A stretch of 60,098 bases of DNA from Thermoplasmatota archaeon (GTDB lineage Archaea > Thermoplasmatota > Penumbrarchaeia > Penumbrarchaeales > Penumbrarchaeaceae): positions 1-60,098 of the forward strand of contig JARVGK010000019.1 of assembly GCA_029762535.1 (NCBI GenBank), given 5' to 3'. The notes below the pieces were generated by a model. The model did not search any database, had not been told where the DNA came from, and was given only the letters and a program-made list of their open reading frames with translations. Both the position numbers and the translations under genes were made by a program. Position 1 is the stretch's first letter. Each line of letters begins with the position of its first letter. Shown here one piece after another: positions 1-60,098 of the stretch.

Positions 1-2
1 AT

Positions 3-1433
3 ATAATAACCGTGGGTCCGGTATCTGAATACAACGATACCAAGATAAGAAGAGGGATCGACTACTCGTATGTTATAAGGGCAAAGAACCTTGCCGGGCA
101 CGGCCCCGGTTCAGAATCGATCGTGGCCAGGGCATATGGCCGGCCATCTCCTCCCAGGGATATATCCTACGTTCTATCGATTGAGGGAGTCTATCTGACC
201 TGGGAGGTACCTATAGACGATGGAGGATCGGAGCTTCTCGGCATCAACCTCTACCGCAGAATGTCCGGCCAGGAGGATTGGATCATGATCGCCTCGTTGA
301 GCAATAGGACCGTCTGGTTCAGGGACGTGCCTCCGTCGATATCTCCTTTCGATTACATGTTGACGTCATACAACCTGGCCGGAGAGTCGGATCCCGTCCT
401 GATCTTCAACGTCACGCCTTGCGGCAAGCCCGGGATCCCCGGCGATATTGATATCTCCAGTGGTGATGGGTTCATAAACCTCTCATGGTCCCCCCCGGAG
501 GATGACGGTAGATTGCCGATACGGGGTTACAGGCTGTTCAGGAGCACGATGGATGAGAGCAAAATATCAATCGACCTGCTCCCGTCCGATGGATACTACA
601 ACGATACCTCCGTCAAAAACGGTATCCCGTATTCCTATCGCATACTTGCCTTCAACGAGCTGGGGGACGGGGTCATCTCTCCCTTCTTCGAGGCGGTTCC
701 TATTGGTTTGCCGTCGGCTCCGGTTTCTATCAACGTAACGTCCGGGGACCGCTTTGTGGACATCTCCTGGAAACCCCCGCTGAACGACGGAGGACTGCCC
801 CTGAATTACATTCGCATATACCGATCGGTCAATAGTTCAAGTCCCGTGATGGTCCTTGAGACGAGCTTGTTGGAAGGTTCTTATCGGGATCGGGACCTCG
901 ATAACGGCGTGGAATATCATTACTTCCTGACAGCCTTGAATGGACTGGGAGAGGGAGAGAGATCGGACATTGTTGTAGCGGTCCCGAGCAGAATTCCCTC
1001 TTCTCCTCTATCCTTAATGATCGTTCCCTTATCTGACGGGACAATCGTTTTGACATGGACCCCCCCCGAAGATGATGGGGGTTCCCCTATCGTTGGTTAT
1101 AAGATCTACAGATCGACCGGTGATGAAGATATGTCGGGGATCGCGGAGGTTCCTGCTGATGATCTGAGTTATGTTGAACGAGACCTCAAAGTCGGAATAA
1201 CGTACAGATATGGCGTCTCGGCTTTTAACGCTCGGGGCGAGAGCGAATTGAGCGTGGGAACGTTCCGTATAGATGATAATCCATCATCACATATGCTTTC
1301 CGTTCTTATTGGCGGATCTTTCATAGTCTTACTATCTTTGAGTATCGTATTATTATATGCATTCCTGAACTACCGAAAAAAAATGATCGATACCGGTAAA
1401 AACGGATCTATGATCGAACGTCAGGATGAGTGA
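3..1433 (+). CDS. Fibronectin type III repeat surface protein with C-terminal membrane anchor (5'-truncated by window edge)
   Basis: Repeated FN3 motifs (W.PP.DDGG.P..GY..YR...Y...A.N..GE), C-terminal hydrophobic helix followed by RKK; frame is open back to position 3. Confidence 0.85.
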   Translation: MITVGPVSEYNDTKIRRGIDYSYVIRAKNLAGHGPGSESIVARAYGRPSPPRDISYVLSIEGVYLTWEVPIDDGGSELLGINLYRRMSGQEDWIMIASLSNRTVWFRDVPPSISPFDYMLTSYNLAGESDPVLIFNVTPCGKPGIPGDIDISSGDGFINLSWSPPEDDGRLPIRGYRLFRSTMDESKISIDLLPSDGYYNDTSVKNGIPYSYRILAFNELGDGVISPFFEAVPIGLPSAPVSINVTSGDRFVDISWKPPLNDGGLPLNYIRIYRSVNSSSPVMVLETSLLEGSYRDRDLDNGVEYHYFLTALNGLGEGERSDIVVAVPSRIPSSPLSLMIVPLSDGTIVLTWTPPEDDGGSPIVGYKIYRSTGDEDMSGIAEVPADDLSYVERDLKVGITYRYGVSAFNARGESELSVGTFRIDDNPSSHMLSVLIGGSFIVLLSLSIVLLYAFLNYRKKMIDTGKNGSMIERQDE

Positions 1434-1532
1434 TATTCAATTTAATGATATACGGATCGATGGTTATTCCTTGTCAGCATCGATTGGGGGATCCCCCTCT
1501 CAGTCCCGAATAGGACGACAGCCTGAATCCGA

Positions 1533-1574
1533 GATCCCCCCTGCAGCCGACGGAGCGATTGATGCAGGGGGATC
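1533..1574. terminator. GC-rich stem-loop between convergent genes
   Basis: GATCCCCCCTGCA (1533-1545) pairs with TGCAGGGGGATC (1563-1574) with one bulge; function inferred. Confidence 0.35.
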
Positions 1575-1580
1575 CGATCC

Positions 1581-2555
1581 TCATTTCCAGAACTCCCTAC
1601 CCCTGCCGCTGCCGCAGGTGGTCGAAAGCTCCAGAGGATAGGGCGCGAAGAACGTCTGCTTCAATAGATAGTCCTCATCGAACCGCACGATATAACCTCT
1701 CATCAGCTCCCTTATGGTCTCCAGGGAAGCCCTCTCGTCCCTGTACATCTCGATCGAATCGAGGAAGAAAGCCCTCTCCTCGGGCTTGAGATCTTTGGAA
1801 ACGTAGCCGAAGCAGTGCATCAGGGCGTTGATCATCGAAGTATATTTCGGACCCTTCGCCATTGCCTTCGAGAGATGATCCCGGTAGAGTGAGAACGCCT
1901 CCTTGAGCCCAAGCTCCTTCTGGCTCGATACGATACGCCCCATCTTCGCCAGCTCCGCCTGCGAATATGCCATGAGAAGGATCTTGTTCCTGGTGTGGAA
2001 ATCGATGAGCGCCGAGGCCTTCCTCTCGCCTCTGGCCGCCCTGAACCTCGCGATCGTGAACAACCGAACCAGGAAATGGTCCCTTATCGCAGAGTTCAGA
2101 AGCCTGGACTCGTCATCAATGACCGAGTGCGGGAACCTATTCACGACCTCGGCCCCGAGAAAACCGGACCCCTTCCCCGCGGACTGCAGAGCCTCCTTCG
2201 AGGGAAATATCTTCACATCCCCGATCCCACACGTCGGGGACTTGGATTTGAGTATGATCCCATCCACCTCCCCCAGTCCGTCAAGTAATTTGGATATGAA
2301 CCCTTCCATCGCCTCGGTATGGTCAAGGCCGGTATGAGGCTGGAAAAGCCTCCTTTTCTCCCCCTCCATGGTGATCCTCACGGGCCTCCTGGGGATCCCG
2401 AGCCCGATCCCCGCCTCGGGGCACGAATGCTTCACCTCGCAGAGGTCCTTCAACGAGGCGACGATCTCGCTTCGGATCATCTGGGCGTCGAACCGACAAT
2501 GATCGTGTTCCAGGCACCGGCTGACATATAGTATCGGCCTTACATCAGTCATCAT
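1581..2555 (-). CDS. DUF523/DUF1722 (YbgA-like, 2-thiouracil desulfurase family) protein
   Basis: VSRCL, CPE.G.GLG.PR, KSKSPTCG motifs; C-terminal FH..NK.LLMA / N.L.H.FGY DUF1722 part; start could be 2567. Confidence 0.85.
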   Translation of the reverse strand: MMTDVRPILYVSRCLEHDHCRFDAQMIRSEIVASLKDLCEVKHSCPEAGIGLGIPRRPVRITMEGEKRRLFQPHTGLDHTEAMEGFISKLLDGLGEVDGIILKSKSPTCGIGDVKIFPSKEALQSAGKGSGFLGAEVVNRFPHSVIDDESRLLNSAIRDHFLVRLFTIARFRAARGERKASALIDFHTRNKILLMAYSQAELAKMGRIVSSQKELGLKEAFSLYRDHLSKAMAKGPKYTSMINALMHCFGYVSKDLKPEERAFFLDSIEMYRDERASLETIRELMRGYIVRFDEDYLLKQTFFAPYPLELSTTCGSGRGREFWK

Positions 2556-2644
2556 TTTTTCCCCCATGAACAAAAAGGCATATTCGGTATATCCATCTAT
2601 CGGGTTGCGTCATCTTATTAAATCGATAGTTGTTTGCCCCGATC

Positions 2645-3082
2645 ATGGCAAGACCTCCCGAGATATGGAGAGCCGCTGTCTGCGTGGACTCCCCAAACAT
2701 CTCAAGAGCGATGAGGGAGGCCCTGGACGAGCTTGGATGGGAATACGAGCGGGACAGGTCCCATCACAACTTCTCCAAGCTCATGGTCTTCATCATGATC
2801 CCGCAAATGAGCTATGTCTTCCAGTTCCTCGTCCGATCCCCGGTGAGGATCATCATAAACTGCTACGAGGAGAGGCCGACCCATGCCGGGGAGATCCACT
2901 ACCTTGAGATCAAGGGCCTTGACCTTAAGAACGCCAGGGAGGTCCGAAAGCTCCTTCACGTCTTCGAGGAAAAACTAGGGATGAAACCCTATCATTTCCA
3001 CTGGAAAGAGCGATTCCGGGCGGGACTTCTGGCAAAACCTCATCTGGAGTCGCCGAGGGAATGGGCCAGGTGGGGGCTCTAA
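2645..3082 (+). CDS. Hypothetical protein
   Basis: Fills the gap between neighbouring genes, preceded by an AT-rich promoter-like stretch, protein-like composition. Confidence 0.65.
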   Translation: MARPPEIWRAAVCVDSPNISRAMREALDELGWEYERDRSHHNFSKLMVFIMIPQMSYVFQFLVRSPVRIIINCYEERPTHAGEIHYLEIKGLDLKNAREVRKLLHVFEEKLGMKPYHFHWKERFRAGLLAKPHLESPREWARWGL

Positions 3083-3774
3083 TCCTCCTTCCACTCGGAG
3101 CTTCCCGGCTTGAAACCGAGCTTGGGGAAGGGCCTTGTGGTCGATGATGAGATATTGTCCATGTGGGCGGCGATCCTCTTCATTATCCTGGCGCTGATTA
3201 TGGCCGTAAGCGACTCGTTCTGGACGCATCCCGTGTCAAGTAGGACAGACTTCATCGCCAAGTATTCTGCCTTCAGGTCCTCCTCTAGCTTTGTGACCTT
3301 GGAGGGATGGGATCCCTTCTGCTCCTCCAACGCGTTATGGGATTCGATGAACATCAAACTGATGATATCCTCCATCCTCTCGAGTGATACCTTGTTCGAT
3401 GTCTTGAAATCGTCTTGGAAGTCGAACTCATCCCTCATCAGGGCGATATCCTTGGTGTAATCCCCGATCCTCTCGTAATCGATGACTAGCGAGATAATTA
3501 CGAGACCGGCGTGTATGTTGGGAGAGGAGGTGACCGAGAAATACTCGAATACCTTCCTCCTGATGCTCTGGACCAGTGCGTTGACCTTCTTGTCCCTCAT
3601 CAACACCTCTTTGGCCGAGGGCTTCTTATCCAGAAGGACCTGCATCGATATAATGAACATCTCCTGTGTGAGATGGTTGATCCTGTCCAGGTCCTCGTAC
3701 GCCTCGTCCAGGAGGGGGTTCTTCGTCAATGCGTCTATTATGCTCTTGAACATATCCTTATCTCCTTCTCTCAT
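3079..3774 (-). CDS. phoU: PhoU-domain phosphate uptake regulator
   Basis: D..VN, DYERIGDY, KRIAAH PhoU repeats; adjacent to Na/Pi transporter. Confidence 0.8.
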   Translation of the reverse strand: MREGDKDMFKSIIDALTKNPLLDEAYEDLDRINHLTQEMFIISMQVLLDKKPSAKEVLMRDKKVNALVQSIRRKVFEYFSVTSSPNIHAGLVIISLVIDYERIGDYTKDIALMRDEFDFQDDFKTSNKVSLERMEDIISLMFIESHNALEEQKGSHPSKVTKLEEDLKAEYLAMKSVLLDTGCVQNESLTAIISARIMKRIAAHMDNISSSTTRPFPKLGFKPGSSEWKED

Positions 3775-3781
3775 CCATGCA

Positions 3782-4963
3782 TCAAAATATAAACCTATCC
3801 ATGAGTATGACCATCCCCGGGATCCCGAAGAATACCACGATTATGAAGAGTATCGCCCATTTCCTGTGCCAGCTCATGTATTCAGCAGTCCATCTTGCAA
3901 GGGTGATCGGCACCTTCCGGAGAGGGTAGAATATCAGTATCCCGCACATGTTGAAGAACAGGTGCACAAGTGATATGGAGAGGGCCATTTTGGAACCCTC
4001 GCAGGGCGTGAGGGTCGCCAGCGCCGCAAGAAGGGCTGTGATCGTGGTCCCGATGTTCGCCCCCAGGGAGTAGGGATAGATCTGATATATGCTGAGGATC
4101 CCGCCTCCGACAAGGGGCACGACCAAAGATGTCGTGACGGAGCTGCTCTGAACGAAGGTCGTCAATAACAACCCGAAGCTGAACGATGTGGCATCGTTCT
4201 TGAACAGATATCTGTCAAGGACCTTCTGGACCCGTCCCTCGATGGCCCTCCTTGCGGATCGGGTGATCAATACAAGGGCAGCGAACAAAATCGCGGTGCC
4301 CACGATCAAGGTCACTACCCCCTCATGCATGCCAATTGTCGATATCAGTTCGGTTATGGGTTCGAGCAACGGCCTCAACAGATGATCTATCAGCTCGAAC
4401 TCGACACCTTTCTTCCCCAGGAGGGCCCCGGCCGCCCAATATGCCACACGCTCGAGTATGCCTTTTCCGGTAAGCTCCCTCACGAGCAACTCTATGGGGA
4501 ACAGCAACAGGACCGAAAGTAGGTTGAAGAAATCATGCACCAGCGCCCCCGAGAACGCCCTGCGGAAGGATTCAGCATTCCTGATATGGCTCAAGGATAC
4601 TATGACGTTCGTCACCGAAGTGCCGATGTTCGCGCCCATCACGATAGGGATCGCGTTGGGATAGAACCCGGGGTTCGCCAGGACCATCGTCACGACCATG
4701 GAGGTGGTGGCGGAGGAGCTCTGGACGAGCGCTGTCGCGAATATGCCGATAGCGAGGCCGACCACAGGGTTCGAGGTCGAGGCGATCAGCTCTTGAGAGA
4801 AGTCCTTGCCCATCAGCTTGAAACCGGATCCCATCAACTTCACGCCGATTATGAAGAAATAGACGGCGAGAAAGAACAGGAAAAGGTTGAACCCCTGGTT
4901 TCCCAGGATGGTCTGAATGGGACCTGACCTCTTGAAGCGCCAGCTGGATCGGTCCTCTGCCAT
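3782..4963 (-). CDS. nptA: Na+/phosphate cotransporter (NptA family)
   Basis: Two QSSS and GANIGT repeats, multiple TM helices. Confidence 0.9.
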   Translation of the reverse strand: MAEDRSSWRFKRSGPIQTILGNQGFNLFLFFLAVYFFIIGVKLMGSGFKLMGKDFSQELIASTSNPVVGLAIGIFATALVQSSSATTSMVVTMVLANPGFYPNAIPIVMGANIGTSVTNVIVSLSHIRNAESFRRAFSGALVHDFFNLLSVLLLFPIELLVRELTGKGILERVAYWAAGALLGKKGVEFELIDHLLRPLLEPITELISTIGMHEGVVTLIVGTAILFAALVLITRSARRAIEGRVQKVLDRYLFKNDATSFSFGLLLTTFVQSSSVTTSLVVPLVGGGILSIYQIYPYSLGANIGTTITALLAALATLTPCEGSKMALSISLVHLFFNMCGILIFYPLRKVPITLARWTAEYMSWHRKWAILFIIVVFFGIPGMVILMDRFIF

Positions 4964-5063
4964 GGTCCCACCTATTGCCTTCCCCCAGCACCTCGCAGGC
5001 CGGAACAGGTAGGGTTAGCATCTCGATATAGAATATATATTTTACTTACTACAACACCGGGGC

Positions 5064-6410
5064 TCAGCCCATGTCCACGTCCGGGATCTGGAGTTGCTTC
5101 ATCAATTGCCTCCTGATCCTCCTGTTGGAGGAGAAGCCCTTGACGGCCTTCTGGGACATGTTATAATACTTCAGGAGGGATCGGACCTCCTTCTGGTCCA
5201 CCCCGGCCCCCTTCGCGATCCTCTTGAGCCTGGAGGATTTGATCTCGCGTGGGTTCTCCAGCTCGAACTTGGTCATGGAGTTCATTATGACCTTGAACTT
5301 CTTGAGCCGGGCCTGGGCTTCCCTGGGGTCCTGCATCTCCATCGGTCCCTTGCCCCCGCCGAAACCCTGGGGGAGCATGCCCATTATCTTGTCCAGAGGC
5401 CCCATCTTCGTCAGCATCTCCATCTGGTCCCTCATCTCGAGGAGGGAGAACTTACCACTCATCATCTTCTTGGCCATCGCCTCGGCATCCTTGCCGCCCA
5501 TGGAGTCCTGGGCCTTCTCCAGAAGCGTCTGGAGGTCCCCCATGCCCAGCAGTCGGGATATGAACCTTGGCGGGTCGAGCTTCTCCAGGTCCTCGATATG
5601 CTCTCCGGTACCTATGAACGTCACCGGAGCGTTCGTTACGGCAACGGCCGAAAGTGCCCCTCCGGCCTTGGCGGTCCCGTCCAGCTTGGTTATTATGACC
5701 CCTGTGACCTTGACCGCGTCGTGGAAGGCCTGTGCTTGAGGGCCCGCTTGCTGCCCCACGGCCGCATCGATGACCAGGAACCTCTCGTCAGGTTTCGCCA
5801 CTTTTGCGATGTCCTCCATCTCCTTGATGAGGTCCTCCTCGAGCGAATGTCTTCCGGACGTGTCTATGATGACGATGTCGAAATCGGCATACTGCTCCAT
5901 GCCCTTCTTAACCACGGCAACGCTGTCCTTGGCTTTGGGGAAACCGTATACGGGAACGTTGATCCTGTCGCCCAGTTGCTTCAGCTGATCGAATGCCGCA
6001 GGCCTGTGGACATCGGCAGCTATGACCCCTACCTTGAGCCCCCTCTTCTGGAAGTACTTCGCCATCTTGGCCGTGGTCGTGGTCTTGCCTTGTCCGTAGA
6101 GCCCGATCATCATTATGACGTGCTTCTTCAGACCGACGTCACGCGGCTCCCCGAGTATCTTCACCAATTGATCGTAGATTATCCTGATGACATGCTCCCG
6201 GGAGCTCATCCCCGCAGGGGGCTTTTCCTCGAGCGCACGTCTCTCGACCTCCTTTGTTATGGAGAGGACCAGCTTGACGTTGAGGTCCGCCTGGAGCAGC
6301 GCCCGCTGTATGTCCCGGACAACATCCTTTATGACATCCTTATCGATGTTGGAGGCGTTCGCTATCTTCTTGAGCGTCCCCCTGAGGGATTGCGCGAGGG
6401 AATCTAGCAC
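5064..6410 (-). CDS. srp54: Signal recognition particle protein SRP54
   Basis: GLYGQGKTTT, DTSGRH, TKLDGTAKAGGALS, Met-rich M domain. Confidence 0.97.
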   Translation of the reverse strand: MLDSLAQSLRGTLKKIANASNIDKDVIKDVVRDIQRALLQADLNVKLVLSITKEVERRALEEKPPAGMSSREHVIRIIYDQLVKILGEPRDVGLKKHVIMMIGLYGQGKTTTTAKMAKYFQKRGLKVGVIAADVHRPAAFDQLKQLGDRINVPVYGFPKAKDSVAVVKKGMEQYADFDIVIIDTSGRHSLEEDLIKEMEDIAKVAKPDERFLVIDAAVGQQAGPQAQAFHDAVKVTGVIITKLDGTAKAGGALSAVAVTNAPVTFIGTGEHIEDLEKLDPPRFISRLLGMGDLQTLLEKAQDSMGGKDAEAMAKKMMSGKFSLLEMRDQMEMLTKMGPLDKIMGMLPQGFGGGKGPMEMQDPREAQARLKKFKVIMNSMTKFELENPREIKSSRLKRIAKGAGVDQKEVRSLLKYYNMSQKAVKGFSSNRRIRRQLMKQLQIPDVDMG

Positions 6411-6555
6411 CGTGACGTATCACCAAGCCCGCGATGATGATGGTGTGATATATACGTTATGGGGACATATGAAGATAAATTCATCCCAATTACCCAAATC
6501 ATTTTATATCGACATATCGATGTTTATAACGAACCCGATGAGGGAGTGATGTTCC

Positions 6556-7203
6556 TTGGCGGAAAAAAAAGAGCAAGGGGAAGGAAGATCGAGGATCTTC
6601 GACACGTCCATTTGCCACGCTCAGTTCCGGCGGGCGAGGGTCGATCCCTCGAGGAAGAGGAGCTTCGATCCGGATAGGAAGTTGAACTTCGACCATAACC
6701 GCAAGATCGCCGCCAGGATGAAAGGCGTGCGGTTCAGGAAAGGTTTTGCTGTCGGTTTCCGCCACATGCTCCTCGACAACATAGACGAGATCTCCGACCC
6801 GAAGGAATGGGTGGACATGGGGAAGGCCAAGATGCCGGAGACCTACGTGAAGGAGGAGGTCAAGGACTGGGAGAAAAGATGGGGGAAGGACGAGAGCTTC
6901 GAGGAGAAGTGGAAGCTTCCGAAGAAGTACGTCAAGGGATCGAAACCCTCTACAAAGGCCTCCGTCAAGGAGCCGGTCCAGGCGAAGGTGGTCTGGAAGG
7001 ATAGTATCTCTCCAGCGAACAAAAAAAGGGCCAACGCGCTCAACGAGTACGGATTGACATTGATGGAACTCAAGGATTACGATCAGGCGATCAGATATTT
7101 CGACAAGGCGATCGAGATGGACCCCCTGGAAAGTATCTACAGGGGCAACAGGGACAGATGCATGGATTGGATCCGTTACGTGAAGAGGGGTGGGAGCAGA
7201 TGA
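6556..7203 (+). CDS. Protein with basic N-terminal region and C-terminal TPR
   Basis: NEYG...DYDQAIRYFDKAIEMDP TPR motif; stop overlaps the next ATG (ATGA). Confidence 0.75.
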   Translation: MAEKKEQGEGRSRIFDTSICHAQFRRARVDPSRKRSFDPDRKLNFDHNRKIAARMKGVRFRKGFAVGFRHMLLDNIDEISDPKEWVDMGKAKMPETYVKEEVKDWEKRWGKDESFEEKWKLPKKYVKGSKPSTKASVKEPVQAKVVWKDSISPANKKRANALNEYGLTLMELKDYDQAIRYFDKAIEMDPLESIYRGNRDRCMDWIRYVKRGGSR

Positions 7204-7790
7204 TCTGGTGGCTGTTCATAACTTACGCGGTGATAGGGGCCATCTCGCTCATCGTGCTGATAATAATGCTTGTCCTCGGCGGGCTCGGGTCGGTGGATGT
7301 TGACATCGATGTGCCTGGTATCGAGGTGGAGGGCCCCAACTTCGACATAGGCGATGGAGGTGCCCCGGGGCCAGTGAGCGTTCCTGTCATACTTTCGTTC
7401 ATGTCCGCGTTCGGTATCCTCGGGGCGATAATGACGTTCTTCGAGGTGCATCCCGCAATAACGCCGTTCCTTTCGGCGGCCGCCTCGCTGATCCTCGCCG
7501 GGGTTCTATTCCTCCTAACCCTCTATTTGTTCAAGAGGGCGCAGGCGGATTCAACGATATCCATACCCAAGCTCGTGGGAATGGAGGCCTCTGTCAACGT
7601 GAGCATAAGAGGAGGAAAGGAAGGGCAGGTGGTGCTCGTGACGGAGCAGAGGGGGCGGACCATACTTCCAGCAGTAGCGGATCGGGACATTGAGGAGAAC
7701 ACCCGGGTCAGGATAACGGGCGTCGTAGGGGACGCCGTCAAGGTCATGCCGATATCGGATCGGAGGAACAAAGTGAAGGGAAAGAAATGA
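7200..7790 (+). CDS. NfeD/YuaF-like membrane protein (flotillin partner)
   Basis: N-terminal TM helices, LVG.EA.V...I...GQV OB-fold C-terminus, directly upstream of flotillin; ATG at 7200. Confidence 0.8.
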   Translation: MIWWLFITYAVIGAISLIVLIIMLVLGGLGSVDVDIDVPGIEVEGPNFDIGDGGAPGPVSVPVILSFMSAFGILGAIMTFFEVHPAITPFLSAAASLILAGVLFLLTLYLFKRAQADSTISIPKLVGMEASVNVSIRGGKEGQVVLVTEQRGRTILPAVADRDIEENTRVRITGVVGDAVKVMPISDRRNKVKGKK

Positions 7791-7803
7791 GGAGGGAAGA
7801 AGA

Positions 7804-9327
7804 ATGGTAAACGGATGGATAATACTATTGGTGGTGTCTGTGGGGCTGCTCGTCGCCTTCGGGTTCGTGCTGTTCCTTATCTATGCAAGCAGGTACAAGA
7901 GGGTCCCGCCCGACCAGGCGATGGTCATATACGGCAGCGGGTCCAAAAAGGGAGGGAAAGGATACACGGTGGTCTCCGGAGGCGGCAAGTTCATAATGCC
8001 GATATTCCAGGGATACGACTTCCTTCCCCTGGACGTGAGGACGCTCGAGATCGCCGTCACGGACATCGTCACCGATGTCAAGACGTCCGGTGCCAAGATG
8101 AACATCAAGGCCGTAGCACAGGTGAAGATCGCCTCAGATGAGGCATCTCTCTACACTGCCGCGGAGCAGCTGCTCCACAAGACGGACCCCGAGATCAACG
8201 AGATCGCCCAGAAGACGCTCGAAGGCCATGTCAGGGGTATATGCGCGACAATGACGATCGAGTCGATCAACTCGGACAGGGACGCGGTCGCCTCCCATGT
8301 TCAGTCCCAAGCCGCGAAGGACCTGCGCAACATGAGCATAGAGATCCGCTCCTTCGTCATCAAGGAGATAGAGGACCAGTATGGATACCTGGACGCCCTA
8401 GGGAGGAAGAGGACCGCCGAGGTCAAGAGGGACGCCAGGATCGGAGAGGCCATCGCCAACAAGGAGGCCACAATAAAGGAGGCAGAGTCCGCCAGGGAGG
8501 CGGAGAGGGCAAACGCCCAGGCGGAAGGGCAGGTGGCCCTCTTCCACAAGGAGAGGGACATCACCAAGCAGAACGCCGAGGCCGAGGTCGAGGTAGCCAA
8601 GGCCAACAGGTCGATATCCTTCGACCTGCAGGACAGAAAGCGGCGCCAGGAGCTCGTCAAGGAGGAGGTCCAGATAGAGATCGAGGAGCGCCAGAAGAAG
8701 ATCGAGCTGCAGGAGAGGGAGATCGTTCGAAAGCAGAAGGAGCAGGAGGCGATCCAGGTCGTTCCGGCGAGAGCTGCGGCAGAATCGAAGATCGCGGAGG
8801 CCGACGGTGAGAAAGGGCGCATAGAGAGGATCGCGGAGGCGGAAAAATCAAGGACGATCCGTGGTGCGGAGGCCAAGCAGTCCGAGCTCAAGCTCACCGC
8901 GGACGGAGAGCGTGAGAAGCTGCTGAAGCTCGCCGAAGGCCAGGCTGAGAAGATACGCAAGGAGGGTACCGCAGAGGCAGAGGTCATCAAGCTCAAGGGA
9001 GAGGCCGAGGCCGCGGCGATAAAGGCCAAGGGCCTTGCCGAGGCGGAGGCGATGGAGAAGAAGGCCATGGCCTGGAGGAAGTACGGCGATGCGGCGGTGA
9101 CCCAGATGATCGTGGACCAGCTCCCTGAGATCGTTCAGGCAGCGGCATCCTCGCTCGAGGGCGTCGACAAGGTGATAGTGATGGGAGAGCAGGGCCCGAG
9201 CGGTCTTGTGGGCAAGACGGTCGATATAGCGGCCCAGATGCCCACTCTCATAAAGTCGCTGACCGGCGTTGACGTGACCCAGCTGATAAGGAACGTCGTC
9301 CAGAAGCCCCCGGAAGAAGAGGGGTGA
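7804..9327 (+). CDS. Flotillin (SPFH/band-7 domain plus AEA-rich coiled coil)
   Basis: N-terminal TM, GGG.F..P, LEGH.RGI, YLDALG...AEVKRDA.IGEA, AEA repeats, KA.AW..Y.DAA. Confidence 0.92.
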   Translation: MVNGWIILLVVSVGLLVAFGFVLFLIYASRYKRVPPDQAMVIYGSGSKKGGKGYTVVSGGGKFIMPIFQGYDFLPLDVRTLEIAVTDIVTDVKTSGAKMNIKAVAQVKIASDEASLYTAAEQLLHKTDPEINEIAQKTLEGHVRGICATMTIESINSDRDAVASHVQSQAAKDLRNMSIEIRSFVIKEIEDQYGYLDALGRKRTAEVKRDARIGEAIANKEATIKEAESAREAERANAQAEGQVALFHKERDITKQNAEAEVEVAKANRSISFDLQDRKRRQELVKEEVQIEIEERQKKIELQEREIVRKQKEQEAIQVVPARAAAESKIAEADGEKGRIERIAEAEKSRTIRGAEAKQSELKLTADGEREKLLKLAEGQAEKIRKEGTAEAEVIKLKGEAEAAAIKAKGLAEAEAMEKKAMAWRKYGDAAVTQMIVDQLPEIVQAAASSLEGVDKVIVMGEQGPSGLVGKTVDIAAQMPTLIKSLTGVDVTQLIRNVVQKPPEEEG

Positions 9328-9336
9328 ACCATGAAA

Positions 9337-9361
9337 GCGGGGGGGGTCTTTCCCCCCTCGC
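9337..9361 (+). terminator. 10-bp GC stem-loop just after the flotillin stop
   Basis: GCGGGGGGGG-TCTTT-CCCCCCTCGC. Confidence 0.45.
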
Positions 9362-9379
9362 ACAACCGGGTGATTAGCG

Positions 9380-9979
9380 ATGAGCGGCGATCTCGATAGG
9401 GCCATGGCGGCAATGCTGATGGACATGGGCTCGGGTTCGATACTCGATCTCATCAGGGTTGCCAGGCTGGAGAGGGCCAGGATGATGGACGCCGGAGAGG
9501 TTCAGAAGGCACAGGACCTGACCATCCTCGTCAATGACAGCGTCCATCTTTACAGATGCGCCCTTGATCTCGAATCCGATCCGGAGGTCGTAAGGAGGAA
9601 CAGCATCGCCCGGTTATTGAACACCATCTCCCCGGTGCTGCTCTCGGTCCAGGACATCAAGTCCTTCAAGGAGCGCGGCCCCTTGGATGCGATCAGCACG
9701 GTGATCTCCACTCTCTCGGATTTCGCATCCGCGTCCCAGTACCTCGCCTCTTCGAAGCTGATAACGGAGGCCCATTACAGGGAGAACATGATGGAGGTGG
9801 AGGAGCGGCTCGCAGAGCACATCGAGGCCTCCGCAGAGGACGTGATGGAGAGACTTTCAGCCCTTTCCAAGCTGATGGACGACCTGCTTCTGGGAGATAT
9901 TCCCGTCGTTTCAAAGCCATTCGTTCCGCTCCTGATATGGACCCTGATCGTGGTGATGAGCTACTCCGGCTGCAGATGA
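9380..9979 (+). CDS. Hypothetical helical protein with hydrophobic C-terminus
   Basis: ORF preceded by GGGTGA SD-like site, typical codon usage. Confidence 0.65.
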   Translation: MSGDLDRAMAAMLMDMGSGSILDLIRVARLERARMMDAGEVQKAQDLTILVNDSVHLYRCALDLESDPEVVRRNSIARLLNTISPVLLSVQDIKSFKERGPLDAISTVISTLSDFASASQYLASSKLITEAHYRENMMEVEERLAEHIEASAEDVMERLSALSKLMDDLLLGDIPVVSKPFVPLLIWTLIVVMSYSGCR

Positions 9980-10048
9980 CGCACCTTTCACAAACCTTAA
10001 TAACTGTTCATCATGATTCGCCCCAAGCGATGATATCCGGTGATATAG

Positions 10049-11500
10049 ATGGATGAATTACTCAAAGGGCTCGAGCCCTCTCTGGTATGGAAGCATTTCG
10101 ACGAACTGAGGAAGATCCCCCGCTGCTCCAAGAACGAAGGGGCGGCCATCGACTACGTCGTGTCCGTGGCCGAGAGGCTGGGGCTCAAGTGGAAGAAGGA
10201 CGTGGTCGGCAATCTGGTCGTGAGTAAGCCGGCCACCAAAGGCCATGAGGGAGCCCCCGGCGTGGTGCTACAGGGACATGTGGACATGGTATGCGAGAAG
10301 AACAAGGATACCAAATTCGATTTCGAAAAGGACGCGATCCAGCTAAGGAGGGAGGGAGAGTACCTCTACGCCCGGGGCACTACCCTTGGCGCGGACAACG
10401 GCATTGGCGTATGCGCGGCGCTGGCCGTACTCGAGGACGATAAATTGGTTCACAGCCCGCTGGAGGCATTGTTCACAATAGACGAGGAGACGGGTCTCAC
10501 CGGCGCCTTTCAGCTGGACGAACACATGCTCGAGGGCAGGCTGCTCATCAACCTGGATACGGAAGAGGAATACGCCCTCTACGTCGGATGCGCGGGAGGG
10601 GGCGATTCCAAGATAAGAATGCCCGTCCTTTGGACCACTCCGGAGAATGGCCTCGTTCCTCTTGAGGTACAGATCACAGGCCTGAAGGGAGGACACTCGG
10701 GTGTAGATATTCATCTCGAGAGGGGCAACGCGATAAAGCTCCTTGGAAGGATACTCTGGGAGGCGAGGCAGGAGATCGAGTTCGACATCGCCTCCATATC
10801 GGCAGGGGACAAACATAACGCGATCCCCCGGGAGATAGAGTCCGTCCTAATGGTCCACCCCGACAACACCTCAGAGCTGGACGAACTCTTGAAGGAACTC
10901 TTCGATGTGGTGAAGGCGGAGTACCGCTCTGTGGAGCCAGGCATGGACCTCGTGATCATGGAAGGACCGATGCCCGCACAGGTGATGACTGGAGAGGACA
11001 CCCTGCTCCTGCTGAACTATATTCAGGCCCTTCCCCATGGGATCCTCAGATGGAGCCCCGACATATCCGACCTGGTCGAGACCTCCGTGAACGTCGCCGT
11101 CATCAGGTCGGAGGAGGAGGTGTTCTTCCACCTATCGTCCAGATCCTCATCGGACACCCAGCTGGAATCCGTCAGGGAGAGGATAAGGGCGATCTCCATG
11201 CTCGTCGGAGCTGAGGTCGAGGAGGTCCCGGCATATCCAGGATGGCTCCCTGACCTGGGCTCTAGGACCCTCGCGGTCATGAAGGAATCCGCCATTGAGC
11301 TGTGGGGAAAGGAGCCTGAGATAAAAGCGATACACGCGGGATTGGAGACGGGAATAATTGGTAAGAAGTTCCCCGGGATGGACATGGTATCCATAGGCCC
11401 TCAGATAGAATATCCCCATTCCCCCGACGAGAGGGTGAAGATCGATTCGGTACGGGAGTTCTACGAACTGCTCGCTTTAGGGTTGAGGAAGCTGGCATGA
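10049..11500 (+). CDS. pepD: Aminoacyl-histidine dipeptidase (M20C)
   Basis: LQGHVDMV, TLGADNGIG, DEETGL, GGHSG, IHAGLE, HSPDE. Confidence 0.93.
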   Translation: MDELLKGLEPSLVWKHFDELRKIPRCSKNEGAAIDYVVSVAERLGLKWKKDVVGNLVVSKPATKGHEGAPGVVLQGHVDMVCEKNKDTKFDFEKDAIQLRREGEYLYARGTTLGADNGIGVCAALAVLEDDKLVHSPLEALFTIDEETGLTGAFQLDEHMLEGRLLINLDTEEEYALYVGCAGGGDSKIRMPVLWTTPENGLVPLEVQITGLKGGHSGVDIHLERGNAIKLLGRILWEARQEIEFDIASISAGDKHNAIPREIESVLMVHPDNTSELDELLKELFDVVKAEYRSVEPGMDLVIMEGPMPAQVMTGEDTLLLLNYIQALPHGILRWSPDISDLVETSVNVAVIRSEEEVFFHLSSRSSSDTQLESVRERIRAISMLVGAEVEEVPAYPGWLPDLGSRTLAVMKESAIELWGKEPEIKAIHAGLETGIIGKKFPGMDMVSIGPQIEYPHSPDERVKIDSVREFYELLALGLRKLA

Positions 11501-11562
11501 TGTCAGCATATAGGAATGTGTAGAGCAATGTTTTATAATGTGATATGGAATGAGGTCATTGA

Positions 11563-12177
11563 ATGACTCCCTTCGTCGTTGTTGAAGGTATAGACGGGAG
11601 CGGCAAAGGAACACAGGCGAACCTTCTTCTTGAGAGGCTCAAGGAGCTTGGCAGGGATGCTGTACTTACCAGGGAGCCCACCAACGGGGCCGTCGGCAAG
11701 CTCATACGCGAGCACATGCAGAACCCTTTTCTGGATGACAAGTCCCTGGCCCTGCTCTTCGCGGCCGATCGGATAGAACACATAGAGAAGGAGGTGATCC
11801 CCAACCTCGAGAAGGGGAGGGTCGTCATATCCGACAGGTACGTCTATTCTTCGATCGCCTATCAGGGTCAGACCCTGGACCCGGATTGGGTGGCCTCGAT
11901 AAACGACCATGCTCTGAGACCGGATGCCGTCGTCCTCATCGACATGGACCCCCAGGTGTCATTGAAAAGGGTCCAGGAACGGGACGAGAGCATGGAGTAC
12001 TTCGAGATGGATATGCGCTTCCAGGAGGGGGTCAGAAAGACGTTCCAGTCCCTTTCCAAGGGCCATCACCTGCCCGAGTCCCTCAAGACCGATTTCATCG
12101 TGGTTAGGGGGGAAGGGATAAGGAAAGAGGTATTCGAGAGGATATGGGATAAGCTCGAGAGGCACGTGATGGGATGA
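11563..12177 (+). CDS. tmk: Thymidylate kinase
   Basis: EGIDGSGKGTQ, TREP, LFAADR, DRY..SS.AYQG. Confidence 0.95.
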   Translation: MTPFVVVEGIDGSGKGTQANLLLERLKELGRDAVLTREPTNGAVGKLIREHMQNPFLDDKSLALLFAADRIEHIEKEVIPNLEKGRVVISDRYVYSSIAYQGQTLDPDWVASINDHALRPDAVVLIDMDPQVSLKRVQERDESMEYFEMDMRFQEGVRKTFQSLSKGHHLPESLKTDFIVVRGEGIRKEVFERIWDKLERHVMG

Positions 12178-13566
12178 TCATGGGGCCCATCTGAACCTGG
12201 CCGTGAAATGCCTGAGGACGGGCGGCTCATGGACCAGCTCGAAGCCCTTGATCTCATCTCTCATACTCCATACCTTTTTTACAGCCTCGACGACATAGTC
12301 CATGTGCCTGAACGTGTAAACCCTTCTAGGTATGGTCAGACGTACCAGCTCCAGCTTGGCGGGCCGGTTCTGTCCCGTCTTCGGATCCCTGCCGTTGAGG
12401 AGGGTTCCGATCTCGACCCCTCTGACCCCGGATCCAAGGTAGAGATGGGCGCAGAATGCCATGCCCGGGAACCTGTCCGGAGGTATATTTGGCAGGAACC
12501 TCTTCATGTCCAGATATACAGCATGGCCTCCTGGGGGCCACAGGACGGGCATCCCTGCCTCCTTCAATCTCTCGGCGAGGTACCTGACCTGTCCGATACG
12601 ATAGGCGAGGTATGATTCTTCGATCCCCTCGTACATTCCAACGGCCATTGCCTCCAGGTCCCTCCCCGCCAAACCCCCGTAGGTGACGAAACCCTCGAAG
12701 AGGATCCCGTAGTTCTTGATCTTGTCGTATATGTCCGGATCCCTCGTCGCCACGAATCCGCCAATGTTCACTATCGCGTCCTTCTTGGCGGACATCGTCA
12801 TGATGTCGAAGCAGTCCGCCTCCATCCTGGTGATATCTTTTATCGTGTGGCATTCCATTCTCTTCTCCCGCGTCTTGATAAAGTAGCAGTTCTCGGCATA
12901 CCTCGCCCCGTCCATGCATACGCGGATCCCGTAACTGTCCGAGAGCCTTTTTACGGCTCTCATGTTCTCCAAGGAGACCGGCTGCCCCCCTCCGGAGTTG
13001 CATGTCGCCGTGACCACTGTGAATGGGACCCTATCCTTGCCGAACTCCTTGTAGACCGCCTCCAGTTTCTTGAGGTCGAGATCCCCTTTGAAAGGATGGT
13101 CAATGTAAGGGTCCGCGGCCTCGTCTATGGTGCAGTCCACGGCCGTGGCGCCCTTGTGCTCTATATGGGCCTTGGTGGTATCGAAATGGGTGTTTCCCGG
13201 GATCACATCGCCGTCCTTTATGAGGGCCGTATGGAGGACGTTCTCAGCTCCTCGGCCCTGATGGCAGGGCAGAACATGTTCGAAGCCGAGGATATCCTTG
13301 ACAGCGTCCTTGAGGTGGTAGAAGTTCCTGGAACCGGCGTAGGTCTCGTCGCCCATCATGAGACCCGCCCACTGGCGATCGGACATGGCCCCGGTGCCGG
13401 AATCGGTCAGGAGATCGATGTATATGTCCTCGCCCTTTATGAGGAACACGTTCAATCCCGCCTCTTCAAGCCTCCTCTCCCTCAGCTCCCTGGAGGGGAT
13501 CCGTATCGGCTCCACCATCTTGATCCGGAATGGCTCAGCTTCCACTTCGATCTCATTAGAAGACAT
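12178..13566 (-). CDS. tnaA: Tryptophanase (beta-eliminating lyase)
   Basis: EPFRIK.VE, DLLTDSGT, MSAKKD PLP lysine; LRHFTARF (His, as in TnaA rather than Phe as in TPL). Confidence 0.88.
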   Translation of the reverse strand: MSSNEIEVEAEPFRIKMVEPIRIPSRELRERRLEEAGLNVFLIKGEDIYIDLLTDSGTGAMSDRQWAGLMMGDETYAGSRNFYHLKDAVKDILGFEHVLPCHQGRGAENVLHTALIKDGDVIPGNTHFDTTKAHIEHKGATAVDCTIDEAADPYIDHPFKGDLDLKKLEAVYKEFGKDRVPFTVVTATCNSGGGQPVSLENMRAVKRLSDSYGIRVCMDGARYAENCYFIKTREKRMECHTIKDITRMEADCFDIMTMSAKKDAIVNIGGFVATRDPDIYDKIKNYGILFEGFVTYGGLAGRDLEAMAVGMYEGIEESYLAYRIGQVRYLAERLKEAGMPVLWPPGGHAVYLDMKRFLPNIPPDRFPGMAFCAHLYLGSGVRGVEIGTLLNGRDPKTGQNRPAKLELVRLTIPRRVYTFRHMDYVVEAVKKVWSMRDEIKGFELVHEPPVLRHFTARFRWAP

Positions 13567-13733
13567 GTTTAAGGTTAAGGCTCCATTGCTTAAATGCCTT
13601 ATCGGGAGGCGGGCTTTGAAGAATGGGTCATTTCCTAATTCGGCGACGCGGTGTATCTCGATGTGGCCTTAAAGACGATCGGCCCCGCTCTCATTTGTTC
13701 GATCCAGACAGCTCACATCGAAGAGGAACGACA

Positions 13734-14984
13734 TTACACGCCGTTGCCGATGCTGCGTTCTTCGTCAGGTGTCATTTCGAGCTCCTCCCTGATCACATCC
13801 GCGAGCCTCTTGACGCCCTCTCTGAGCTCCTCGTCCTTGCAGTAGGAGAAGTTCAGCCTCATCGAATTGTACTGGCTACCGTCCGGATAGAATGCGTCCC
13901 CCACCACGTATGCGACCTTCTTCTCGAGGGCCTTCTGAAGCATCAACCTCGTGTTCACGCTTCTTGGGAGCGTCACCCACAGGAACAGCCCTCCCGTCGG
14001 TGTCGTCCACTTGATCCCCGGCGGGAAATGCTCCTTGATGGCATTGAGCATGATGTCGCGCTTCCTTCCGTACATCTCCCGGATCTTGAGTATCTGCTGG
14101 TCAAGATATCCCTGGGACATGTACTCATAGGCCACGTACTGTCCGAACACGTTAGTGCATAGGTCCATGGCCTGCTTCGTGAGTATGAACTTGTTCAGTA
14201 TGTCCCTTGAGGCGATGGTCCACCCGAGCCTGAAGCCGGGAGCGAGGATCTTGGAGAACGTCCCCAGATAAATTACCCGTCCCTTTCTGTCCAGCGACTT
14301 GATCGTTGGGACCGGATCTCCTTCGAAGAGTAGCTCGCCGTACGGATCGTCCTCGACAATGAGCAGATCGTACTCGGATGCAACCTCCAGAAGAGCCTTC
14401 CGGTTATCCAGGGGCATTGTCTCTCCGGACGGGTTCTGGAAGGTGGGGACGACGTAGATGAACTTGGGATATACCCCCGTCTTTGTCATCCTGTTTATGT
14501 TCCTCCTCAGGGCATCGATGTCGAAGTTCTCATCGATCATCGGGATCGCCTCGCAGTTGGCCCCGAACGCGTGGAATGCCTGTATCGCCCCCAGATAGGT
14601 GGGTGCGGTGGAGATGTAGGTGTCTCCCGGGTCGATGAAGTTGAAGGCTATGAAGGAAAGTCCCTGCTGGGCACCGTTTATTACCAGGACATCGTGCATC
14701 TCGCAGTCTATGCCTTTCTTCTCCCTCATCCTCTTGGCGATCTCGCTTCTGAGTGCGGGGAGGCCCTCCGTGGTCCCGTACTGCAGTGCGCTCAGGGCAT
14801 GCTCCGTGAGCACCCTGTCAACGCACTGTCTGATGATCTCGACGGGAAAGGCATCCGGGTTGGGGAGGCCTCCGGCCATGGAGATGACCCCCGGTGCCTG
14901 TGTCAATTTCAGGATCTCCCTGATCTCCGAAGCCTTCATCCTCGTAGCCTTGCTTGAAAACAACCTCTCTAGATTGACCACCAT
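13734..14984 (-). CDS. PLP-dependent aminotransferase class I/II (ARO8/LysN-like)
   Basis: SMAGGLP, LQYG.TEG, FQNPSG, EDDPYGEL, TFSKILAPG.RLGW. Confidence 0.9.
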   Translation of the reverse strand: MVVNLERLFSSKATRMKASEIREILKLTQAPGVISMAGGLPNPDAFPVEIIRQCVDRVLTEHALSALQYGTTEGLPALRSEIAKRMREKKGIDCEMHDVLVINGAQQGLSFIAFNFIDPGDTYISTAPTYLGAIQAFHAFGANCEAIPMIDENFDIDALRRNINRMTKTGVYPKFIYVVPTFQNPSGETMPLDNRKALLEVASEYDLLIVEDDPYGELLFEGDPVPTIKSLDRKGRVIYLGTFSKILAPGFRLGWTIASRDILNKFILTKQAMDLCTNVFGQYVAYEYMSQGYLDQQILKIREMYGRKRDIMLNAIKEHFPPGIKWTTPTGGLFLWVTLPRSVNTRLMLQKALEKKVAYVVGDAFYPDGSQYNSMRLNFSYCKDEELREGVKRLADVIREELEMTPDEERSIGNGV

Positions 14985-15017
14985 GGGGACACCGCATCCT
15001 CTAGGAGGCGTTCATTA

Positions 15018-17663
15018 TTAAATGTTAGGGTCGCCCTCTTCGATCGTCGGCGGTGCCTCTCCGATCCGGAAGGTCAGTTCATCCTTCAATACATCAACGG
15101 TCACGGAGGCCCCTTCGATCATCCCGCCGCTGACGAGCTCGTATGCGAGCCTGGATTCAATGTACTTCTGTATGGTCCTCTTCAGTGTCCTCGCACCGTA
15201 AACGGGATCGAACCCTCTTCGGGCTATGCTTCTCCTTGCCGCTTCCGTCAGGCGCACGGTTATCCTCCTCTCCGACAGCCTCCTGTTCAGATCGGCGATC
15301 TGGAGGTCCACTATGCGCTCTATCTGCTCGAAGAGCAGCGGCTTGAACATGATGAGGTCGTCAACTCTGTTGAGGAATTCAGGCCTGAAAGCGCTCTTCA
15401 ACGCATCCATGACCTGCTTCTCCACGTCCGGGCGGAGATCGCCCTTGTCATCGATCCCCTCTGAGATGAAGGCCGAGCCAAGGTTCGAGGTCATGATAAG
15501 GACGGTGTTCCTGAGATCGACGGTCCTGCCATGGCTGTCCGTCACGCGCCCGTCGTCCAGTATCTGCAGTAGTATATTGAAGACCTCCGGGTGCGCCTTC
15601 TCGATCTCGTCGAAGAGTATGACGGAGTAGGGCTTCCTTCTCACTGCCTCCGTCAACTGCCCTCCCTCCTCATAGCCTACGTATCCCGGAGGGGCCCCGA
15701 TCAACCTGGATGTGGAGAACCTCTCCATGTATTCGGACATGTCGATGCGTACCAGATTGTCCTCGGTATCGAACAGAGCTTCGGCGAGGGCCTTTGCGAG
15801 CTCGGTCTTGCCCACTCCAGTGGGCCCCAGGAATATGAAAGAGCCGATGGGCCTCCTGGGGTCCTTGATGCCCGCCCTGGCTCTCAGGATGGCCTGTGAA
15901 ACGAGTTCAACTGCCTTATCCTGGCCCACGACCCTTCTGTGTAGCGTCTCGTCAAGCTTAAGGAGTTTCTCCCTCTCTCCCTCGAGCAGTTTAGTGACCG
16001 GTATCCCCGTCCACTTCGATACGATATCGGAGATCTCCTCGGAGGTCACGACCTCCCGAAGCATGCCTCCATCACCCTGCTTCTTTCGAAGATCCTCCTC
16101 GAGCGTCCTGATCTCTTTTTCAAGTACAGGGATCCTTCCGTGCTTGAGCTCCGCGGCCTTGTTGAGATCGTATCCCATCTCGGCGTCCTCGTACTCTTTC
16201 TTCAGCGCCTCTAATTCCTTCCTTTTTCCGTTGAGCTTTGTTATCAAGGCCTTTTCCGAATCCCACCTTGCCGAAAGCTCGTCCGTCAGTGCCCTGAGCT
16301 CGGACGCCTCCTTTCTGAGGTCCTTGAGGCGGGCCTTGGATCCCCGGTCCTTTTCCTTTTTGAGGGCCGCCTCCTCGATCTCGAGCCTCGTCAGCCTCCT
16401 TACCAGGTTGTCCAGCTCCTCAGGCCTGGAATCGATCTCCGTCCTGAGCATCGCGCATGCCTCGTCGAGTAGGTCTATCGCCTTGTCAGGCAGATACCTG
16501 TCGGTGATGTATCGGTCCGAGAGCATCGCCGCGGATACCAGCGCGTTATCCAGAATGCTCACCCCGTGATGCACCTCGAACCTCTCCTTCAGACCGCGAA
16601 GAATGGATATGGTATCCTCCACCCCCGGCTCCTCAACTAGTATGGGCTGGAACCTTCTTTCTAATGCGGCGTCCTTTTCCAGATGCTTCCTGTACTCATC
16701 GATCGTGGTCGCACCAATACAGTGAAGCTCTCCCCTTGCGAGCATGGGTTTCAGCATGTTCCCGGCGTCCATGGATCCCTCGGCCTTGCCCGCGCCGACT
16801 ATGGTGTGCAGCTCGTCTATGAAAAGTAATATGCGCCCTTCGCTGTCCCTGATCTCCTTGAGGACGGCCTTGAGCCGCTCCTCGAACTCCCCCCTGAACT
16901 TCGCCCCGGCGATCAGCGAACCCATGTCGAGAGCGAAGATGGTCCGGTCCCTGAGCGTTTCGGGCACATCCCCCTTGACGATCCTCTGTGCCAATCCCTC
17001 GACTATGGCCGTCTTTCCGACCCCGGGATCCCCTATCAATACCGGATTGTTCTTGGTCTTCCTCGAGAGGATGCGGACCACTCTTCTTATCTCATCATCC
17101 CTGCCGATTATGGGGTCGCTCCTTCCCAACTGGGCATCCTTGACCATGTCCCTGCCGAAGCGCTCCAGGGCGTTGTACTGGGTCTCGGGATTCTCGCTCT
17201 CCACCCTCTTTCTGCCCCTGATATCCGCTAGGGCTTCCAGCGTCCTTTCCCGGGACAACCCCGCCTCCATGAGCATGGTCCCGGCCGCCGTCCTCTTGCC
17301 CTCGGAGATCAGGGCCAGAAGGACATGCTCCACGGAGACGAAGGAATCCTTCATACCCTTCGCCTCCTCCCTCGCCTCCGCCAGTAGCCGGATCAGTCTG
17401 TTCGATGCATGCACACTCTCCTCATCGAAACCGCTTCCAGTGACCCTGGGGACCCCCTCCAGGTGATGGGAGATCCTCCTGGTAAGGGAATTGACGTCCA
17501 CGTCCATCTTTTCAAGAAGGGTCGGTATCAAACCACCATCCTGGGATAGCATGGCCATGAGAAGATGCTCTCCGTCTATCTGGGGGTGGCTCTCCCTCAA
17601 CGCCATTATCTGCGCCTCCTGAAGCGCTTCCTGCGTCCTCTGTGTGAACTTGTTCATGTCCAT
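15018..17663 (-). CDS. clpB: ATP-dependent chaperone ClpB
   Basis: Clp N domain, two AAA modules ([16 protein letters not shown]), coiled-coil M domain, [13 protein letters not shown]. Confidence 0.96.
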
Positions 17664-17685
17664 GCCGACACCTACACCATCTGTT

Positions 17686-17702
17686 TACAACTTGATGTTG
17701 TA
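17686..17702. promoter_or_regulatory. Candidate operator upstream of clpB
   Basis: TACAAC-N5-GTTGTA inverted repeat 23-39 nt upstream of the clpB start. Confidence 0.3.
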
Positions 17703-17799
17703 TAGTAATAATGGGCAGTATTAATATTTTTCCGTTATATCCCTCCAGGGTAGAGGCAATTATTTAGCATCATATCCTCATACCGGATCGTCGGAAACA

Positions 17800-18753
17800 T
17801 TGGTGTGGAGCCCTTTGCGCCTATTCGGATTGTTCGGAAGGAAGAACGGCCTGGTCGGTCATCGTGAGATAAAGAGGATGCACATGCTGCTCGACCTCGA
17901 TGGGCTTCTCTCATCGATCCAGCTAATGGACCCGGAGTACATGCCGCATCTTCTCGATTACATCGAGGATATACTAAGGCGCTACCCTTCGCTCAAGCCA
18001 CCGCAAGAGCAGGATATCGCCAACATCATGGCGATCCCCTTGTCCGGCAACATGATACTGCAGTCAAGATGGCTTTCTTTGTGCATACACCTGATCGAGA
18101 GGGACCGCTTCGATCAAATGCTCAGGGGTGGCATTGCCTCAGCCCTCAACGGTATAATGATCAGGGATCCCGGCGTCCCGGACGTCAGGGTTTTGTACAT
18201 GCTTGCGATCGTCTCCTCGACAGAGGACTGCTCGATCCTATCCAACACCGAGAGCATAGGCAGGTTGATGGACGTCATGGACAAAGGAGACGTGGAGGAG
18301 AAGCGTTTCGTACTGACCATCATGGAGAACATCTCCGCAAGGATCGGCATCGATGTGCTTACGGACATGGGCGGACTCGAGAGGTTCAGGACGCACATCA
18401 TCGATGATGATCCCGAGGTATCGTCAATAGCGAGGTATCTCATGGGGCGCGTGGAAGCGGACCTGGTATCGAGAGAGAGACGTAGGTCAGTCTTGGCCAT
18501 TCAGTCCACGGTCGTTGAAGAGCCCGTGACGGTAGATAGAAAGGCCGAGAAGGGAACCGGTTATTACAGGCCTGAAAGGAAGGTTATTAGGCGTTCAAGA
18601 CCTGCAAGGGCCCAGGATGTAGAGGTAGTGGAGGACCTGTCCCTGCGAAAGAGAAGGCATATGGGAAAGTACGAGAAGGATCTGAAGGCCGCCCTGGACA
18701 GGGAGGCCAACAGTACCTACGATCCCGATGAGGAGTTCGTTATCGAGGAATGA
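17800..18753 (+). CDS. Hypothetical protein (possible HEAT/ARM-like helical region, charged tail)
   Basis: Long ORF divergent from clpB; helical pattern; fold call weak. Confidence 0.65.
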   Translation: MVWSPLRLFGLFGRKNGLVGHREIKRMHMLLDLDGLLSSIQLMDPEYMPHLLDYIEDILRRYPSLKPPQEQDIANIMAIPLSGNMILQSRWLSLCIHLIERDRFDQMLRGGIASALNGIMIRDPGVPDVRVLYMLAIVSSTEDCSILSNTESIGRLMDVMDKGDVEEKRFVLTIMENISARIGIDVLTDMGGLERFRTHIIDDDPEVSSIARYLMGRVEADLVSRERRRSVLAIQSTVVEEPVTVDRKAEKGTGYYRPERKVIRRSRPARAQDVEVVEDLSLRKRRHMGKYEKDLKAALDREANSTYDPDEEFVIEE

Positions 18754-18761
18754 TCCATTTC

Positions 18762-21404
18762 TCAATAGATGCCAGTAACCTCAGGTTCATCGTCGAGAGG
18801 GGATACCTCGTATTCGCCGGAGAGATCGATCTCCCTCTCCTCCTCGGCGTAGATGTCCTCTTCCTCCTCCTCGGCGATGAGTTCGAAGTCCGCTCCGCAC
18901 TCGGGGCACTTGGGGGCATCTCCGGGAAGTGATGCGCCGCATTCGGGACATTCGAAGAGGTCCTCCTCGAATTCCGCACCGCAGCTCGGACAGACGACGT
19001 CCTCGGGACCCACGACCGACTGGCATTCGGGGCACATGAACTCTCCCTCCGCCAGCTCACCGTATCCGTAGCCGCCGTAACCGCCCCTTCTTCCCCTTCC
19101 GTAGTCCTCCACTCCCTCCTCGCGCTTCTTCATGAAGAGATACAGGAGCACACCGACGAAGACGATTATCACGAGGATGATAATGAGGATTATTAGCCAT
19201 GTCCAGGACCCCGGCTCGTCCTTCTTCTCCATCTCAATGATGCCGATGGTCCTTTCGATACCAGCTGTAACGACGACCGTTGTCTCGAACGTCTTGAAGT
19301 CATCTATGGTCACGGTGAGTGTCCAGGTTCCGGGGTCGACATCAGTGAATGTGAAATAGCCGGTCAGGTTCGTCTGGGAAACCTTCTTCTCGGTTCCCTT
19401 GACCAGGGAGATCTCCACCTGGGAGGGGAGGAAAGGCTTGCCGTCCTCATCCACGATCCTTCCGCTGACCGTTCCCGTGGTGACCTGCCTGATCGTCTCG
19501 AAGACGAACGTGTGTCCGCCGAAGAAATAATCATCGTCCGCAGGTTTAATATCGTTCTTGAGCTCGGCGAGGTACCTCGTTCCGAAATCCAGATTCCCGA
19601 GCGGTGTGAAGATGGCGGTCCTGTTCATGGGGTAGTATATGACCGATCCCGTCACGGGGATGGTCTCGTCCCTCAGCAGCCGGAAGGTCGCCGTATTTAT
19701 CGTGGAACCGTCCATGTCGGCGGAGAACACCACCTTGAGCTTGACGGTCACGGGTATGTTCGTCTGGCTGGTCCCGGGAGTTGTTATCACGGTAACCTCG
19801 GTCAGGACCGCCTCGGTCTTGAACTCAGCGTACTGCGGGAACGGGAAGAACGCCCCGTTAACGTCCTTCAGGAAGGTCCCCACCTGTATCCTGTAATTGT
19901 TGTTGTAGGCAAGTTCATCGACAGGGTCGAGATATACCGTCTTGAGGTCCGCCGACATGCTGTATTCCACATCAACGGGAAGGGTTGTCTCGAGGTCCAG
20001 GAGTATGATGTTTTCGAGCGTGGTATTGTCTATGGCCCTAGAGAAACTGACGTAGATGATCTCCCCAACAGGGAAGCCGGGTTCCTGGTCGGGAGGGGAG
20101 AAATCAATGACCTCGAATGGGATGTCCACAAGCTGCAGGTTCAAAGAGTTCCACTGCTGGGCGAACAAGCTGATATCCTGGCTCGCGGGCTCGTATCCTT
20201 GATATGTTGCCGTGACGTTGTATACTCCAACAGCGAGCTCATCGAACTCGTAGTATCCGTCCTGGTCGGTCTCAGTGATGGATGCCGGTCCGCCGATCAA
20301 TGTGGCGGTCACCGTTGCAGCGGATGCAGGAGCGCTGTTGGGGAATGATATGTATCCTCGTAACCCGCCTATGTCAAGGAGGACAAGGGAGACGTTGACA
20401 ACGGTCTTGTTCCCGGCGGTGACGTTGGCGGTCGTCGTGAACGAGCTCGCCCATCTCTTGCTGAACATCAGGGTGTAAGTACCAGGTGCCAGGTCTTCGA
20501 ACATGTAGTTTCCGTCGACATCCGTGAGGGTGTTGTCGATCATTACCGTGGAGATCCACAGCTCGACCTCGACGTCCTGTAAGGGGGTCCCTGCCGCCGT
20601 TACGATCCCCTCGATCGTGGTCGTGTCCTCCACCATGAAGACGGTCTCGATGACGTTGTTCTCCACGTCATGGTCCGGATAGTCGACGGTGAAGGTCGAG
20701 ATGAATGTCCCGCCAACGCTCGGCGTCCACTCGGGGAACGCGACGTTGGAGAACACGTAGGGCGGGTCCCTGGGCGAGCTCCCGCTCTTCTCCATGATCA
20801 CTACCGTCTCGTTGTATATGATGTCCGTCCCCGCTTCGATCATGAGGTTCACTGTGACATCGTCGATCCAAGAGTCGACGTTCCCCTCATATGTCACATC
20901 GCATCTGGGCATTATTGGGGTGTCGATGGGGAAGAGCGCCCCCTGATCCGGATACGCGTTCGATACTGATAGGTCGATCACGTCCTCAACGATGATGTCG
21001 AGATGGTCCTCGAGCAGTGTGGAATCGTATGTGGTGTTCACATCTATCCTGAAGTTGCCCTCCGGGAAGCTGACGACGCCCATCTCCACATCGACGAGTG
21101 CCATAGGGTCCAGGGATATCCATGAGGATTCGTTCCTCTCGTCGAGGAGAGTTCCGTTGTAATACATTATCGTCATGAATATCGTGAACTCCTGGAACAG
21201 GAATTCGTCACCTATGTTCGTTATCCTCACCTTGATACCGTGGTCCCCGACCGTATACTGTCCACCAGGGGCTATGAACCCGTCCATCATGATCTGGGTC
21301 AGTTCTGCCTCGGGCCCCCTGGTGGGTTCTGCCCACAGCCCGCCGGGGATCAAGGTCACCAGGACCAGCATTGCAAGGACTATTGCTCCGTAATACCTTT
21401 TCAT
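18762..21404 (-). CDS. Surface protein: carboxypeptidase-regulatory-like and Ig-like (Big_5) domains, TM, cytoplasmic zinc ribbons
   Basis: Signal peptide, TD.DG.Y.F..L..G.Y repeats, V.FS..D..T Ig motifs, TM, four CPxC motifs, acidic tail. Confidence 0.85.
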   Translation of the reverse strand: MKRYYGAIVLAMLVLVTLIPGGLWAEPTRGPEAELTQIMMDGFIAPGGQYTVGDHGIKVRITNIGDEFLFQEFTIFMTIMYYNGTLLDERNESSWISLDPMALVDVEMGVVSFPEGNFRIDVNTTYDSTLLEDHLDIIVEDVIDLSVSNAYPDQGALFPIDTPIMPRCDVTYEGNVDSWIDDVTVNLMIEAGTDIIYNETVVIMEKSGSSPRDPPYVFSNVAFPEWTPSVGGTFISTFTVDYPDHDVENNVIETVFMVEDTTTIEGIVTAAGTPLQDVEVELWISTVMIDNTLTDVDGNYMFEDLAPGTYTLMFSKRWASSFTTTANVTAGNKTVVNVSLVLLDIGGLRGYISFPNSAPASAATVTATLIGGPASITETDQDGYYEFDELAVGVYNVTATYQGYEPASQDISLFAQQWNSLNLQLVDIPFEVIDFSPPDQEPGFPVGEIIYVSFSRAIDNTTLENIILLDLETTLPVDVEYSMSADLKTVYLDPVDELAYNNNYRIQVGTFLKDVNGAFFPFPQYAEFKTEAVLTEVTVITTPGTSQTNIPVTVKLKVVFSADMDGSTINTATFRLLRDETIPVTGSVIYYPMNRTAIFTPLGNLDFGTRYLAELKNDIKPADDDYFFGGHTFVFETIRQVTTGTVSGRIVDEDGKPFLPSQVEISLVKGTEKKVSQTNLTGYFTFTDVDPGTWTLTVTIDDFKTFETTVVVTAGIERTIGIIEMEKKDEPGSWTWLIILIIILVIIVFVGVLLYLFMKKREEGVEDYGRGRRGGYGGYGYGELAEGEFMCPECQSVVGPEDVVCPSCGAEFEEDLFECPECGASLPGDAPKCPECGADFELIAEEEEEDIYAEEEREIDLSGEYEVSPLDDEPEVTGIY

Positions 21405-21624
21405 ACCATATACCTCCCGTCACCGCAGAGAATCCGTGTCTTTCCCATAGCTCGGCATCATTCCCCCGATGCTCAGAAGCATCATGTTTCGGATCATCGA
21501 CATATACGAATACCATTATATATTATATTCCTCGCCACATTTCTCGGGATGATAACGTTGGAATATGCATTCTGCATTTTTTTGGGGCGAAATCAAGATA
21601 ACCATCGAAGGCATCCCACCGTTC

Positions 21625-22281
21625 ATGCATCAGATCATGACCGTGGACATGGAGAAGGACCTCCTGGAGGCCAACAGGGCGCTCGCCAGGGAGAACAACG
21701 GCCTTCTCAAGGATAAGGGCATACGATCGGTGGACTTCCTCGGATCGGTAGGGTCCGGAAAGACATTGCTGATCCAGAGGCTCTCAGAGAGGCTCATGGA
21801 CAGAGGGATGAGGGTGGGGGCGGTGACCGGGGACGTATCCGGCGACGACGACATGAGGAGGCTCTCCGCGATAGGGATCCCCGTCGCTAACGTCAATACC
21901 GGGAAGGAATGCCATCTGGACGCACATCTGGCGGAGCACGCCCTTGAGGACCTGCCCCTGGACGACCTGGACGTGGTTTTCTTCGAGAACGTGGGCAACC
22001 TAGTATGCCCGGCCGATTTTCCGATAGGAGCGGACAGGAGGGTGGTCGTAATATCGGTGACAGAGGGCGATGACATGATCAGGAAGCACCCCATGATATT
22101 CATGGAATCGGACGTCATCGTCATCAATAAGACGGATCTGGCCCCCGTGATGGAGGTGGACCTCGCTCTGCTTCAAGGTGATGCGGGAAGGGTCAGGCCG
22201 GACGCCCCTTGCATACTAACCGATGCGAAGCGTGGCGGGGGCATCGACGATCTGATGGAGGCCCTGGGACTCCAGGGGTAA
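21625..22281 (+). CDS. hypB: Hydrogenase nickel incorporation GTPase HypB
   Basis: GSVGSGKT, GKECHLDAH, ENVGNLVCPA, NKTDL. Confidence 0.95.
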   Translation: MHQIMTVDMEKDLLEANRALARENNGLLKDKGIRSVDFLGSVGSGKTLLIQRLSERLMDRGMRVGAVTGDVSGDDDMRRLSAIGIPVANVNTGKECHLDAHLAEHALEDLPLDDLDVVFFENVGNLVCPADFPIGADRRVVVISVTEGDDMIRKHPMIFMESDVIVINKTDLAPVMEVDLALLQGDAGRVRPDAPCILTDAKRGGGIDDLMEALGLQG

Positions 22282-22285
22282 TTCC

Positions 22286-24628
22286 ATGAGGAGCGGCCCT
22301 CATCGCATCTCTGTCAGGGGGGTGGTCCAGGGGGTGGGCTTCAGGCCTACCGTGAAGAGGGTGGCCGATTCCATCGGCGCCCGCGGGCATGTCAGGAACG
22401 ACGGGTCCCACGTAACGATAGTCACCGATATCGAACCCGCCTCATTCATGGAAAGCGTCTCGAAGGCGCTCGGCCCCCTCGCAAGGATAGAGGGTTTCGT
22501 CTCCGAGGGGACGACCTGGGCCTCGGAAGGGTATCCCTCTCCACCGGATAAGTTCTGCATAGAGGAGTCCGCGGAAGGTGCCAGGGACTCTCTCCTCCCT
22601 CCGGATACGGCGATATGCGAGCATTGCCTCGCGGAGATGCTCGATCCTGACGACAGAAGGCATGGCCATCCTTTCACGAACTGCACCGACTGCGGAGCCA
22701 GGTATTCCATCATAGGATCGGTCCCCTACGACAGGGAGAGGACCACCATGGCCCCCTTCGAGATGTGCCCCGAATGCAGGGCCGAATATTCCGGCAGCGA
22801 TGCCAGGCGTTTCCACGCTCAGACGCTTTCCTGCCCCCGGGATGGCCCCCTCTACCGCTTCCTCGGCCCCGGCCTGGAGCCGCGATCCGAAGGTCATGTT
22901 GCGATAAGGGACGCGGCCAGAGTCATCAAGGACGGCGGGAAGGTCATAGTCAAGGGCTGGGGCGGCATGCATATAGTCTGCGACCCGGAGCGGCTCGAGG
23001 ACATGAGGTCGTGGTACGGGCGGCCCCACAAGCCCTTTGCAGTGATGGTCGCGGACATCGAGATCGCCTCCCGGATCTGCGATCTCGACCGTGAGGCCGT
23101 CTCCTGCCTGGAGTCCCCCATGAGGCCGATCGTACTCGCAAAAAAGAGGATCGATCCACCTGAATGGGCCTTTAGAGGCCTGGACCTGGCATCTCCTGGA
23201 CTGGATTCGATAGGCATCTATCTGCCCTACGCGGGCGTCCACTATCTGCTGTTCAATGCCCTGAAGGAGGCCGGGCTATCACATCCCTGGATGCTGATGA
23301 CCTCGGCGAACGTCCCGGGGGAACCCATGGGGTTGGAACTGTCCGACGTCGCCTCTCTGGGGGCGGACGGTCACCTTGTCCATGACAGGGAGATCGCGTC
23401 ACGATGCGACGATACCGTATTCATACCCAACCCCATACCTGCTTCGGAGCATCTTTCCTCGCCGGGCCCCTTCGGCATCAGGGGTTTCATCATCAGAAGG
23501 TCCAGGGGTATAGTGCCCATGCCGCTGTCCTCGTCCCACGTCAATAGGGTAATTGGGATGGGGGCCGAGAGGAACCTCACGATATCCCTCGCAACGGGCG
23601 GAAGGACCTACACCACGCCATATCTTGGAAATTCAAGGGTGCCATCGGTCCTCGATCAGGCCGTGCGGTCCCTGGACAGGTTCAGGGACCTATTCGGGCC
23701 CGGGAGATGTGATGCGGTGGTCATAGACAGGCACCCGTCCTACACGACAGGCCGCCTGGGTCGGGAGATCGCCATGTCGGAGGGTGTTCCTCTCTTCGAG
23801 GTGCAGCATCATCACGCCCACGCGGCCTCTCTGCTTCTGGACGTGGACCTCCGAGAGGCCGGGGTGATAGTTCTGGATGGGGTGGGGTTCGGGGATGACG
23901 GGACGCCCTGGGGGGCGGAGGTCCTTGAGGCCCAGGGCCCCCGCTGCCGCAGGCTCGGTCATCTCGAGCCTTTCGGGCTCCCGGGCGGGGACAGCGCCGT
24001 GTATCATCCCGAGAGGATAGCATACTGGCTTTGTTCCGATGCGGGAAGGGATCTGTACATCGGCGATCCGGGGACGGCCCGTACGCTCGACAGCGTTCTC
24101 TCGAGGAGCATCATGACAACGTCCATGGGGAGGCTGCTCGACGCCCTTTCCGCTATCGTACTGGGCGTCACGTGGAGAAGCTATGACGGGGAACCGGCCA
24201 TGAGGCTTGAATCCGTTCTCTCCCGATCGCGGTCACCCTCCAGGCATCTCTTCGAAAGCGACATCAAGGGAGGCGTCGTCTGTTTAAAGAACCGGTGGGC
24301 GGCCCTGTTGGAAGCGCTTTTCGGGGAGGGGGATGTTATATTGCCCTCGCCGAAGCAAGGGTTGAGGACGGATGTCCCCGACATCGTCATGGGATTGGTC
24401 TCCTCGATCTTGGACGACCTGGTCCAGGTTTGCGTCGATGGCAGCCCCCTCTCCCATATCGGGATATCCGGGGGTGTTGCATACGACCTGCCGATAGTGA
24501 GGTCTTTCGTCTCCTCGGTCAGGGACAGGGGCCGGGTCCCCGTACTGCATTCGAACGTACCTCCGGGGGACGGAGGGATCTCGGTGGGGCAGGCTGAGAT
24601 CGGCGGACTTCTTCTGGACGGTAAATAG
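22286..24628 (+). CDS. hypF: Carbamoyltransferase HypF
   Basis: VQGVGFRP acylphosphatase, CxxC zinc fingers, QHHHAH, PPGDGGISVGQ. Confidence 0.95.
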   Translation: MRSGPHRISVRGVVQGVGFRPTVKRVADSIGARGHVRNDGSHVTIVTDIEPASFMESVSKALGPLARIEGFVSEGTTWASEGYPSPPDKFCIEESAEGARDSLLPPDTAICEHCLAEMLDPDDRRHGHPFTNCTDCGARYSIIGSVPYDRERTTMAPFEMCPECRAEYSGSDARRFHAQTLSCPRDGPLYRFLGPGLEPRSEGHVAIRDAARVIKDGGKVIVKGWGGMHIVCDPERLEDMRSWYGRPHKPFAVMVADIEIASRICDLDREAVSCLESPMRPIVLAKKRIDPPEWAFRGLDLASPGLDSIGIYLPYAGVHYLLFNALKEAGLSHPWMLMTSANVPGEPMGLELSDVASLGADGHLVHDREIASRCDDTVFIPNPIPASEHLSSPGPFGIRGFIIRRSRGIVPMPLSSSHVNRVIGMGAERNLTISLATGGRTYTTPYLGNSRVPSVLDQAVRSLDRFRDLFGPGRCDAVVIDRHPSYTTGRLGREIAMSEGVPLFEVQHHHAHAASLLLDVDLREAGVIVLDGVGFGDDGTPWGAEVLEAQGPRCRRLGHLEPFGLPGGDSAVYHPERIAYWLCSDAGRDLYIGDPGTARTLDSVLSRSIMTTSMGRLLDALSAIVLGVTWRSYDGEPAMRLESVLSRSRSPSRHLFESDIKGGVVCLKNRWAALLEALFGEGDVILPSPKQGLRTDVPDIVMGLVSSILDDLVQVCVDGSPLSHIGISGGVAYDLPIVRSFVSSVRDRGRVPVLHSNVPPGDGGISVGQAEIGGLLLDGK

Positions 24629-24677
24629 AGCATGTCAATCGCAAACCTGATTTAGGGGAATGATAGTCCCCTCCGCC

Positions 24678-24923
24678 ATGTGTCTTGCGATACCGGGCAG
24701 GGTCGTGGAGATCCTCGATGGCCGACGTGCGATGGTGGATTACGGAGGGACTCGAAGGGAGGCGGACCTCACATTCGTCGAGGCGGTGGTGGGACAGTAC
24801 GTGCTCGTACATGCCGGGTTCGCCATGCAGGTGCTGGAGGAATCCGACGCGCTCGAGACGCTCGCGCTCTGGGATGAGGCTCTCTCGTCCTTTTCGGGGT
24901 CCGACGACGGGGGAGATGCCTGA
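24678..24923 (+). CDS. hypC: Hydrogenase maturation chaperone HypC
   Basis: MCLAIPG, YVLVHAGFA. Confidence 0.95.
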   Translation: MCLAIPGRVVEILDGRRAMVDYGGTRREADLTFVEAVVGQYVLVHAGFAMQVLEESDALETLALWDEALSSFSGSDDGGDA

Positions 24924-24924
24924 A

Positions 24925-25311
24925 TTGCACGAGCTTTCGATAGCATCGAACCTCATCCAGGCCTTGAAGGACGCAATGGAACAACATCCCGGCTCATTGG
25001 GCGTGTCCTCCTTCGAGGTCCGCATCGGCAAAGCGTCCTTCGTCTCCCGGGAGCAGCTCGGTTTCTGTCTGGAGATATTATGCAAGGAGGACGGTCCTTT
25101 GAAGGATGCCAGGGTGTCCTTTTCCGAGGAGGATGTCGAGATCCGATGCTCCGGATGCGGGAGGATTGGCCCAATGGACATGGCCTCGGACCCCTCGTTC
25201 CACTACGCGCTGCCTATTTTTGCATGCCCGGAATGCGGGTCCTCCGTGGAGATCACCAAGGGCAGGTCCATATCCTTGACCAACGTGACCCTGTCGATGG
25301 AGGGGGAGTGA
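24925..25311 (+). CDS. hypA: Hydrogenase nickel chaperone HypA
   Basis: TTG start gives MHELSIA; CxxC...CPxC zinc site; alternative ATG at 24916. Confidence 0.9.
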   Translation: MHELSIASNLIQALKDAMEQHPGSLGVSSFEVRIGKASFVSREQLGFCLEILCKEDGPLKDARVSFSEEDVEIRCSGCGRIGPMDMASDPSFHYALPIFACPECGSSVEITKGRSISLTNVTLSMEGE

Positions 25312-26405
25312 TGGGGAGGGACGACTTCAGGGACCCGATCCGGGTGAGAAAGGCCCTGGATGCCATATCCGAACTGGGGATCGAACTGTCCGTGATGCAC
25401 GTGTGCGGAACGCATCAGGACACCCTTGTCAGGTTCGGCCTGGAGCCCCTTTTGAAAGAGGTCGGGGTTTCCGTGCGGCAGGGCCCCGGATGCCCGGTGT
25501 GCGTCACCACGCCCGAGGAGGTCGAGCTCGCGATCGTCCTCGCAAGGAAGGGGGCGATCATATGCACCTTCGGCGACATGGTGAAGGTCCCGGGCAGGGA
25601 TTCCACCCTCGCCGGCGAGAGGTCGCGCGGATCCGACGTGCGGATAGTTTACTCCCCGTCCGACTCCGTTGCCATAGCTATGGAGAACCCGGATAAGGAA
25701 GTGGTGTTCCTGGGGATCGGTTTCGAGACGACGGCTCCGACGACCTCGGCCCTTCTGCTCAAAGAGGACCTCCCTACCAACTTGAGCATACTCTCATATC
25801 ACAGGACTGTCCCCGAGGCCCTGAGCTTCATCGCCAGCAGTGGAGAGGTCCGCCTTGACGGCCTCATCGAGCCGGGACATGTGTCTATGATCATCGGCGA
25901 GGAGCCTTACAGGTTCCTCACGGATGAATACGGGATCCCGCAGGTGATAGCGGGGTTCGAACCCTTGGACCTGGTCATGGCATGCTTCGAGATCGCGAGG
26001 ATGAAGGCCGAGGGAAGGACGGAGCTCGTCAACCACTACTCCAGGGCGGTCAGAAGGGATGGGAACCCTTCGGCGCTTGCGGCAATGCGTAAGACCTTCG
26101 TGAAGGGGGATCGCCGCTGGAGAGGGTTCCCTGTCATCGAGGGATCGGCGCTGGACATCGCGCCGGAATTTTCCGAACGCGACGCCCTCAGGCGATTCGA
26201 GGAACAGCTCGAGCCCCTGGAGGGCGTCACTTTTCCCGAGCCCGAAGGATGCAGCTGCGGGGAGGTGCTGCGGGGGATCGTTGACCCGAGGGAATGCCCC
26301 TTGTTCGGGACGGCATGCACCCCTGACGATCCCGTCGGGCCGTGCATGGTCTCGAGGGAAGGGTCCTGCAACATCCTTCACAGATGGGGCGCCCCGGACC
26401 TGTAG
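25311..26405 (+). CDS. hypD: Hydrogenase maturation protein HypD
   Basis: HVCGTH, GPGCPVC, GFETT, PGHVS, GPCMVS.EG.C. Confidence 0.95.
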   Translation: MGRDDFRDPIRVRKALDAISELGIELSVMHVCGTHQDTLVRFGLEPLLKEVGVSVRQGPGCPVCVTTPEEVELAIVLARKGAIICTFGDMVKVPGRDSTLAGERSRGSDVRIVYSPSDSVAIAMENPDKEVVFLGIGFETTAPTTSALLLKEDLPTNLSILSYHRTVPEALSFIASSGEVRLDGLIEPGHVSMIIGEEPYRFLTDEYGIPQVIAGFEPLDLVMACFEIARMKAEGRTELVNHYSRAVRRDGNPSALAAMRKTFVKGDRRWRGFPVIEGSALDIAPEFSERDALRRFEEQLEPLEGVTFPEPEGCSCGEVLRGIVDPRECPLFGTACTPDDPVGPCMVSREGSCNILHRWGAPDL

Positions 26406-26572
26406 GAAAATACTTTCGGTTTTTAACACGACTACGTCGTGTGGGATATTTCCAGTCCGGTTATGTTCGTAAGGGTCCGGAGTGGAGGTATAAATAATAA
26501 TGAAGTGTAAAGCCCTCTGCTGATGCGTTCCGTTGGCATCGGCACGAAAACAGAAAAACGGAGGAATCGAAA

Positions 26573-26812
26573 ATGACGAACGAAACCAAACTGATGGGCT
26601 ATGTGAGGCGCTCCAACAACGGCGGCGCCATAAAGGTGAGCATCTCCGAGAACGCTTTCTCGGATGCGAGGAAGTACGAGAGCGCGAACGGCGAGAGGTA
26701 CGTCGGGATGATAATAAATCTCAACAAGCTCCGCGATCTCCTGACCGGCGAGAGGGATGTGACGAGCATCTCCCAGCTGGACGGGCAGATGCCCTCAGGC
26801 GAGTCCGCCTGA
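26573..26812 (+). CDS. Small hypothetical protein
   Basis: TATA-like site near 26489, GGAGG SD, compact beta/alpha sequence. Confidence 0.75.
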   Translation: MTNETKLMGYVRRSNNGGAIKVSISENAFSDARKYESANGERYVGMIINLNKLRDLLTGERDVTSISQLDGQMPSGESA

Positions 26813-26826
26813 GATCCACCCGTTGA

Positions 26827-26901
26827 GGGATGGTCCCATCGGACCATCCCGTTCCTGTGGGGCGCATGTCACCTCCGGATAACAGGTATCCCACAGGAAC
26901 G
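26827..26901. repeat. Two adjacent perfect inverted repeats
   Basis: GGGATGGTCC-CATC-GGACCATCCC (26827-26850); CGTTCCTGTGGG (26850-26861) with CCCACAGGAACG (26890-26901). Confidence 0.7.
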
Positions 26902-27050
26902 AACTCCCTTTCTCTCTATCCTACCTGTAGGGTAAGGACCGTATCTCGATCAGGTCTTATCAAGATACCGACATATTTGGGCGGGGTCAGAAAGATCCTT
27001 CTGGAATCGTCTTAGCAGACCACAAGTATGTCGAAAATTACATATCATAT

Positions 27051-27066
27051 TATCATTATAATGATA
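27051..27066. promoter_or_regulatory. Palindromic operator at the TA promoter
   Basis: Perfect 16-bp palindrome TATCATTATAATGATA ending 16 nt before the antitoxin ATG. Confidence 0.6.
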
Positions 27067-27082
27067 GAATAGAGGTTATATT

Positions 27083-27340
27083 ATGGTTATAATAGTTCCA
27101 GTGTCCGATCTTAGAAATCATTTCCGATCCATATCCGAGATATGCCACAAGGAAAATGAACCTGTATATCTGACAAAGAACGGCAAGGGAGACCTTGTCG
27201 TCATGAGCATGGCCCTGTATGAAAAGAACAAAGCACTGCTGGAGTTGTATGAAAAATTGACATTTGCTCAGAGGCAGAGTGACGAGGGATGCGATCGTGT
27301 GTCCCATGAAGAGGTCATCAGAAAACTGAGGAACAGGTAA
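27083..27340 (+). CDS. Phd/YefM family antitoxin
   Basis: I.PVSDLRN...EPVYLTKNGKGDLVVMS. Confidence 0.9.
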   Translation: MVIIVPVSDLRNHFRSISEICHKENEPVYLTKNGKGDLVVMSMALYEKNKALLELYEKLTFAQRQSDEGCDRVSHEEVIRKLRNR

Positions 27341-27341
27341 T

Positions 27342-27647
27342 ATGACCGAAATATACGGGATAGAATATCTTCCGATCGCGGTGGAGGATCTCCTTGAGAT
27401 ATTCGATTACATTAAGGAAGATGATCCATCCTCGGCAGGTCCGTTCATAGACCGGATCGACGAGGCCATCAGGAAGCTGGAGTGTTTTCCCTATCTCGGT
27501 TCGATCCCCAAGGATGATAGATTGGAACGATCCGGTCATCGAGTTCTCATCATCGATAATTATCCCGTATTCTATCTGGTAAGAAAGAATATCGTTGAGA
27601 TAAGAAGGATCATCCATGGAAGGAGAAAATATTCTTTCTTGTTTTAG
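27342..27647 (+). CDS. RelE/ParE family toxin
   Basis: A.EDL.EI.DYI, L..FP..G, R.L...NY.VFY, VEIRRIIHGRR. Confidence 0.9.
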   Translation: MTEIYGIEYLPIAVEDLLEIFDYIKEDDPSSAGPFIDRIDEAIRKLECFPYLGSIPKDDRLERSGHRVLIIDNYPVFYLVRKNIVEIRRIIHGRRKYSFLF

Positions 27648-28013
27648 ATACCCTTCAGATCATCTCCGATTCCCCTTGCCTATCGAAGAAGTACATTTTA
27701 CACCAAACTGATTTCTAAACAATAGCTCATATTATTATTCGACATCGTGATCCCAGGGAGAATGGTCCCTATCCGAAGGATCCGGGGCAATATAACCTCT
27801 ATTTGTTACTTCCCGGCCCCATCCCCCTCTTGAGAGGAGGATCACTGCAGCAATAGATGCGAAAACCATTGGTCACATAGAAAAGACGATCAGAAGGGAA
27901 TGGTCCCGAGATCGACCATTTCTCGCCCCTGGACGATGTAATCTTTATCGGCATAGATAATAAGTTCGGATCGCTCTCGTATCGATATGATCCATCCTCG
28001 TATGGGGATCCCC

Positions 28014-28754
28014 TCACAATATCCCGATGATCCCCGAGACGAGGCTCGAGATCCCCGCCGCGGCGACGAGGAGGAGGGCGATCCTCCTGAACCTCGCCTC
28101 CGGGATCCTGCCCGAGGCGAATATGCCAAGGGCCAATCCCAGAAGGAGCCCGGGCAATAGATATGCCGCCGGAAGGGCGGAGGAGGGGGTCATTATCCCT
28201 CCCGCGGCGAAGATCCCGATAGTTATAATATTGGTCGCCAGGAAGTAGGTGACGAGGTTCGCCCGGAAGTTGTCTCTGGGCATTTTCTGGTTCTGGAAGA
28301 ACAGGATCACCGGAGGTCCGCTCATCGTGACCGATCCCTGGAGCAGTCCTGAGAGGATCCCCACGGGGATCGATGCAAGGCGCTCCCTGTCGATCCTCAC
28401 GGAAAGGCCCAGGAGCAGCGCCGCGGATGTGATCAGCACCACGGCTCCGATGACGATCCTCAGGGCAGGGGGAGACATTACAAGTAGCAGGTACGTCCCC
28501 AGAGGGATCGCGATCGCGGCGCTTAGGAAAAGGGGGAGGACCGCCTTTAATTTCAGATGCTTCCTGGCGTGTATCAGCACCCCGATGTTGATCACGGTCC
28601 CTAGCAGAACGGTGACGGGGACGACCTCTTTCGGGGAGAGGAAGAGCGACAGGACCGGGACCATGATAAGCCCCGAACCGAAACCCGTCAGGCCCTGGAC
28701 CGCCCCCGCCATAGCGGCGATCAGAAGCCCGACCACTATGAGGACGGGATCCAC
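28014..28754 (-). CDS. TauE/SafE family (sulfite exporter-like) membrane protein
   Basis: G.VQGLTGFGSGL...P and SGPP motifs; GTG start at 28754 inferred. Confidence 0.85.
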   Translation of the reverse strand: MDPVLIVVGLLIAAMAGAVQGLTGFGSGLIMVPVLSLFLSPKEVVPVTVLLGTVINIGVLIHARKHLKLKAVLPLFLSAAIAIPLGTYLLLVMSPPALRIVIGAVVLITSAALLLGLSVRIDRERLASIPVGILSGLLQGSVTMSGPPVILFFQNQKMPRDNFRANLVTYFLATNIITIGIFAAGGIMTPSSALPAAYLLPGLLLGLALGIFASGRIPEARFRRIALLLVAAAGISSLVSGIIGIL

Positions 28755-28798
28755 GATACAGGCAAGGGATACGGATTTATACAATCTCCCCTGAGTAC

Positions 28799-29521
28799 TC
28801 ATCTGGACCCGAAATAGAACCCGGCGAAGGCGATGCTCCCTCCTATGAAGAAGAAGGGCAGCGAGTCGTAGAAGCCGAACAGCGCAGACAGGGAGATGAA
28901 AACTACGATGCACAAAACCGCTGCGGCTTTTAGATGCCTCAGCCACATGGGGGTCTCGAACTCAAAGCGGTTCGCGATCTTGTTGAAGATATAACCTATG
29001 GTGATCCCCCCTAAAACGTAATAGAACGAGATGTAGTCCCCATACAGCCGCCCGTCCCGAAGGAGCGAGTAGAGAAGAGCGATCGCGAATCCAGTGACCA
29101 GGACCCACCGTATGCTGCCCTTGGGCATGTTCAGTGGCTCTTTCGTATTCTTATCGACCACGGTTTGAGACCCGTGGTAAAAATAGTGTGTGCTCCTGAG
29201 GGCGAAGTAGTATCCGAACACAATCAGTATGGTCTCGAGCAGGAACGGCGGAGCAGGTTTTCCGGTGAATATCATCAGCCACAGCGTCCCGCAGAATATC
29301 AGCGTTATCAGGGATCGAACGGATCCCCTCGGGAGGTTCAGTGGCTCCTCCTTGCCCCTGTCGGCAAGGTCGATGAAGACGAAATCCCTCTGGGATTTGC
29401 TCCATTTCAGGGCAAAATGCCTTCGGCACTGCGGACAGTTGTAGATCGCCCCTTTGCCCAGGTATTCGGTGATCTCCCTCCCGCATGCCGGGCATCTCTC
29501 CCTGTTACCCTTTGACGTCAT
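28799..29521 (-). CDS. Membrane protein with N-terminal zinc ribbon and internally duplicated PLN.P.GS.R repeat
   Basis: CPAC/CPQC; EPLNLPRGSVR and EPLNMPKGSIR each followed by TM helices. Confidence 0.7.
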   Translation of the reverse strand: MTSKGNRERCPACGREITEYLGKGAIYNCPQCRRHFALKWSKSQRDFVFIDLADRGKEEPLNLPRGSVRSLITLIFCGTLWLMIFTGKPAPPFLLETILIVFGYYFALRSTHYFYHGSQTVVDKNTKEPLNMPKGSIRWVLVTGFAIALLYSLLRDGRLYGDYISFYYVLGGITIGYIFNKIANRFEFETPMWLRHLKAAAVLCIVVFISLSALFGFYDSLPFFFIGGSIAFAGFYFGSR

Positions 29522-29567
29522 CCTTTACCGGACCATGAGGGCGCTTCCGGGCATTTATTCGTTGCCC

Positions 29568-30281
29568 TCAGATGAGGAAGGGCACTCTCCTCTTGTAAGC
29601 ATCGTAATCGGCTATCCGCCCCATCTCCCTCTCCTCCACGATGCAGACGCGGACATACCATGCTACGAGGACGGACCCCAGTATCAGCGTCAATATCGTG
29701 GGCCAGCCTATCATCCAACCGCCGACGACGAGGATGAAGCCCAGGTACTGCGGGTGCCTGGATACAGAATAGACCCCGGAAGTGACCAGTACCCCTTTTT
29801 TGACACCTCTGTAAAGGGCAACCCATCCGATCATTATTATAGCGGACCCTATGATCATCATCAAGGCCCCGTAAACCATCGGGATCGTGAACCCGAAGCC
29901 CACTCCCAACAGGTCCACCTCGAGGGCGAGATCGGGGGCGGGGGCGGATCCCCCGCCCAGATATCTCGAGACGAAGAAGATAGTCAGGGGCAGCCCGTAC
30001 ATCTCGACGAACAGCGATACGAAGAAGGCCCCTACGAGGCCGAACCCCTTCCAATCGACCCTCTTCCTGAATGACAGGGGGATCAAAAATGAAACGAACA
30101 CTACTATGTTCAATAAGACCAACCACCACTGGTCGCGAATGAGCGATCCCGTGATCGAACCAATGAAATGCGCCGAGAAATGCTGATAAAGGCTTACGGG
30201 AAATAATAGCATGGACAGGAAAAATACAACGGAGGCGACCCTGATTACAGGATTACGCATCCATCCGGGCCGCCCCTTCAA
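29568..30281 (-). CDS. Isoprenylcysteine carboxyl methyltransferase / PEMT family membrane protein
   Basis: LVTSGVY..SRHPQYLG, EE...Y..YK.RVP. Confidence 0.85.
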   Translation of the reverse strand: MKGRPGWMRNPVIRVASVVFFLSMLLFPVSLYQHFSAHFIGSITGSLIRDQWWLVLLNIVVFVSFLIPLSFRKRVDWKGFGLVGAFFVSLFVEMYGLPLTIFFVSRYLGGGSAPAPDLALEVDLLGVGFGFTIPMVYGALMMIIGSAIIMIGWVALYRGVKKGVLVTSGVYSVSRHPQYLGFILVVGGWMIGWPTILTLILGSVLVAWYVRVCIVEEREMGRIADYDAYKRRVPFLI

Positions 30282-30979
30282 AATAGATCCTCCCTTGCAT
30301 TGACGACGCGCTCCGGCGCGTCGGTGAAGATCCCGTCCACGCCGATCGCGATCATCCCCGCGATACCTGTGGGCTCGTTCACTGTCCAGACGTTGACCTT
30401 GATCCCCCGCCGATGCGCCATCTCGACGAATTCGGTATTCGTAAAAGAATGCTCGGTATGAACGTATCTCAACCCCATCTCGTTCGCGAAATCGAGGGCC
30501 ATCCAGGGATCCCCCTCGATCAAAAAGGCCAAGGGCAGGTCCGATCCCAGCGCCTGGAAGTCGGCTATCGATATCGGGTTAAAAGAGCTTACGAGGAACA
30601 TCTCCGGAGGGATCCCCTTATCCCGCCTCTTTTTAACTTCAAGACCCGCAGGTCCCGCCACCCCCTTTCCCTTCAACTCTATGTTTATCGGGACCCTGCC
30701 GCAGAACTCGTCCAGGACCTCCGTGAGCAGAGGGATCCTCTCCCCTCCCCCCGCGTCGAGGGCCTTCAGCTCGGACAGGGACATATCCTTCACCCTCCCC
30801 GTCCCGTCCGTGGTCCTGTCCACCTCCTCGTCGTGTATAACGACCACGTAGTCGTCCGATGAGAGGTGAACGTCCAGCTCTATCATGTCCGCTCCCAACG
30901 ATACCGCCTTGCGAAAGGAGGATAGGGTGTTCTCCGGGGCATGGAAGGGGGCCCCGCGGTGCCCGATGGACAGTACCAT
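30278..30979 (-). CDS. Glycerophosphodiester phosphodiesterase
   Basis: GHRG..PENTL, ELDV, HD..DRTT, NIELK, WTVN, TD.P. Confidence 0.93.
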   Translation of the reverse strand: MVLSIGHRGAPFHAPENTLSSFRKAVSLGADMIELDVHLSSDDYVVVIHDEEVDRTTDGTGRVKDMSLSELKALDAGGGERIPLLTEVLDEFCGRVPINIELKGKGVAGPAGLEVKKRRDKGIPPEMFLVSSFNPISIADFQALGSDLPLAFLIEGDPWMALDFANEMGLRYVHTEHSFTNTEFVEMAHRRGIKVNVWTVNEPTGIAGMIAIGVDGIFTDAPERVVNAREDLF

Positions 30980-31017
30980 GTTCACTTCATGGTCGTGCAT
31001 CTAAAAAACGATGGCGG

Positions 31018-32088
31018 TCATTCCTCGAAGGCGAACCTGTGATCCAATCCGAGCTCATCCCTCATGGCCATGAACTCCCGCTTGAGGCTCTCATCAAGAG
31101 GTATGCCTCTCTCTTCGGATGCCAGCATGCTGAGGTATTCCTTCTCCCCGGCGGTGAAGACCCTATCCCCTATCCTCCTGGACGAGCGGAGCTGCCGGAG
31201 GATCTCTCCGGTGGATGCTTTGAACTCCTCTGGGTCGCAGAAGGACTCGACATCGATGGCAATGAAGAAATGGCCCACGTTCAGCCCCGTCACGGACTTC
31301 AAGAAAGCTCCTCCCTGCAGAGCGCTGGAGAGCACCTCGATGACCGTGGACAACCCGTATCCCTTGTAACCCGCCCCCTCCTCCCCCGGCCCGCCCAGGG
31401 GAACCAAGGCGGCCTGTCCGTTGGTGAGCGCCTTGAGGATCGCTGCAGGGTCCGTCATCGTTGTGCCGTCGGCCCCTATCACCCACCCGTCTGGAACCTC
31501 CTTTCCCAGCCTGGCGTAGTATTCGATCTTTCCTCTCTGGGTCAGGGACGTGGCGCAGTCCAGAAGGAATGGAAAATCCTCATCAGTGGGGATCCCCACC
31601 GCCAGGGGGTTGGTCCCCAGCATGCCCTCCGTCCCGAAAGTGGGGGCCACGCTCGGCCTGGCATTGGTCCCGGACATGCCGATCATCCCCTTGAAAGCGG
31701 CCATGCGTGCGTAATAGCCCGCAATGCCGTAATGAGTGGAGTTCCTGACCACGGCCATGCCCATGCCGTATTCCGATGCCTTCTCTATCGCGATCCCCAT
31801 CGCTCCTGCGGCGATCACCATGCCCATCCCGGTGTGCCCGTCAATGACGGCCGTGGAGGGTGACTCACGGATGATATCGAGTTCCGTCACGGGTGATTGC
31901 AGCCCCTTCCTTATCCGATCGTAATAGAAGGGCTTCATCCGGTTAACGCCATGGGAGGTGATCCCCATCCTGTCCGCTGTCAGTATAACATCAGCGCATA
32001 GTCTGGAATCCCCCTCGGGCACACCAAGGGCGCAGAACACGTCCCGAATGAAATTTTCGGCCTCCTCAAAGCTCAAACCGGGATCCAT
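31018..32088 (-). CDS. Ldh_2 family (malate/L-lactate/L-sulfolactate dehydrogenase type 2) oxidoreductase
   Basis: AD..G..SHG, NSTHYG, GTNP, YKGYGL. Confidence 0.9.
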   Translation of the reverse strand: MDPGLSFEEAENFIRDVFCALGVPEGDSRLCADVILTADRMGITSHGVNRMKPFYYDRIRKGLQSPVTELDIIRESPSTAVIDGHTGMGMVIAAGAMGIAIEKASEYGMGMAVVRNSTHYGIAGYYARMAAFKGMIGMSGTNARPSVAPTFGTEGMLGTNPLAVGIPTDEDFPFLLDCATSLTQRGKIEYYARLGKEVPDGWVIGADGTTMTDPAAILKALTNGQAALVPLGGPGEEGAGYKGYGLSTVIEVLSSALQGGAFLKSVTGLNVGHFFIAIDVESFCDPEEFKASTGEILRQLRSSRRIGDRVFTAGEKEYLSMLASEERGIPLDESLKREFMAMRDELGLDHRFAFEE

Positions 32089-32107
32089 TGGCCCACTTCC
32101 TTTGAAT

Positions 32108-35100
32108 TCATATCTTGCCCTTTACCCCGCAATGCGGGCAGACTATCTCCGTGGCGTTCTCCTCGATCTCGAACATCTCCCTGCACTTGGGGCATCTCAG
32201 AGTGAGCTTCTCGGGCCCCGGGCCGAAACGCTCCTCTATCAACCTCTCGGTATCGGAATCCAGGTCCCCAACCGCACCGCAGAAGGGGCATGAAAGCCTA
32301 TCGACCCTTTCGGAGACCTCGAAGAGACCGGAGCATTTGGGGCAGATGATCGGTATGGACTCCGTCTCCTCCTGAGGAGGCCCCTCCTTGTCCTTTGTCT
32401 CTTCCTTTTCGTCTCCCGGAAGCGAATCCACCACGCCCTTGGCGCCGCATCTGTCACAAATAAGGTGCACGGGCCTCTCTCCCGTGTCCCTGTAGGCGAA
32501 CACATGCATGCAGGCCGGGCATTTGATCCGGACCACGTTCTCCTTCTTCTCCGGGGCCGGAGGCGCCTGCCTGGGCGCGGGAGGCGCCTTCGCAGGCTCC
32601 GGCATCTTCTGCATGGGCGGGGCGAACTGTGCAGGCATTTGAGGCCCTGCAACGGGCGGGGGTTGTATGTCCAGCGTTCGCCTCTTGCGTGTGAAGATGA
32701 ATATCAGTACGATGCAGAAAAGTATGATGAAGGCCGCCACGATTATGAGCAGCACGTCGATGCCTTCTTGCTCCTCGGGCTCGATCTCGACGAAGATCCT
32801 CGCGCTCGAATATACGACCGTGCCAGACCTCTCCACCACAACTCGAACATCGATGGTGTTCGGTCCCACGTTGCCCTCTCTCGTGTCCCAGTCGTAGCTC
32901 CAAGTGGACCAGTCCAGGCTGCCCTTGCACTTGAGCCATTCCCCTCCGTTGATGCTTATCTCCACCGAACTGATAAGGGAACCGCCAGCCTCCCTGGCGG
33001 TCCCGCGAACGGTGACGATATCCCCCACAATGGAATTGTTCCCGGGGGAAGTGATCCTGGGCGGGGCAAGCTCCTCAACGTTCACCTGCAGCGAGGAACG
33101 GACCTCTATGTGGCCGTCCGATACCATGACCTCTATCTCCTTGTTCCCTGGCGAGGAGAAAGTATATGAGACCTTGGCCCCGGTCTTCGTATCGCCTTCT
33201 ATGTACCATGTGATCGTCAGCACGTCGTTGCGGTCCTGGTCCCTGGCCGTGGCCTCGAACGTAACGGGTAGGCCGACCATTGACCTGTCGCCTGGCGTGG
33301 ACCATACCCTGGTGAACTCCGGGGGGTAGCTCCCCCTGATCTCGATGATGTCCCTGTCCCATGCCCCGTACCTGTCAGTGACGTTGAGGGCGACCTTCAC
33401 AGGTCCCGGGCCGTTCAGTACGAACCTGATGACCTTTCCCTTGCGGTCCCTGTCGTTGTCCGGTATTCCGTCGCCGTCGGAGTCCTTTGTGATGTCGAGG
33501 TCCCAGTAGTAGGTCAGGTTGTCCCTCTCGTTGCCGTCGATGATGCCGTTTCCGTTGATATCGTCATCCGGGTCGTAGGATAGGGATCCGTCCAGCTCCG
33601 TCTCCCCCCTGCCGTCCTCGAGCGGCATGACCCTGTCCCTGCCGGCGTCGGCGACGGGCCCCTCATTCGGATAGTTCACGTCGATATCCAGCTCCGTTGT
33701 GGAGATCGCGTGCCCGTCGGAGACCTCCAATATTATGGTGAATGCCCCCTCTTCATTGAACACCGTGCCAGTGGAGAAACCCTGGGCATCGAAAGTGCCG
33801 TCACCGTCGAGGTCCCACCTGTAGGAGAGCCGATCCCCGTCCTCGTCGTATGACCCGTTCGCGGTGATGGGCAGATATTCGCCCACCAGCGGCTCTTCCA
33901 TCAATTCGATATTGGCCACAGGTATGGAGTTGATCCTGATCCCGAACATTGCCGTGGAATTGGTATCGGTCAAGGAGCCGTCATCGACCGTCAGCCTCAC
34001 GTCGTAGCTGCCCCACATGGACCATGAATGGTCCACCTGGGATCCGGTCCCGATCCTTCCGTCCCCGAAGTCCCACCTATATGATAGCTCGTCATCGTCC
34101 GGGTCCGATGACAGGGCCCCTGAGAACCGTGCGGTCTCGCTCACGTTCACCACGGATGGCCCTTGTATCACGGCAATAGGCGGACGGTTCCTGACCGTGA
34201 TCGTTACCGAGTCCTCGTCAGAGAGATCGTCAAGGTCGGTCACGTTCAGGGTGACGTTGTGAACGCCCTCTTCGAGCGTGGTCTCCAAAAACATGCCGTA
34301 TCCTATGACCCTCCCCTGGCCGATATCGGTCCTCCAGGTGAAGTTCAGTATCTCGCCGGGATCGGGGTCCGCCGTGGGGGAGGCGTCGAAGTCGATCATC
34401 TCGTTCTTGTTGTAGGTCGAGGCCATGGACTTGATCCTGGCGATAGGGGCGGTGGGGGGGTCCCTTACCCTGATCTCCACCTCCTCCAGATCGTGTCCGC
34501 CGTTGGGATCGGACACGTTCAACGTGATCATATGCCATCCGACCTGGGAGATCGCCCTGGTGAAGAACCGCTCCCCGGAGAGCTGTCCTGTGATGTTCGA
34601 TGTCCATGTGAAGGTGAGCGGCCTTCCTTCGGGATCGGAGCTGGTGTTCGCCGAGAACTCTATCGGATCCCCTTTGATATATACTGCCCCGGAGGGGCCG
34701 GGGGAGAGCATGACCGCGTTCGGGGGCAGGTTCGCGTCCACGAACACGTTCACCGAATCGGTGTCGTTCTGCCCATCGGGATCTGTGACCTTTAGTTCGA
34801 AGACAAGCGTGTCCACGATCGTCACCTTGAACGTGGGAGTTATAGACCCGGGATCGTTGATCACGATGGAGGAGTGGCTGGTGCAGCTCCAGAGGAAGGT
34901 GCAGTTGTCGATGTCCTCGTCCGAGCTCAGAGTTCCGTTGAGCATTACGACGTCGTTCAAGAGGACCCCTGAAATATCCTGCCCGGCGTTCGCGGAAGGA
35001 GGCAGCCCCTCATCCAGCGGCGAGTCCGCCGAGATCGCGATCAGCATTGGTGAAGAGATAAGGAGTGCAATGAGAAGCAAGGCGGACTTGCGGTTACAGA

Positions 35101-35158
35101 ACCCATTGCTGCTCGTCCTATCCTTAGACAACATCCGTATCGCTCCTTCCCAGCGCAC
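32108..35158 (-). CDS. Multi-PKD surface protein with TM and three cytoplasmic zinc-ribbon modules
   Basis: S.DPD...L...W, WDFGDG, DxDxDG Ca-binding motifs, TM, Pro-rich linker, six CxxC; start may be 35131. Confidence 0.88.
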   Translation of the reverse strand: MRWEGAIRMLSKDRTSSNGFCNRKSALLLIALLISSPMLIAISADSPLDEGLPPSANAGQDISGVLLNDVVMLNGTLSSDEDIDNCTFLWSCTSHSSIVINDPGSITPTFKVTIVDTLVFELKVTDPDGQNDTDSVNVFVDANLPPNAVMLSPGPSGAVYIKGDPIEFSANTSSDPEGRPLTFTWTSNITGQLSGERFFTRAISQVGWHMITLNVSDPNGGHDLEEVEIRVRDPPTAPIARIKSMASTYNKNEMIDFDASPTADPDPGEILNFTWRTDIGQGRVIGYGMFLETTLEEGVHNVTLNVTDLDDLSDEDSVTITVRNRPPIAVIQGPSVVNVSETARFSGALSSDPDDDELSYRWDFGDGRIGTGSQVDHSWSMWGSYDVRLTVDDGSLTDTNSTAMFGIRINSIPVANIELMEEPLVGEYLPITANGSYDEDGDRLSYRWDLDGDGTFDAQGFSTGTVFNEEGAFTIILEVSDGHAISTTELDIDVNYPNEGPVADAGRDRVMPLEDGRGETELDGSLSYDPDDDINGNGIIDGNERDNLTYYWDLDITKDSDGDGIPDNDRDRKGKVIRFVLNGPGPVKVALNVTDRYGAWDRDIIEIRGSYPPEFTRVWSTPGDRSMVGLPVTFEATARDQDRNDVLTITWYIEGDTKTGAKVSYTFSSPGNKEIEVMVSDGHIEVRSSLQVNVEELAPPRITSPGNNSIVGDIVTVRGTAREAGGSLISSVEISINGGEWLKCKGSLDWSTWSYDWDTREGNVGPNTIDVRVVVERSGTVVYSSARIFVEIEPEEQEGIDVLLIIVAAFIILFCIVLIFIFTRKRRTLDIQPPPVAGPQMPAQFAPPMQKMPEPAKAPPAPRQAPPAPEKKENVVRIKCPACMHVFAYRDTGERPVHLICDRCGAKGVVDSLPGDEKEETKDKEGPPQEETESIPIICPKCSGLFEVSERVDRLSCPFCGAVGDLDSDTERLIEERFGPGPEKLTLRCPKCREMFEIEENATEIVCPHCGVKGKI

Positions 35159-35213
35159 ATGCTGGGCATGCTCCGATAGAGGGCCGATGAATATAAATCA
35201 TTTGGCCCCGGGG

Positions 35214-35543
35214 TTAGAAGAAATCCTTCAGGAGCATGATCTCGTCCAGAGGCCCCTTGACCTTGAGCTTCTTCAAGGCGTAGGCATAGAGGGGGCTCAT
35301 CTTCTTCTCGATGATCTTGGTCATCGTCGCCGTATCGGTGGTCACCCATAGAGTTGGCTCGTCCAGGGTGCCTTCTCTGGGTTCGAGGACCTTGCCCCCC
35401 GTTATCTCTATCACGTACGTTCTCTCGTCCGTGAAGGACAGCACAAGCGTTCTGTCCTTCGCGTTGGCCATCTCCCTCATCTTCTCGTCCGAGGCGATCT
35501 TCTCGTTCACCCTGGCGCACATCTCCTTGAGTATCTCAAGCAT
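35214..35543 (-). CDS. SCP2 sterol/lipid-binding domain protein
   Basis: SP..AY...KLKVKG.L C-terminal SCP2 signature. Confidence 0.8.
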   Translation of the reverse strand: MLEILKEMCARVNEKIASDEKMREMANAKDRTLVLSFTDERTYVIEITGGKVLEPREGTLDEPTLWVTTDTATMTKIIEKKMSPLYAYALKKLKVKGPLDEIMLLKDFF

Positions 35544-35547
35544 ATAT

Positions 35548-35964
35548 TCACATCTCCTGTTCGATGATCCTTATGAGGCCCCTGCCGGAGTTGACCCGGA
35601 CCCTCATCCCATCTTTCAGCCTGTCGAAGTCCCCTTCTCTGAGGCGGTGGACAAGCGGTATGCCTGCAGCTATACATCCCATCGTAATAATAGCATCGGA
35701 TACGAGCATGACCATGGCCGCAGGTGAGTTGTTTTGAAGCTTCATATTATAGATCACGTAGGAGCCGACGGTCGATCCCTTGCCCTCCCTGAACGCAAGT
35801 ATTCTGTCCCTGACCTGGTGCCCCTCTCCCTTGAACGTGACCATGCCCGTTTCGGGGTCCGCGTCCCCCAAGAACGAGATGGCACCATCAAGCCTTAGGA
35901 CCTCTCCATCCACCCATGAGTCGGATATGCCCCTTAGTCCCACTCCGGATATGTCGGCGTCCAA
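35548..35964 (-). CDS. DUF126 / aconitase X swivel subunit (phosphomevalonate dehydratase small subunit-like)
   Basis: ISFLG..DP.TG, GKGSTVGSYVIY, P.A, A.IP. Confidence 0.85.
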   Translation of the reverse strand: MDADISGVGLRGISDSWVDGEVLRLDGAISFLGDADPETGMVTFKGEGHQVRDRILAFREGKGSTVGSYVIYNMKLQNNSPAAMVMLVSDAIITMGCIAAGIPLVHRLREGDFDRLKDGMRVRVNSGRGLIRIIEQEM

Positions 35965-35977
35965 ATCGATACCCCGG

Positions 35978-36727
35978 TCAGTTCTCTTCCTCTGGGCGTT
36001 CTTTCTCTGCCGCGGGCTTCTCCTCTTCAGCGGCGCCGGCCATCAGGGCCATGGCATCGATCTCGGAAGTGGGATCAGTATCCTCCGGGACCCCGAACTC
36101 GAGCTTCAGCTCCTCGTCGAAGACCGGGCCGCTCCCGGCCTTTTCGCCCATTGCCTCTTTTCTTACCTCTCTGGCGGGCTCCGTCCTTCTCTCGTATGGA
36201 TCGTCGGCGCTAACGACCTCTATCGATCCATTTTCCATGGCAGGGGATGGACCATTGTCCGATCCTCCGTCTGGCTCGGTCGATGCCGATGCGAGCACCT
36301 CCCGATCGACGATGCTCTCCATTGCCTCGATGTCCTTCTCGTCGATGAGGGCCTCTGGGGCTTTCGGTTTGGCCTGGACGGTCCCCAAGGAGTCTGAGTA
36401 GTTCGGCCTCCTCTCGGCCTGGGCGAGCATCCTCTTTCTATCGATCTCCTCCTGGGTCATGGGCCTCCAGACCGAGTAGGAGAGTCCTTTGTACGGCCTG
36501 TTGTGATAGATGGGGTCCCAGGTCTCGATGAGAAGGTCGGCCTTGAGATCTCGGGCCATGGCCATGGCGTCCTTCCTCAATTTTTCCGTCGCCCGGTCCA
36601 GATCGAAGGAGAATGCCTCCGAGCACTGCGTCCAGCCCCTTGATTCCAGGGCCTTGAATATGTCCCTCTGCCTGTCAAGGGTTATCGACTCGAAGCGGAT
36701 GTTCTTCTTCTTTCCGAACAGACCCAT
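35978..36727 (-). CDS. Hypothetical protein with acidic low-complexity C-terminus
   Basis: ORF in operon context; MGLFGKKK start after SD-like site. Confidence 0.65.
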   Translation of the reverse strand: MGLFGKKKNIRFESITLDRQRDIFKALESRGWTQCSEAFSFDLDRATEKLRKDAMAMARDLKADLLIETWDPIYHNRPYKGLSYSVWRPMTQEEIDRKRMLAQAERRPNYSDSLGTVQAKPKAPEALIDEKDIEAMESIVDREVLASASTEPDGGSDNGPSPAMENGSIEVVSADDPYERRTEPAREVRKEAMGEKAGSGPVFDEELKLEFGVPEDTDPTSEIDAMALMAGAAEEEKPAAEKERPEEEN

Positions 36728-36843
36728 TTTTATACCCCTTATCTCATCCATTGCCAGGACAGATGTCGGATGAGGGCCTTTGGGTTATTTTTTTATTTCC
36801 CTTCACGCTATCCGACGACCAAACATAGACATCGATGTGGTAA

Positions 36844-37266
36844 ATGATGGATGTTCTGCCCTTGAAAGGGCCTTCGAGGATGAAGGAGGCCGGGGTAAGG
36901 CGGACCCCCCCCGTCGTATCCTGGATAGCGATAGTCACCGGCGTATTCCTCGTCGGGATCGGTCTCCTCCTCCTCCTGTGGGGTCTCTCGTGGCAGGGGG
37001 CCCAGGAGGAAACGGACCCCCTTGAGCCGGACACGTCCGTCGGAGGGCCTTTCCTTCTCCCGGCAGGCGTATTCACCGTGGCGCTGGGATTTATATGGGT
37101 CCTCACGGGTTACAGGGGCTTCCCCAGAGGAGGGCCCGCGAAGAGGCCGTGTCCCCGTTGCGGGAAGCCTCTTGAACCCGACCTTTCCTTCTGCTATCAC
37201 TGTGGCGAGGAGATTCCCCCCGATCCCAAAGGTGATGGGAGCGATCCCGTGGTGCGAAGGAGATAG
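36844..37266 (+). CDS. Small two-TM protein with C-terminal zinc ribbon
   Basis: Two hydrophobic helices, CPRCG...FCYHCG; start may be 36880. Confidence 0.75.
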   Translation: MMDVLPLKGPSRMKEAGVRRTPPVVSWIAIVTGVFLVGIGLLLLLWGLSWQGAQEETDPLEPDTSVGGPFLLPAGVFTVALGFIWVLTGYRGFPRGGPAKRPCPRCGKPLEPDLSFCYHCGEEIPPDPKGDGSDPVVRRR

Positions 37267-37311
37267 GGGTTCTGCGAAAGTACTTCTATATCGATAGCTT
37301 TACCTGCTATC

Positions 37312-38484
37312 ATGAAAGCGGCATTGGATGCCCTCAAGAGAAGCAACATCTTCAAAGACCAGGCCAAGCTCTCCTTCGATTACGTCCCGGACGACCTTCC
37401 GGGAAGGGAGAGGCAGATGGAATCGCTAGGAAGGCTGTTCCGGTCCGTAATATACGACAGGATGGCCCAGAACGCCATGGTTACAGGTCCGGTGGGGTCC
37501 GGGAAGACGGCCGTCGTGAAGCGATTCTGCCAGATCCTCAAGGACACTGGAATAAACAACAAGAGGCTCATAGAATACGTTCACATCAACTGCAGGACGA
37601 GGAAATCGGAATCCATGGTCATGCTCTCCATACTCACCCATTTCGATCCCAGGTTCCCCGACAGGGGTTTCTCGATCCCCGAGATGCTCGAGATCATGAA
37701 GAAGTTCATAAAGAAGAGGGAATGCCATCTGGTCATAGTCCTCGACGAGGCCGACGTCCTTTTGAAGAAATCCGGGTCGGACCTCATCTATTCCTTCACC
37801 AGGCTCCAGGAGGAGGACCAGGAGATGCTGGGGGCGATCTCGGTGATCCTGGTCTCCCAGAAGCATATAATGGACCATATGGACAAGGCCTCCATATCCA
37901 CCTTCAAGAGGACGAACCTCCTGGAGTTCGGAAAATACGACAGGGAAGCCCTTCAGCTTATCGTGGAGCAGAGGATCGGCATGGCCTTCCATCTCAACGT
38001 TGTCGAGGACGGTGTCTCGGAGATGATCTCATCCATGGCCGAGGACTACGGCGATGCGCGCTTCGCCATAGAGCTGTTGTGGAAGGCAGGCCTGGTCTCG
38101 GAGGAGCAGGGCTGCGACAGCGTCACCGCCGAACACGCCCGATACGCAAAGGCCGAGGTCAAGCCCTTCATATTCGAGGACACGATATCTCAGCTCAACG
38201 TACACGAGCAGCTGATGCTCCTGGCCGCCTCAAGGCTTCTCAAGAGATCGGCATACTGCTCCACGGGGGAGCTGGAGGAGAGCTATCAGGCGCTGTGCGA
38301 GGAGGTGGGAAAGAAGCCCCTCGGACATACCCAGTTCTGGCAATACATGAAGGAGCTCAACGCCTTCGGTATTATCACCACAAAGAGGTCCGGCAGGGGA
38401 ACGGTTGGCAACACCACCCTGATAACCATAGAGGATGTCCCGGTCTCCGAACTGATCGCTTTCATGGAGAAGCGTCTGATCTGA
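37312..38484 (+). CDS. cdc6: Orc1/Cdc6 replication initiator family ATPase
   Basis: YVP..LPGRE, GPVGSGKT, INC, VLDEAD, GDARFAI, C-terminal wHTH. Confidence 0.93.
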   Translation: MKAALDALKRSNIFKDQAKLSFDYVPDDLPGRERQMESLGRLFRSVIYDRMAQNAMVTGPVGSGKTAVVKRFCQILKDTGINNKRLIEYVHINCRTRKSESMVMLSILTHFDPRFPDRGFSIPEMLEIMKKFIKKRECHLVIVLDEADVLLKKSGSDLIYSFTRLQEEDQEMLGAISVILVSQKHIMDHMDKASISTFKRTNLLEFGKYDREALQLIVEQRIGMAFHLNVVEDGVSEMISSMAEDYGDARFAIELLWKAGLVSEEQGCDSVTAEHARYAKAEVKPFIFEDTISQLNVHEQLMLLAASRLLKRSAYCSTGELEESYQALCEEVGKKPLGHTQFWQYMKELNAFGIITTKRSGRGTVGNTTLITIEDVPVSELIAFMEKRLI

Positions 38485-38487
38485 AGC

Positions 38488-41400
38488 TCACTCGCCATCC
38501 TTCACGGTGTAGTCGTCGGCGAAGAGGTCTTCGACCTGGCTGTGTTCCTCTTCGGTGTTCTGCTCGGGAGGTCTCCAGACGTTCTCCTCCTCCTCGTCCT
38601 TCTTTGCCTCCTCCGTGAGATCCTTCTCCGCCTCCTCGACGAACCCGGCCAGAAGATCCTCCTCCGGCGGGGGCGGAGGGGCAGCCTTCGGCTGCGGCGG
38701 GAGCTGCGGCTGGGGTTTCGGCGCAGGCGGCAGCTGTTTTTCCGGCTCCGGGGCGTACATCATCGGCTGCTGCACCTGCTTGGGGGATCTCAACAGGAGC
38801 GCGAAGAGCACCACGATGACTATCAGTATGATCCCCGCAGCGATCACTATGATGAGGATGATAAGCATGTCGTTGCCCTTATCCGTTTCAGGATATGGAG
38901 GGTGATCCCCTTTGATCAAGGGATTGGTCCCGGCCAGGTATTCTTCGAGGTTCGTGAAGCCGTCCCCGTCGAAGTCCAGGTAGGAATCGTTCTTGAACTT
39001 GTCGAATCCGGTGTACTGGTCCTCGTACCAGTCCGGGATCCCGTCCCCGTCCGAGTCGAGGTTCGGGTCCACCTCCTCCTCGCTCGGGGCGATGATTATC
39101 GTCTTCTTGGCCACCCCCTCTGCCCCGTCGGGGTCCCGAACGGTTAAGGTCACTATGAAGCTCATGGGCCATTCGTAGGTGTGTCTGGAGGTCTCACCAT
39201 ACACGGGATCGGACCCGTCGCCGAAGTTCCAGATGAAGGTCAATTCATCCCCGTCCGGGTCGAAATGGTCCCTGGACCGGAACTCGATCTCGGATCCCAC
39301 CTTGAAGCCGCCGATGGCGGACATATCGATCCTGGGCTCGACCGGCGGGTCGTTCACGTTCACGATCTCGTAGTTGACCCTGACGGAGTCCTTCTTGTCC
39401 TTCTTGTCCGAGACCGTTATTATGAGCTGGTGAATTCCGACATGGTCCTGCGTGGGCAGGAATGAGAAGGTCGTGGTGAAATCGTCCTCGGGGTCAGGTA
39501 TTTCGGTGAAGGCGGGGTCGTTTATGCTGAACTTGACCGCGTCCCTGGGGTCGATGTCCTCGGCCTCCACGGTGATGATGAACAGCTCTGCTTCGAACCC
39601 GTTCTTGCCGTTCTCCGCATCCAGCGTTACGGCGCCGTTGACCACCGGTTCGCCGTTGATCCTGAGTATCGTGGGGGGATCGTTCACGTTCTCGACATAT
39701 AGGACTATGTCGATCTGCTTGCTCTGGGTCTTCTGAGCGTCCATGACGTAGAGGGTGCTTCTTGCCTCCCCCATGATCGCATCGTCGTTCGTGGGGGTGT
39801 ACGTTATGTATGCCTTGTGCGGGTCCGTCGGATGACGGGTGGCCTGCCATCCGATGCTCCCGAGCATCCACGTGAGGGAATCGGCCTGGCCGATCGAAAT
39901 GTCGGGATCATATGCCTCCGCAGTGATGTTGACCTCCCTCTTCTCCATCACGTTGTAGAACCTGGCCTCCGTATTGGTCTTGAGGTCCACGGTGTCGCCG
40001 GTGTCCATGTTCCTTAGTGAGAGGAGGACCGGGGCATCGTTAATGTTGGTCACTATGAACTTCAGCAGGCAGTGATCGTCCTCATGTGGGGGATTCCCAT
40101 CGTCTATGGCCACCTTTATCCAAGTAGTCCCGACGTCGTCGTTGGTGGGGATGAAGTCGAACTGGCCGTTGGTGTAGAGCTTGAAGGCGGGCGTGGTGGC
40201 GTTGTGGGTATAGACGAGGCTGTTCTTGTCCGCCGTATCGTTGTCCCGGCCGTATATCTTCTTGGAGCGTATGGATTGGGCCTGGGTGATCTGGAACGTT
40301 ATCCAGTCGTGGTTGTTTACGGCGGACCCGGTGAGCGTGTCCACCTTCTCGATATACGCGTCGTCGTTCACGGGTAGGATCGTCACCGTGAATATGTTGG
40401 AAGGCGTCATGGCGTCGTCGCCGGAGTCCTTCTTCCAGTCCACGCCCCAATCGAACGCCCTGACCCTGAAGGAGACGGGGGCGGCCGTGAACCAGTTGTC
40501 CTCGGTCACCTCGACCCTGAGATGCCTTCCGTCGGGGGCCACCTCGACGACGAGCTGGGAGGGGGGGGTACCCTCGGCCTTGACATCAAAGCGGAGATCG
40601 CCGTCGGACCAGTCGTCGTTGAAGTACTCCTCGAGGTCCAGAATGTCCTCCCACGGCCCCATATCTTCGTCGAAGGCGAGATCCGGTATGTCCTTGACCA
40701 GCGATGGTGGATCGTTCGGGGGGATGATCTGCACCGCGATGTTCGTGATATTGTACTGGACCTCGGCGTTGCCCTCGGCCCCTAAGAACGCCTGGCCCCC
40801 GGCAAGCCATAGCTGCAGGGGTGATATGCCCAGCCACGCCTGGCTCACCTGGGCGTTGAAGCCCACGTTGATCGGGTCGTTCCCGAACAGTATCCCCACA
40901 AAGGGAAGATTGCCCCCTCCGACAGTGGCAACGGACACTTGCTGTGAGGAGTAGTTGAACCAGAGGAAATATACCGAGGCGATCGTGGTCGTGTTGACCT
41001 TGACGTTGTAGAGGGCGGGCCCGGCGTATCCGAACATCTGCCCCCTCTCCTCGGTGGCGACATCCACCTTAAGGGACATCCGGACATGATCATCCCTGGT
41101 CGTCTGCAGTCCTTCATCCGTTATCGCAGCTGTGAGATCGTACCAGTTCATGAAATCGTGGGATATGTTGACCTTTTGCATGTTCGCGGGCTTTATGGTC
41201 CTGTTGACGAACTGACCCGAGCTATATTCTCCGTTCCAGTTGGACTGGGACACCTTCTCCAGTGTCACCTTGAAGCTGTAATCGATCTTGGTGCTGTTCC
41301 AGGACATGAACCTGAAGACAATGGGCAGAACGGCTAAGTGGTTAGGATCCACCTTCGGGATGTAAACGAACCTGGAGTGATTCCCGTGGAATTTGCCGGT

Positions 41401-41982
41401 GGCCTCGAAATCGAGGTTGTTATACTGCCCGAACAAATAATCAGGATAGTAGAAGTTGGTGGCAAGGGTTGCGTTCTTGTTCTCCGCGTCCACGGAGAAT
41501 ATGTCCAAGATGAGCTTGTCCACCTGGTTGGTGGAGGCATAGATGGAGAGGTTCACCTGGTAGAAATCAACGTCGCTGGGGTGAATGTTGTTCCCTCCTA
41601 TCCAGGAGGTGACGTTGTTCTCAATTTCATCTCCGTCGTAGACCAATGTGGCATTATCTATCGCATCGTTCTCGTCCTTGTCACCAGCCCCGGCCTCTGG
41701 ACCCCTGGATGGAGGCGGAGACCACTTCATGGACCATTCGTTGTACCTCTGTGCCATGAACTCCTCGATGCTGGTCGCATCATAGGTCTGGATCGTTGCG
41801 GCGCCGAGTTCGGCGAGCTCGTGGATGTCCCATACCTTATCTTCCTCTATTTCGAGGATCCCCTCAGCGGGCTCATCATCGACAAGGAGCTCATCCTCCG
41901 CTCCCGCTGGAGCGAAGAGGATGATGGACGATGTCAAGAGCATCAAAACGATGAAAGCGTTCAAGGCCAGTTTTCCATGCAT
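38488..41982 (-). CDS. Large surface protein with cadherin/Ig-like repeats, PKD, DxDxDG repeats and C-terminal TM
   Basis: VND.P repeats, WNFGDG, DSDGDGIPD..E / DGFTNLEEY..GT.P, TM then Pro/Glu-rich tail; start chosen after GGAGG. Confidence 0.85.
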   Translation of the reverse strand: MHGKLALNAFIVLMLLTSSIILFAPAGAEDELLVDDEPAEGILEIEEDKVWDIHELAELGAATIQTYDATSIEEFMAQRYNEWSMKWSPPPSRGPEAGAGDKDENDAIDNATLVYDGDEIENNVTSWIGGNNIHPSDVDFYQVNLSIYASTNQVDKLILDIFSVDAENKNATLATNFYYPDYLFGQYNNLDFEATGKFHGNHSRFVYIPKVDPNHLAVLPIVFRFMSWNSTKIDYSFKVTLEKVSQSNWNGEYSSGQFVNRTIKPANMQKVNISHDFMNWYDLTAAITDEGLQTTRDDHVRMSLKVDVATEERGQMFGYAGPALYNVKVNTTTIASVYFLWFNYSSQQVSVATVGGGNLPFVGILFGNDPINVGFNAQVSQAWLGISPLQLWLAGGQAFLGAEGNAEVQYNITNIAVQIIPPNDPPSLVKDIPDLAFDEDMGPWEDILDLEEYFNDDWSDGDLRFDVKAEGTPPSQLVVEVAPDGRHLRVEVTEDNWFTAAPVSFRVRAFDWGVDWKKDSGDDAMTPSNIFTVTILPVNDDAYIEKVDTLTGSAVNNHDWITFQITQAQSIRSKKIYGRDNDTADKNSLVYTHNATTPAFKLYTNGQFDFIPTNDDVGTTWIKVAIDDGNPPHEDDHCLLKFIVTNINDAPVLLSLRNMDTGDTVDLKTNTEARFYNVMEKREVNITAEAYDPDISIGQADSLTWMLGSIGWQATRHPTDPHKAYITYTPTNDDAIMGEARSTLYVMDAQKTQSKQIDIVLYVENVNDPPTILRINGEPVVNGAVTLDAENGKNGFEAELFIITVEAEDIDPRDAVKFSINDPAFTEIPDPEDDFTTTFSFLPTQDHVGIHQLIITVSDKKDKKDSVRVNYEIVNVNDPPVEPRIDMSAIGGFKVGSEIEFRSRDHFDPDGDELTFIWNFGDGSDPVYGETSRHTYEWPMSFIVTLTVRDPDGAEGVAKKTIIIAPSEEEVDPNLDSDGDGIPDWYEDQYTGFDKFKNDSYLDFDGDGFTNLEEYLAGTNPLIKGDHPPYPETDKGNDMLIILIIVIAAGIILIVIVVLFALLLRSPKQVQQPMMYAPEPEKQLPPAPKPQPQLPPQPKAAPPPPPEEDLLAGFVEEAEKDLTEEAKKDEEEENVWRPPEQNTEEEHSQVEDLFADDYTVKDGE

Positions 41983-42113
41983 GGGAGGTCCTCCAGATAC
42001 GATATAGACAGTTGCTGCAGGGTTCGACTCGTGCCCCTGCCTTCTCATCATGAGAAATCTCGATATTAAGTATTTACGGTCCCTTGTGGTCCGTTTATGT
42101 CATCCACGGGCGG

Positions 42114-42515
42114 TCACAGGACCCTGGCCCAGGCCTCCTCGGGGATATCGTCATAGACGCTGATGCCGTCGGGATCCACGCTGTCGCATTGGTCCGATCC
42201 TGCGCAGGCGACGGTGTTTATGGTGTTCTTCTTGAGGAGCCAGTAGTGTATCCTCCACTCCCTGCCGTCATAGAGGGTCGTTTCCTCCCTCTCGGTGACG
42301 AGCAGCCCGAAATCCTCGAGCATGTAGAAGAGATCGCGGTCCTCGGGCTCGAGAATGTTGTCCACGATCCGATCCCCGAAGCCGAAGAAGTTCAGGACAT
42401 GGTAGGCCATGTTCTGTGCGTCGTCCTTGGTCATGTTGTGCTCCTTGTACGAGTTCATTATCGCTGAGGTCAAACGATTCAAGCAAACGATCCTGTCCAT
42501 TGCCTTAAAATCCAT
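42114..42515 (-). CDS. DUF6015-like conserved protein
   Basis: VLNFFG..DRI.DN.LEPEDRD.FYMLED.GLL.TEREETTLYDGREWRIHYW, recognised from memory. Confidence 0.75.
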   Translation of the reverse strand: MDFKAMDRIVCLNRLTSAIMNSYKEHNMTKDDAQNMAYHVLNFFGFGDRIVDNILEPEDRDLFYMLEDFGLLVTEREETTLYDGREWRIHYWLLKKNTINTVACAGSDQCDSVDPDGISVYDDIPEEAWARVL

Positions 42516-42702
42516 CTATACACCTCGGAGAGGACTCGGTCGGGCCTTCGGCCCCTGGCACGAGCCGGCCATATTCAAGAATCCATATTTAAAGATTTTG
42601 GGCCAGAACCGTCCATTCGCGGGGTTTGGTTCCCGCTCCTCGTCCCAGAAAAATATTATAACAACAGGGACATTGCCCGGCATATATAGCCGGAGGGATC
42701 CC

Positions 42703-43206
42703 TTGGCGGACGACGACAAGAAGCATCAGAAGAGGCTCAAGGAGGCCAGGAAGGTCCTCGAGAAGAACTATCGCCTCTATCAGGAGGGAAAGATCACCAC
42801 CGACGAGCTCAAAGAGAAGCTGAGGCCCTACAAAGCGGAGCTCATCGAGCTGAAGCTTCTAAAACCCGACAAGGCCGAGGAGAGGCCTCCGGAGGCCGTA
42901 GAGGCCAGGACCATGCCGTTAACGATAAGGGCCGGGCCATGGAAGAGAACGTCCACCCTCACGGAGGACGAGGTCCGCCGTAGGATAGACCAGATATCTT
43001 CACGAGGCCCCTCAGATGGATTGAAGGAGGTCTACAGGCAGCGTTTCGGCGAGGACCTATCCCCGCCGTCCGAAAAGGTCCTCTTCGAGATAAGGGAAAG
43101 GGCCGCAGAGGCCCCCGAAGAAGAGCAAGCCGTGGAAGAGGGGCCCAGGGATATGTCGGACAGGTCCAAAGGCTTCCTCAAGACCCTCTTCAAAAGGGGC
43201 AGATGA
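42703..43206 (+). CDS. Hypothetical protein (SHOCT-like N-terminus, amphipathic C-terminus)
   Basis: TTG start after GGAGGG; LYQEGKITTDELKEK; ends KGFLKTLFKRGR. Confidence 0.7.
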   Translation: MADDDKKHQKRLKEARKVLEKNYRLYQEGKITTDELKEKLRPYKAELIELKLLKPDKAEERPPEAVEARTMPLTIRAGPWKRTSTLTEDEVRRRIDQISSRGPSDGLKEVYRQRFGEDLSPPSEKVLFEIRERAAEAPEEEQAVEEGPRDMSDRSKGFLKTLFKRGR

Positions 43207-43227
43207 TAAAGACAGGAGGAACGATCA

Positions 43228-44145
43228 TTGGATAACCGAAACGATTATGATCAGGCCACGACGGTCTTCTCTCCGGACGGCAGGGTGTATCAGGTGGAAT
43301 ACGCCAGAGAGGCCATCAAGAGAGGCGGCCTAGCCATGGCCATGAAGTTCAAGGACGGCATCATATTCACGATAGACAAGACAATGCACTCCAAATTGGT
43401 GGAGGAGGACGATCTGCGCAAGTTCTACAGGATAACGTCCTCCGTCGGCGCGGCGGCCTCCGGCCTCATCGCCGATGCCAGGGTGCTGTGCGATATCCTG
43501 CGGGACATATCCCAGGAGGAATACAAACGCTACGGGGAGCAGGTAGACGTCAAGTACCTCGTCAACAGGATATCTAGAATATGCGAGATATACACGAGGT
43601 ACGAGGGCGTCAGGCCGTTCGGAACCTCTTTGATAATCGGAGGCAAGGATTCCACCGGATACAGGCTATACGAGACCGATCCCTCCGGCGTGTATCAGGA
43701 GAGGGCCGCAACGGCCATCGGGACCGGCTCGGAGATCGCGCTGCCCCTTCTTGAGAAGGGATACATCCCCGAAATGGAGAGGAGCGCCGCCCAGGTCCTG
43801 ATCTGCGATATACTCAAGGAGATCATATCCGCCCGTGATCCGGACGAAATCTCTGACCTTGAGGTCCATATAGTCACGGACGAAGGCTTCGTGATGATAG
43901 ATATCGATAGGGACCGCCTCATAAAGGGCTATCCTGGCGAATTATGTCCGGCAAGACCGGGAGCGGATGATCTTGACGCTTTCCTGGACTCGATCGGTGG
44001 ATTGTCCATCGATCTAAAGAGCGCGTTGAATGAACATTACTCTTCGAGGCAGGCCCTTGCCGATGCGAAGGATTCGGACCTCCTCAAGATCAAGGGCATG
44101 GGCCCCGCTATCCTCAAGAGGATAAGGAAGGCCCAGGAAGGTTGA
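43228..44145 (+). CDS. psmA: Proteasome alpha subunit with C-terminal tandem helix-hairpin-helix extension
   Basis: YD..TVFSPDGR.YQVEYAREA, SGL.ADARVL, RPFG.SL, TDPSG, AIG.G; extension LDSIGGLS...DLLKIKGMGP. Confidence 0.88.
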   Translation: MDNRNDYDQATTVFSPDGRVYQVEYAREAIKRGGLAMAMKFKDGIIFTIDKTMHSKLVEEDDLRKFYRITSSVGAAASGLIADARVLCDILRDISQEEYKRYGEQVDVKYLVNRISRICEIYTRYEGVRPFGTSLIIGGKDSTGYRLYETDPSGVYQERAATAIGTGSEIALPLLEKGYIPEMERSAAQVLICDILKEIISARDPDEISDLEVHIVTDEGFVMIDIDRDRLIKGYPGELCPARPGADDLDAFLDSIGGLSIDLKSALNEHYSSRQALADAKDSDLLKIKGMGPAILKRIRKAQEG

Positions 44146-44149
44146 GGGG

Positions 44150-45081
<932 letters not shown>

Positions 45082-46296
45082 TCAGCACTCCTCCTCCTTG
45101 ATCCTGCTTATGATCCTCGTGGTGCAGTCTATATCCCCCTGCCTCTTCCTGAGCCTCTTCACCTTCGAGCCGATCCCCCTCTCCCTCAGCTGTGACTCAA
45201 GTTGGGCCGTCTCCGGTTCCTGATCGTAGCCAAGTACTATCATGTCAGGCCCCAGCTCCTTGACGATCCTGAGCGGATCCGCCTCATACCCCAGCAGGGC
45301 GAGGTCCACGATCCCGAGCGATTCGACCATCTCCCTTCTCGCCCTCTCGTTGTTTATGGGCTTCCTTTTTTGTCTCCTGACGGTGGAGTCCCTTGCCACG
45401 ACCACGACCAGCTCGTCGCCCAGCCGCTTCGCCTGGCTCAAGAAGCTCAGGTGGCCTGGATGCAGAATGTCGAAGACCCCGGTCGCCATCACCCGGACCC
45501 CGCCTCTGTTCGGAAAGGATATGAGGCCCTTGTCCAGCTCAGAAGGCTCCGTATCGGTCTGATCGGGCGGCCTGTAGGTGCGCTTCCATTCGCCTTCCCA
45601 TGCACTCCAGGCATCTATGATCTGCTTTCCCTCGAGGAAGGGGATCCCGTTCTGTCGGGCGTATTCCATCACCGAGGCCTTGGGCATCGCCCTGCCGTTG
45701 TCGCCCATTATCTCGCATCCGACGGTCACCCCGGAGAGGCCAGCCATGGTCGATAGGGCGCAGGATAGCTCGGTATGCCCGAACCTGTTCTCAAGGATGC
45801 GGTCCGATCCAAGGCATATCGGGACGTGGCCAGGTGTCCTGAATCGCTCCCCGAACAGCTGTATGGCGTCGGCGTAATCCAAGTCCGCGGTCTCCATGGC
45901 GGTAAGGGCGAAGTCCTGCACCGTCAGCGCCCGATCGTTGTCCGTTATCCCTGTGAAAGTTCTCCTGTGATTGATCGATATCGAGAAGGATGACTTGGTA
46001 TCGTATGGTATGTCGTCAGGGATCAGGGTGTCTATCACCGGATATCGATGGTTCATTCCGGGGTACAGGTCCTGCAGGAACGGCAGCCCCAACTTGTCCC
46101 TTATATCGGGCCTTACCATGAGGAATATCAGCCCTCCCCCCTCCTTCCTCATGGTCCTGATGTGCTCGCTCTTGCAGAACTCCGCGGCGAGGAAGAAATC
46201 GCACTCCTCCTCTCTGCCATCCGCATCGTAAACCAGTGCGAAACTGCCATCTTTGAGGCTCTCGATCGCTCTTTCCACGTTATCCGGGGCCATCAT
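45082..46296 (-). CDS. ribB: Fused 3,4-dihydroxy-2-butanone-4-phosphate synthase (RibB) and FAD synthase (RibL)
   Basis: N-terminal D.DGRE.E.D, TGITD.DRALT, PGHV, GHTE, CE; C-terminal ATGVFDILHPGH, VVVVARD, LGYDQ. Confidence 0.88.
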   Translation of the reverse strand: MMAPDNVERAIESLKDGSFALVYDADGREEECDFFLAAEFCKSEHIRTMRKEGGGLIFLMVRPDIRDKLGLPFLQDLYPGMNHRYPVIDTLIPDDIPYDTKSSFSISINHRRTFTGITDNDRALTVQDFALTAMETADLDYADAIQLFGERFRTPGHVPICLGSDRILENRFGHTELSCALSTMAGLSGVTVGCEIMGDNGRAMPKASVMEYARQNGIPFLEGKQIIDAWSAWEGEWKRTYRPPDQTDTEPSELDKGLISFPNRGGVRVMATGVFDILHPGHLSFLSQAKRLGDELVVVVARDSTVRRQKRKPINNERARREMVESLGIVDLALLGYEADPLRIVKELGPDMIVLGYDQEPETAQLESQLRERGIGSKVKRLRKRQGDIDCTTRIISRIKEEEC

Positions 46297-46351
46297 CTTC
46301 CCTCAAATATGTGTTGTAATTAAATATTTTGTAGCTACCAATATATTGGTA

Positions 46352-47260
46352 TTAATCATCCTCTTCCATGGGGGTCATGAGCTCCTTGGCGTGAAGCGCT
46401 CCGGTCCTTTCCCGCTCATCCCTGCCCGTAACGTCCTCGAGCCTGTAGACCCGTCCCTCCAGCTCCAGTGCGCTGTCCATTATTGACCGGGATTCGGAGT
46501 CCTTCCCCATCTTCTGCAGTATCCTGCCTTTGGAATAAAGTGCGGGATAGTAGGACGGGTCCATGTTTATCGTTTCCTCGTAGGCCTCCAGAGCCCCCTC
46601 TATGTCCCCGAGGGCCTCCCGGACAAAACCCAGATTGTTCATCACGTGCGGCCTCTGCAGCCCCGCATCGATGCACTCCTCGAGCGCCCCGGAGGCATCC
46701 TCGAGGCGCCCCATTTTGATCAGGACGATCGCCAGGTCGGACAGGACCTCCACGGGGGCTTCCTCCATTTCGAGAGCGCTCTCGTACATCTCCAGAGCTC
46801 CATCGAGCATCCCCATCTCCCTTCTCAGAAAACCGAGGGTCGATAGGACCCTCCAGTCGTGAACTTTTTTTGAGATCCCTTCGTACAGACACATGGCGCT
46901 GGCGTAGCTCCTGTTCTGGAGCAGGTGGGACCCTATGGAATCCATCAGCGAAAGGATGCTTTCCTTGTCCATTTCCAAGAGTCCCTGCTGGGATCGCAGG
47001 ACGTCCAGGATATACTCCGATTCCTCGAAGCTCCCATTGCAGCTCACTGTCATCTCCAGATGCCCGAGGGCGGACATAGGGTCCCCATCCGCGAGATCGA
47101 GTATCCCCAAAAGCTCCCATGCCCTTCCAAGTGATGGATCCACCCCCATTGCCGCCCCGGCGCTCTCCCTGCATGCGGGATAATCACCTCTGGAAAATGC
47201 CTCCTCCGCCCTGCCAAGGTCCGCAACGGCCTCCACGTGCTCATCATATTCGGGTTCCAT
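46352..47260 (-). CDS. TPR repeat protein
   Basis: Several A-G-A..Y..A TPR repeats. Confidence 0.85.
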   Translation of the reverse strand: MEPEYDEHVEAVADLGRAEEAFSRGDYPACRESAGAAMGVDPSLGRAWELLGILDLADGDPMSALGHLEMTVSCNGSFEESEYILDVLRSQQGLLEMDKESILSLMDSIGSHLLQNRSYASAMCLYEGISKKVHDWRVLSTLGFLRREMGMLDGALEMYESALEMEEAPVEVLSDLAIVLIKMGRLEDASGALEECIDAGLQRPHVMNNLGFVREALGDIEGALEAYEETINMDPSYYPALYSKGRILQKMGKDSESRSIMDSALELEGRVYRLEDVTGRDERERTGALHAKELMTPMEEDD

Positions 47261-47285
47261 CCATTACAACTCCGTTCTCAGGGTA

Positions 47286-47819
47286 TCAACCTCTGCTCCA
47301 TCCTTCGGCTTCGAGGGCCTCCTCGGGTTTTATCGAACTGAAGTCCGCTATGGAATAATGCCTGTTGCAGCGCGGGCAGGAGAGTATCGCCGAGCCGTAT
47401 ACCATCAGGGGGTCCAGGCACATAGGGCACAGCGGTTTCTCCCTGTACGTATAGGACGTGTAGGTCCTATGGCCATTCTGGCACTGTCTCCCATTGACGT
47501 TCATCGTCATCAGGGTCACGGACCTCTTCGAGATCTCGCTGCCCATGAGCTTCAGCCCGCCCACCTTGATCTTGGCACCCTCGACCTCATGCTGGACCTC
47601 CTCGTTCTGTTCTAGCGTTGGGGCGCCGCACACTTTGCAAGGAGATGTATGGTCGTAGCTTCGGTTTTTGTGTGCGAAGCGCTTGATCTCATCCTCTTCG
47701 ACCTCCAGCGCCCTTTTTTTTCGCCTCTCCTCCTCAACCGATATATCGAACCCGCATTTGTGACAGGTGTGGGCGGCCGGGTCCTTCTGATAGGCACTGC
47801 AGTTGGGGCAGTATAGCAT
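47286..47819 (-). CDS. Multi-zinc-ribbon hypothetical protein
   Basis: CPNC, CHKC, CKVC, CQNGH, CPMC, CPRC. Confidence 0.7.
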   Translation of the reverse strand: MLYCPNCSAYQKDPAAHTCHKCGFDISVEEERRKKRALEVEEDEIKRFAHKNRSYDHTSPCKVCGAPTLEQNEEVQHEVEGAKIKVGGLKLMGSEISKRSVTLMTMNVNGRQCQNGHRTYTSYTYREKPLCPMCLDPLMVYGSAILSCPRCNRHYSIADFSSIKPEEALEAEGWSRG

Positions 47820-47853
47820 GCGCTTCCCGCATCATGTTACGTGACCTAATACT

Positions 47854-49611
47854 TTACGTTCGGCGTTTTGTCCTGGCGTAACGATATATGCCGGCAGCCA
47901 CGATGGCGCAGGCAACGATCGCGATGAGCGCCAGCGCTCCTCCGGTTCGAATCGCCTCCAGGGGGCCGGGATCGGCCCTTCTCATGGTCAATTCGATCTC
48001 TCCGTAACCGTAGAGCTCGTATGTGGTCTCGCCCTCCAGGCCGGACCCGGAAGCTTTTATTGTGTACAGGGAGGAAGGCATCATCTCCAGGCGGAGAACG
48101 CCGCTGCCATCGGAGGAGGCCTGGAACGTCGCTCCGTCAACGAGCGAGGTGAAGTTCACGGTCGCATGAGGAACGGGTCCACCTTTTCCGTCAAGGAGGG
48201 TCACCTTGCAGTCGGAGAGGGCCGAGAAGGCCGCGAAGGGGCGTGGGATTATGTCTATGAGATCGTCGAAAGCGTACTGGGGATGCTCCCTTGCATGGTC
48301 GGCGGCTATGAAGGGCGCTCCGCAGGAATGTCCGAACCTGCAGAACGTCTCCATGCGATAGGCCAGGGACCTGTTGGTGGCCTTTGCGTCCAGGGATCCG
48401 TGGGGGTAACCCGAGGCGTTCTCGACATGGCCGCAAAGTGTGTGCGAGCACGGGTTCTCCTTGTTCTCAACGGTGTCGTAATGGTCCCCGAGGTATCCCA
48501 TGGCATCGAAGACGGTGATATTGCCGTAGTCCCTCTCCCTTATCTGCTCCCATCTCACATACCTCGGGTAGCTGCCGTGGTCCCATTCCCTCGGAGCCCC
48601 CATCTCCCTTGCGACGGTCTCGTCCCAGGGATAGTTGCACGATGGTATGAAACCGTTCATCGTCCGCTTGATCGCCCATTCCCTGGCACCGAGCTCGAGA
48701 ATGGCCACCTCGTTGGTCTTGGCGTCGGCGAGAAGGTAATCGCCGCAGTATGCACCGTTCGTGTTCTCGAGCATGATGTCCTTGAAGGAATCTATGGAAT
48801 CGGCGAACTGCACCGCCTTTCTGAGCCTGACGAAAGAGGGCGTGCCCCCCCAGATATAGGGCCCCCTTCCCAGAGTGGTCTCGGCTATCACAAGGCCGGC
48901 CGAGTTCTGGTACCATTCGGTCCCGGACCATATCATTCCGGCCGTCACCTCCATGAAGAACCTGTTGCCCACATCCGGTATGACGTCCATGAAGACGGCA
49001 TGGGCGGGCGAGAGGAAGTAAGGCATCCACAGGCTCTGTGCGATCACGAATCCACCATCGGCCGTGGCGTCCCCTGTAGCCACGAAAGCGCTGCAATGAT
49101 GTATCATCTCGATCCCCAGCGAGGCGCTGCTCCCAGGCAGCCACCACAGAGGGTTTCCCGGGGGGGACGCCCTCCACCATATGTCCCATATTGCGTTGAG
49201 AGAGAGGATGTCTATCCAATCCACCGGGTCGTTGTTGGGATTCCTCGCGCCCATCTCGCTCGCTCCCCTGGCGATGCCCTCGATCTCCGTCCTCTGATCG
49301 GCCGGGACATAGAACCAGTAGGCCCTGCCGTGCAGTCGGACCTGGCTCCAGCTGAGGTCGTTGCTTCTCTCTGTCGCGTGGGCATAGGCCGATAAGGAGC
49401 GCTCGATCAGATCGTGCAGCATTACACCGTGTTGGTATCCTATCCTGTCCGGCGATCCCCGGACCTGAACGTAGCGGAACCCTTCCTTCTCGGTCATGAA
49501 TCCACCGTGAAGATGGATCTCTCCCGATGGGACCAATGAGAAGGCAGGGATCGAGATGAGGCAGAGGAGCATCAGGGGGGCGATCGCCTTGACCATTACC
49601 GAACGATACAT
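47854..49611 (-). CDS. Secreted membrane-anchored Ntn hydrolase (C45 peptidase / phospholipase B-like)
   Basis: G.QHG, HHCSAF.ATG (Cys nucleophile), N.AGL..AETT, signal peptide and C-terminal TM. Confidence 0.8.
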   Translation of the reverse strand: MYRSVMVKAIAPLMLLCLISIPAFSLVPSGEIHLHGGFMTEKEGFRYVQVRGSPDRIGYQHGVMLHDLIERSLSAYAHATERSNDLSWSQVRLHGRAYWFYVPADQRTEIEGIARGASEMGARNPNNDPVDWIDILSLNAIWDIWWRASPPGNPLWWLPGSSASLGIEMIHHCSAFVATGDATADGGFVIAQSLWMPYFLSPAHAVFMDVIPDVGNRFFMEVTAGMIWSGTEWYQNSAGLVIAETTLGRGPYIWGGTPSFVRLRKAVQFADSIDSFKDIMLENTNGAYCGDYLLADAKTNEVAILELGAREWAIKRTMNGFIPSCNYPWDETVAREMGAPREWDHGSYPRYVRWEQIRERDYGNITVFDAMGYLGDHYDTVENKENPCSHTLCGHVENASGYPHGSLDAKATNRSLAYRMETFCRFGHSCGAPFIAADHAREHPQYAFDDLIDIIPRPFAAFSALSDCKVTLLDGKGGPVPHATVNFTSLVDGATFQASSDGSGVLRLEMMPSSLYTIKASGSGLEGETTYELYGYGEIELTMRRADPGPLEAIRTGGALALIAIVACAIVAAGIYRYARTKRRT

Positions 49612-49613
49612 GA

Positions 49614-50534
49614 TCAGCACCTCTTCCTAACGTACCCGATTACCGCGGCCAGGCACACTGCCGATACTATCAGGGGGATCTCCAATCCGGGCAGGGAGAC
49701 GCCTCTCTGCCTTATGTAGAAAGTATGGTAGACGACCTCGGAGAGGGCGTTGTCGTTGATGGCCTGCATCGAGGAAACCGAGAACTTGATGGGCGTCACG
49801 CTGTTCGTGTATGGGTGCCATTTCACGGGGGTCGTGACCCGGAATGTTATCGTTCTCTCCTCGGTATAGTTCAATGTGAAGGAGCTTATCTGGTACTGGA
49901 CCGTCCAGCCGTTCGATTCTAGCATTTCCTTGTTGACCAGGTCGAGAGCGATCCTGTCGTCCCCGTTCCCCTCGTTTATGACCTTGATCTGCAGAAGCAG
50001 TTCGCTTCCGGGCGCGGTCTGCATGTAAGCCCTCGGGCTCTCCACGCGGTAAAGGTAATACTGGTCTATGTCCAGGATAAAGGTCTGTGATATCACATCT
50101 CCTGTTATCGAACCCGGTTCGTATCTCCACCTTCCGTTCACGGAGAAGACCTGTTCGTCGATGTCGGTGAGCTCCGTGCAGGGATGTCCCGGCGGGACCT
50201 GCAGGGAGAAGGAGAACCGGGCCTCCCTTGTTGAGGAGAACAGGACAATGGGGGCGATCTCTGTGACCTCGAATATGCCCGCATCCACCCACAGCTCGAC
50301 GATCGCGAACTGGGCCTGGACATCGATCGGTTCGGTCGCGACGATCGTTCCAGTGTATGTCACCACGCCGTCCCAGCCGGGCCCCACGCTGGCGATCGCC
50401 GGCATCGGGTCCATGATTATGGAGACGGCCACCTCGCCTATGGCATCCGCCTCCTCATGCAGGAAGGATGCGGCTAGAAGCGATAGGATCGCTGCGATCA
50501 TCAATAACGTGGTCGATCTGGAGGAGGGACCCAT
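49614..50534 (-). CDS. Secreted Ig-like protein (choice-of-anchor T-like) with PGF-CTERM-like tail
   Basis: Signal peptide, V.PG..G.V...G, N.GNG.D, C-terminal LPGLE-hydrophobic-RKR. Confidence 0.65.
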   Translation of the reverse strand: MGPSSRSTTLLMIAAILSLLAASFLHEEADAIGEVAVSIIMDPMPAIASVGPGWDGVVTYTGTIVATEPIDVQAQFAIVELWVDAGIFEVTEIAPIVLFSSTREARFSFSLQVPPGHPCTELTDIDEQVFSVNGRWRYEPGSITGDVISQTFILDIDQYYLYRVESPRAYMQTAPGSELLLQIKVINEGNGDDRIALDLVNKEMLESNGWTVQYQISSFTLNYTEERTITFRVTTPVKWHPYTNSVTPIKFSVSSMQAINDNALSEVVYHTFYIRQRGVSLPGLEIPLIVSAVCLAAVIGYVRKRC

Positions 50535-50642
50535 CGGGACGATAAAGTGTTACAGGGATATATAAATCTCCGTCACCTGAGCAAGGGGCATCATTTAATT
50601 ATACGGTCAATCCCATACCCTGTCGCGAGGCTCCCGGGCGAA

Positions 50643-51224
50643 ATGATTCGGGGGGTGGTATGTCTGAAAAGGGATTCTGTTGGCGTTTTCATAGACGGGG
50701 ATTATCTGGACGGCATTCTGAGGAGCGAGTTCGAGTCCACGAGAATGGATTTCATGACCTTCTCGCAGATCATTATTCCCGAGGGGTCGCATCGCTTCAG
50801 GACGTATTACTACAAGTCCGTCCCATATCTCGGGTCCGAGACCAGCGATGAGGAGCGCTACCGCTCTGAAGGCGTGGAGAAGTTCCTGCAGTCCTTGAGG
50901 CATCTCCCCCGTTTCAAGGTCAGGCTCGGGGAGCTGAACCGATCCCCCGACGGACAGTTCAAGAGAAAGGGCCTGGCCGTATCGATGACCGTCGATGTCA
51001 TAAGGCTCTCTTCCGAGAGGATCATAGACAACATATTCCTCGTCTGCGCCGATCCGGAGGTGCTCCCGATGATATCCGCAGCTAGGGACATGGGCGCCAT
51101 AGTCCGGCTGTATCACGGCGAGAACGTCCCGGAGAGGATGCTCGCCGAGGTGGATGAATCGGTGCGGATAGATGCCGATATCGTGAGCAGATGCATGAGG
51201 CCTTCTGCCGATAACGGCCGGTAA
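50643..51224 (+). CDS. NYN/LabA (DUF88) domain protein with degenerate active site
   Basis: VFIDG.YL, R.YYY, G..V, L....D; start uncertain (ATG 50643 or CTG 50664). Confidence 0.75.
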   Translation: MIRGVVCLKRDSVGVFIDGDYLDGILRSEFESTRMDFMTFSQIIIPEGSHRFRTYYYKSVPYLGSETSDEERYRSEGVEKFLQSLRHLPRFKVRLGELNRSPDGQFKRKGLAVSMTVDVIRLSSERIIDNIFLVCADPEVLPMISAARDMGAIVRLYHGENVPERMLAEVDESVRIDADIVSRCMRPSADNGR

Positions 51225-51234
51225 AGGGATGCGC

Positions 51235-51699
51235 ATGTTCCCTATAGCACATGCCGGACTGCCGCTTGCGCCCTTTCTCTTCTCGAGGCGCATGCCGAAG
51301 GGTTGGTGGCTGATCGTTGTCGGGGCGGTCCTGCCCGACATCATCGACAAACCCCTGGGCCATGTGATACTACCAGAGAACAACGGCAGGGTTTTCGCGC
51401 ATACCCTTCTCCTATCGGCACTTTTACTCGCTATCGGAACGAAATGGAGGCCCGCGCTGCTTTTGAGCTACGGCACTTTGACCCACCTGCTGCTGGACTC
51501 CATGTACATGGACCCGCAAAGCGTTATGTGGCCGCTCATGGGGGGGTTCCGCAGCACGGACTTCTCGTACATAGGATGGCTGGAGGCTTTGAAGGACCCT
51601 GCGGTGATCCTCGGGGAGATAATGGGTGCGGCATCGATCACGGCCTTCGTGTGGAGGTTCCGCCGCAATACTAAAACAATTTATAATAAAATGTCATGA
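51235..51699 (+). CDS. Membrane-bound metal-dependent hydrolase (YdjM/DUF457-like)
   Basis: H..., GAVLPD.IDKP, R..AHT, HLLLD, WP. Confidence 0.85.
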   Translation: MFPIAHAGLPLAPFLFSRRMPKGWWLIVVGAVLPDIIDKPLGHVILPENNGRVFAHTLLLSALLLAIGTKWRPALLLSYGTLTHLLLDSMYMDPQSVMWPLMGGFRSTDFSYIGWLEALKDPAVILGEIMGAASITAFVWRFRRNTKTIYNKMS

Positions 51700-51720
51700 T
51701 GACCAATTCCGCAACATTAT

Positions 51721-51794
51721 GGCCGGGGTGGTGTAGCCTGGTAGCATCGGGGACTGTGGATCCCCTCGCCCGAGTTCAAATCTCGGCCCCGGCC
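51721..51794 (+). tRNA. tRNA-His(GUG), intronless, G-1 encoded, CCA not encoded
   Basis: Acceptor GCCGGGG/CCCCGGC, anticodon arm GGGGA-CTGTGGA-TCCCC, T loop GTTCAAATC, discriminator C; TTTATAAT box upstream. Confidence 0.95.
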
Positions 51795-51828
51795 CTCCGG
51801 CTATATACAGAAGTTAAGGGGTTACGCA

Positions 51829-52656
51829 TTGACGGACGAGAGCGCACCACAGCAGGCACAGGCACCCCAGATGGAAGCCTGTAAAGGGCCCTCGGGTTAT
51901 ATATTCATCCTTGCCATGATGCTACTGGTCTTCATCATGTTCGGCGGCCTCGGTGACAGCGTGGCCTCGATCGCGGGGGTCGTCCTCGACCCCCTCATAG
52001 GGTTCAACGGAAGGTACCCTGTCATCACCATGCTCCTGGCCGGGTCCACTACGATAATAGTCTCCACCATAACAAGGCACTTCATGGTGGACTGGGTCGA
52101 GATGGCCCGCAAGCAGAAGATCCTTGGAGAATACAACAAACAGGTGAGGGCGGCGACGAAGTCCGGGGACCCGAAAGCCTCCCAGAAGCTCAACGAGCAG
52201 AACCAGGACATACTGGGCATGCAGTCATCTATGATGATGGACCAGATGAAGAGCTCCGTTATCACTATGGTCATAGCCATACTGATATTCAGATGGCTCT
52301 TTTCCTTCATCCAGGGATTGGAGCATCCGACCCTGGCGGTCCCCTGGGACCTGCATTTCCCGCTCCTCGATTACGCTCTCGAGCAGGTTTGCGGCAGCGT
52401 ATGCGCCATGGGCAGCGGCGGGGGCATACCTTACTGGATCCCGATATACGTGATAATAACCGTGCCCATAGGACAGGCCCTGATGCGGGGCCTCAAGTAC
52501 TTCCAGTTCTCCAGAAAGCTCAAGAACGATGGTTTGGACGTGTTCGGGATCATGACGCCGAAGGCCCCACGGGAGGCCCCCAAAGCGCCCAGTGAGAAGA
52601 AGGAGACACCGAAACAGAAGGCCCAGAGGGAGAGAGACGAGCTCAGACAGAGGTGA
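51829..52656 (+). CDS. DUF106 / EMC3-TMCO1 (Oxa1 superfamily) membrane insertase
   Basis: TM, coiled coil, Met-rich Q..MM..QMK, W...Y motif. Confidence 0.82.
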   Translation: MTDESAPQQAQAPQMEACKGPSGYIFILAMMLLVFIMFGGLGDSVASIAGVVLDPLIGFNGRYPVITMLLAGSTTIIVSTITRHFMVDWVEMARKQKILGEYNKQVRAATKSGDPKASQKLNEQNQDILGMQSSMMMDQMKSSVITMVIAILIFRWLFSFIQGLEHPTLAVPWDLHFPLLDYALEQVCGSVCAMGSGGGIPYWIPIYVIITVPIGQALMRGLKYFQFSRKLKNDGLDVFGIMTPKAPREAPKAPSEKKETPKQKAQRERDELRQR

Positions 52657-52660
52657 TGTT

Positions 52661-53578
52661 ATGAGGAAACTGATACAGGTCGGCAAGGTAAAGGAGGTCT
52701 ACGAGGTCGATGACCCGGATCTTCTCGAGTTCACTTTCACGGACAACATATCCGTCTTCGACAAGATAATCCCTACATCCATCCCTCGAAAGGGGGAGAC
52801 CCTTTGCAGGACATCCGCCTACTGGTTCTCGAAGTCCTCGGAGCTGGGGGTCGGGACCCATTTCAAGGAGATGACTGGACCGAACTCGATGCTGGTGAAG
52901 AGGGTGAGGATCGAGAGGGACATGAAAAAGATAACGCCGGAGTCGAATTCCATATTGATCCCTCTCGAGATCATCGCCCGCTACTATGTGGCGGGATCGC
53001 TCCTTGACCGGTTGAAGAAGGAGAAGGTCAAGCCCGAATCCGTCGGGTTTGCCCCGGGCCATGTCCCCAAGTACGGGGAGGAACTCCCGGAACCTCTCAT
53101 CGAGGCCACCACGAAGCTCGAGGAGATCGACCGCCCCCTCACCGATAAGGAGGCGATGGACATGGCGAAGCTGTCAAAGGACGAGTGGGACCACATGGTG
53201 GAGGCGGTCCTGAGGATCGATGAGGCGATGAACAGGAGCGTCAAGGATCGGGGATTGATACACGTTGACGGGAAGAAGGAGTTCGGCTTCGATGCCGAGA
53301 GGGTGCTGATGCTCCTCGATACGTTCGGGACCGCCGACGAGGACCGCTTCTGGGATCGGGAAGCGTATGAGAGAGGAGAGCTAGTGGAGCTCTCCAAGGA
53401 GACGGTGAGGCAGCATTACCGGTCATCGGGTTACTTCGACACACTAATGGCGGCAAGGGACAAGGGGATCCCCAAGAAGGAGGAGCCCCCGATCCCCGCC
53501 CTGCCCCCCGAGATGGCCGAAAAGGTATCCCGCCTCTACATCGATCTCTACGAGCGGATCACCGGCGAGAAGTTCTAG
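52661..53578 (+). CDS. purC: SAICAR synthetase
   Basis: GKVKEVY, D.ISVFD, KGE.L, PLE.I.R, VDGKKEFG, DEDRFW; GAGGTGA SD before ATG 52661. Confidence 0.95.
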   Translation: MRKLIQVGKVKEVYEVDDPDLLEFTFTDNISVFDKIIPTSIPRKGETLCRTSAYWFSKSSELGVGTHFKEMTGPNSMLVKRVRIERDMKKITPESNSILIPLEIIARYYVAGSLLDRLKKEKVKPESVGFAPGHVPKYGEELPEPLIEATTKLEEIDRPLTDKEAMDMAKLSKDEWDHMVEAVLRIDEAMNRSVKDRGLIHVDGKKEFGFDAERVLMLLDTFGTADEDRFWDREAYERGELVELSKETVRQHYRSSGYFDTLMAARDKGIPKKEEPPIPALPPEMAEKVSRLYIDLYERITGEKF

Positions 53579-53589
53579 TGAAAGGTCGG

Positions 53590-53634
53590 CCGGTATACCG
53601 GGCGTCTTCTGGCAGATCTCGACCGGTATACCGG
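53590..53634. repeat. Two copies of the 12-bp palindrome CCGGTATACCGG, 33 bp apart
   Basis: Exact copies at 53590-53601 and 53623-53634. Confidence 0.8.
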
Positions 53635-53723
53635 GCATGTTCGTGATCTTCGATCCATTCCGGTCGTCTTGGACCATGATGAGGTGGTCATCTATCAGAG
53701 GGTAGGCCTATAGGATCTCCCCC

Positions 53724-53828
53724 TTACGGAGTAGGATCCCGGACCGCGGAGGGGATCGGGGGGCTGGGAGCATCAGGGGTTTGTTGGGGGGATCCCCTTC
53801 TCCTCAACATAACCGCGGCAACGATCCC
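53724..53828 (-). pseudogene. C-terminal remnant of a membrane-anchored surface protein related to the gene at 55561-56394
   Basis: Translates GIVAAVMLRRRGSP... versus GIASAVIILKRRGSP; 21/22 nt identity between 53786-53807 and 55638-55659. Confidence 0.65.
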
Positions 53829-53907
53829 CGCACTCCCTCCGGAGATGGTCCGGAAGGTATCCCGCCTCTACGTCGATCACTTCGGGCGGATCGCCGGCGA
53901 GAAGTAA
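53822..53907 (+). pseudogene. Diverged duplicate of the purC 3' end
   Basis: IPALPPEMVRKVSRLYVDHFGRIAGEK* versus purC IPALPPEMAEKVSRLYIDLYERITGEKF*; 13 mismatches in 81 nt by hand count. Confidence 0.85.
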
Positions 53908-53966
53908 CACCTGTCGCTACCTCTCCAAACTGGCCGTGTTCTCCGATCAGTGACGACTGCTTTTGA

Positions 53967-55292
53967 TCATTCCAGGGAATGGAAAATGTCCTTGCATGTC
54001 TGAAGCCAATTTTCCATTGACAACAAGATGAATGCAGGGACAAGGAGTATCCTCCCTCTTCTTTCGAGAAGGTCCTTTGTGGCGACGATCCCCATCTCGA
54101 GATCCCTCTTCTCGACGAACCAGGATATGGTCCTGAGGTCCCTCCCATCGATCTTGCTCGAATACTTCACCTCAACAGGCAGCGGCATATCCCTATCTCT
54201 TGCAATTATATCGATCTCTTTATTACCATCCCTGTAAAAGAATACAGGGTCCAGATTTGACACCATAACGTTCTCGATCACCCTCCCTATCTCCGGGGTG
54301 TCGATCTCTCCATCAAAGGATTCGATGATGCATGGATGGGCAAGATATATCCTTTTGGCCTTCTTCGATGAGGTCAGGAAATTCCTGTGATAGGAATACA
54401 CTCTGATGAGGCAATAAGCACTGAGCAGGGCTCTGAGGTATTTGGATACTGTCTGTCTTGAGATGCCAAGGTCATCACCCAGGGAGCTGAGGTCAACTAT
54501 CATTCCGGGATTTGAGGAGAAGATCTTCAACATCTCCCTCACGAGGTCCGTATCCTTGATCCCTTCAAGTTCCTTCAGGTCCTTGTTGATAATATTATCG
54601 ACAACGGAGGACCTCACATACATCGATCTGAATCTCTTCTCCTCCCCGATGATCTCGATGAACCCCCCGGAATGGGCATACTCTACCATTTCCGCGATCC
54701 GCGTCCTTCCCTCGAGCATCGCTTCCTTGATACCATCCACTGAGTGGATAGGGGCCATCTCCTTCTTTCCCGAGAACCTGAGGAACTCCAGGAAGGAAAG
54801 GGGTCTCAGTGTGTTCTTGAGGATCCTTCCGGCAAGGACCGATCCTGAGGTCGCCTCGATCTCCATACCTGAACTTCCAGATATGACGAACTTCAAATCC
54901 TCATCGAGATCGTATAATACCTTGATGCTCTCAGCCCAACCATCGAGCTTCTGGATCTCATCGAGAAAGATGTACTTCCTGCCATCCATCTGTCCTTGCA
55001 GGTCCTCTCTGAAGGTTTTCAGGACATCCTTCAGGCCATGGCCCTTGATATCGAAGGTGAAATAGAGGATGTTCCTGGGATCGGTCCCCTCCACGATCAA
55101 TCTGTCGATGAGCTGGAACATCAAGGTTGACTTTCCGACCCTCCTTAAGCCCACGATAGATACGATCTGTCTCTTGTCCATCATGTCCCATAGGAAGGGA
55201 AAGAGGTCTCTCTTCATCCTCTTCGCAAGGTGTAGGGGTACCCGGCCTTCGGTCCACCATCTGTTCAATTCCGACATCTCGTTAATGTCCAT
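53967..55292 (-). CDS. AAA_14 ATPase with wHTH and DUF4143 (PD-(D/E)xK-like) C-terminus
   Basis: GLRRVGKST, FLDEIQ, SGS, L.GR, PLSF.EF, GG.., EIDII, PVEVK. Confidence 0.9.
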   Translation of the reverse strand: MDINEMSELNRWWTEGRVPLHLAKRMKRDLFPFLWDMMDKRQIVSIVGLRRVGKSTLMFQLIDRLIVEGTDPRNILYFTFDIKGHGLKDVLKTFREDLQGQMDGRKYIFLDEIQKLDGWAESIKVLYDLDEDLKFVISGSSGMEIEATSGSVLAGRILKNTLRPLSFLEFLRFSGKKEMAPIHSVDGIKEAMLEGRTRIAEMVEYAHSGGFIEIIGEEKRFRSMYVRSSVVDNIINKDLKELEGIKDTDLVREMLKIFSSNPGMIVDLSSLGDDLGISRQTVSKYLRALLSAYCLIRVYSYHRNFLTSSKKAKRIYLAHPCIIESFDGEIDTPEIGRVIENVMVSNLDPVFFYRDGNKEIDIIARDRDMPLPVEVKYSSKIDGRDLRTISWFVEKRDLEMGIVATKDLLERRGRILLVPAFILLSMENWLQTCKDIFHSLE

Positions 55293-55302
55293 TGCTGGGG
55301 AA

Positions 55303-55357
55303 TATGTTAATTCTAATTAACATACTTTTCGTTTATATGTTAATTACAGTTAACGTA
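55303..55357. promoter_or_regulatory. Twin palindromic operators at the ATPase promoter
   Basis: TATGTTAATT-CT-AATTAACATA (55303-55324) and TATGTTAATT-AC-AGTTAACGTA (55336-55357). Confidence 0.65.
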
Positions 55358-55560
55358 ATTTCCATTCCATATCGATCTCTTTCCATGGGGGCCAAGGTCA
55401 TGATACTGAAATTGATGATCGGACCAGGGTACTTAATGATGGGCCAGACCGGGTCTGCCTGGGCAATTCCGAGCTGTGGTCCATTTCGCTCGTGACCGTC
55501 GGCTTCGGGATGATCCCTTTGCTCAAGCATGACATGAGAAGGCTTTCGACCCTCCCGGGA

Positions 55561-56394
55561 TCACCGATCCAGATGTTCCTGGGTGTGGGGGCATTCGTCG
55601 TTAGGATGCTCATCGCCCGATCCACTATATGATGCGAGGGGGGATCCCCTTCTCTTCAAGATAATGACCGCTGATGCGATCCCGAGAAGGAGGAGGAGAA
55701 CGACGATAAAAGAGATCGCAACTACCAGAACCAGTCGAGAGTCCTCCTTCACCTTGCCCTCCACGGGATCGGATAATGGGCCCTCTCCGTTATCGTTTAC
55801 TGCGGATACCCAATATTGATATCTCCTTCCTCTTTCAACGTCTCGATCCACGTATTCGAGTATGTCCGGCCCGACCTCGACAATGAGTATAGTGCTTCCT
55901 TCGGAATATGACCTGTAGATCAGGTATTTTATGATCGGCAATCCTCCGGTATCCTCCGGAGGACCCCAGGAAAGGGAGATCGCTTTGGAAGCGGCCTCGA
56001 TCTCAACGTTCAGGGGAACGGAGGGTTTTCCCGAAGGAGTTGCGGAGATCGGTGGAGAATGCACGCTTTCTCCTATGGAATTGGTAGAGGTCAGGGTATA
56101 GTGGTATGTGACCCCGTTCGTCACCGTCGTATCTCTGAATGACCCTCCAAGTATCGACGTTGTCAATATCACAACGCTGGAGTTCGGATCCTCCCCGCGA
56201 TGTATCTTCATCTCGGTGACGGGATCCCCTCCGTCATCTTCCGATTCCGCCCAGGATATGTCAATAAATCCGTCCCCGGGAGTGATCTGAACATTCGACG
56301 GAGGGGACGGGATCCCTGCGGGCTTTGTGTTCTTGGTCTCTGTGGCTGCCCCCTCGCCAATAATATTTACAGCTGTGACCCTGTAATGATAAGT
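55561..56394 (-). pseudogene. FN3 repeat surface protein truncated at its 5' end by IS3
   Basis: Frame stays FN3-like upstream of 56211 (TYHYRVTAVNIIGEG...SW...DDGG) right up to the IS end; no signal peptide remains. Confidence 0.8.
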
Positions 56395-56455
56395 TGGAGT
56401 GCACCCCCAAAGTGATACAACAAGTTAAGCAACAAGAACACCATGGGGGTGTGAT

Positions 56456-56785
56456 ATGGGAAAAACACGGCGAAAATACACCAGGGAGTTCAAGTTGTCT
56501 GTCATTCGAGAGCTAGAATCGGGGATCTCTATCAGTGAGCTGGCCAGGAAAAATAATATTCATCCAGCTCTTCCAAGCAGGTGGAAGAAGGAATATTATG
56601 AAGACCCAAATCGTTCCTTCAGTGGCAATGGCAACATATACAAACTCGAAGCGAGAAACGCTGAGCTCGAAAGACTTGTTGGACAGCTTTACGCAGAGAA
56701 AGAGTTTTTAAAAAAAGCTATCGCCAACTTGGAAAGAATCAAGGAAGAGGAGACACGATTGGTAAAAAGGAGGCTGGATGCATGA
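56456..56785 (+). CDS. IS3 transposase OrfA (HTH)
   Basis: RRKYT.EFK, ELARK..I.P....RWK, coiled coil ending LKKA. Confidence 0.92.
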   Translation: MGKTRRKYTREFKLSVIRELESGISISELARKNNIHPALPSRWKKEYYEDPNRSFSGNGNIYKLEARNAELERLVGQLYAEKEFLKKAIANLERIKEEETRLVKRRLDA

Positions 56786-57663
56786 GCATTCAACAAATGA
56801 TATCCAGCTCTGGTTCATTGTCAATTGGTAGAGCCAGCCAGTTGCTCAGTCTTCAGAGAGTTGATTATTATCGTTGGATCGATAGAGTAGATTACCTCTC
56901 AAAAATAACCCATGAAGACAAGCTCATTCTGGAAGAGATCAGAGAAATAATCAAGGAATTCACGGGATACGGATATCGAAGAGTGACAATGGATCTGCGC
57001 AGACGCGGTAATGAAGTGAATCACAAACGTATTCTGAGATTGATGAAAGATAATGGATTATTATGCAAGAATAAACGTAAATTCATTCCAAGAACCACAG
57101 ATTCGAACTATGATAATCCAGTATATCCGAACTTGATCACTGGACTTGATGTAACCCATCTGGATCAGGTATGGGTGTCCGATATTACATACATCCAACT
57201 GGACAAGGGATTTGCATATCTGGCATGCATTCTTGACATCTTCACGAGGAAATGCATCGGATGGAACCTGTCAAATAACCTTAGGACAGATCTTGCGATG
57301 GGTGCTTTGAACATGGCTATTGACACGAGGTTGGGTTCAAAGGTCAATGGATTGATCCATCATTCGGACAGAGGTGTCCAGTATACGTCTCATGAATATT
57401 CGAATAAGTTGAAGGAACATGGAATACAGATCAGCATGAGCAGAAAGGGAAATCCATATGATAATGCGTTTGCAGAGAGCTTTTTCAAGACGTTGAAGGT
57501 TGAAGAGGTATATCTCAACGAGTATTCGGATATAGATGATGCGTGGGATAATATTCAGAGGTTCATCGAGGATGTCTACAATGAGAAGAGGCTTCATTCG
57601 GCATTGGGATACCGGTCACCTGTCGACTTTGAGAAGGAGGTGGCTTTAAATACAATTGCTTAA
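56782..57663 (+). CDS. IS3 transposase OrfB (DDE integrase core)
   Basis: YGYRR, WVSDITYI, HSDRGVQY, DNA.AESFFKTLK.E, R.HSALGY.SP. Confidence 0.95.
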   Translation: MSIQQMISSSGSLSIGRASQLLSLQRVDYYRWIDRVDYLSKITHEDKLILEEIREIIKEFTGYGYRRVTMDLRRRGNEVNHKRILRLMKDNGLLCKNKRKFIPRTTDSNYDNPVYPNLITGLDVTHLDQVWVSDITYIQLDKGFAYLACILDIFTRKCIGWNLSNNLRTDLAMGALNMAIDTRLGSKVNGLIHHSDRGVQYTSHEYSNKLKEHGIQISMSRKGNPYDNAFAESFFKTLKVEEVYLNEYSDIDDAWDNIQRFIEDVYNEKRLHSALGYRSPVDFEKEVALNTIA

Positions 57664-57879
57664 CTGTTTGTAACAACTTAGGGGTTCACTCCAACATTAA
57701 TACTTTAGTACCTGACATTATAGGTACCGCTTTGCCTAACATATAATTGAAATAATTCCCGATATCCATAATAATTAGGCGTTGACAGTTTGATCCGTCG
57801 GTTAATGCTGCTGGGTTTTCTCTCCCACAGAAATGAATCAAATACATTATTGAAAATAACTCAATTCTGGACATTTCAA

Positions 57880-59625
57880 TCACGTATTTTTCTCCTTTTT
57901 TCCATCTAAATCGGCCTTTTTGGCAGAATCTATCAGTATCTCTTTGGCCCGGTTGATCCTCTTCATCTTACCCTCATCCAACATTGTGCAGGAGTCTGGA
58001 TGATATTTCTTGGCAAGAATCCTGTATCTTTTCTTTATATTCTCTATCGAGGCTCTACTGCTTAGTCCAAGAACCCAGTATGGATCCTCTTCGAGGTGGC
58101 CCTCATGGTTTGGGATAATGACGAATCGGTCCTTCATCCTCTTTCTTCCTCTGTAAATGATGACTCCCGCTACTGCAAGCGCTCCCAGAAAGAGCAACAA
58201 GATAAAGAGGAGGAGTAGATTATTCATAGAGGTTTTACGGATCTCGTAATAAACAGGAGGAGACACCTGGACATTACCCGAATCGTCCGAGGCAAAGAAA
58301 GTGCAGGACAATCCATCTTTCATTCCCTTGGTCCATAAATCTCCGTAATAGGAACCGACCACAACACCGGGAGTGAGGTTCACATCTACCGTAATATCTC
58401 CGTCTTCGACGACAACCCAGGTTCTTTTCACACCTCGATTGTCGCTTGCTTCAACCATAAAGCTGATTCGATCCTTGCCACACTTCATCACTTGGGCATG
58501 TTCGATATAAGGGGCCGTTCCATCAAAGATCTCAATATCCATAGTACAACAACCTTCATTCAAACCGTAATCCCTCACCCACCCCGTGATATGGATAACA
58601 TGGGATTCGGGGGGGATCCAGATTTTAAAGGTCCCGTTTTCCGCGTAGAGCGAATAGGAATTGTATTCATTGTCGAAACCGTAAATTATACCGCATTCTT
58701 TTATAGAGACGAGATCGTAAAGCAAGGGACGCAATGAGAGATGATGGGAAGTGAGCGGTTCACTCTCAACTTTGAGTTCGATCAGAGGAAGGCCGATGTC
58801 CTTCACATCCAACGAGGTCTGGTTCACTCTCCAATTTCCTTCATTGTCCGATGCTCCGACGATATAGTGCATCTTGCTGGCGTTCTCCTGAACGTATATT
58901 GTGAAAGATTCGGGGATCCCGGATATGTTATAAGGAGGATTCTCATCGAACCAATACTTAAAGAATCCCCTCTTCACTTCAATATTGTCCCTTGTGAGGA
59001 ATTTAATCAGCATTGATCTACCGGTTCTCGGTTCATCACAATGAATTGTCTCGATCGTGGGTTTAATCGTATCCTGGATCGGGATCTCACGACTAACTTG
59101 CGGTTCAGGAGGGGGGATTCCACCCCCGGAATTCAGATCATTATCCTTATTATTGTTGTTAACATATATATGATAGCTCAAAATCTTACCGTCATGGGGG
59201 ATGATAAATTCTCCTATCCACGTGTTATTGCTTATCTTGATCAGATCTACATCTATCCATTGGCCATGAACGGAAAAAGAAGCAGAGGCATCGTTCACTT
59301 CAATGTTATCTTTTACAGTGAAAGATAAGGTGAAGATCTCCCCCGTTCTGGCTTCACTATCGCTTTCATCGATGACTTCTGGGTCGGTCCCCGATCCCCT
59401 GCTCGTTTCTGAAGCCGGTTCATCATCATCTTTGATGTTGATTTGATCGTAGCTATCCGGAAAGATATTTGAGGGATCCCCCTCAATCCCCGAGAAAGAA
59501 GGGATAAATAGAAGGATCACAAGAGTTAGCACGATAAACGCATGTCCATGCAAACACTTGCGCACACTATCCCTCCTTGGATCAAGGGAAGAGCAGTTAT
59601 TTCCTCTGAAGTTTCCATTGTCCAT
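57880..59625 (-). CDS. Surface protein with repeated Ig-like modules, TM and cytoplasmic J (DnaJ) domain
   Basis: N-terminal hydrophobic signal, D..P.I / DN..V repeats, TM, DPY.VLGL...IKK.YR.LAKKYHPD...INRA; start 59625 chosen because the longer ORF runs into the ISL3 element. Confidence 0.8.
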   Translation of the reverse strand: MDNGNFRGNNCSSLDPRRDSVRKCLHGHAFIVLTLVILLFIPSFSGIEGDPSNIFPDSYDQINIKDDDEPASETSRGSGTDPEVIDESDSEARTGEIFTLSFTVKDNIEVNDASASFSVHGQWIDVDLIKISNNTWIGEFIIPHDGKILSYHIYVNNNNKDNDLNSGGGIPPPEPQVSREIPIQDTIKPTIETIHCDEPRTGRSMLIKFLTRDNIEVKRGFFKYWFDENPPYNISGIPESFTIYVQENASKMHYIVGASDNEGNWRVNQTSLDVKDIGLPLIELKVESEPLTSHHLSLRPLLYDLVSIKECGIIYGFDNEYNSYSLYAENGTFKIWIPPESHVIHITGWVRDYGLNEGCCTMDIEIFDGTAPYIEHAQVMKCGKDRISFMVEASDNRGVKRTWVVVEDGDITVDVNLTPGVVVGSYYGDLWTKGMKDGLSCTFFASDDSGNVQVSPPVYYEIRKTSMNNLLLLFILLLFLGALAVAGVIIYRGRKRMKDRFVIIPNHEGHLEEDPYWVLGLSSRASIENIKKRYRILAKKYHPDSCTMLDEGKMKRINRAKEILIDSAKKADLDGKKEKNT

Positions 59626-59666
59626 AATGTAAGATATACTATATTCCAACATATATAATTTATTTT

Positions 59667-60098
59667 GGCTCTTCTCCCAATTTAGGTAAAAATTAGTACC
59701 GCCTGGCCTATCATGTTCTTTGGTGTCAAACAATGAAAGCCAAACGGTACAGATACGCTATACTCTTCAGGACTATTTTTACCTTCCTAGGATTCCATTA
59801 TGATAACTTCCTTATCAAGGACGATTGTCTTCACATATCATTGAAGAGATACAGAAAGACCGCCACATGTCCTAAATGCAACAAAAGGAACAAACTATCC
59901 AATGATTTCTATGAACGTAAAGTCAAGGACATGAACATAGGACCATTTGAGTGCTTCGTTACATTCTCACAGAACAAGATCCGATGCAAATGTGGATTCA
60001 GAGGTCATGAACTACTTGAATTCGTTAGACCCTATGCCAGATGTACTATCAGGTATGAACAATATATCTTTGAGTTATGTCAGAGAATGACATTGACC
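59667..60098 (+). mobile_element. ISL3-family element, left end (continues beyond window)
   Basis: GGCTCT terminus in an AT-rich target followed by an ISL3-type transposase. Confidence 0.7.
59733..60098 (+). CDS. ISL3 transposase N-terminus (partial, not in the ORF track)
   Basis: Manual translation MKAKRYRY...TATCPKC...YERKVKDM...IRCKCG...EFVRPYARCTIRYE..I..LC..MT, a zf-ISL3 pattern. Confidence 0.8.
   Translation, partial: MKAKRYRYAILFRTIFTFLGFHYDNFLIKDDCLHISLKRYRKTATCPKCNKRNKLSNDFYERKVKDMNIGPFECFVTFSQNKIRCKCGFRGHELLEFVRPYARCTIRYEQYIFELCQRMTLT

What the first reader, a model, noticed from the sequence alone, without database searches (positions are those of the whole stretch)
43228..44145. 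Divergent proteasome alpha subunit fused to a tandem helix-hairpin-helix domain
Seen: a complete alpha fold (about 230 aa) with the gate motif altered to YDQ and the Lys of the HbYX pocket apparently retained (DLRKF). A linker and about 55 aa follow, matching (HhH)2 as in the UvrC C-terminus (LDSIGGLS...L...YSS...LA.A...DLLKIKGMGP...I). Known: archaeal alpha subunits normally end after the core fold, and (HhH)2 binds DNA non-specifically. Inference: a specialised alpha paralogue that could display up to seven DNA-binding modules per ring, giving a nucleoid-tethered 20S particle or free alpha ring, for example to clear DNA-bound or cross-linked proteins. I know of no description of this fusion.
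Basis: partly seen in the sequence, partly recalled or inferred. Interest (0 to 1): 0.8.

Follow-up and report, generated by a model that had tools for sequence, protein, structure and literature searches.

The report
Second proteasome cap with DNA-binding tail
One family of uncultured sediment archaea carries, beside its normal proteasome cap subunit, a second remodelled copy that usually ends in a helix-hairpin-helix domain of the DNA-binding type, a combination I found nowhere else, which may make a loosely gated proteasome that clings to nucleic acid, although nothing about its function has been tested.

Summary
Observation confirmed. ORF 43228-44145 encodes a full proteasome alpha fold, a variable linker and an (HhH)2 domain. 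It is a second alpha (alpha2): the genome also has a canonical alpha1, one beta and two PAN ATPases. Alpha2 occurs in 21 of 23 other genomes of this family (Thermoplasmatota EX4484-6, Ca. Penumbrarchaeia) and was not found in other families among 301 phylum genomes. 16 of 22 copies carry the HhH tail: one gain, at least two clean losses. The tail is under purifying selection; only its second GhG hairpin is canonical. The YD-P-Y gate cluster and the HbYX pocket (K66) are intact. Family-fixed changes hit the IT switch (I12 to A/S/T, substitutions that raise basal activity 3-6 fold in Thermoplasma 20S), the pore annulus (G127E) and beta-facing helix H1. An orphan upstream gene, ending in an amphipathic motif or, in outgroups, a hydrophobic anchor, is linked in 22/22 loci. 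Best reading (0.4): a Haloferax-like alternative cap with a leaky gate and an accessory nucleic-acid tether. DNA binding, ring composition and cross-link clearance are untested. No paper describing the fusion was found; the scan had no note of it on other DNA.

The parts
43228..44145 (+). alpha2 gene: divergent proteasome alpha paralogue fused to (HhH)2, 305 aa, TTG start
43228..43908 (+). proteasome alpha core (aa 1-227)
   Evidence: PF10584 + PF00227; PRK03996 222.8 bits, over cut-off 219, TIGR03633 217.7, under 287; best PDB match 1pma_A E 3e-50
43246..43263 (+). gate N-terminus Y7-D8-Q9-A10-T11-T12: YDR to YDQ, and IT-switch I12 (T. acidophilum numbering) replaced by Thr here, Ala in most relatives
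   Evidence: A43258G (Thr to Ala) in related contigs; IT-switch mutants in PMC10349882
43420..43422 (+). K65, equivalent of K66 of the HbYX pocket, invariant
   Evidence: 67/67 alpha2 sequences
43597..43608 (+). pore-annulus segment R124-Y125-E126-G127 (canonical Q-Y-G-G): fixed Q125R and G127E
   Evidence: 68/68 alpha2; Glu in 1.4% and Arg in 2.3% of 222 other alphas
43909..43968 (+). variable linker (aa 228-247), longer and Lys- or Glu-rich in relatives
   Evidence: low pLDDT at 241-246; dN/dS 0.17-0.58
43969..44136 (+). (HhH)2 domain (aa 248-303)
   Evidence: dN/dS 0.12-0.40
44095..44103 (+). second, canonical GhG hairpin (G290-M291-G292); family consensus GIGKATAERI
   Evidence: G290 and G292 in 36/36, K/R/P at 293, T295 in 32/36, R/K298 in 36/36
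43214..43219 (+). AGGAGG ribosome-binding site of alpha2
42703..43206 (+). orphan operon partner, 167 aa: N-terminal helical hairpin, central helix pair ending Y..RYGE.L.PP, C-terminal (F/L)(W/L)KxLF amphipathic motif; outgroup homologues end in a hydrophobic segment
   Evidence: directly upstream in 22/22 loci, overlapping start/stop in genus g2; no Pfam or NCBIfam family

Best explanation
Alpha2 is a family-specific second alpha subunit that builds alternative 20S particles with the cell's single beta subunit (alpha2-only or mixed alpha1/alpha2 rings), as alpha2 does in Haloferax volcanii. Shown: paralogy, the alpha1/alpha2/beta/2xPAN inventory, intact YD-P-Y cluster and HbYX pocket, selection on the core and the tail, one gain and at least two losses of the tail, fixed linkage to the upstream gene. 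Inferred from published mutants: loss of Ile12 weakens the closed gate, so alpha2 caps would admit unfolded or damaged polypeptides with less need for an ATPase, while PAN/Cdc48 tails could still dock. Inferred from homology: the (HhH)2 tails, on flexible linkers at the outer rim of the ring, bind nucleic-acid backbone weakly through the second hairpin and gain avidity from several copies, concentrating this proteasome subtype on DNA (or RNA). The tail is an accessory targeting module, not the essential function. Inferred from linkage only: the upstream protein is a membrane-associated adaptor for alpha2.
For: Second alpha beside canonical alpha1 and one beta; two PAN genes in most family genomes, here ending MFA and MFG, Cdc48 ending YYG; same inventory as H. 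volcanii, where particles of different composition were isolated and alpha2 does not replace alpha1 (PMC2910475). Pocket and gate residues Y8, D9, P17, G19, V24, Y26, G34, K66, G80, L81 and the ring residue R86 are invariant, as are H1 R93, Q97, Y103. I12 is Ile in 23/23 alpha1 and A56/S8/T1 in 65 alpha2; I12A is about 3-fold and I12T 6-fold more active than wild type (PMC10349882). Core dN/dS 0.03-0.08, tail 0.12-0.40. Second hairpin matches the DNA-binding GhG consensus (PMC3905867); nearest solved domains are nucleic-acid binders.
Against: Helix H1, the alpha-beta contact (PMC4541365), is recharged in alpha2: I94 to E/D, I98 to mostly E, N99E, I101 to mostly R/K, so docking on the shared beta is uncertain. 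G127E could narrow or acidify the pore. The tail is absent from 6 of 22 copies, its first hairpin lacks GhG and its net charge is modest. This window's own tail lacks the conserved Thr (GMGPAI). I12 is A/S/T in about a quarter of other alphas, and the mutant data come from another species' homo-heptamer. HHH_5 is attached to several unrelated proteins in this genome.
Confidence: 0.4

Rival explanations
1. Alpha2 is an alternative proteasome cap, but the HhH tail does not target nucleic acid: it is a protein-contact or dimerisation module (as (HhH)2 in XPF/Hef dimers or, from memory, NusA and RNA polymerase alpha-CTD) or a dispensable appendage of a kind this lineage adds to many proteins.
For: At least two clean losses with the core still conserved; first hairpin degenerate, net charge -3 to +6; HHH_5 also ends an RDD membrane protein, a small TM protein and coiled-coil or repeat proteins in this genome; XPF-family (HhH)2 proteins form dimers (PMC3905867); no repair genes in the conserved neighbourhood.
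Against: The second hairpin keeps the full phosphate-binding signature (G290, G292 invariant, K/R293, T295, R298) while helix surfaces vary freely; dN/dS below 0.4 in all pairs.
Confidence: 0.25
2. Alpha2 no longer docks on beta. It forms a beta-free single or double ring that acts as a scaffold, holdase or sink for HbYX activators, held at the membrane by the upstream protein and, where the tail is present, bridging to DNA.
For: Recharged beta-facing helix H1 and acidic annulus; ring-interface changes nearly unique to alpha2 (Q121E 0.5%, Y160R 0%, M158Q 0.9%, K120Y 0.5% of other alphas); no second beta in any class genome; archaeal alphas can form beta-free double rings through H1 (PMC4541365); partner always adjacent and membrane-type.
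Against: R93, Q97, Y103 of H1 and the whole gate cluster are invariant, which is easier to explain if the ring still gates a proteolytic chamber; one beta serves two alphas in Haloferax.
Confidence: 0.22
3. The tail binds RNA, tethering the alpha2 proteasome to ribosomes or transcripts near the membrane for quality control of nascent membrane or secreted proteins.
For: The tail profile also matches the N-terminal HhH of archaeal eL32 (E 3e-6); membrane-type partner; the family is predicted to live on secreted peptidases and protein (PMC12220078).
Against: DNA-enzyme domains score higher; no ribosomal or secretion gene is linked.
Confidence: 0.1
4. The fusion is an assembly or frame artefact, or a decaying gene.
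For: TTG start; this window's tail is the most divergent of the family.
Against: 16 genomes and about 38 database proteins have the same architecture, independent contigs span the junction, and selection is purifying.
Confidence: 0.01

Closest known systems
Haloferax volcanii alpha1/alpha2/beta with PanA/PanB (psmA, psmC, psmB)
   Same: Two alphas, one beta, two PANs; alpha2 is non-redundant and yields particle subtypes (PMC2910475).
   Different: No HhH tail is reported there; here alpha2 is only 44% identical to alpha1, has fixed IT-switch, annulus and H1 changes, and a dedicated upstream gene. A common origin with haloarchaeal alpha2 was not tested.
Thermoplasma acidophilum 20S alpha subunit (PDB 1PMA; TIGR03633/PRK03996)
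   Same: Fold, YD-P-Y gate cluster, HbYX pocket (G19, K66, G80, L81), R86, RPFG and DPSG motifs.
   Different: R10Q, I12A/S/T, S35G/T36L, Q121E, Q125R, G127E, Y160R, recharged H1, and a C-terminal linker plus (HhH)2; below the TIGR03633 equivalog cut-off.
(HhH)2 domains of XPF/Hef, NAD-dependent DNA ligase, DisA, ERCC1, UvrC, haloarchaeal eL32
   Same: Five-helix tandem HhH, conserved second GhG hairpin with following K/R, T and R.
   Different: First hairpin degenerate (mostly IP[KR]LS); attached to a ring-forming protease cap, not to a nucleic-acid enzyme.
Tail-less divergent second and third alphas of other Ca. Penumbrarchaeia families
   Same: Extra alphas beside canonical alpha1 in most class genomes; in G024 and G028 the same partner gene lies directly upstream.
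   Different: None has an HhH tail or the R-Y-E-G annulus; their partner homologues end in a hydrophobic segment rather than a short amphipathic motif.

Membership tests
Proteasome alpha subunit (PF10584 + PF00227) | Ntn-hydrolase fold with alpha-type N-terminal signature, no catalytic Thr1 | tested here: met
Proteasome alpha subunit (PF10584 + PF00227) | Open-gate cluster Y8, D9, P17, Y26 | tested here: met
   invariant in alpha2
Proteasome alpha subunit (PF10584 + PF00227) | HbYX pocket residues G19, K66, G80, L81 | tested here: met
   invariant; roles from PMC10349882
Canonical archaeal PsmA (TIGR03633 equivalog) | Score over 287.35 bits; YDR motif and IT switch; ends after the core | tested here: not met
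   217.7 bits; YDQ and I12A/S/T; the canonical gene is G000:C15
20S core particle subunit | Assembles into heptameric rings that dock on beta rings through H1 | not testable with these tools
   Sequence is ambiguous: R93/Q97/Y103 kept, I94/I98/N99/I101 recharged
(HhH)2 domain (HHH_5 / HHH_2) | Two HhH motifs joined by a connector helix | tested here: met
   32/32 HHH_5, 31/32 HHH_2; five helices in the model; PDB profile hits
DNA-binding (HhH)2 | GhG in both hairpins | tested here: not met
   second hairpin GhG in 36/36; first hairpin mostly P-[KR]-L-S
DNA-binding (HhH)2 | Measured non-specific DNA binding | not testable with these tools
   needs a binding assay
Haloferax-type alpha2 (PsmC) system | Second alpha with one beta and two PAN ATPases in the same genome | tested here: met
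Haloferax-type alpha2 (PsmC) system | Orthology with haloarchaeal PsmC | not tested
   no haloarchaeal sequence was in the tree

The most novel reading that the evidence does not exclude
A prokaryotic proteasome subtype with built-in localisation: an alpha2-capped, loosely gated 20S particle that binds DNA through up to 7 (HhH)2 domains per ring and is held at the membrane by a dedicated adaptor, clearing DNA-bound or cross-linked proteins. It would be the first core-particle subunit with its own nucleic-acid-binding domain.
Probability: 0.15. Interest if true: 0.85.

Novelty: new variant of a known kind. Interest (0 to 1): 0.57.

Why it matters
To my knowledge 20S particles are targeted by separate regulators, not by domains fused to their own subunits. 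A fused nucleic-acid-binding domain would be a new way to localise proteolysis and a candidate archaeal route for removing DNA-bound proteins. Independently of the tail, alpha2 is a natural experiment on gating: a whole family carries the IT-switch substitutions that open the Thermoplasma gate in vitro, plus an acidic annulus, and natural tail-plus and tail-minus versions exist within one genus. The repeated alpha duplication in this class is also a simple model of how alpha rings became heteromeric. All parts can be expressed in E. coli.

Tried and rejected
Complex prediction of two alpha2 copies with the upstream protein gave no answer (score 0.01, partner fold uncertain); it is not used as evidence either way. 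No RNA holder was listed for the locus, so expression is unknown. The partner gave no usable ESM Atlas hit, no family and only generic helical-hairpin matches, Z at most 5.2. The hydrophobic moment of its C-terminal motif is high in many members but not all, so the amphipathic reading rests on the motif pattern and on the hydrophobic segments of outgroup homologues. Read-through or frameshifting that would restore an HhH in tail-less copies was rejected: no HhH in any frame of those loci. A single origin of tail-bearing copies without later loss was rejected (p-AU 7.5e-59). The larger alpha tree finished only in quick mode and has long-branch joins, so the origin of alpha2 (duplication within the class or acquisition) is unresolved. 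The Foldseek search was dominated by the alpha core, and the model's N-terminus is poor from a shallow alignment. The bacterial promoter scan was uninformative. Literature searches for proteasome alpha with HhH in archaea found no description; the class paper does not mention the proteasome. The library lacks most subscription papers.

Full report
Observation. The ORF at 43228-44145 (+) is 305 aa, starts at TTG 8 nt after AGGAGG and is followed tail-to-tail by the riboflavin genes. Pfam finds Proteasome_A_N (aa 7-29), Proteasome (aa 30-215) and HHH_5 (aa 253-301; 24.4 bits in the whole protein, 27.6-28 bits on the tail alone, cut-off 27). It passes the archaeal alpha subfamily model PRK03996 but not the equivalog TIGR03633. 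The best solved relative is T. acidophilum alpha (E 3e-50), and the alignment confirms YDQ for YDR and K65 for K66. AlphaFold predicts the alpha sandwich, a disordered linker near 241-246 and five short tail helices with high confidence. Contigs from two runs of another study cover 43228-44400 in one piece without gaps; run X1 may be the source of the window and is not counted.

It is a second alpha. The genome (93% complete) has exactly three PF00227 genes: canonical alpha1 on C15 (44% identical to this protein), one beta on C47 and this gene. It also has two PAN-type ATPases ending MFA and MFG, a Cdc48-type ATPase ending YYG and two PAC2-family proteins ending YFG and MYG. Named relatives are Thermoplasmatota of the EX4484-6 group, described as Ca. 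Penumbrarchaeia, uncultured protein degraders of anoxic sediments (PMC12220078). Alpha2 is present in 21 of the 23 other genomes of the family, each with an alpha1; the two without are 62% and 65% complete, and in one the partner gene runs off a contig end. Among 301 phylum genomes only this family matches the alpha2 profile strongly (E below 1e-118, against 1e-75 for the next best). Among 1.84 billion cluster representatives only one of the best 150 hits covers the whole fusion, and none of the others has an HhH. No class genome had more than one beta; most family genomes have two PANs. [quoted passage not shown]

History of the tail. 16 of 22 family alpha2 genes carry the HhH domain. Genus g5 (3 of 3) and three of four g2 genomes end after the linker with no HhH in any frame. 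On the alpha2 core tree this needs three changes, most simply one gain and two losses, and a clade of tail-bearers is rejected. Divergent extra alphas without tails are common in other families of the class, so a second alpha predates the tail. In eight genome pairs dN/dS is 0.03-0.08 for the core, 0.12-0.40 for the tail and 0.17-0.58 for the linker; dS is often near saturation, so these are rough. The tail is therefore maintained by selection where present but is not essential.

The tail. All 32 tails tested match HHH_5. A profile matches whole (HhH)2 domains of archaeal XPF, NAD-dependent ligase, Hef, DisA, ERCC1, archaeal eL32 and UvrC, in that order; in the genome itself the Hef tail is the best other match. 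The second hairpin is canonical (G290 and G292 invariant, then K/R/P, A, T, A, and R/K298); the first is degenerate (mostly IP[KR]LS); net charge runs from -3 to +6. GhG hairpins contact DNA through exposed main-chain amides, and one hairpin can be the binding site (PMC3905867), so weak backbone binding is plausible but inferred. The genome has 15 HHH_5 hits, among them an RDD membrane protein, a small TM protein and proteins with no other domain: the domain is promiscuous in this lineage, which lowers the weight of the fusion as evidence of a DNA function.

The core is remodelled (T. acidophilum numbering; 68 alpha2 against 222 other alphas). Kept: Y8, D9, P17, Y26; G19, V24, G34, K66, G80, L81; R86, R130; H1 R93, Q97, Y103. 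HbYX docking should thus be possible (PMC10349882). Changed throughout the family: R10Q/M; I12 to A (56), S (8) or T (1, this window), against Ile in 23 of 23 alpha1; Q121E, Q125R and G127E at helix 2 and the annulus; M158Q and Y160R; and I94E/D, I98E, N99E, I101R/K on H1. In T. acidophilum I12A raises basal activity about 3-fold and still responds to PAN; I12T raises it 6-fold and responds to neither PAN nor PA26. This predicts a leaky gate, with the caveats that the data are from another species and that about a quarter of other alphas also have A/S/T there. H1 is the alpha-beta contact (PMC4541365), so its recharging leaves open whether alpha2 docks on the shared beta. That E121/R125 and R160/E61 form compensating pairs favouring alpha2-alpha2 contacts is my inference from helix spacing and recalled structure, not tested.

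Neighbourhood. Synteny is nearly fixed in 22 loci: cdc6, a large surface protein, DUF6015 (divergent), orphan gene, alpha2, then on the other strand ribH, ribC, ribB-adenylyltransferase, TPR, zinc-ribbon and C45 genes. No repair gene is present. Only the orphan (42703-43206, 167 aa) shares the strand; it ends within about 45 nt of the alpha2 start and overlaps it in g2. It has two conserved helical modules and a C-terminal (F/L)(W/L)KxLF motif. Its homologues occur in 22 of 23 family genomes and in 7 other class genomes, all seven ending in a hydrophobic segment (Kyte-Doolittle 2.4-3.0); in G024 and G028 the gene lies a few bases upstream of a tail-less divergent alpha. The partner-alpha2 operon is thus older and more constant than the tail, and the partner is probably membrane-associated. 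Five of the seven outgroup homologues are not next to an alpha. A physical interaction is inferred from linkage only.

Mechanism. Most likely (0.4) alpha2 forms alternative caps on the common beta core, with a leaky gate and retained activator pockets, and the tail adds weak, multivalent nucleic-acid binding that biases where this subtype sits. Rivals: the tail is a protein-contact module or dispensable appendage (0.25); alpha2 forms beta-free rings (0.22); the ligand is RNA (0.1).

Comparison and novelty. It works like the Haloferax alpha2 system and is a member of the proteasome alpha family and the (HhH)2 fold; it is not a canonical PsmA, and it meets only half of the two-hairpin DNA-binding consensus. 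I found no paper on an alpha-HhH fusion and no earlier scan note of it on other DNA. Verdict: a real, lineage-restricted new variant of a known machine; architecture and distribution are certain, function is inferred. Interest 0.57.

Noticed in passing
G000:C91:84284-86113 (-) and G000:C16:20510-21784 (+) (L129, L130): Two PAN-type ATPases ending MFA and MFG (Phe in place of the HbYX Tyr); two PANs in most family genomes and in both same-order genomes, one in most other class genomes.
   Followed up: partly
L079-L084, L092-L097 (family f7 genomes G030, G032, G034, G036): Three alpha paralogues per genome with a single beta; two divergent clades, no HhH tails and no partner homologue found. A possible prokaryotic route to heteromeric alpha rings.
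   Followed up: partly
L118:1164-2528 (-), L116:1599-2348 (-), L121:1348-1842 (-), L120:1335-2570 (+): Uncharacterised proteins of this genome with HHH_5 domains sharing an 'A.P.DL' motif, including an RDD membrane protein and a small TM protein.
   Followed up: partly
window 42114-42515 (-): DUF6015 gene, divergent from the partner-alpha2 operon and conserved in 20 of 22 loci; its sequence suggests a winged-helix protein and it could share a promoter region.
   Followed up: no
window 45082-46296 (-): RibB (DHBP synthase) fused to a C-terminal cytidylyltransferase-family domain, probably archaeal FAD synthetase RibL; conserved in 19 loci.
   Followed up: partly
L018, L019, L022 (genus g2); L027, L101, P0046: Tail-less alpha2 of g2 end in a very Lys-rich linker, and some other alphas have Lys/Gly-rich tails; these could bind nucleic acid electrostatically.
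   Followed up: no
G000:C80:8372-11467 (-) (L133): A 1032-codon frame with an apparent signal peptide and Ig-like N-terminal region fused to a Cdc48/PAN-like AAA domain.
   Followed up: no
window 52000-60098: GC falls from about 57% to 43% at the end of the contig, suggesting an island.
   Followed up: no
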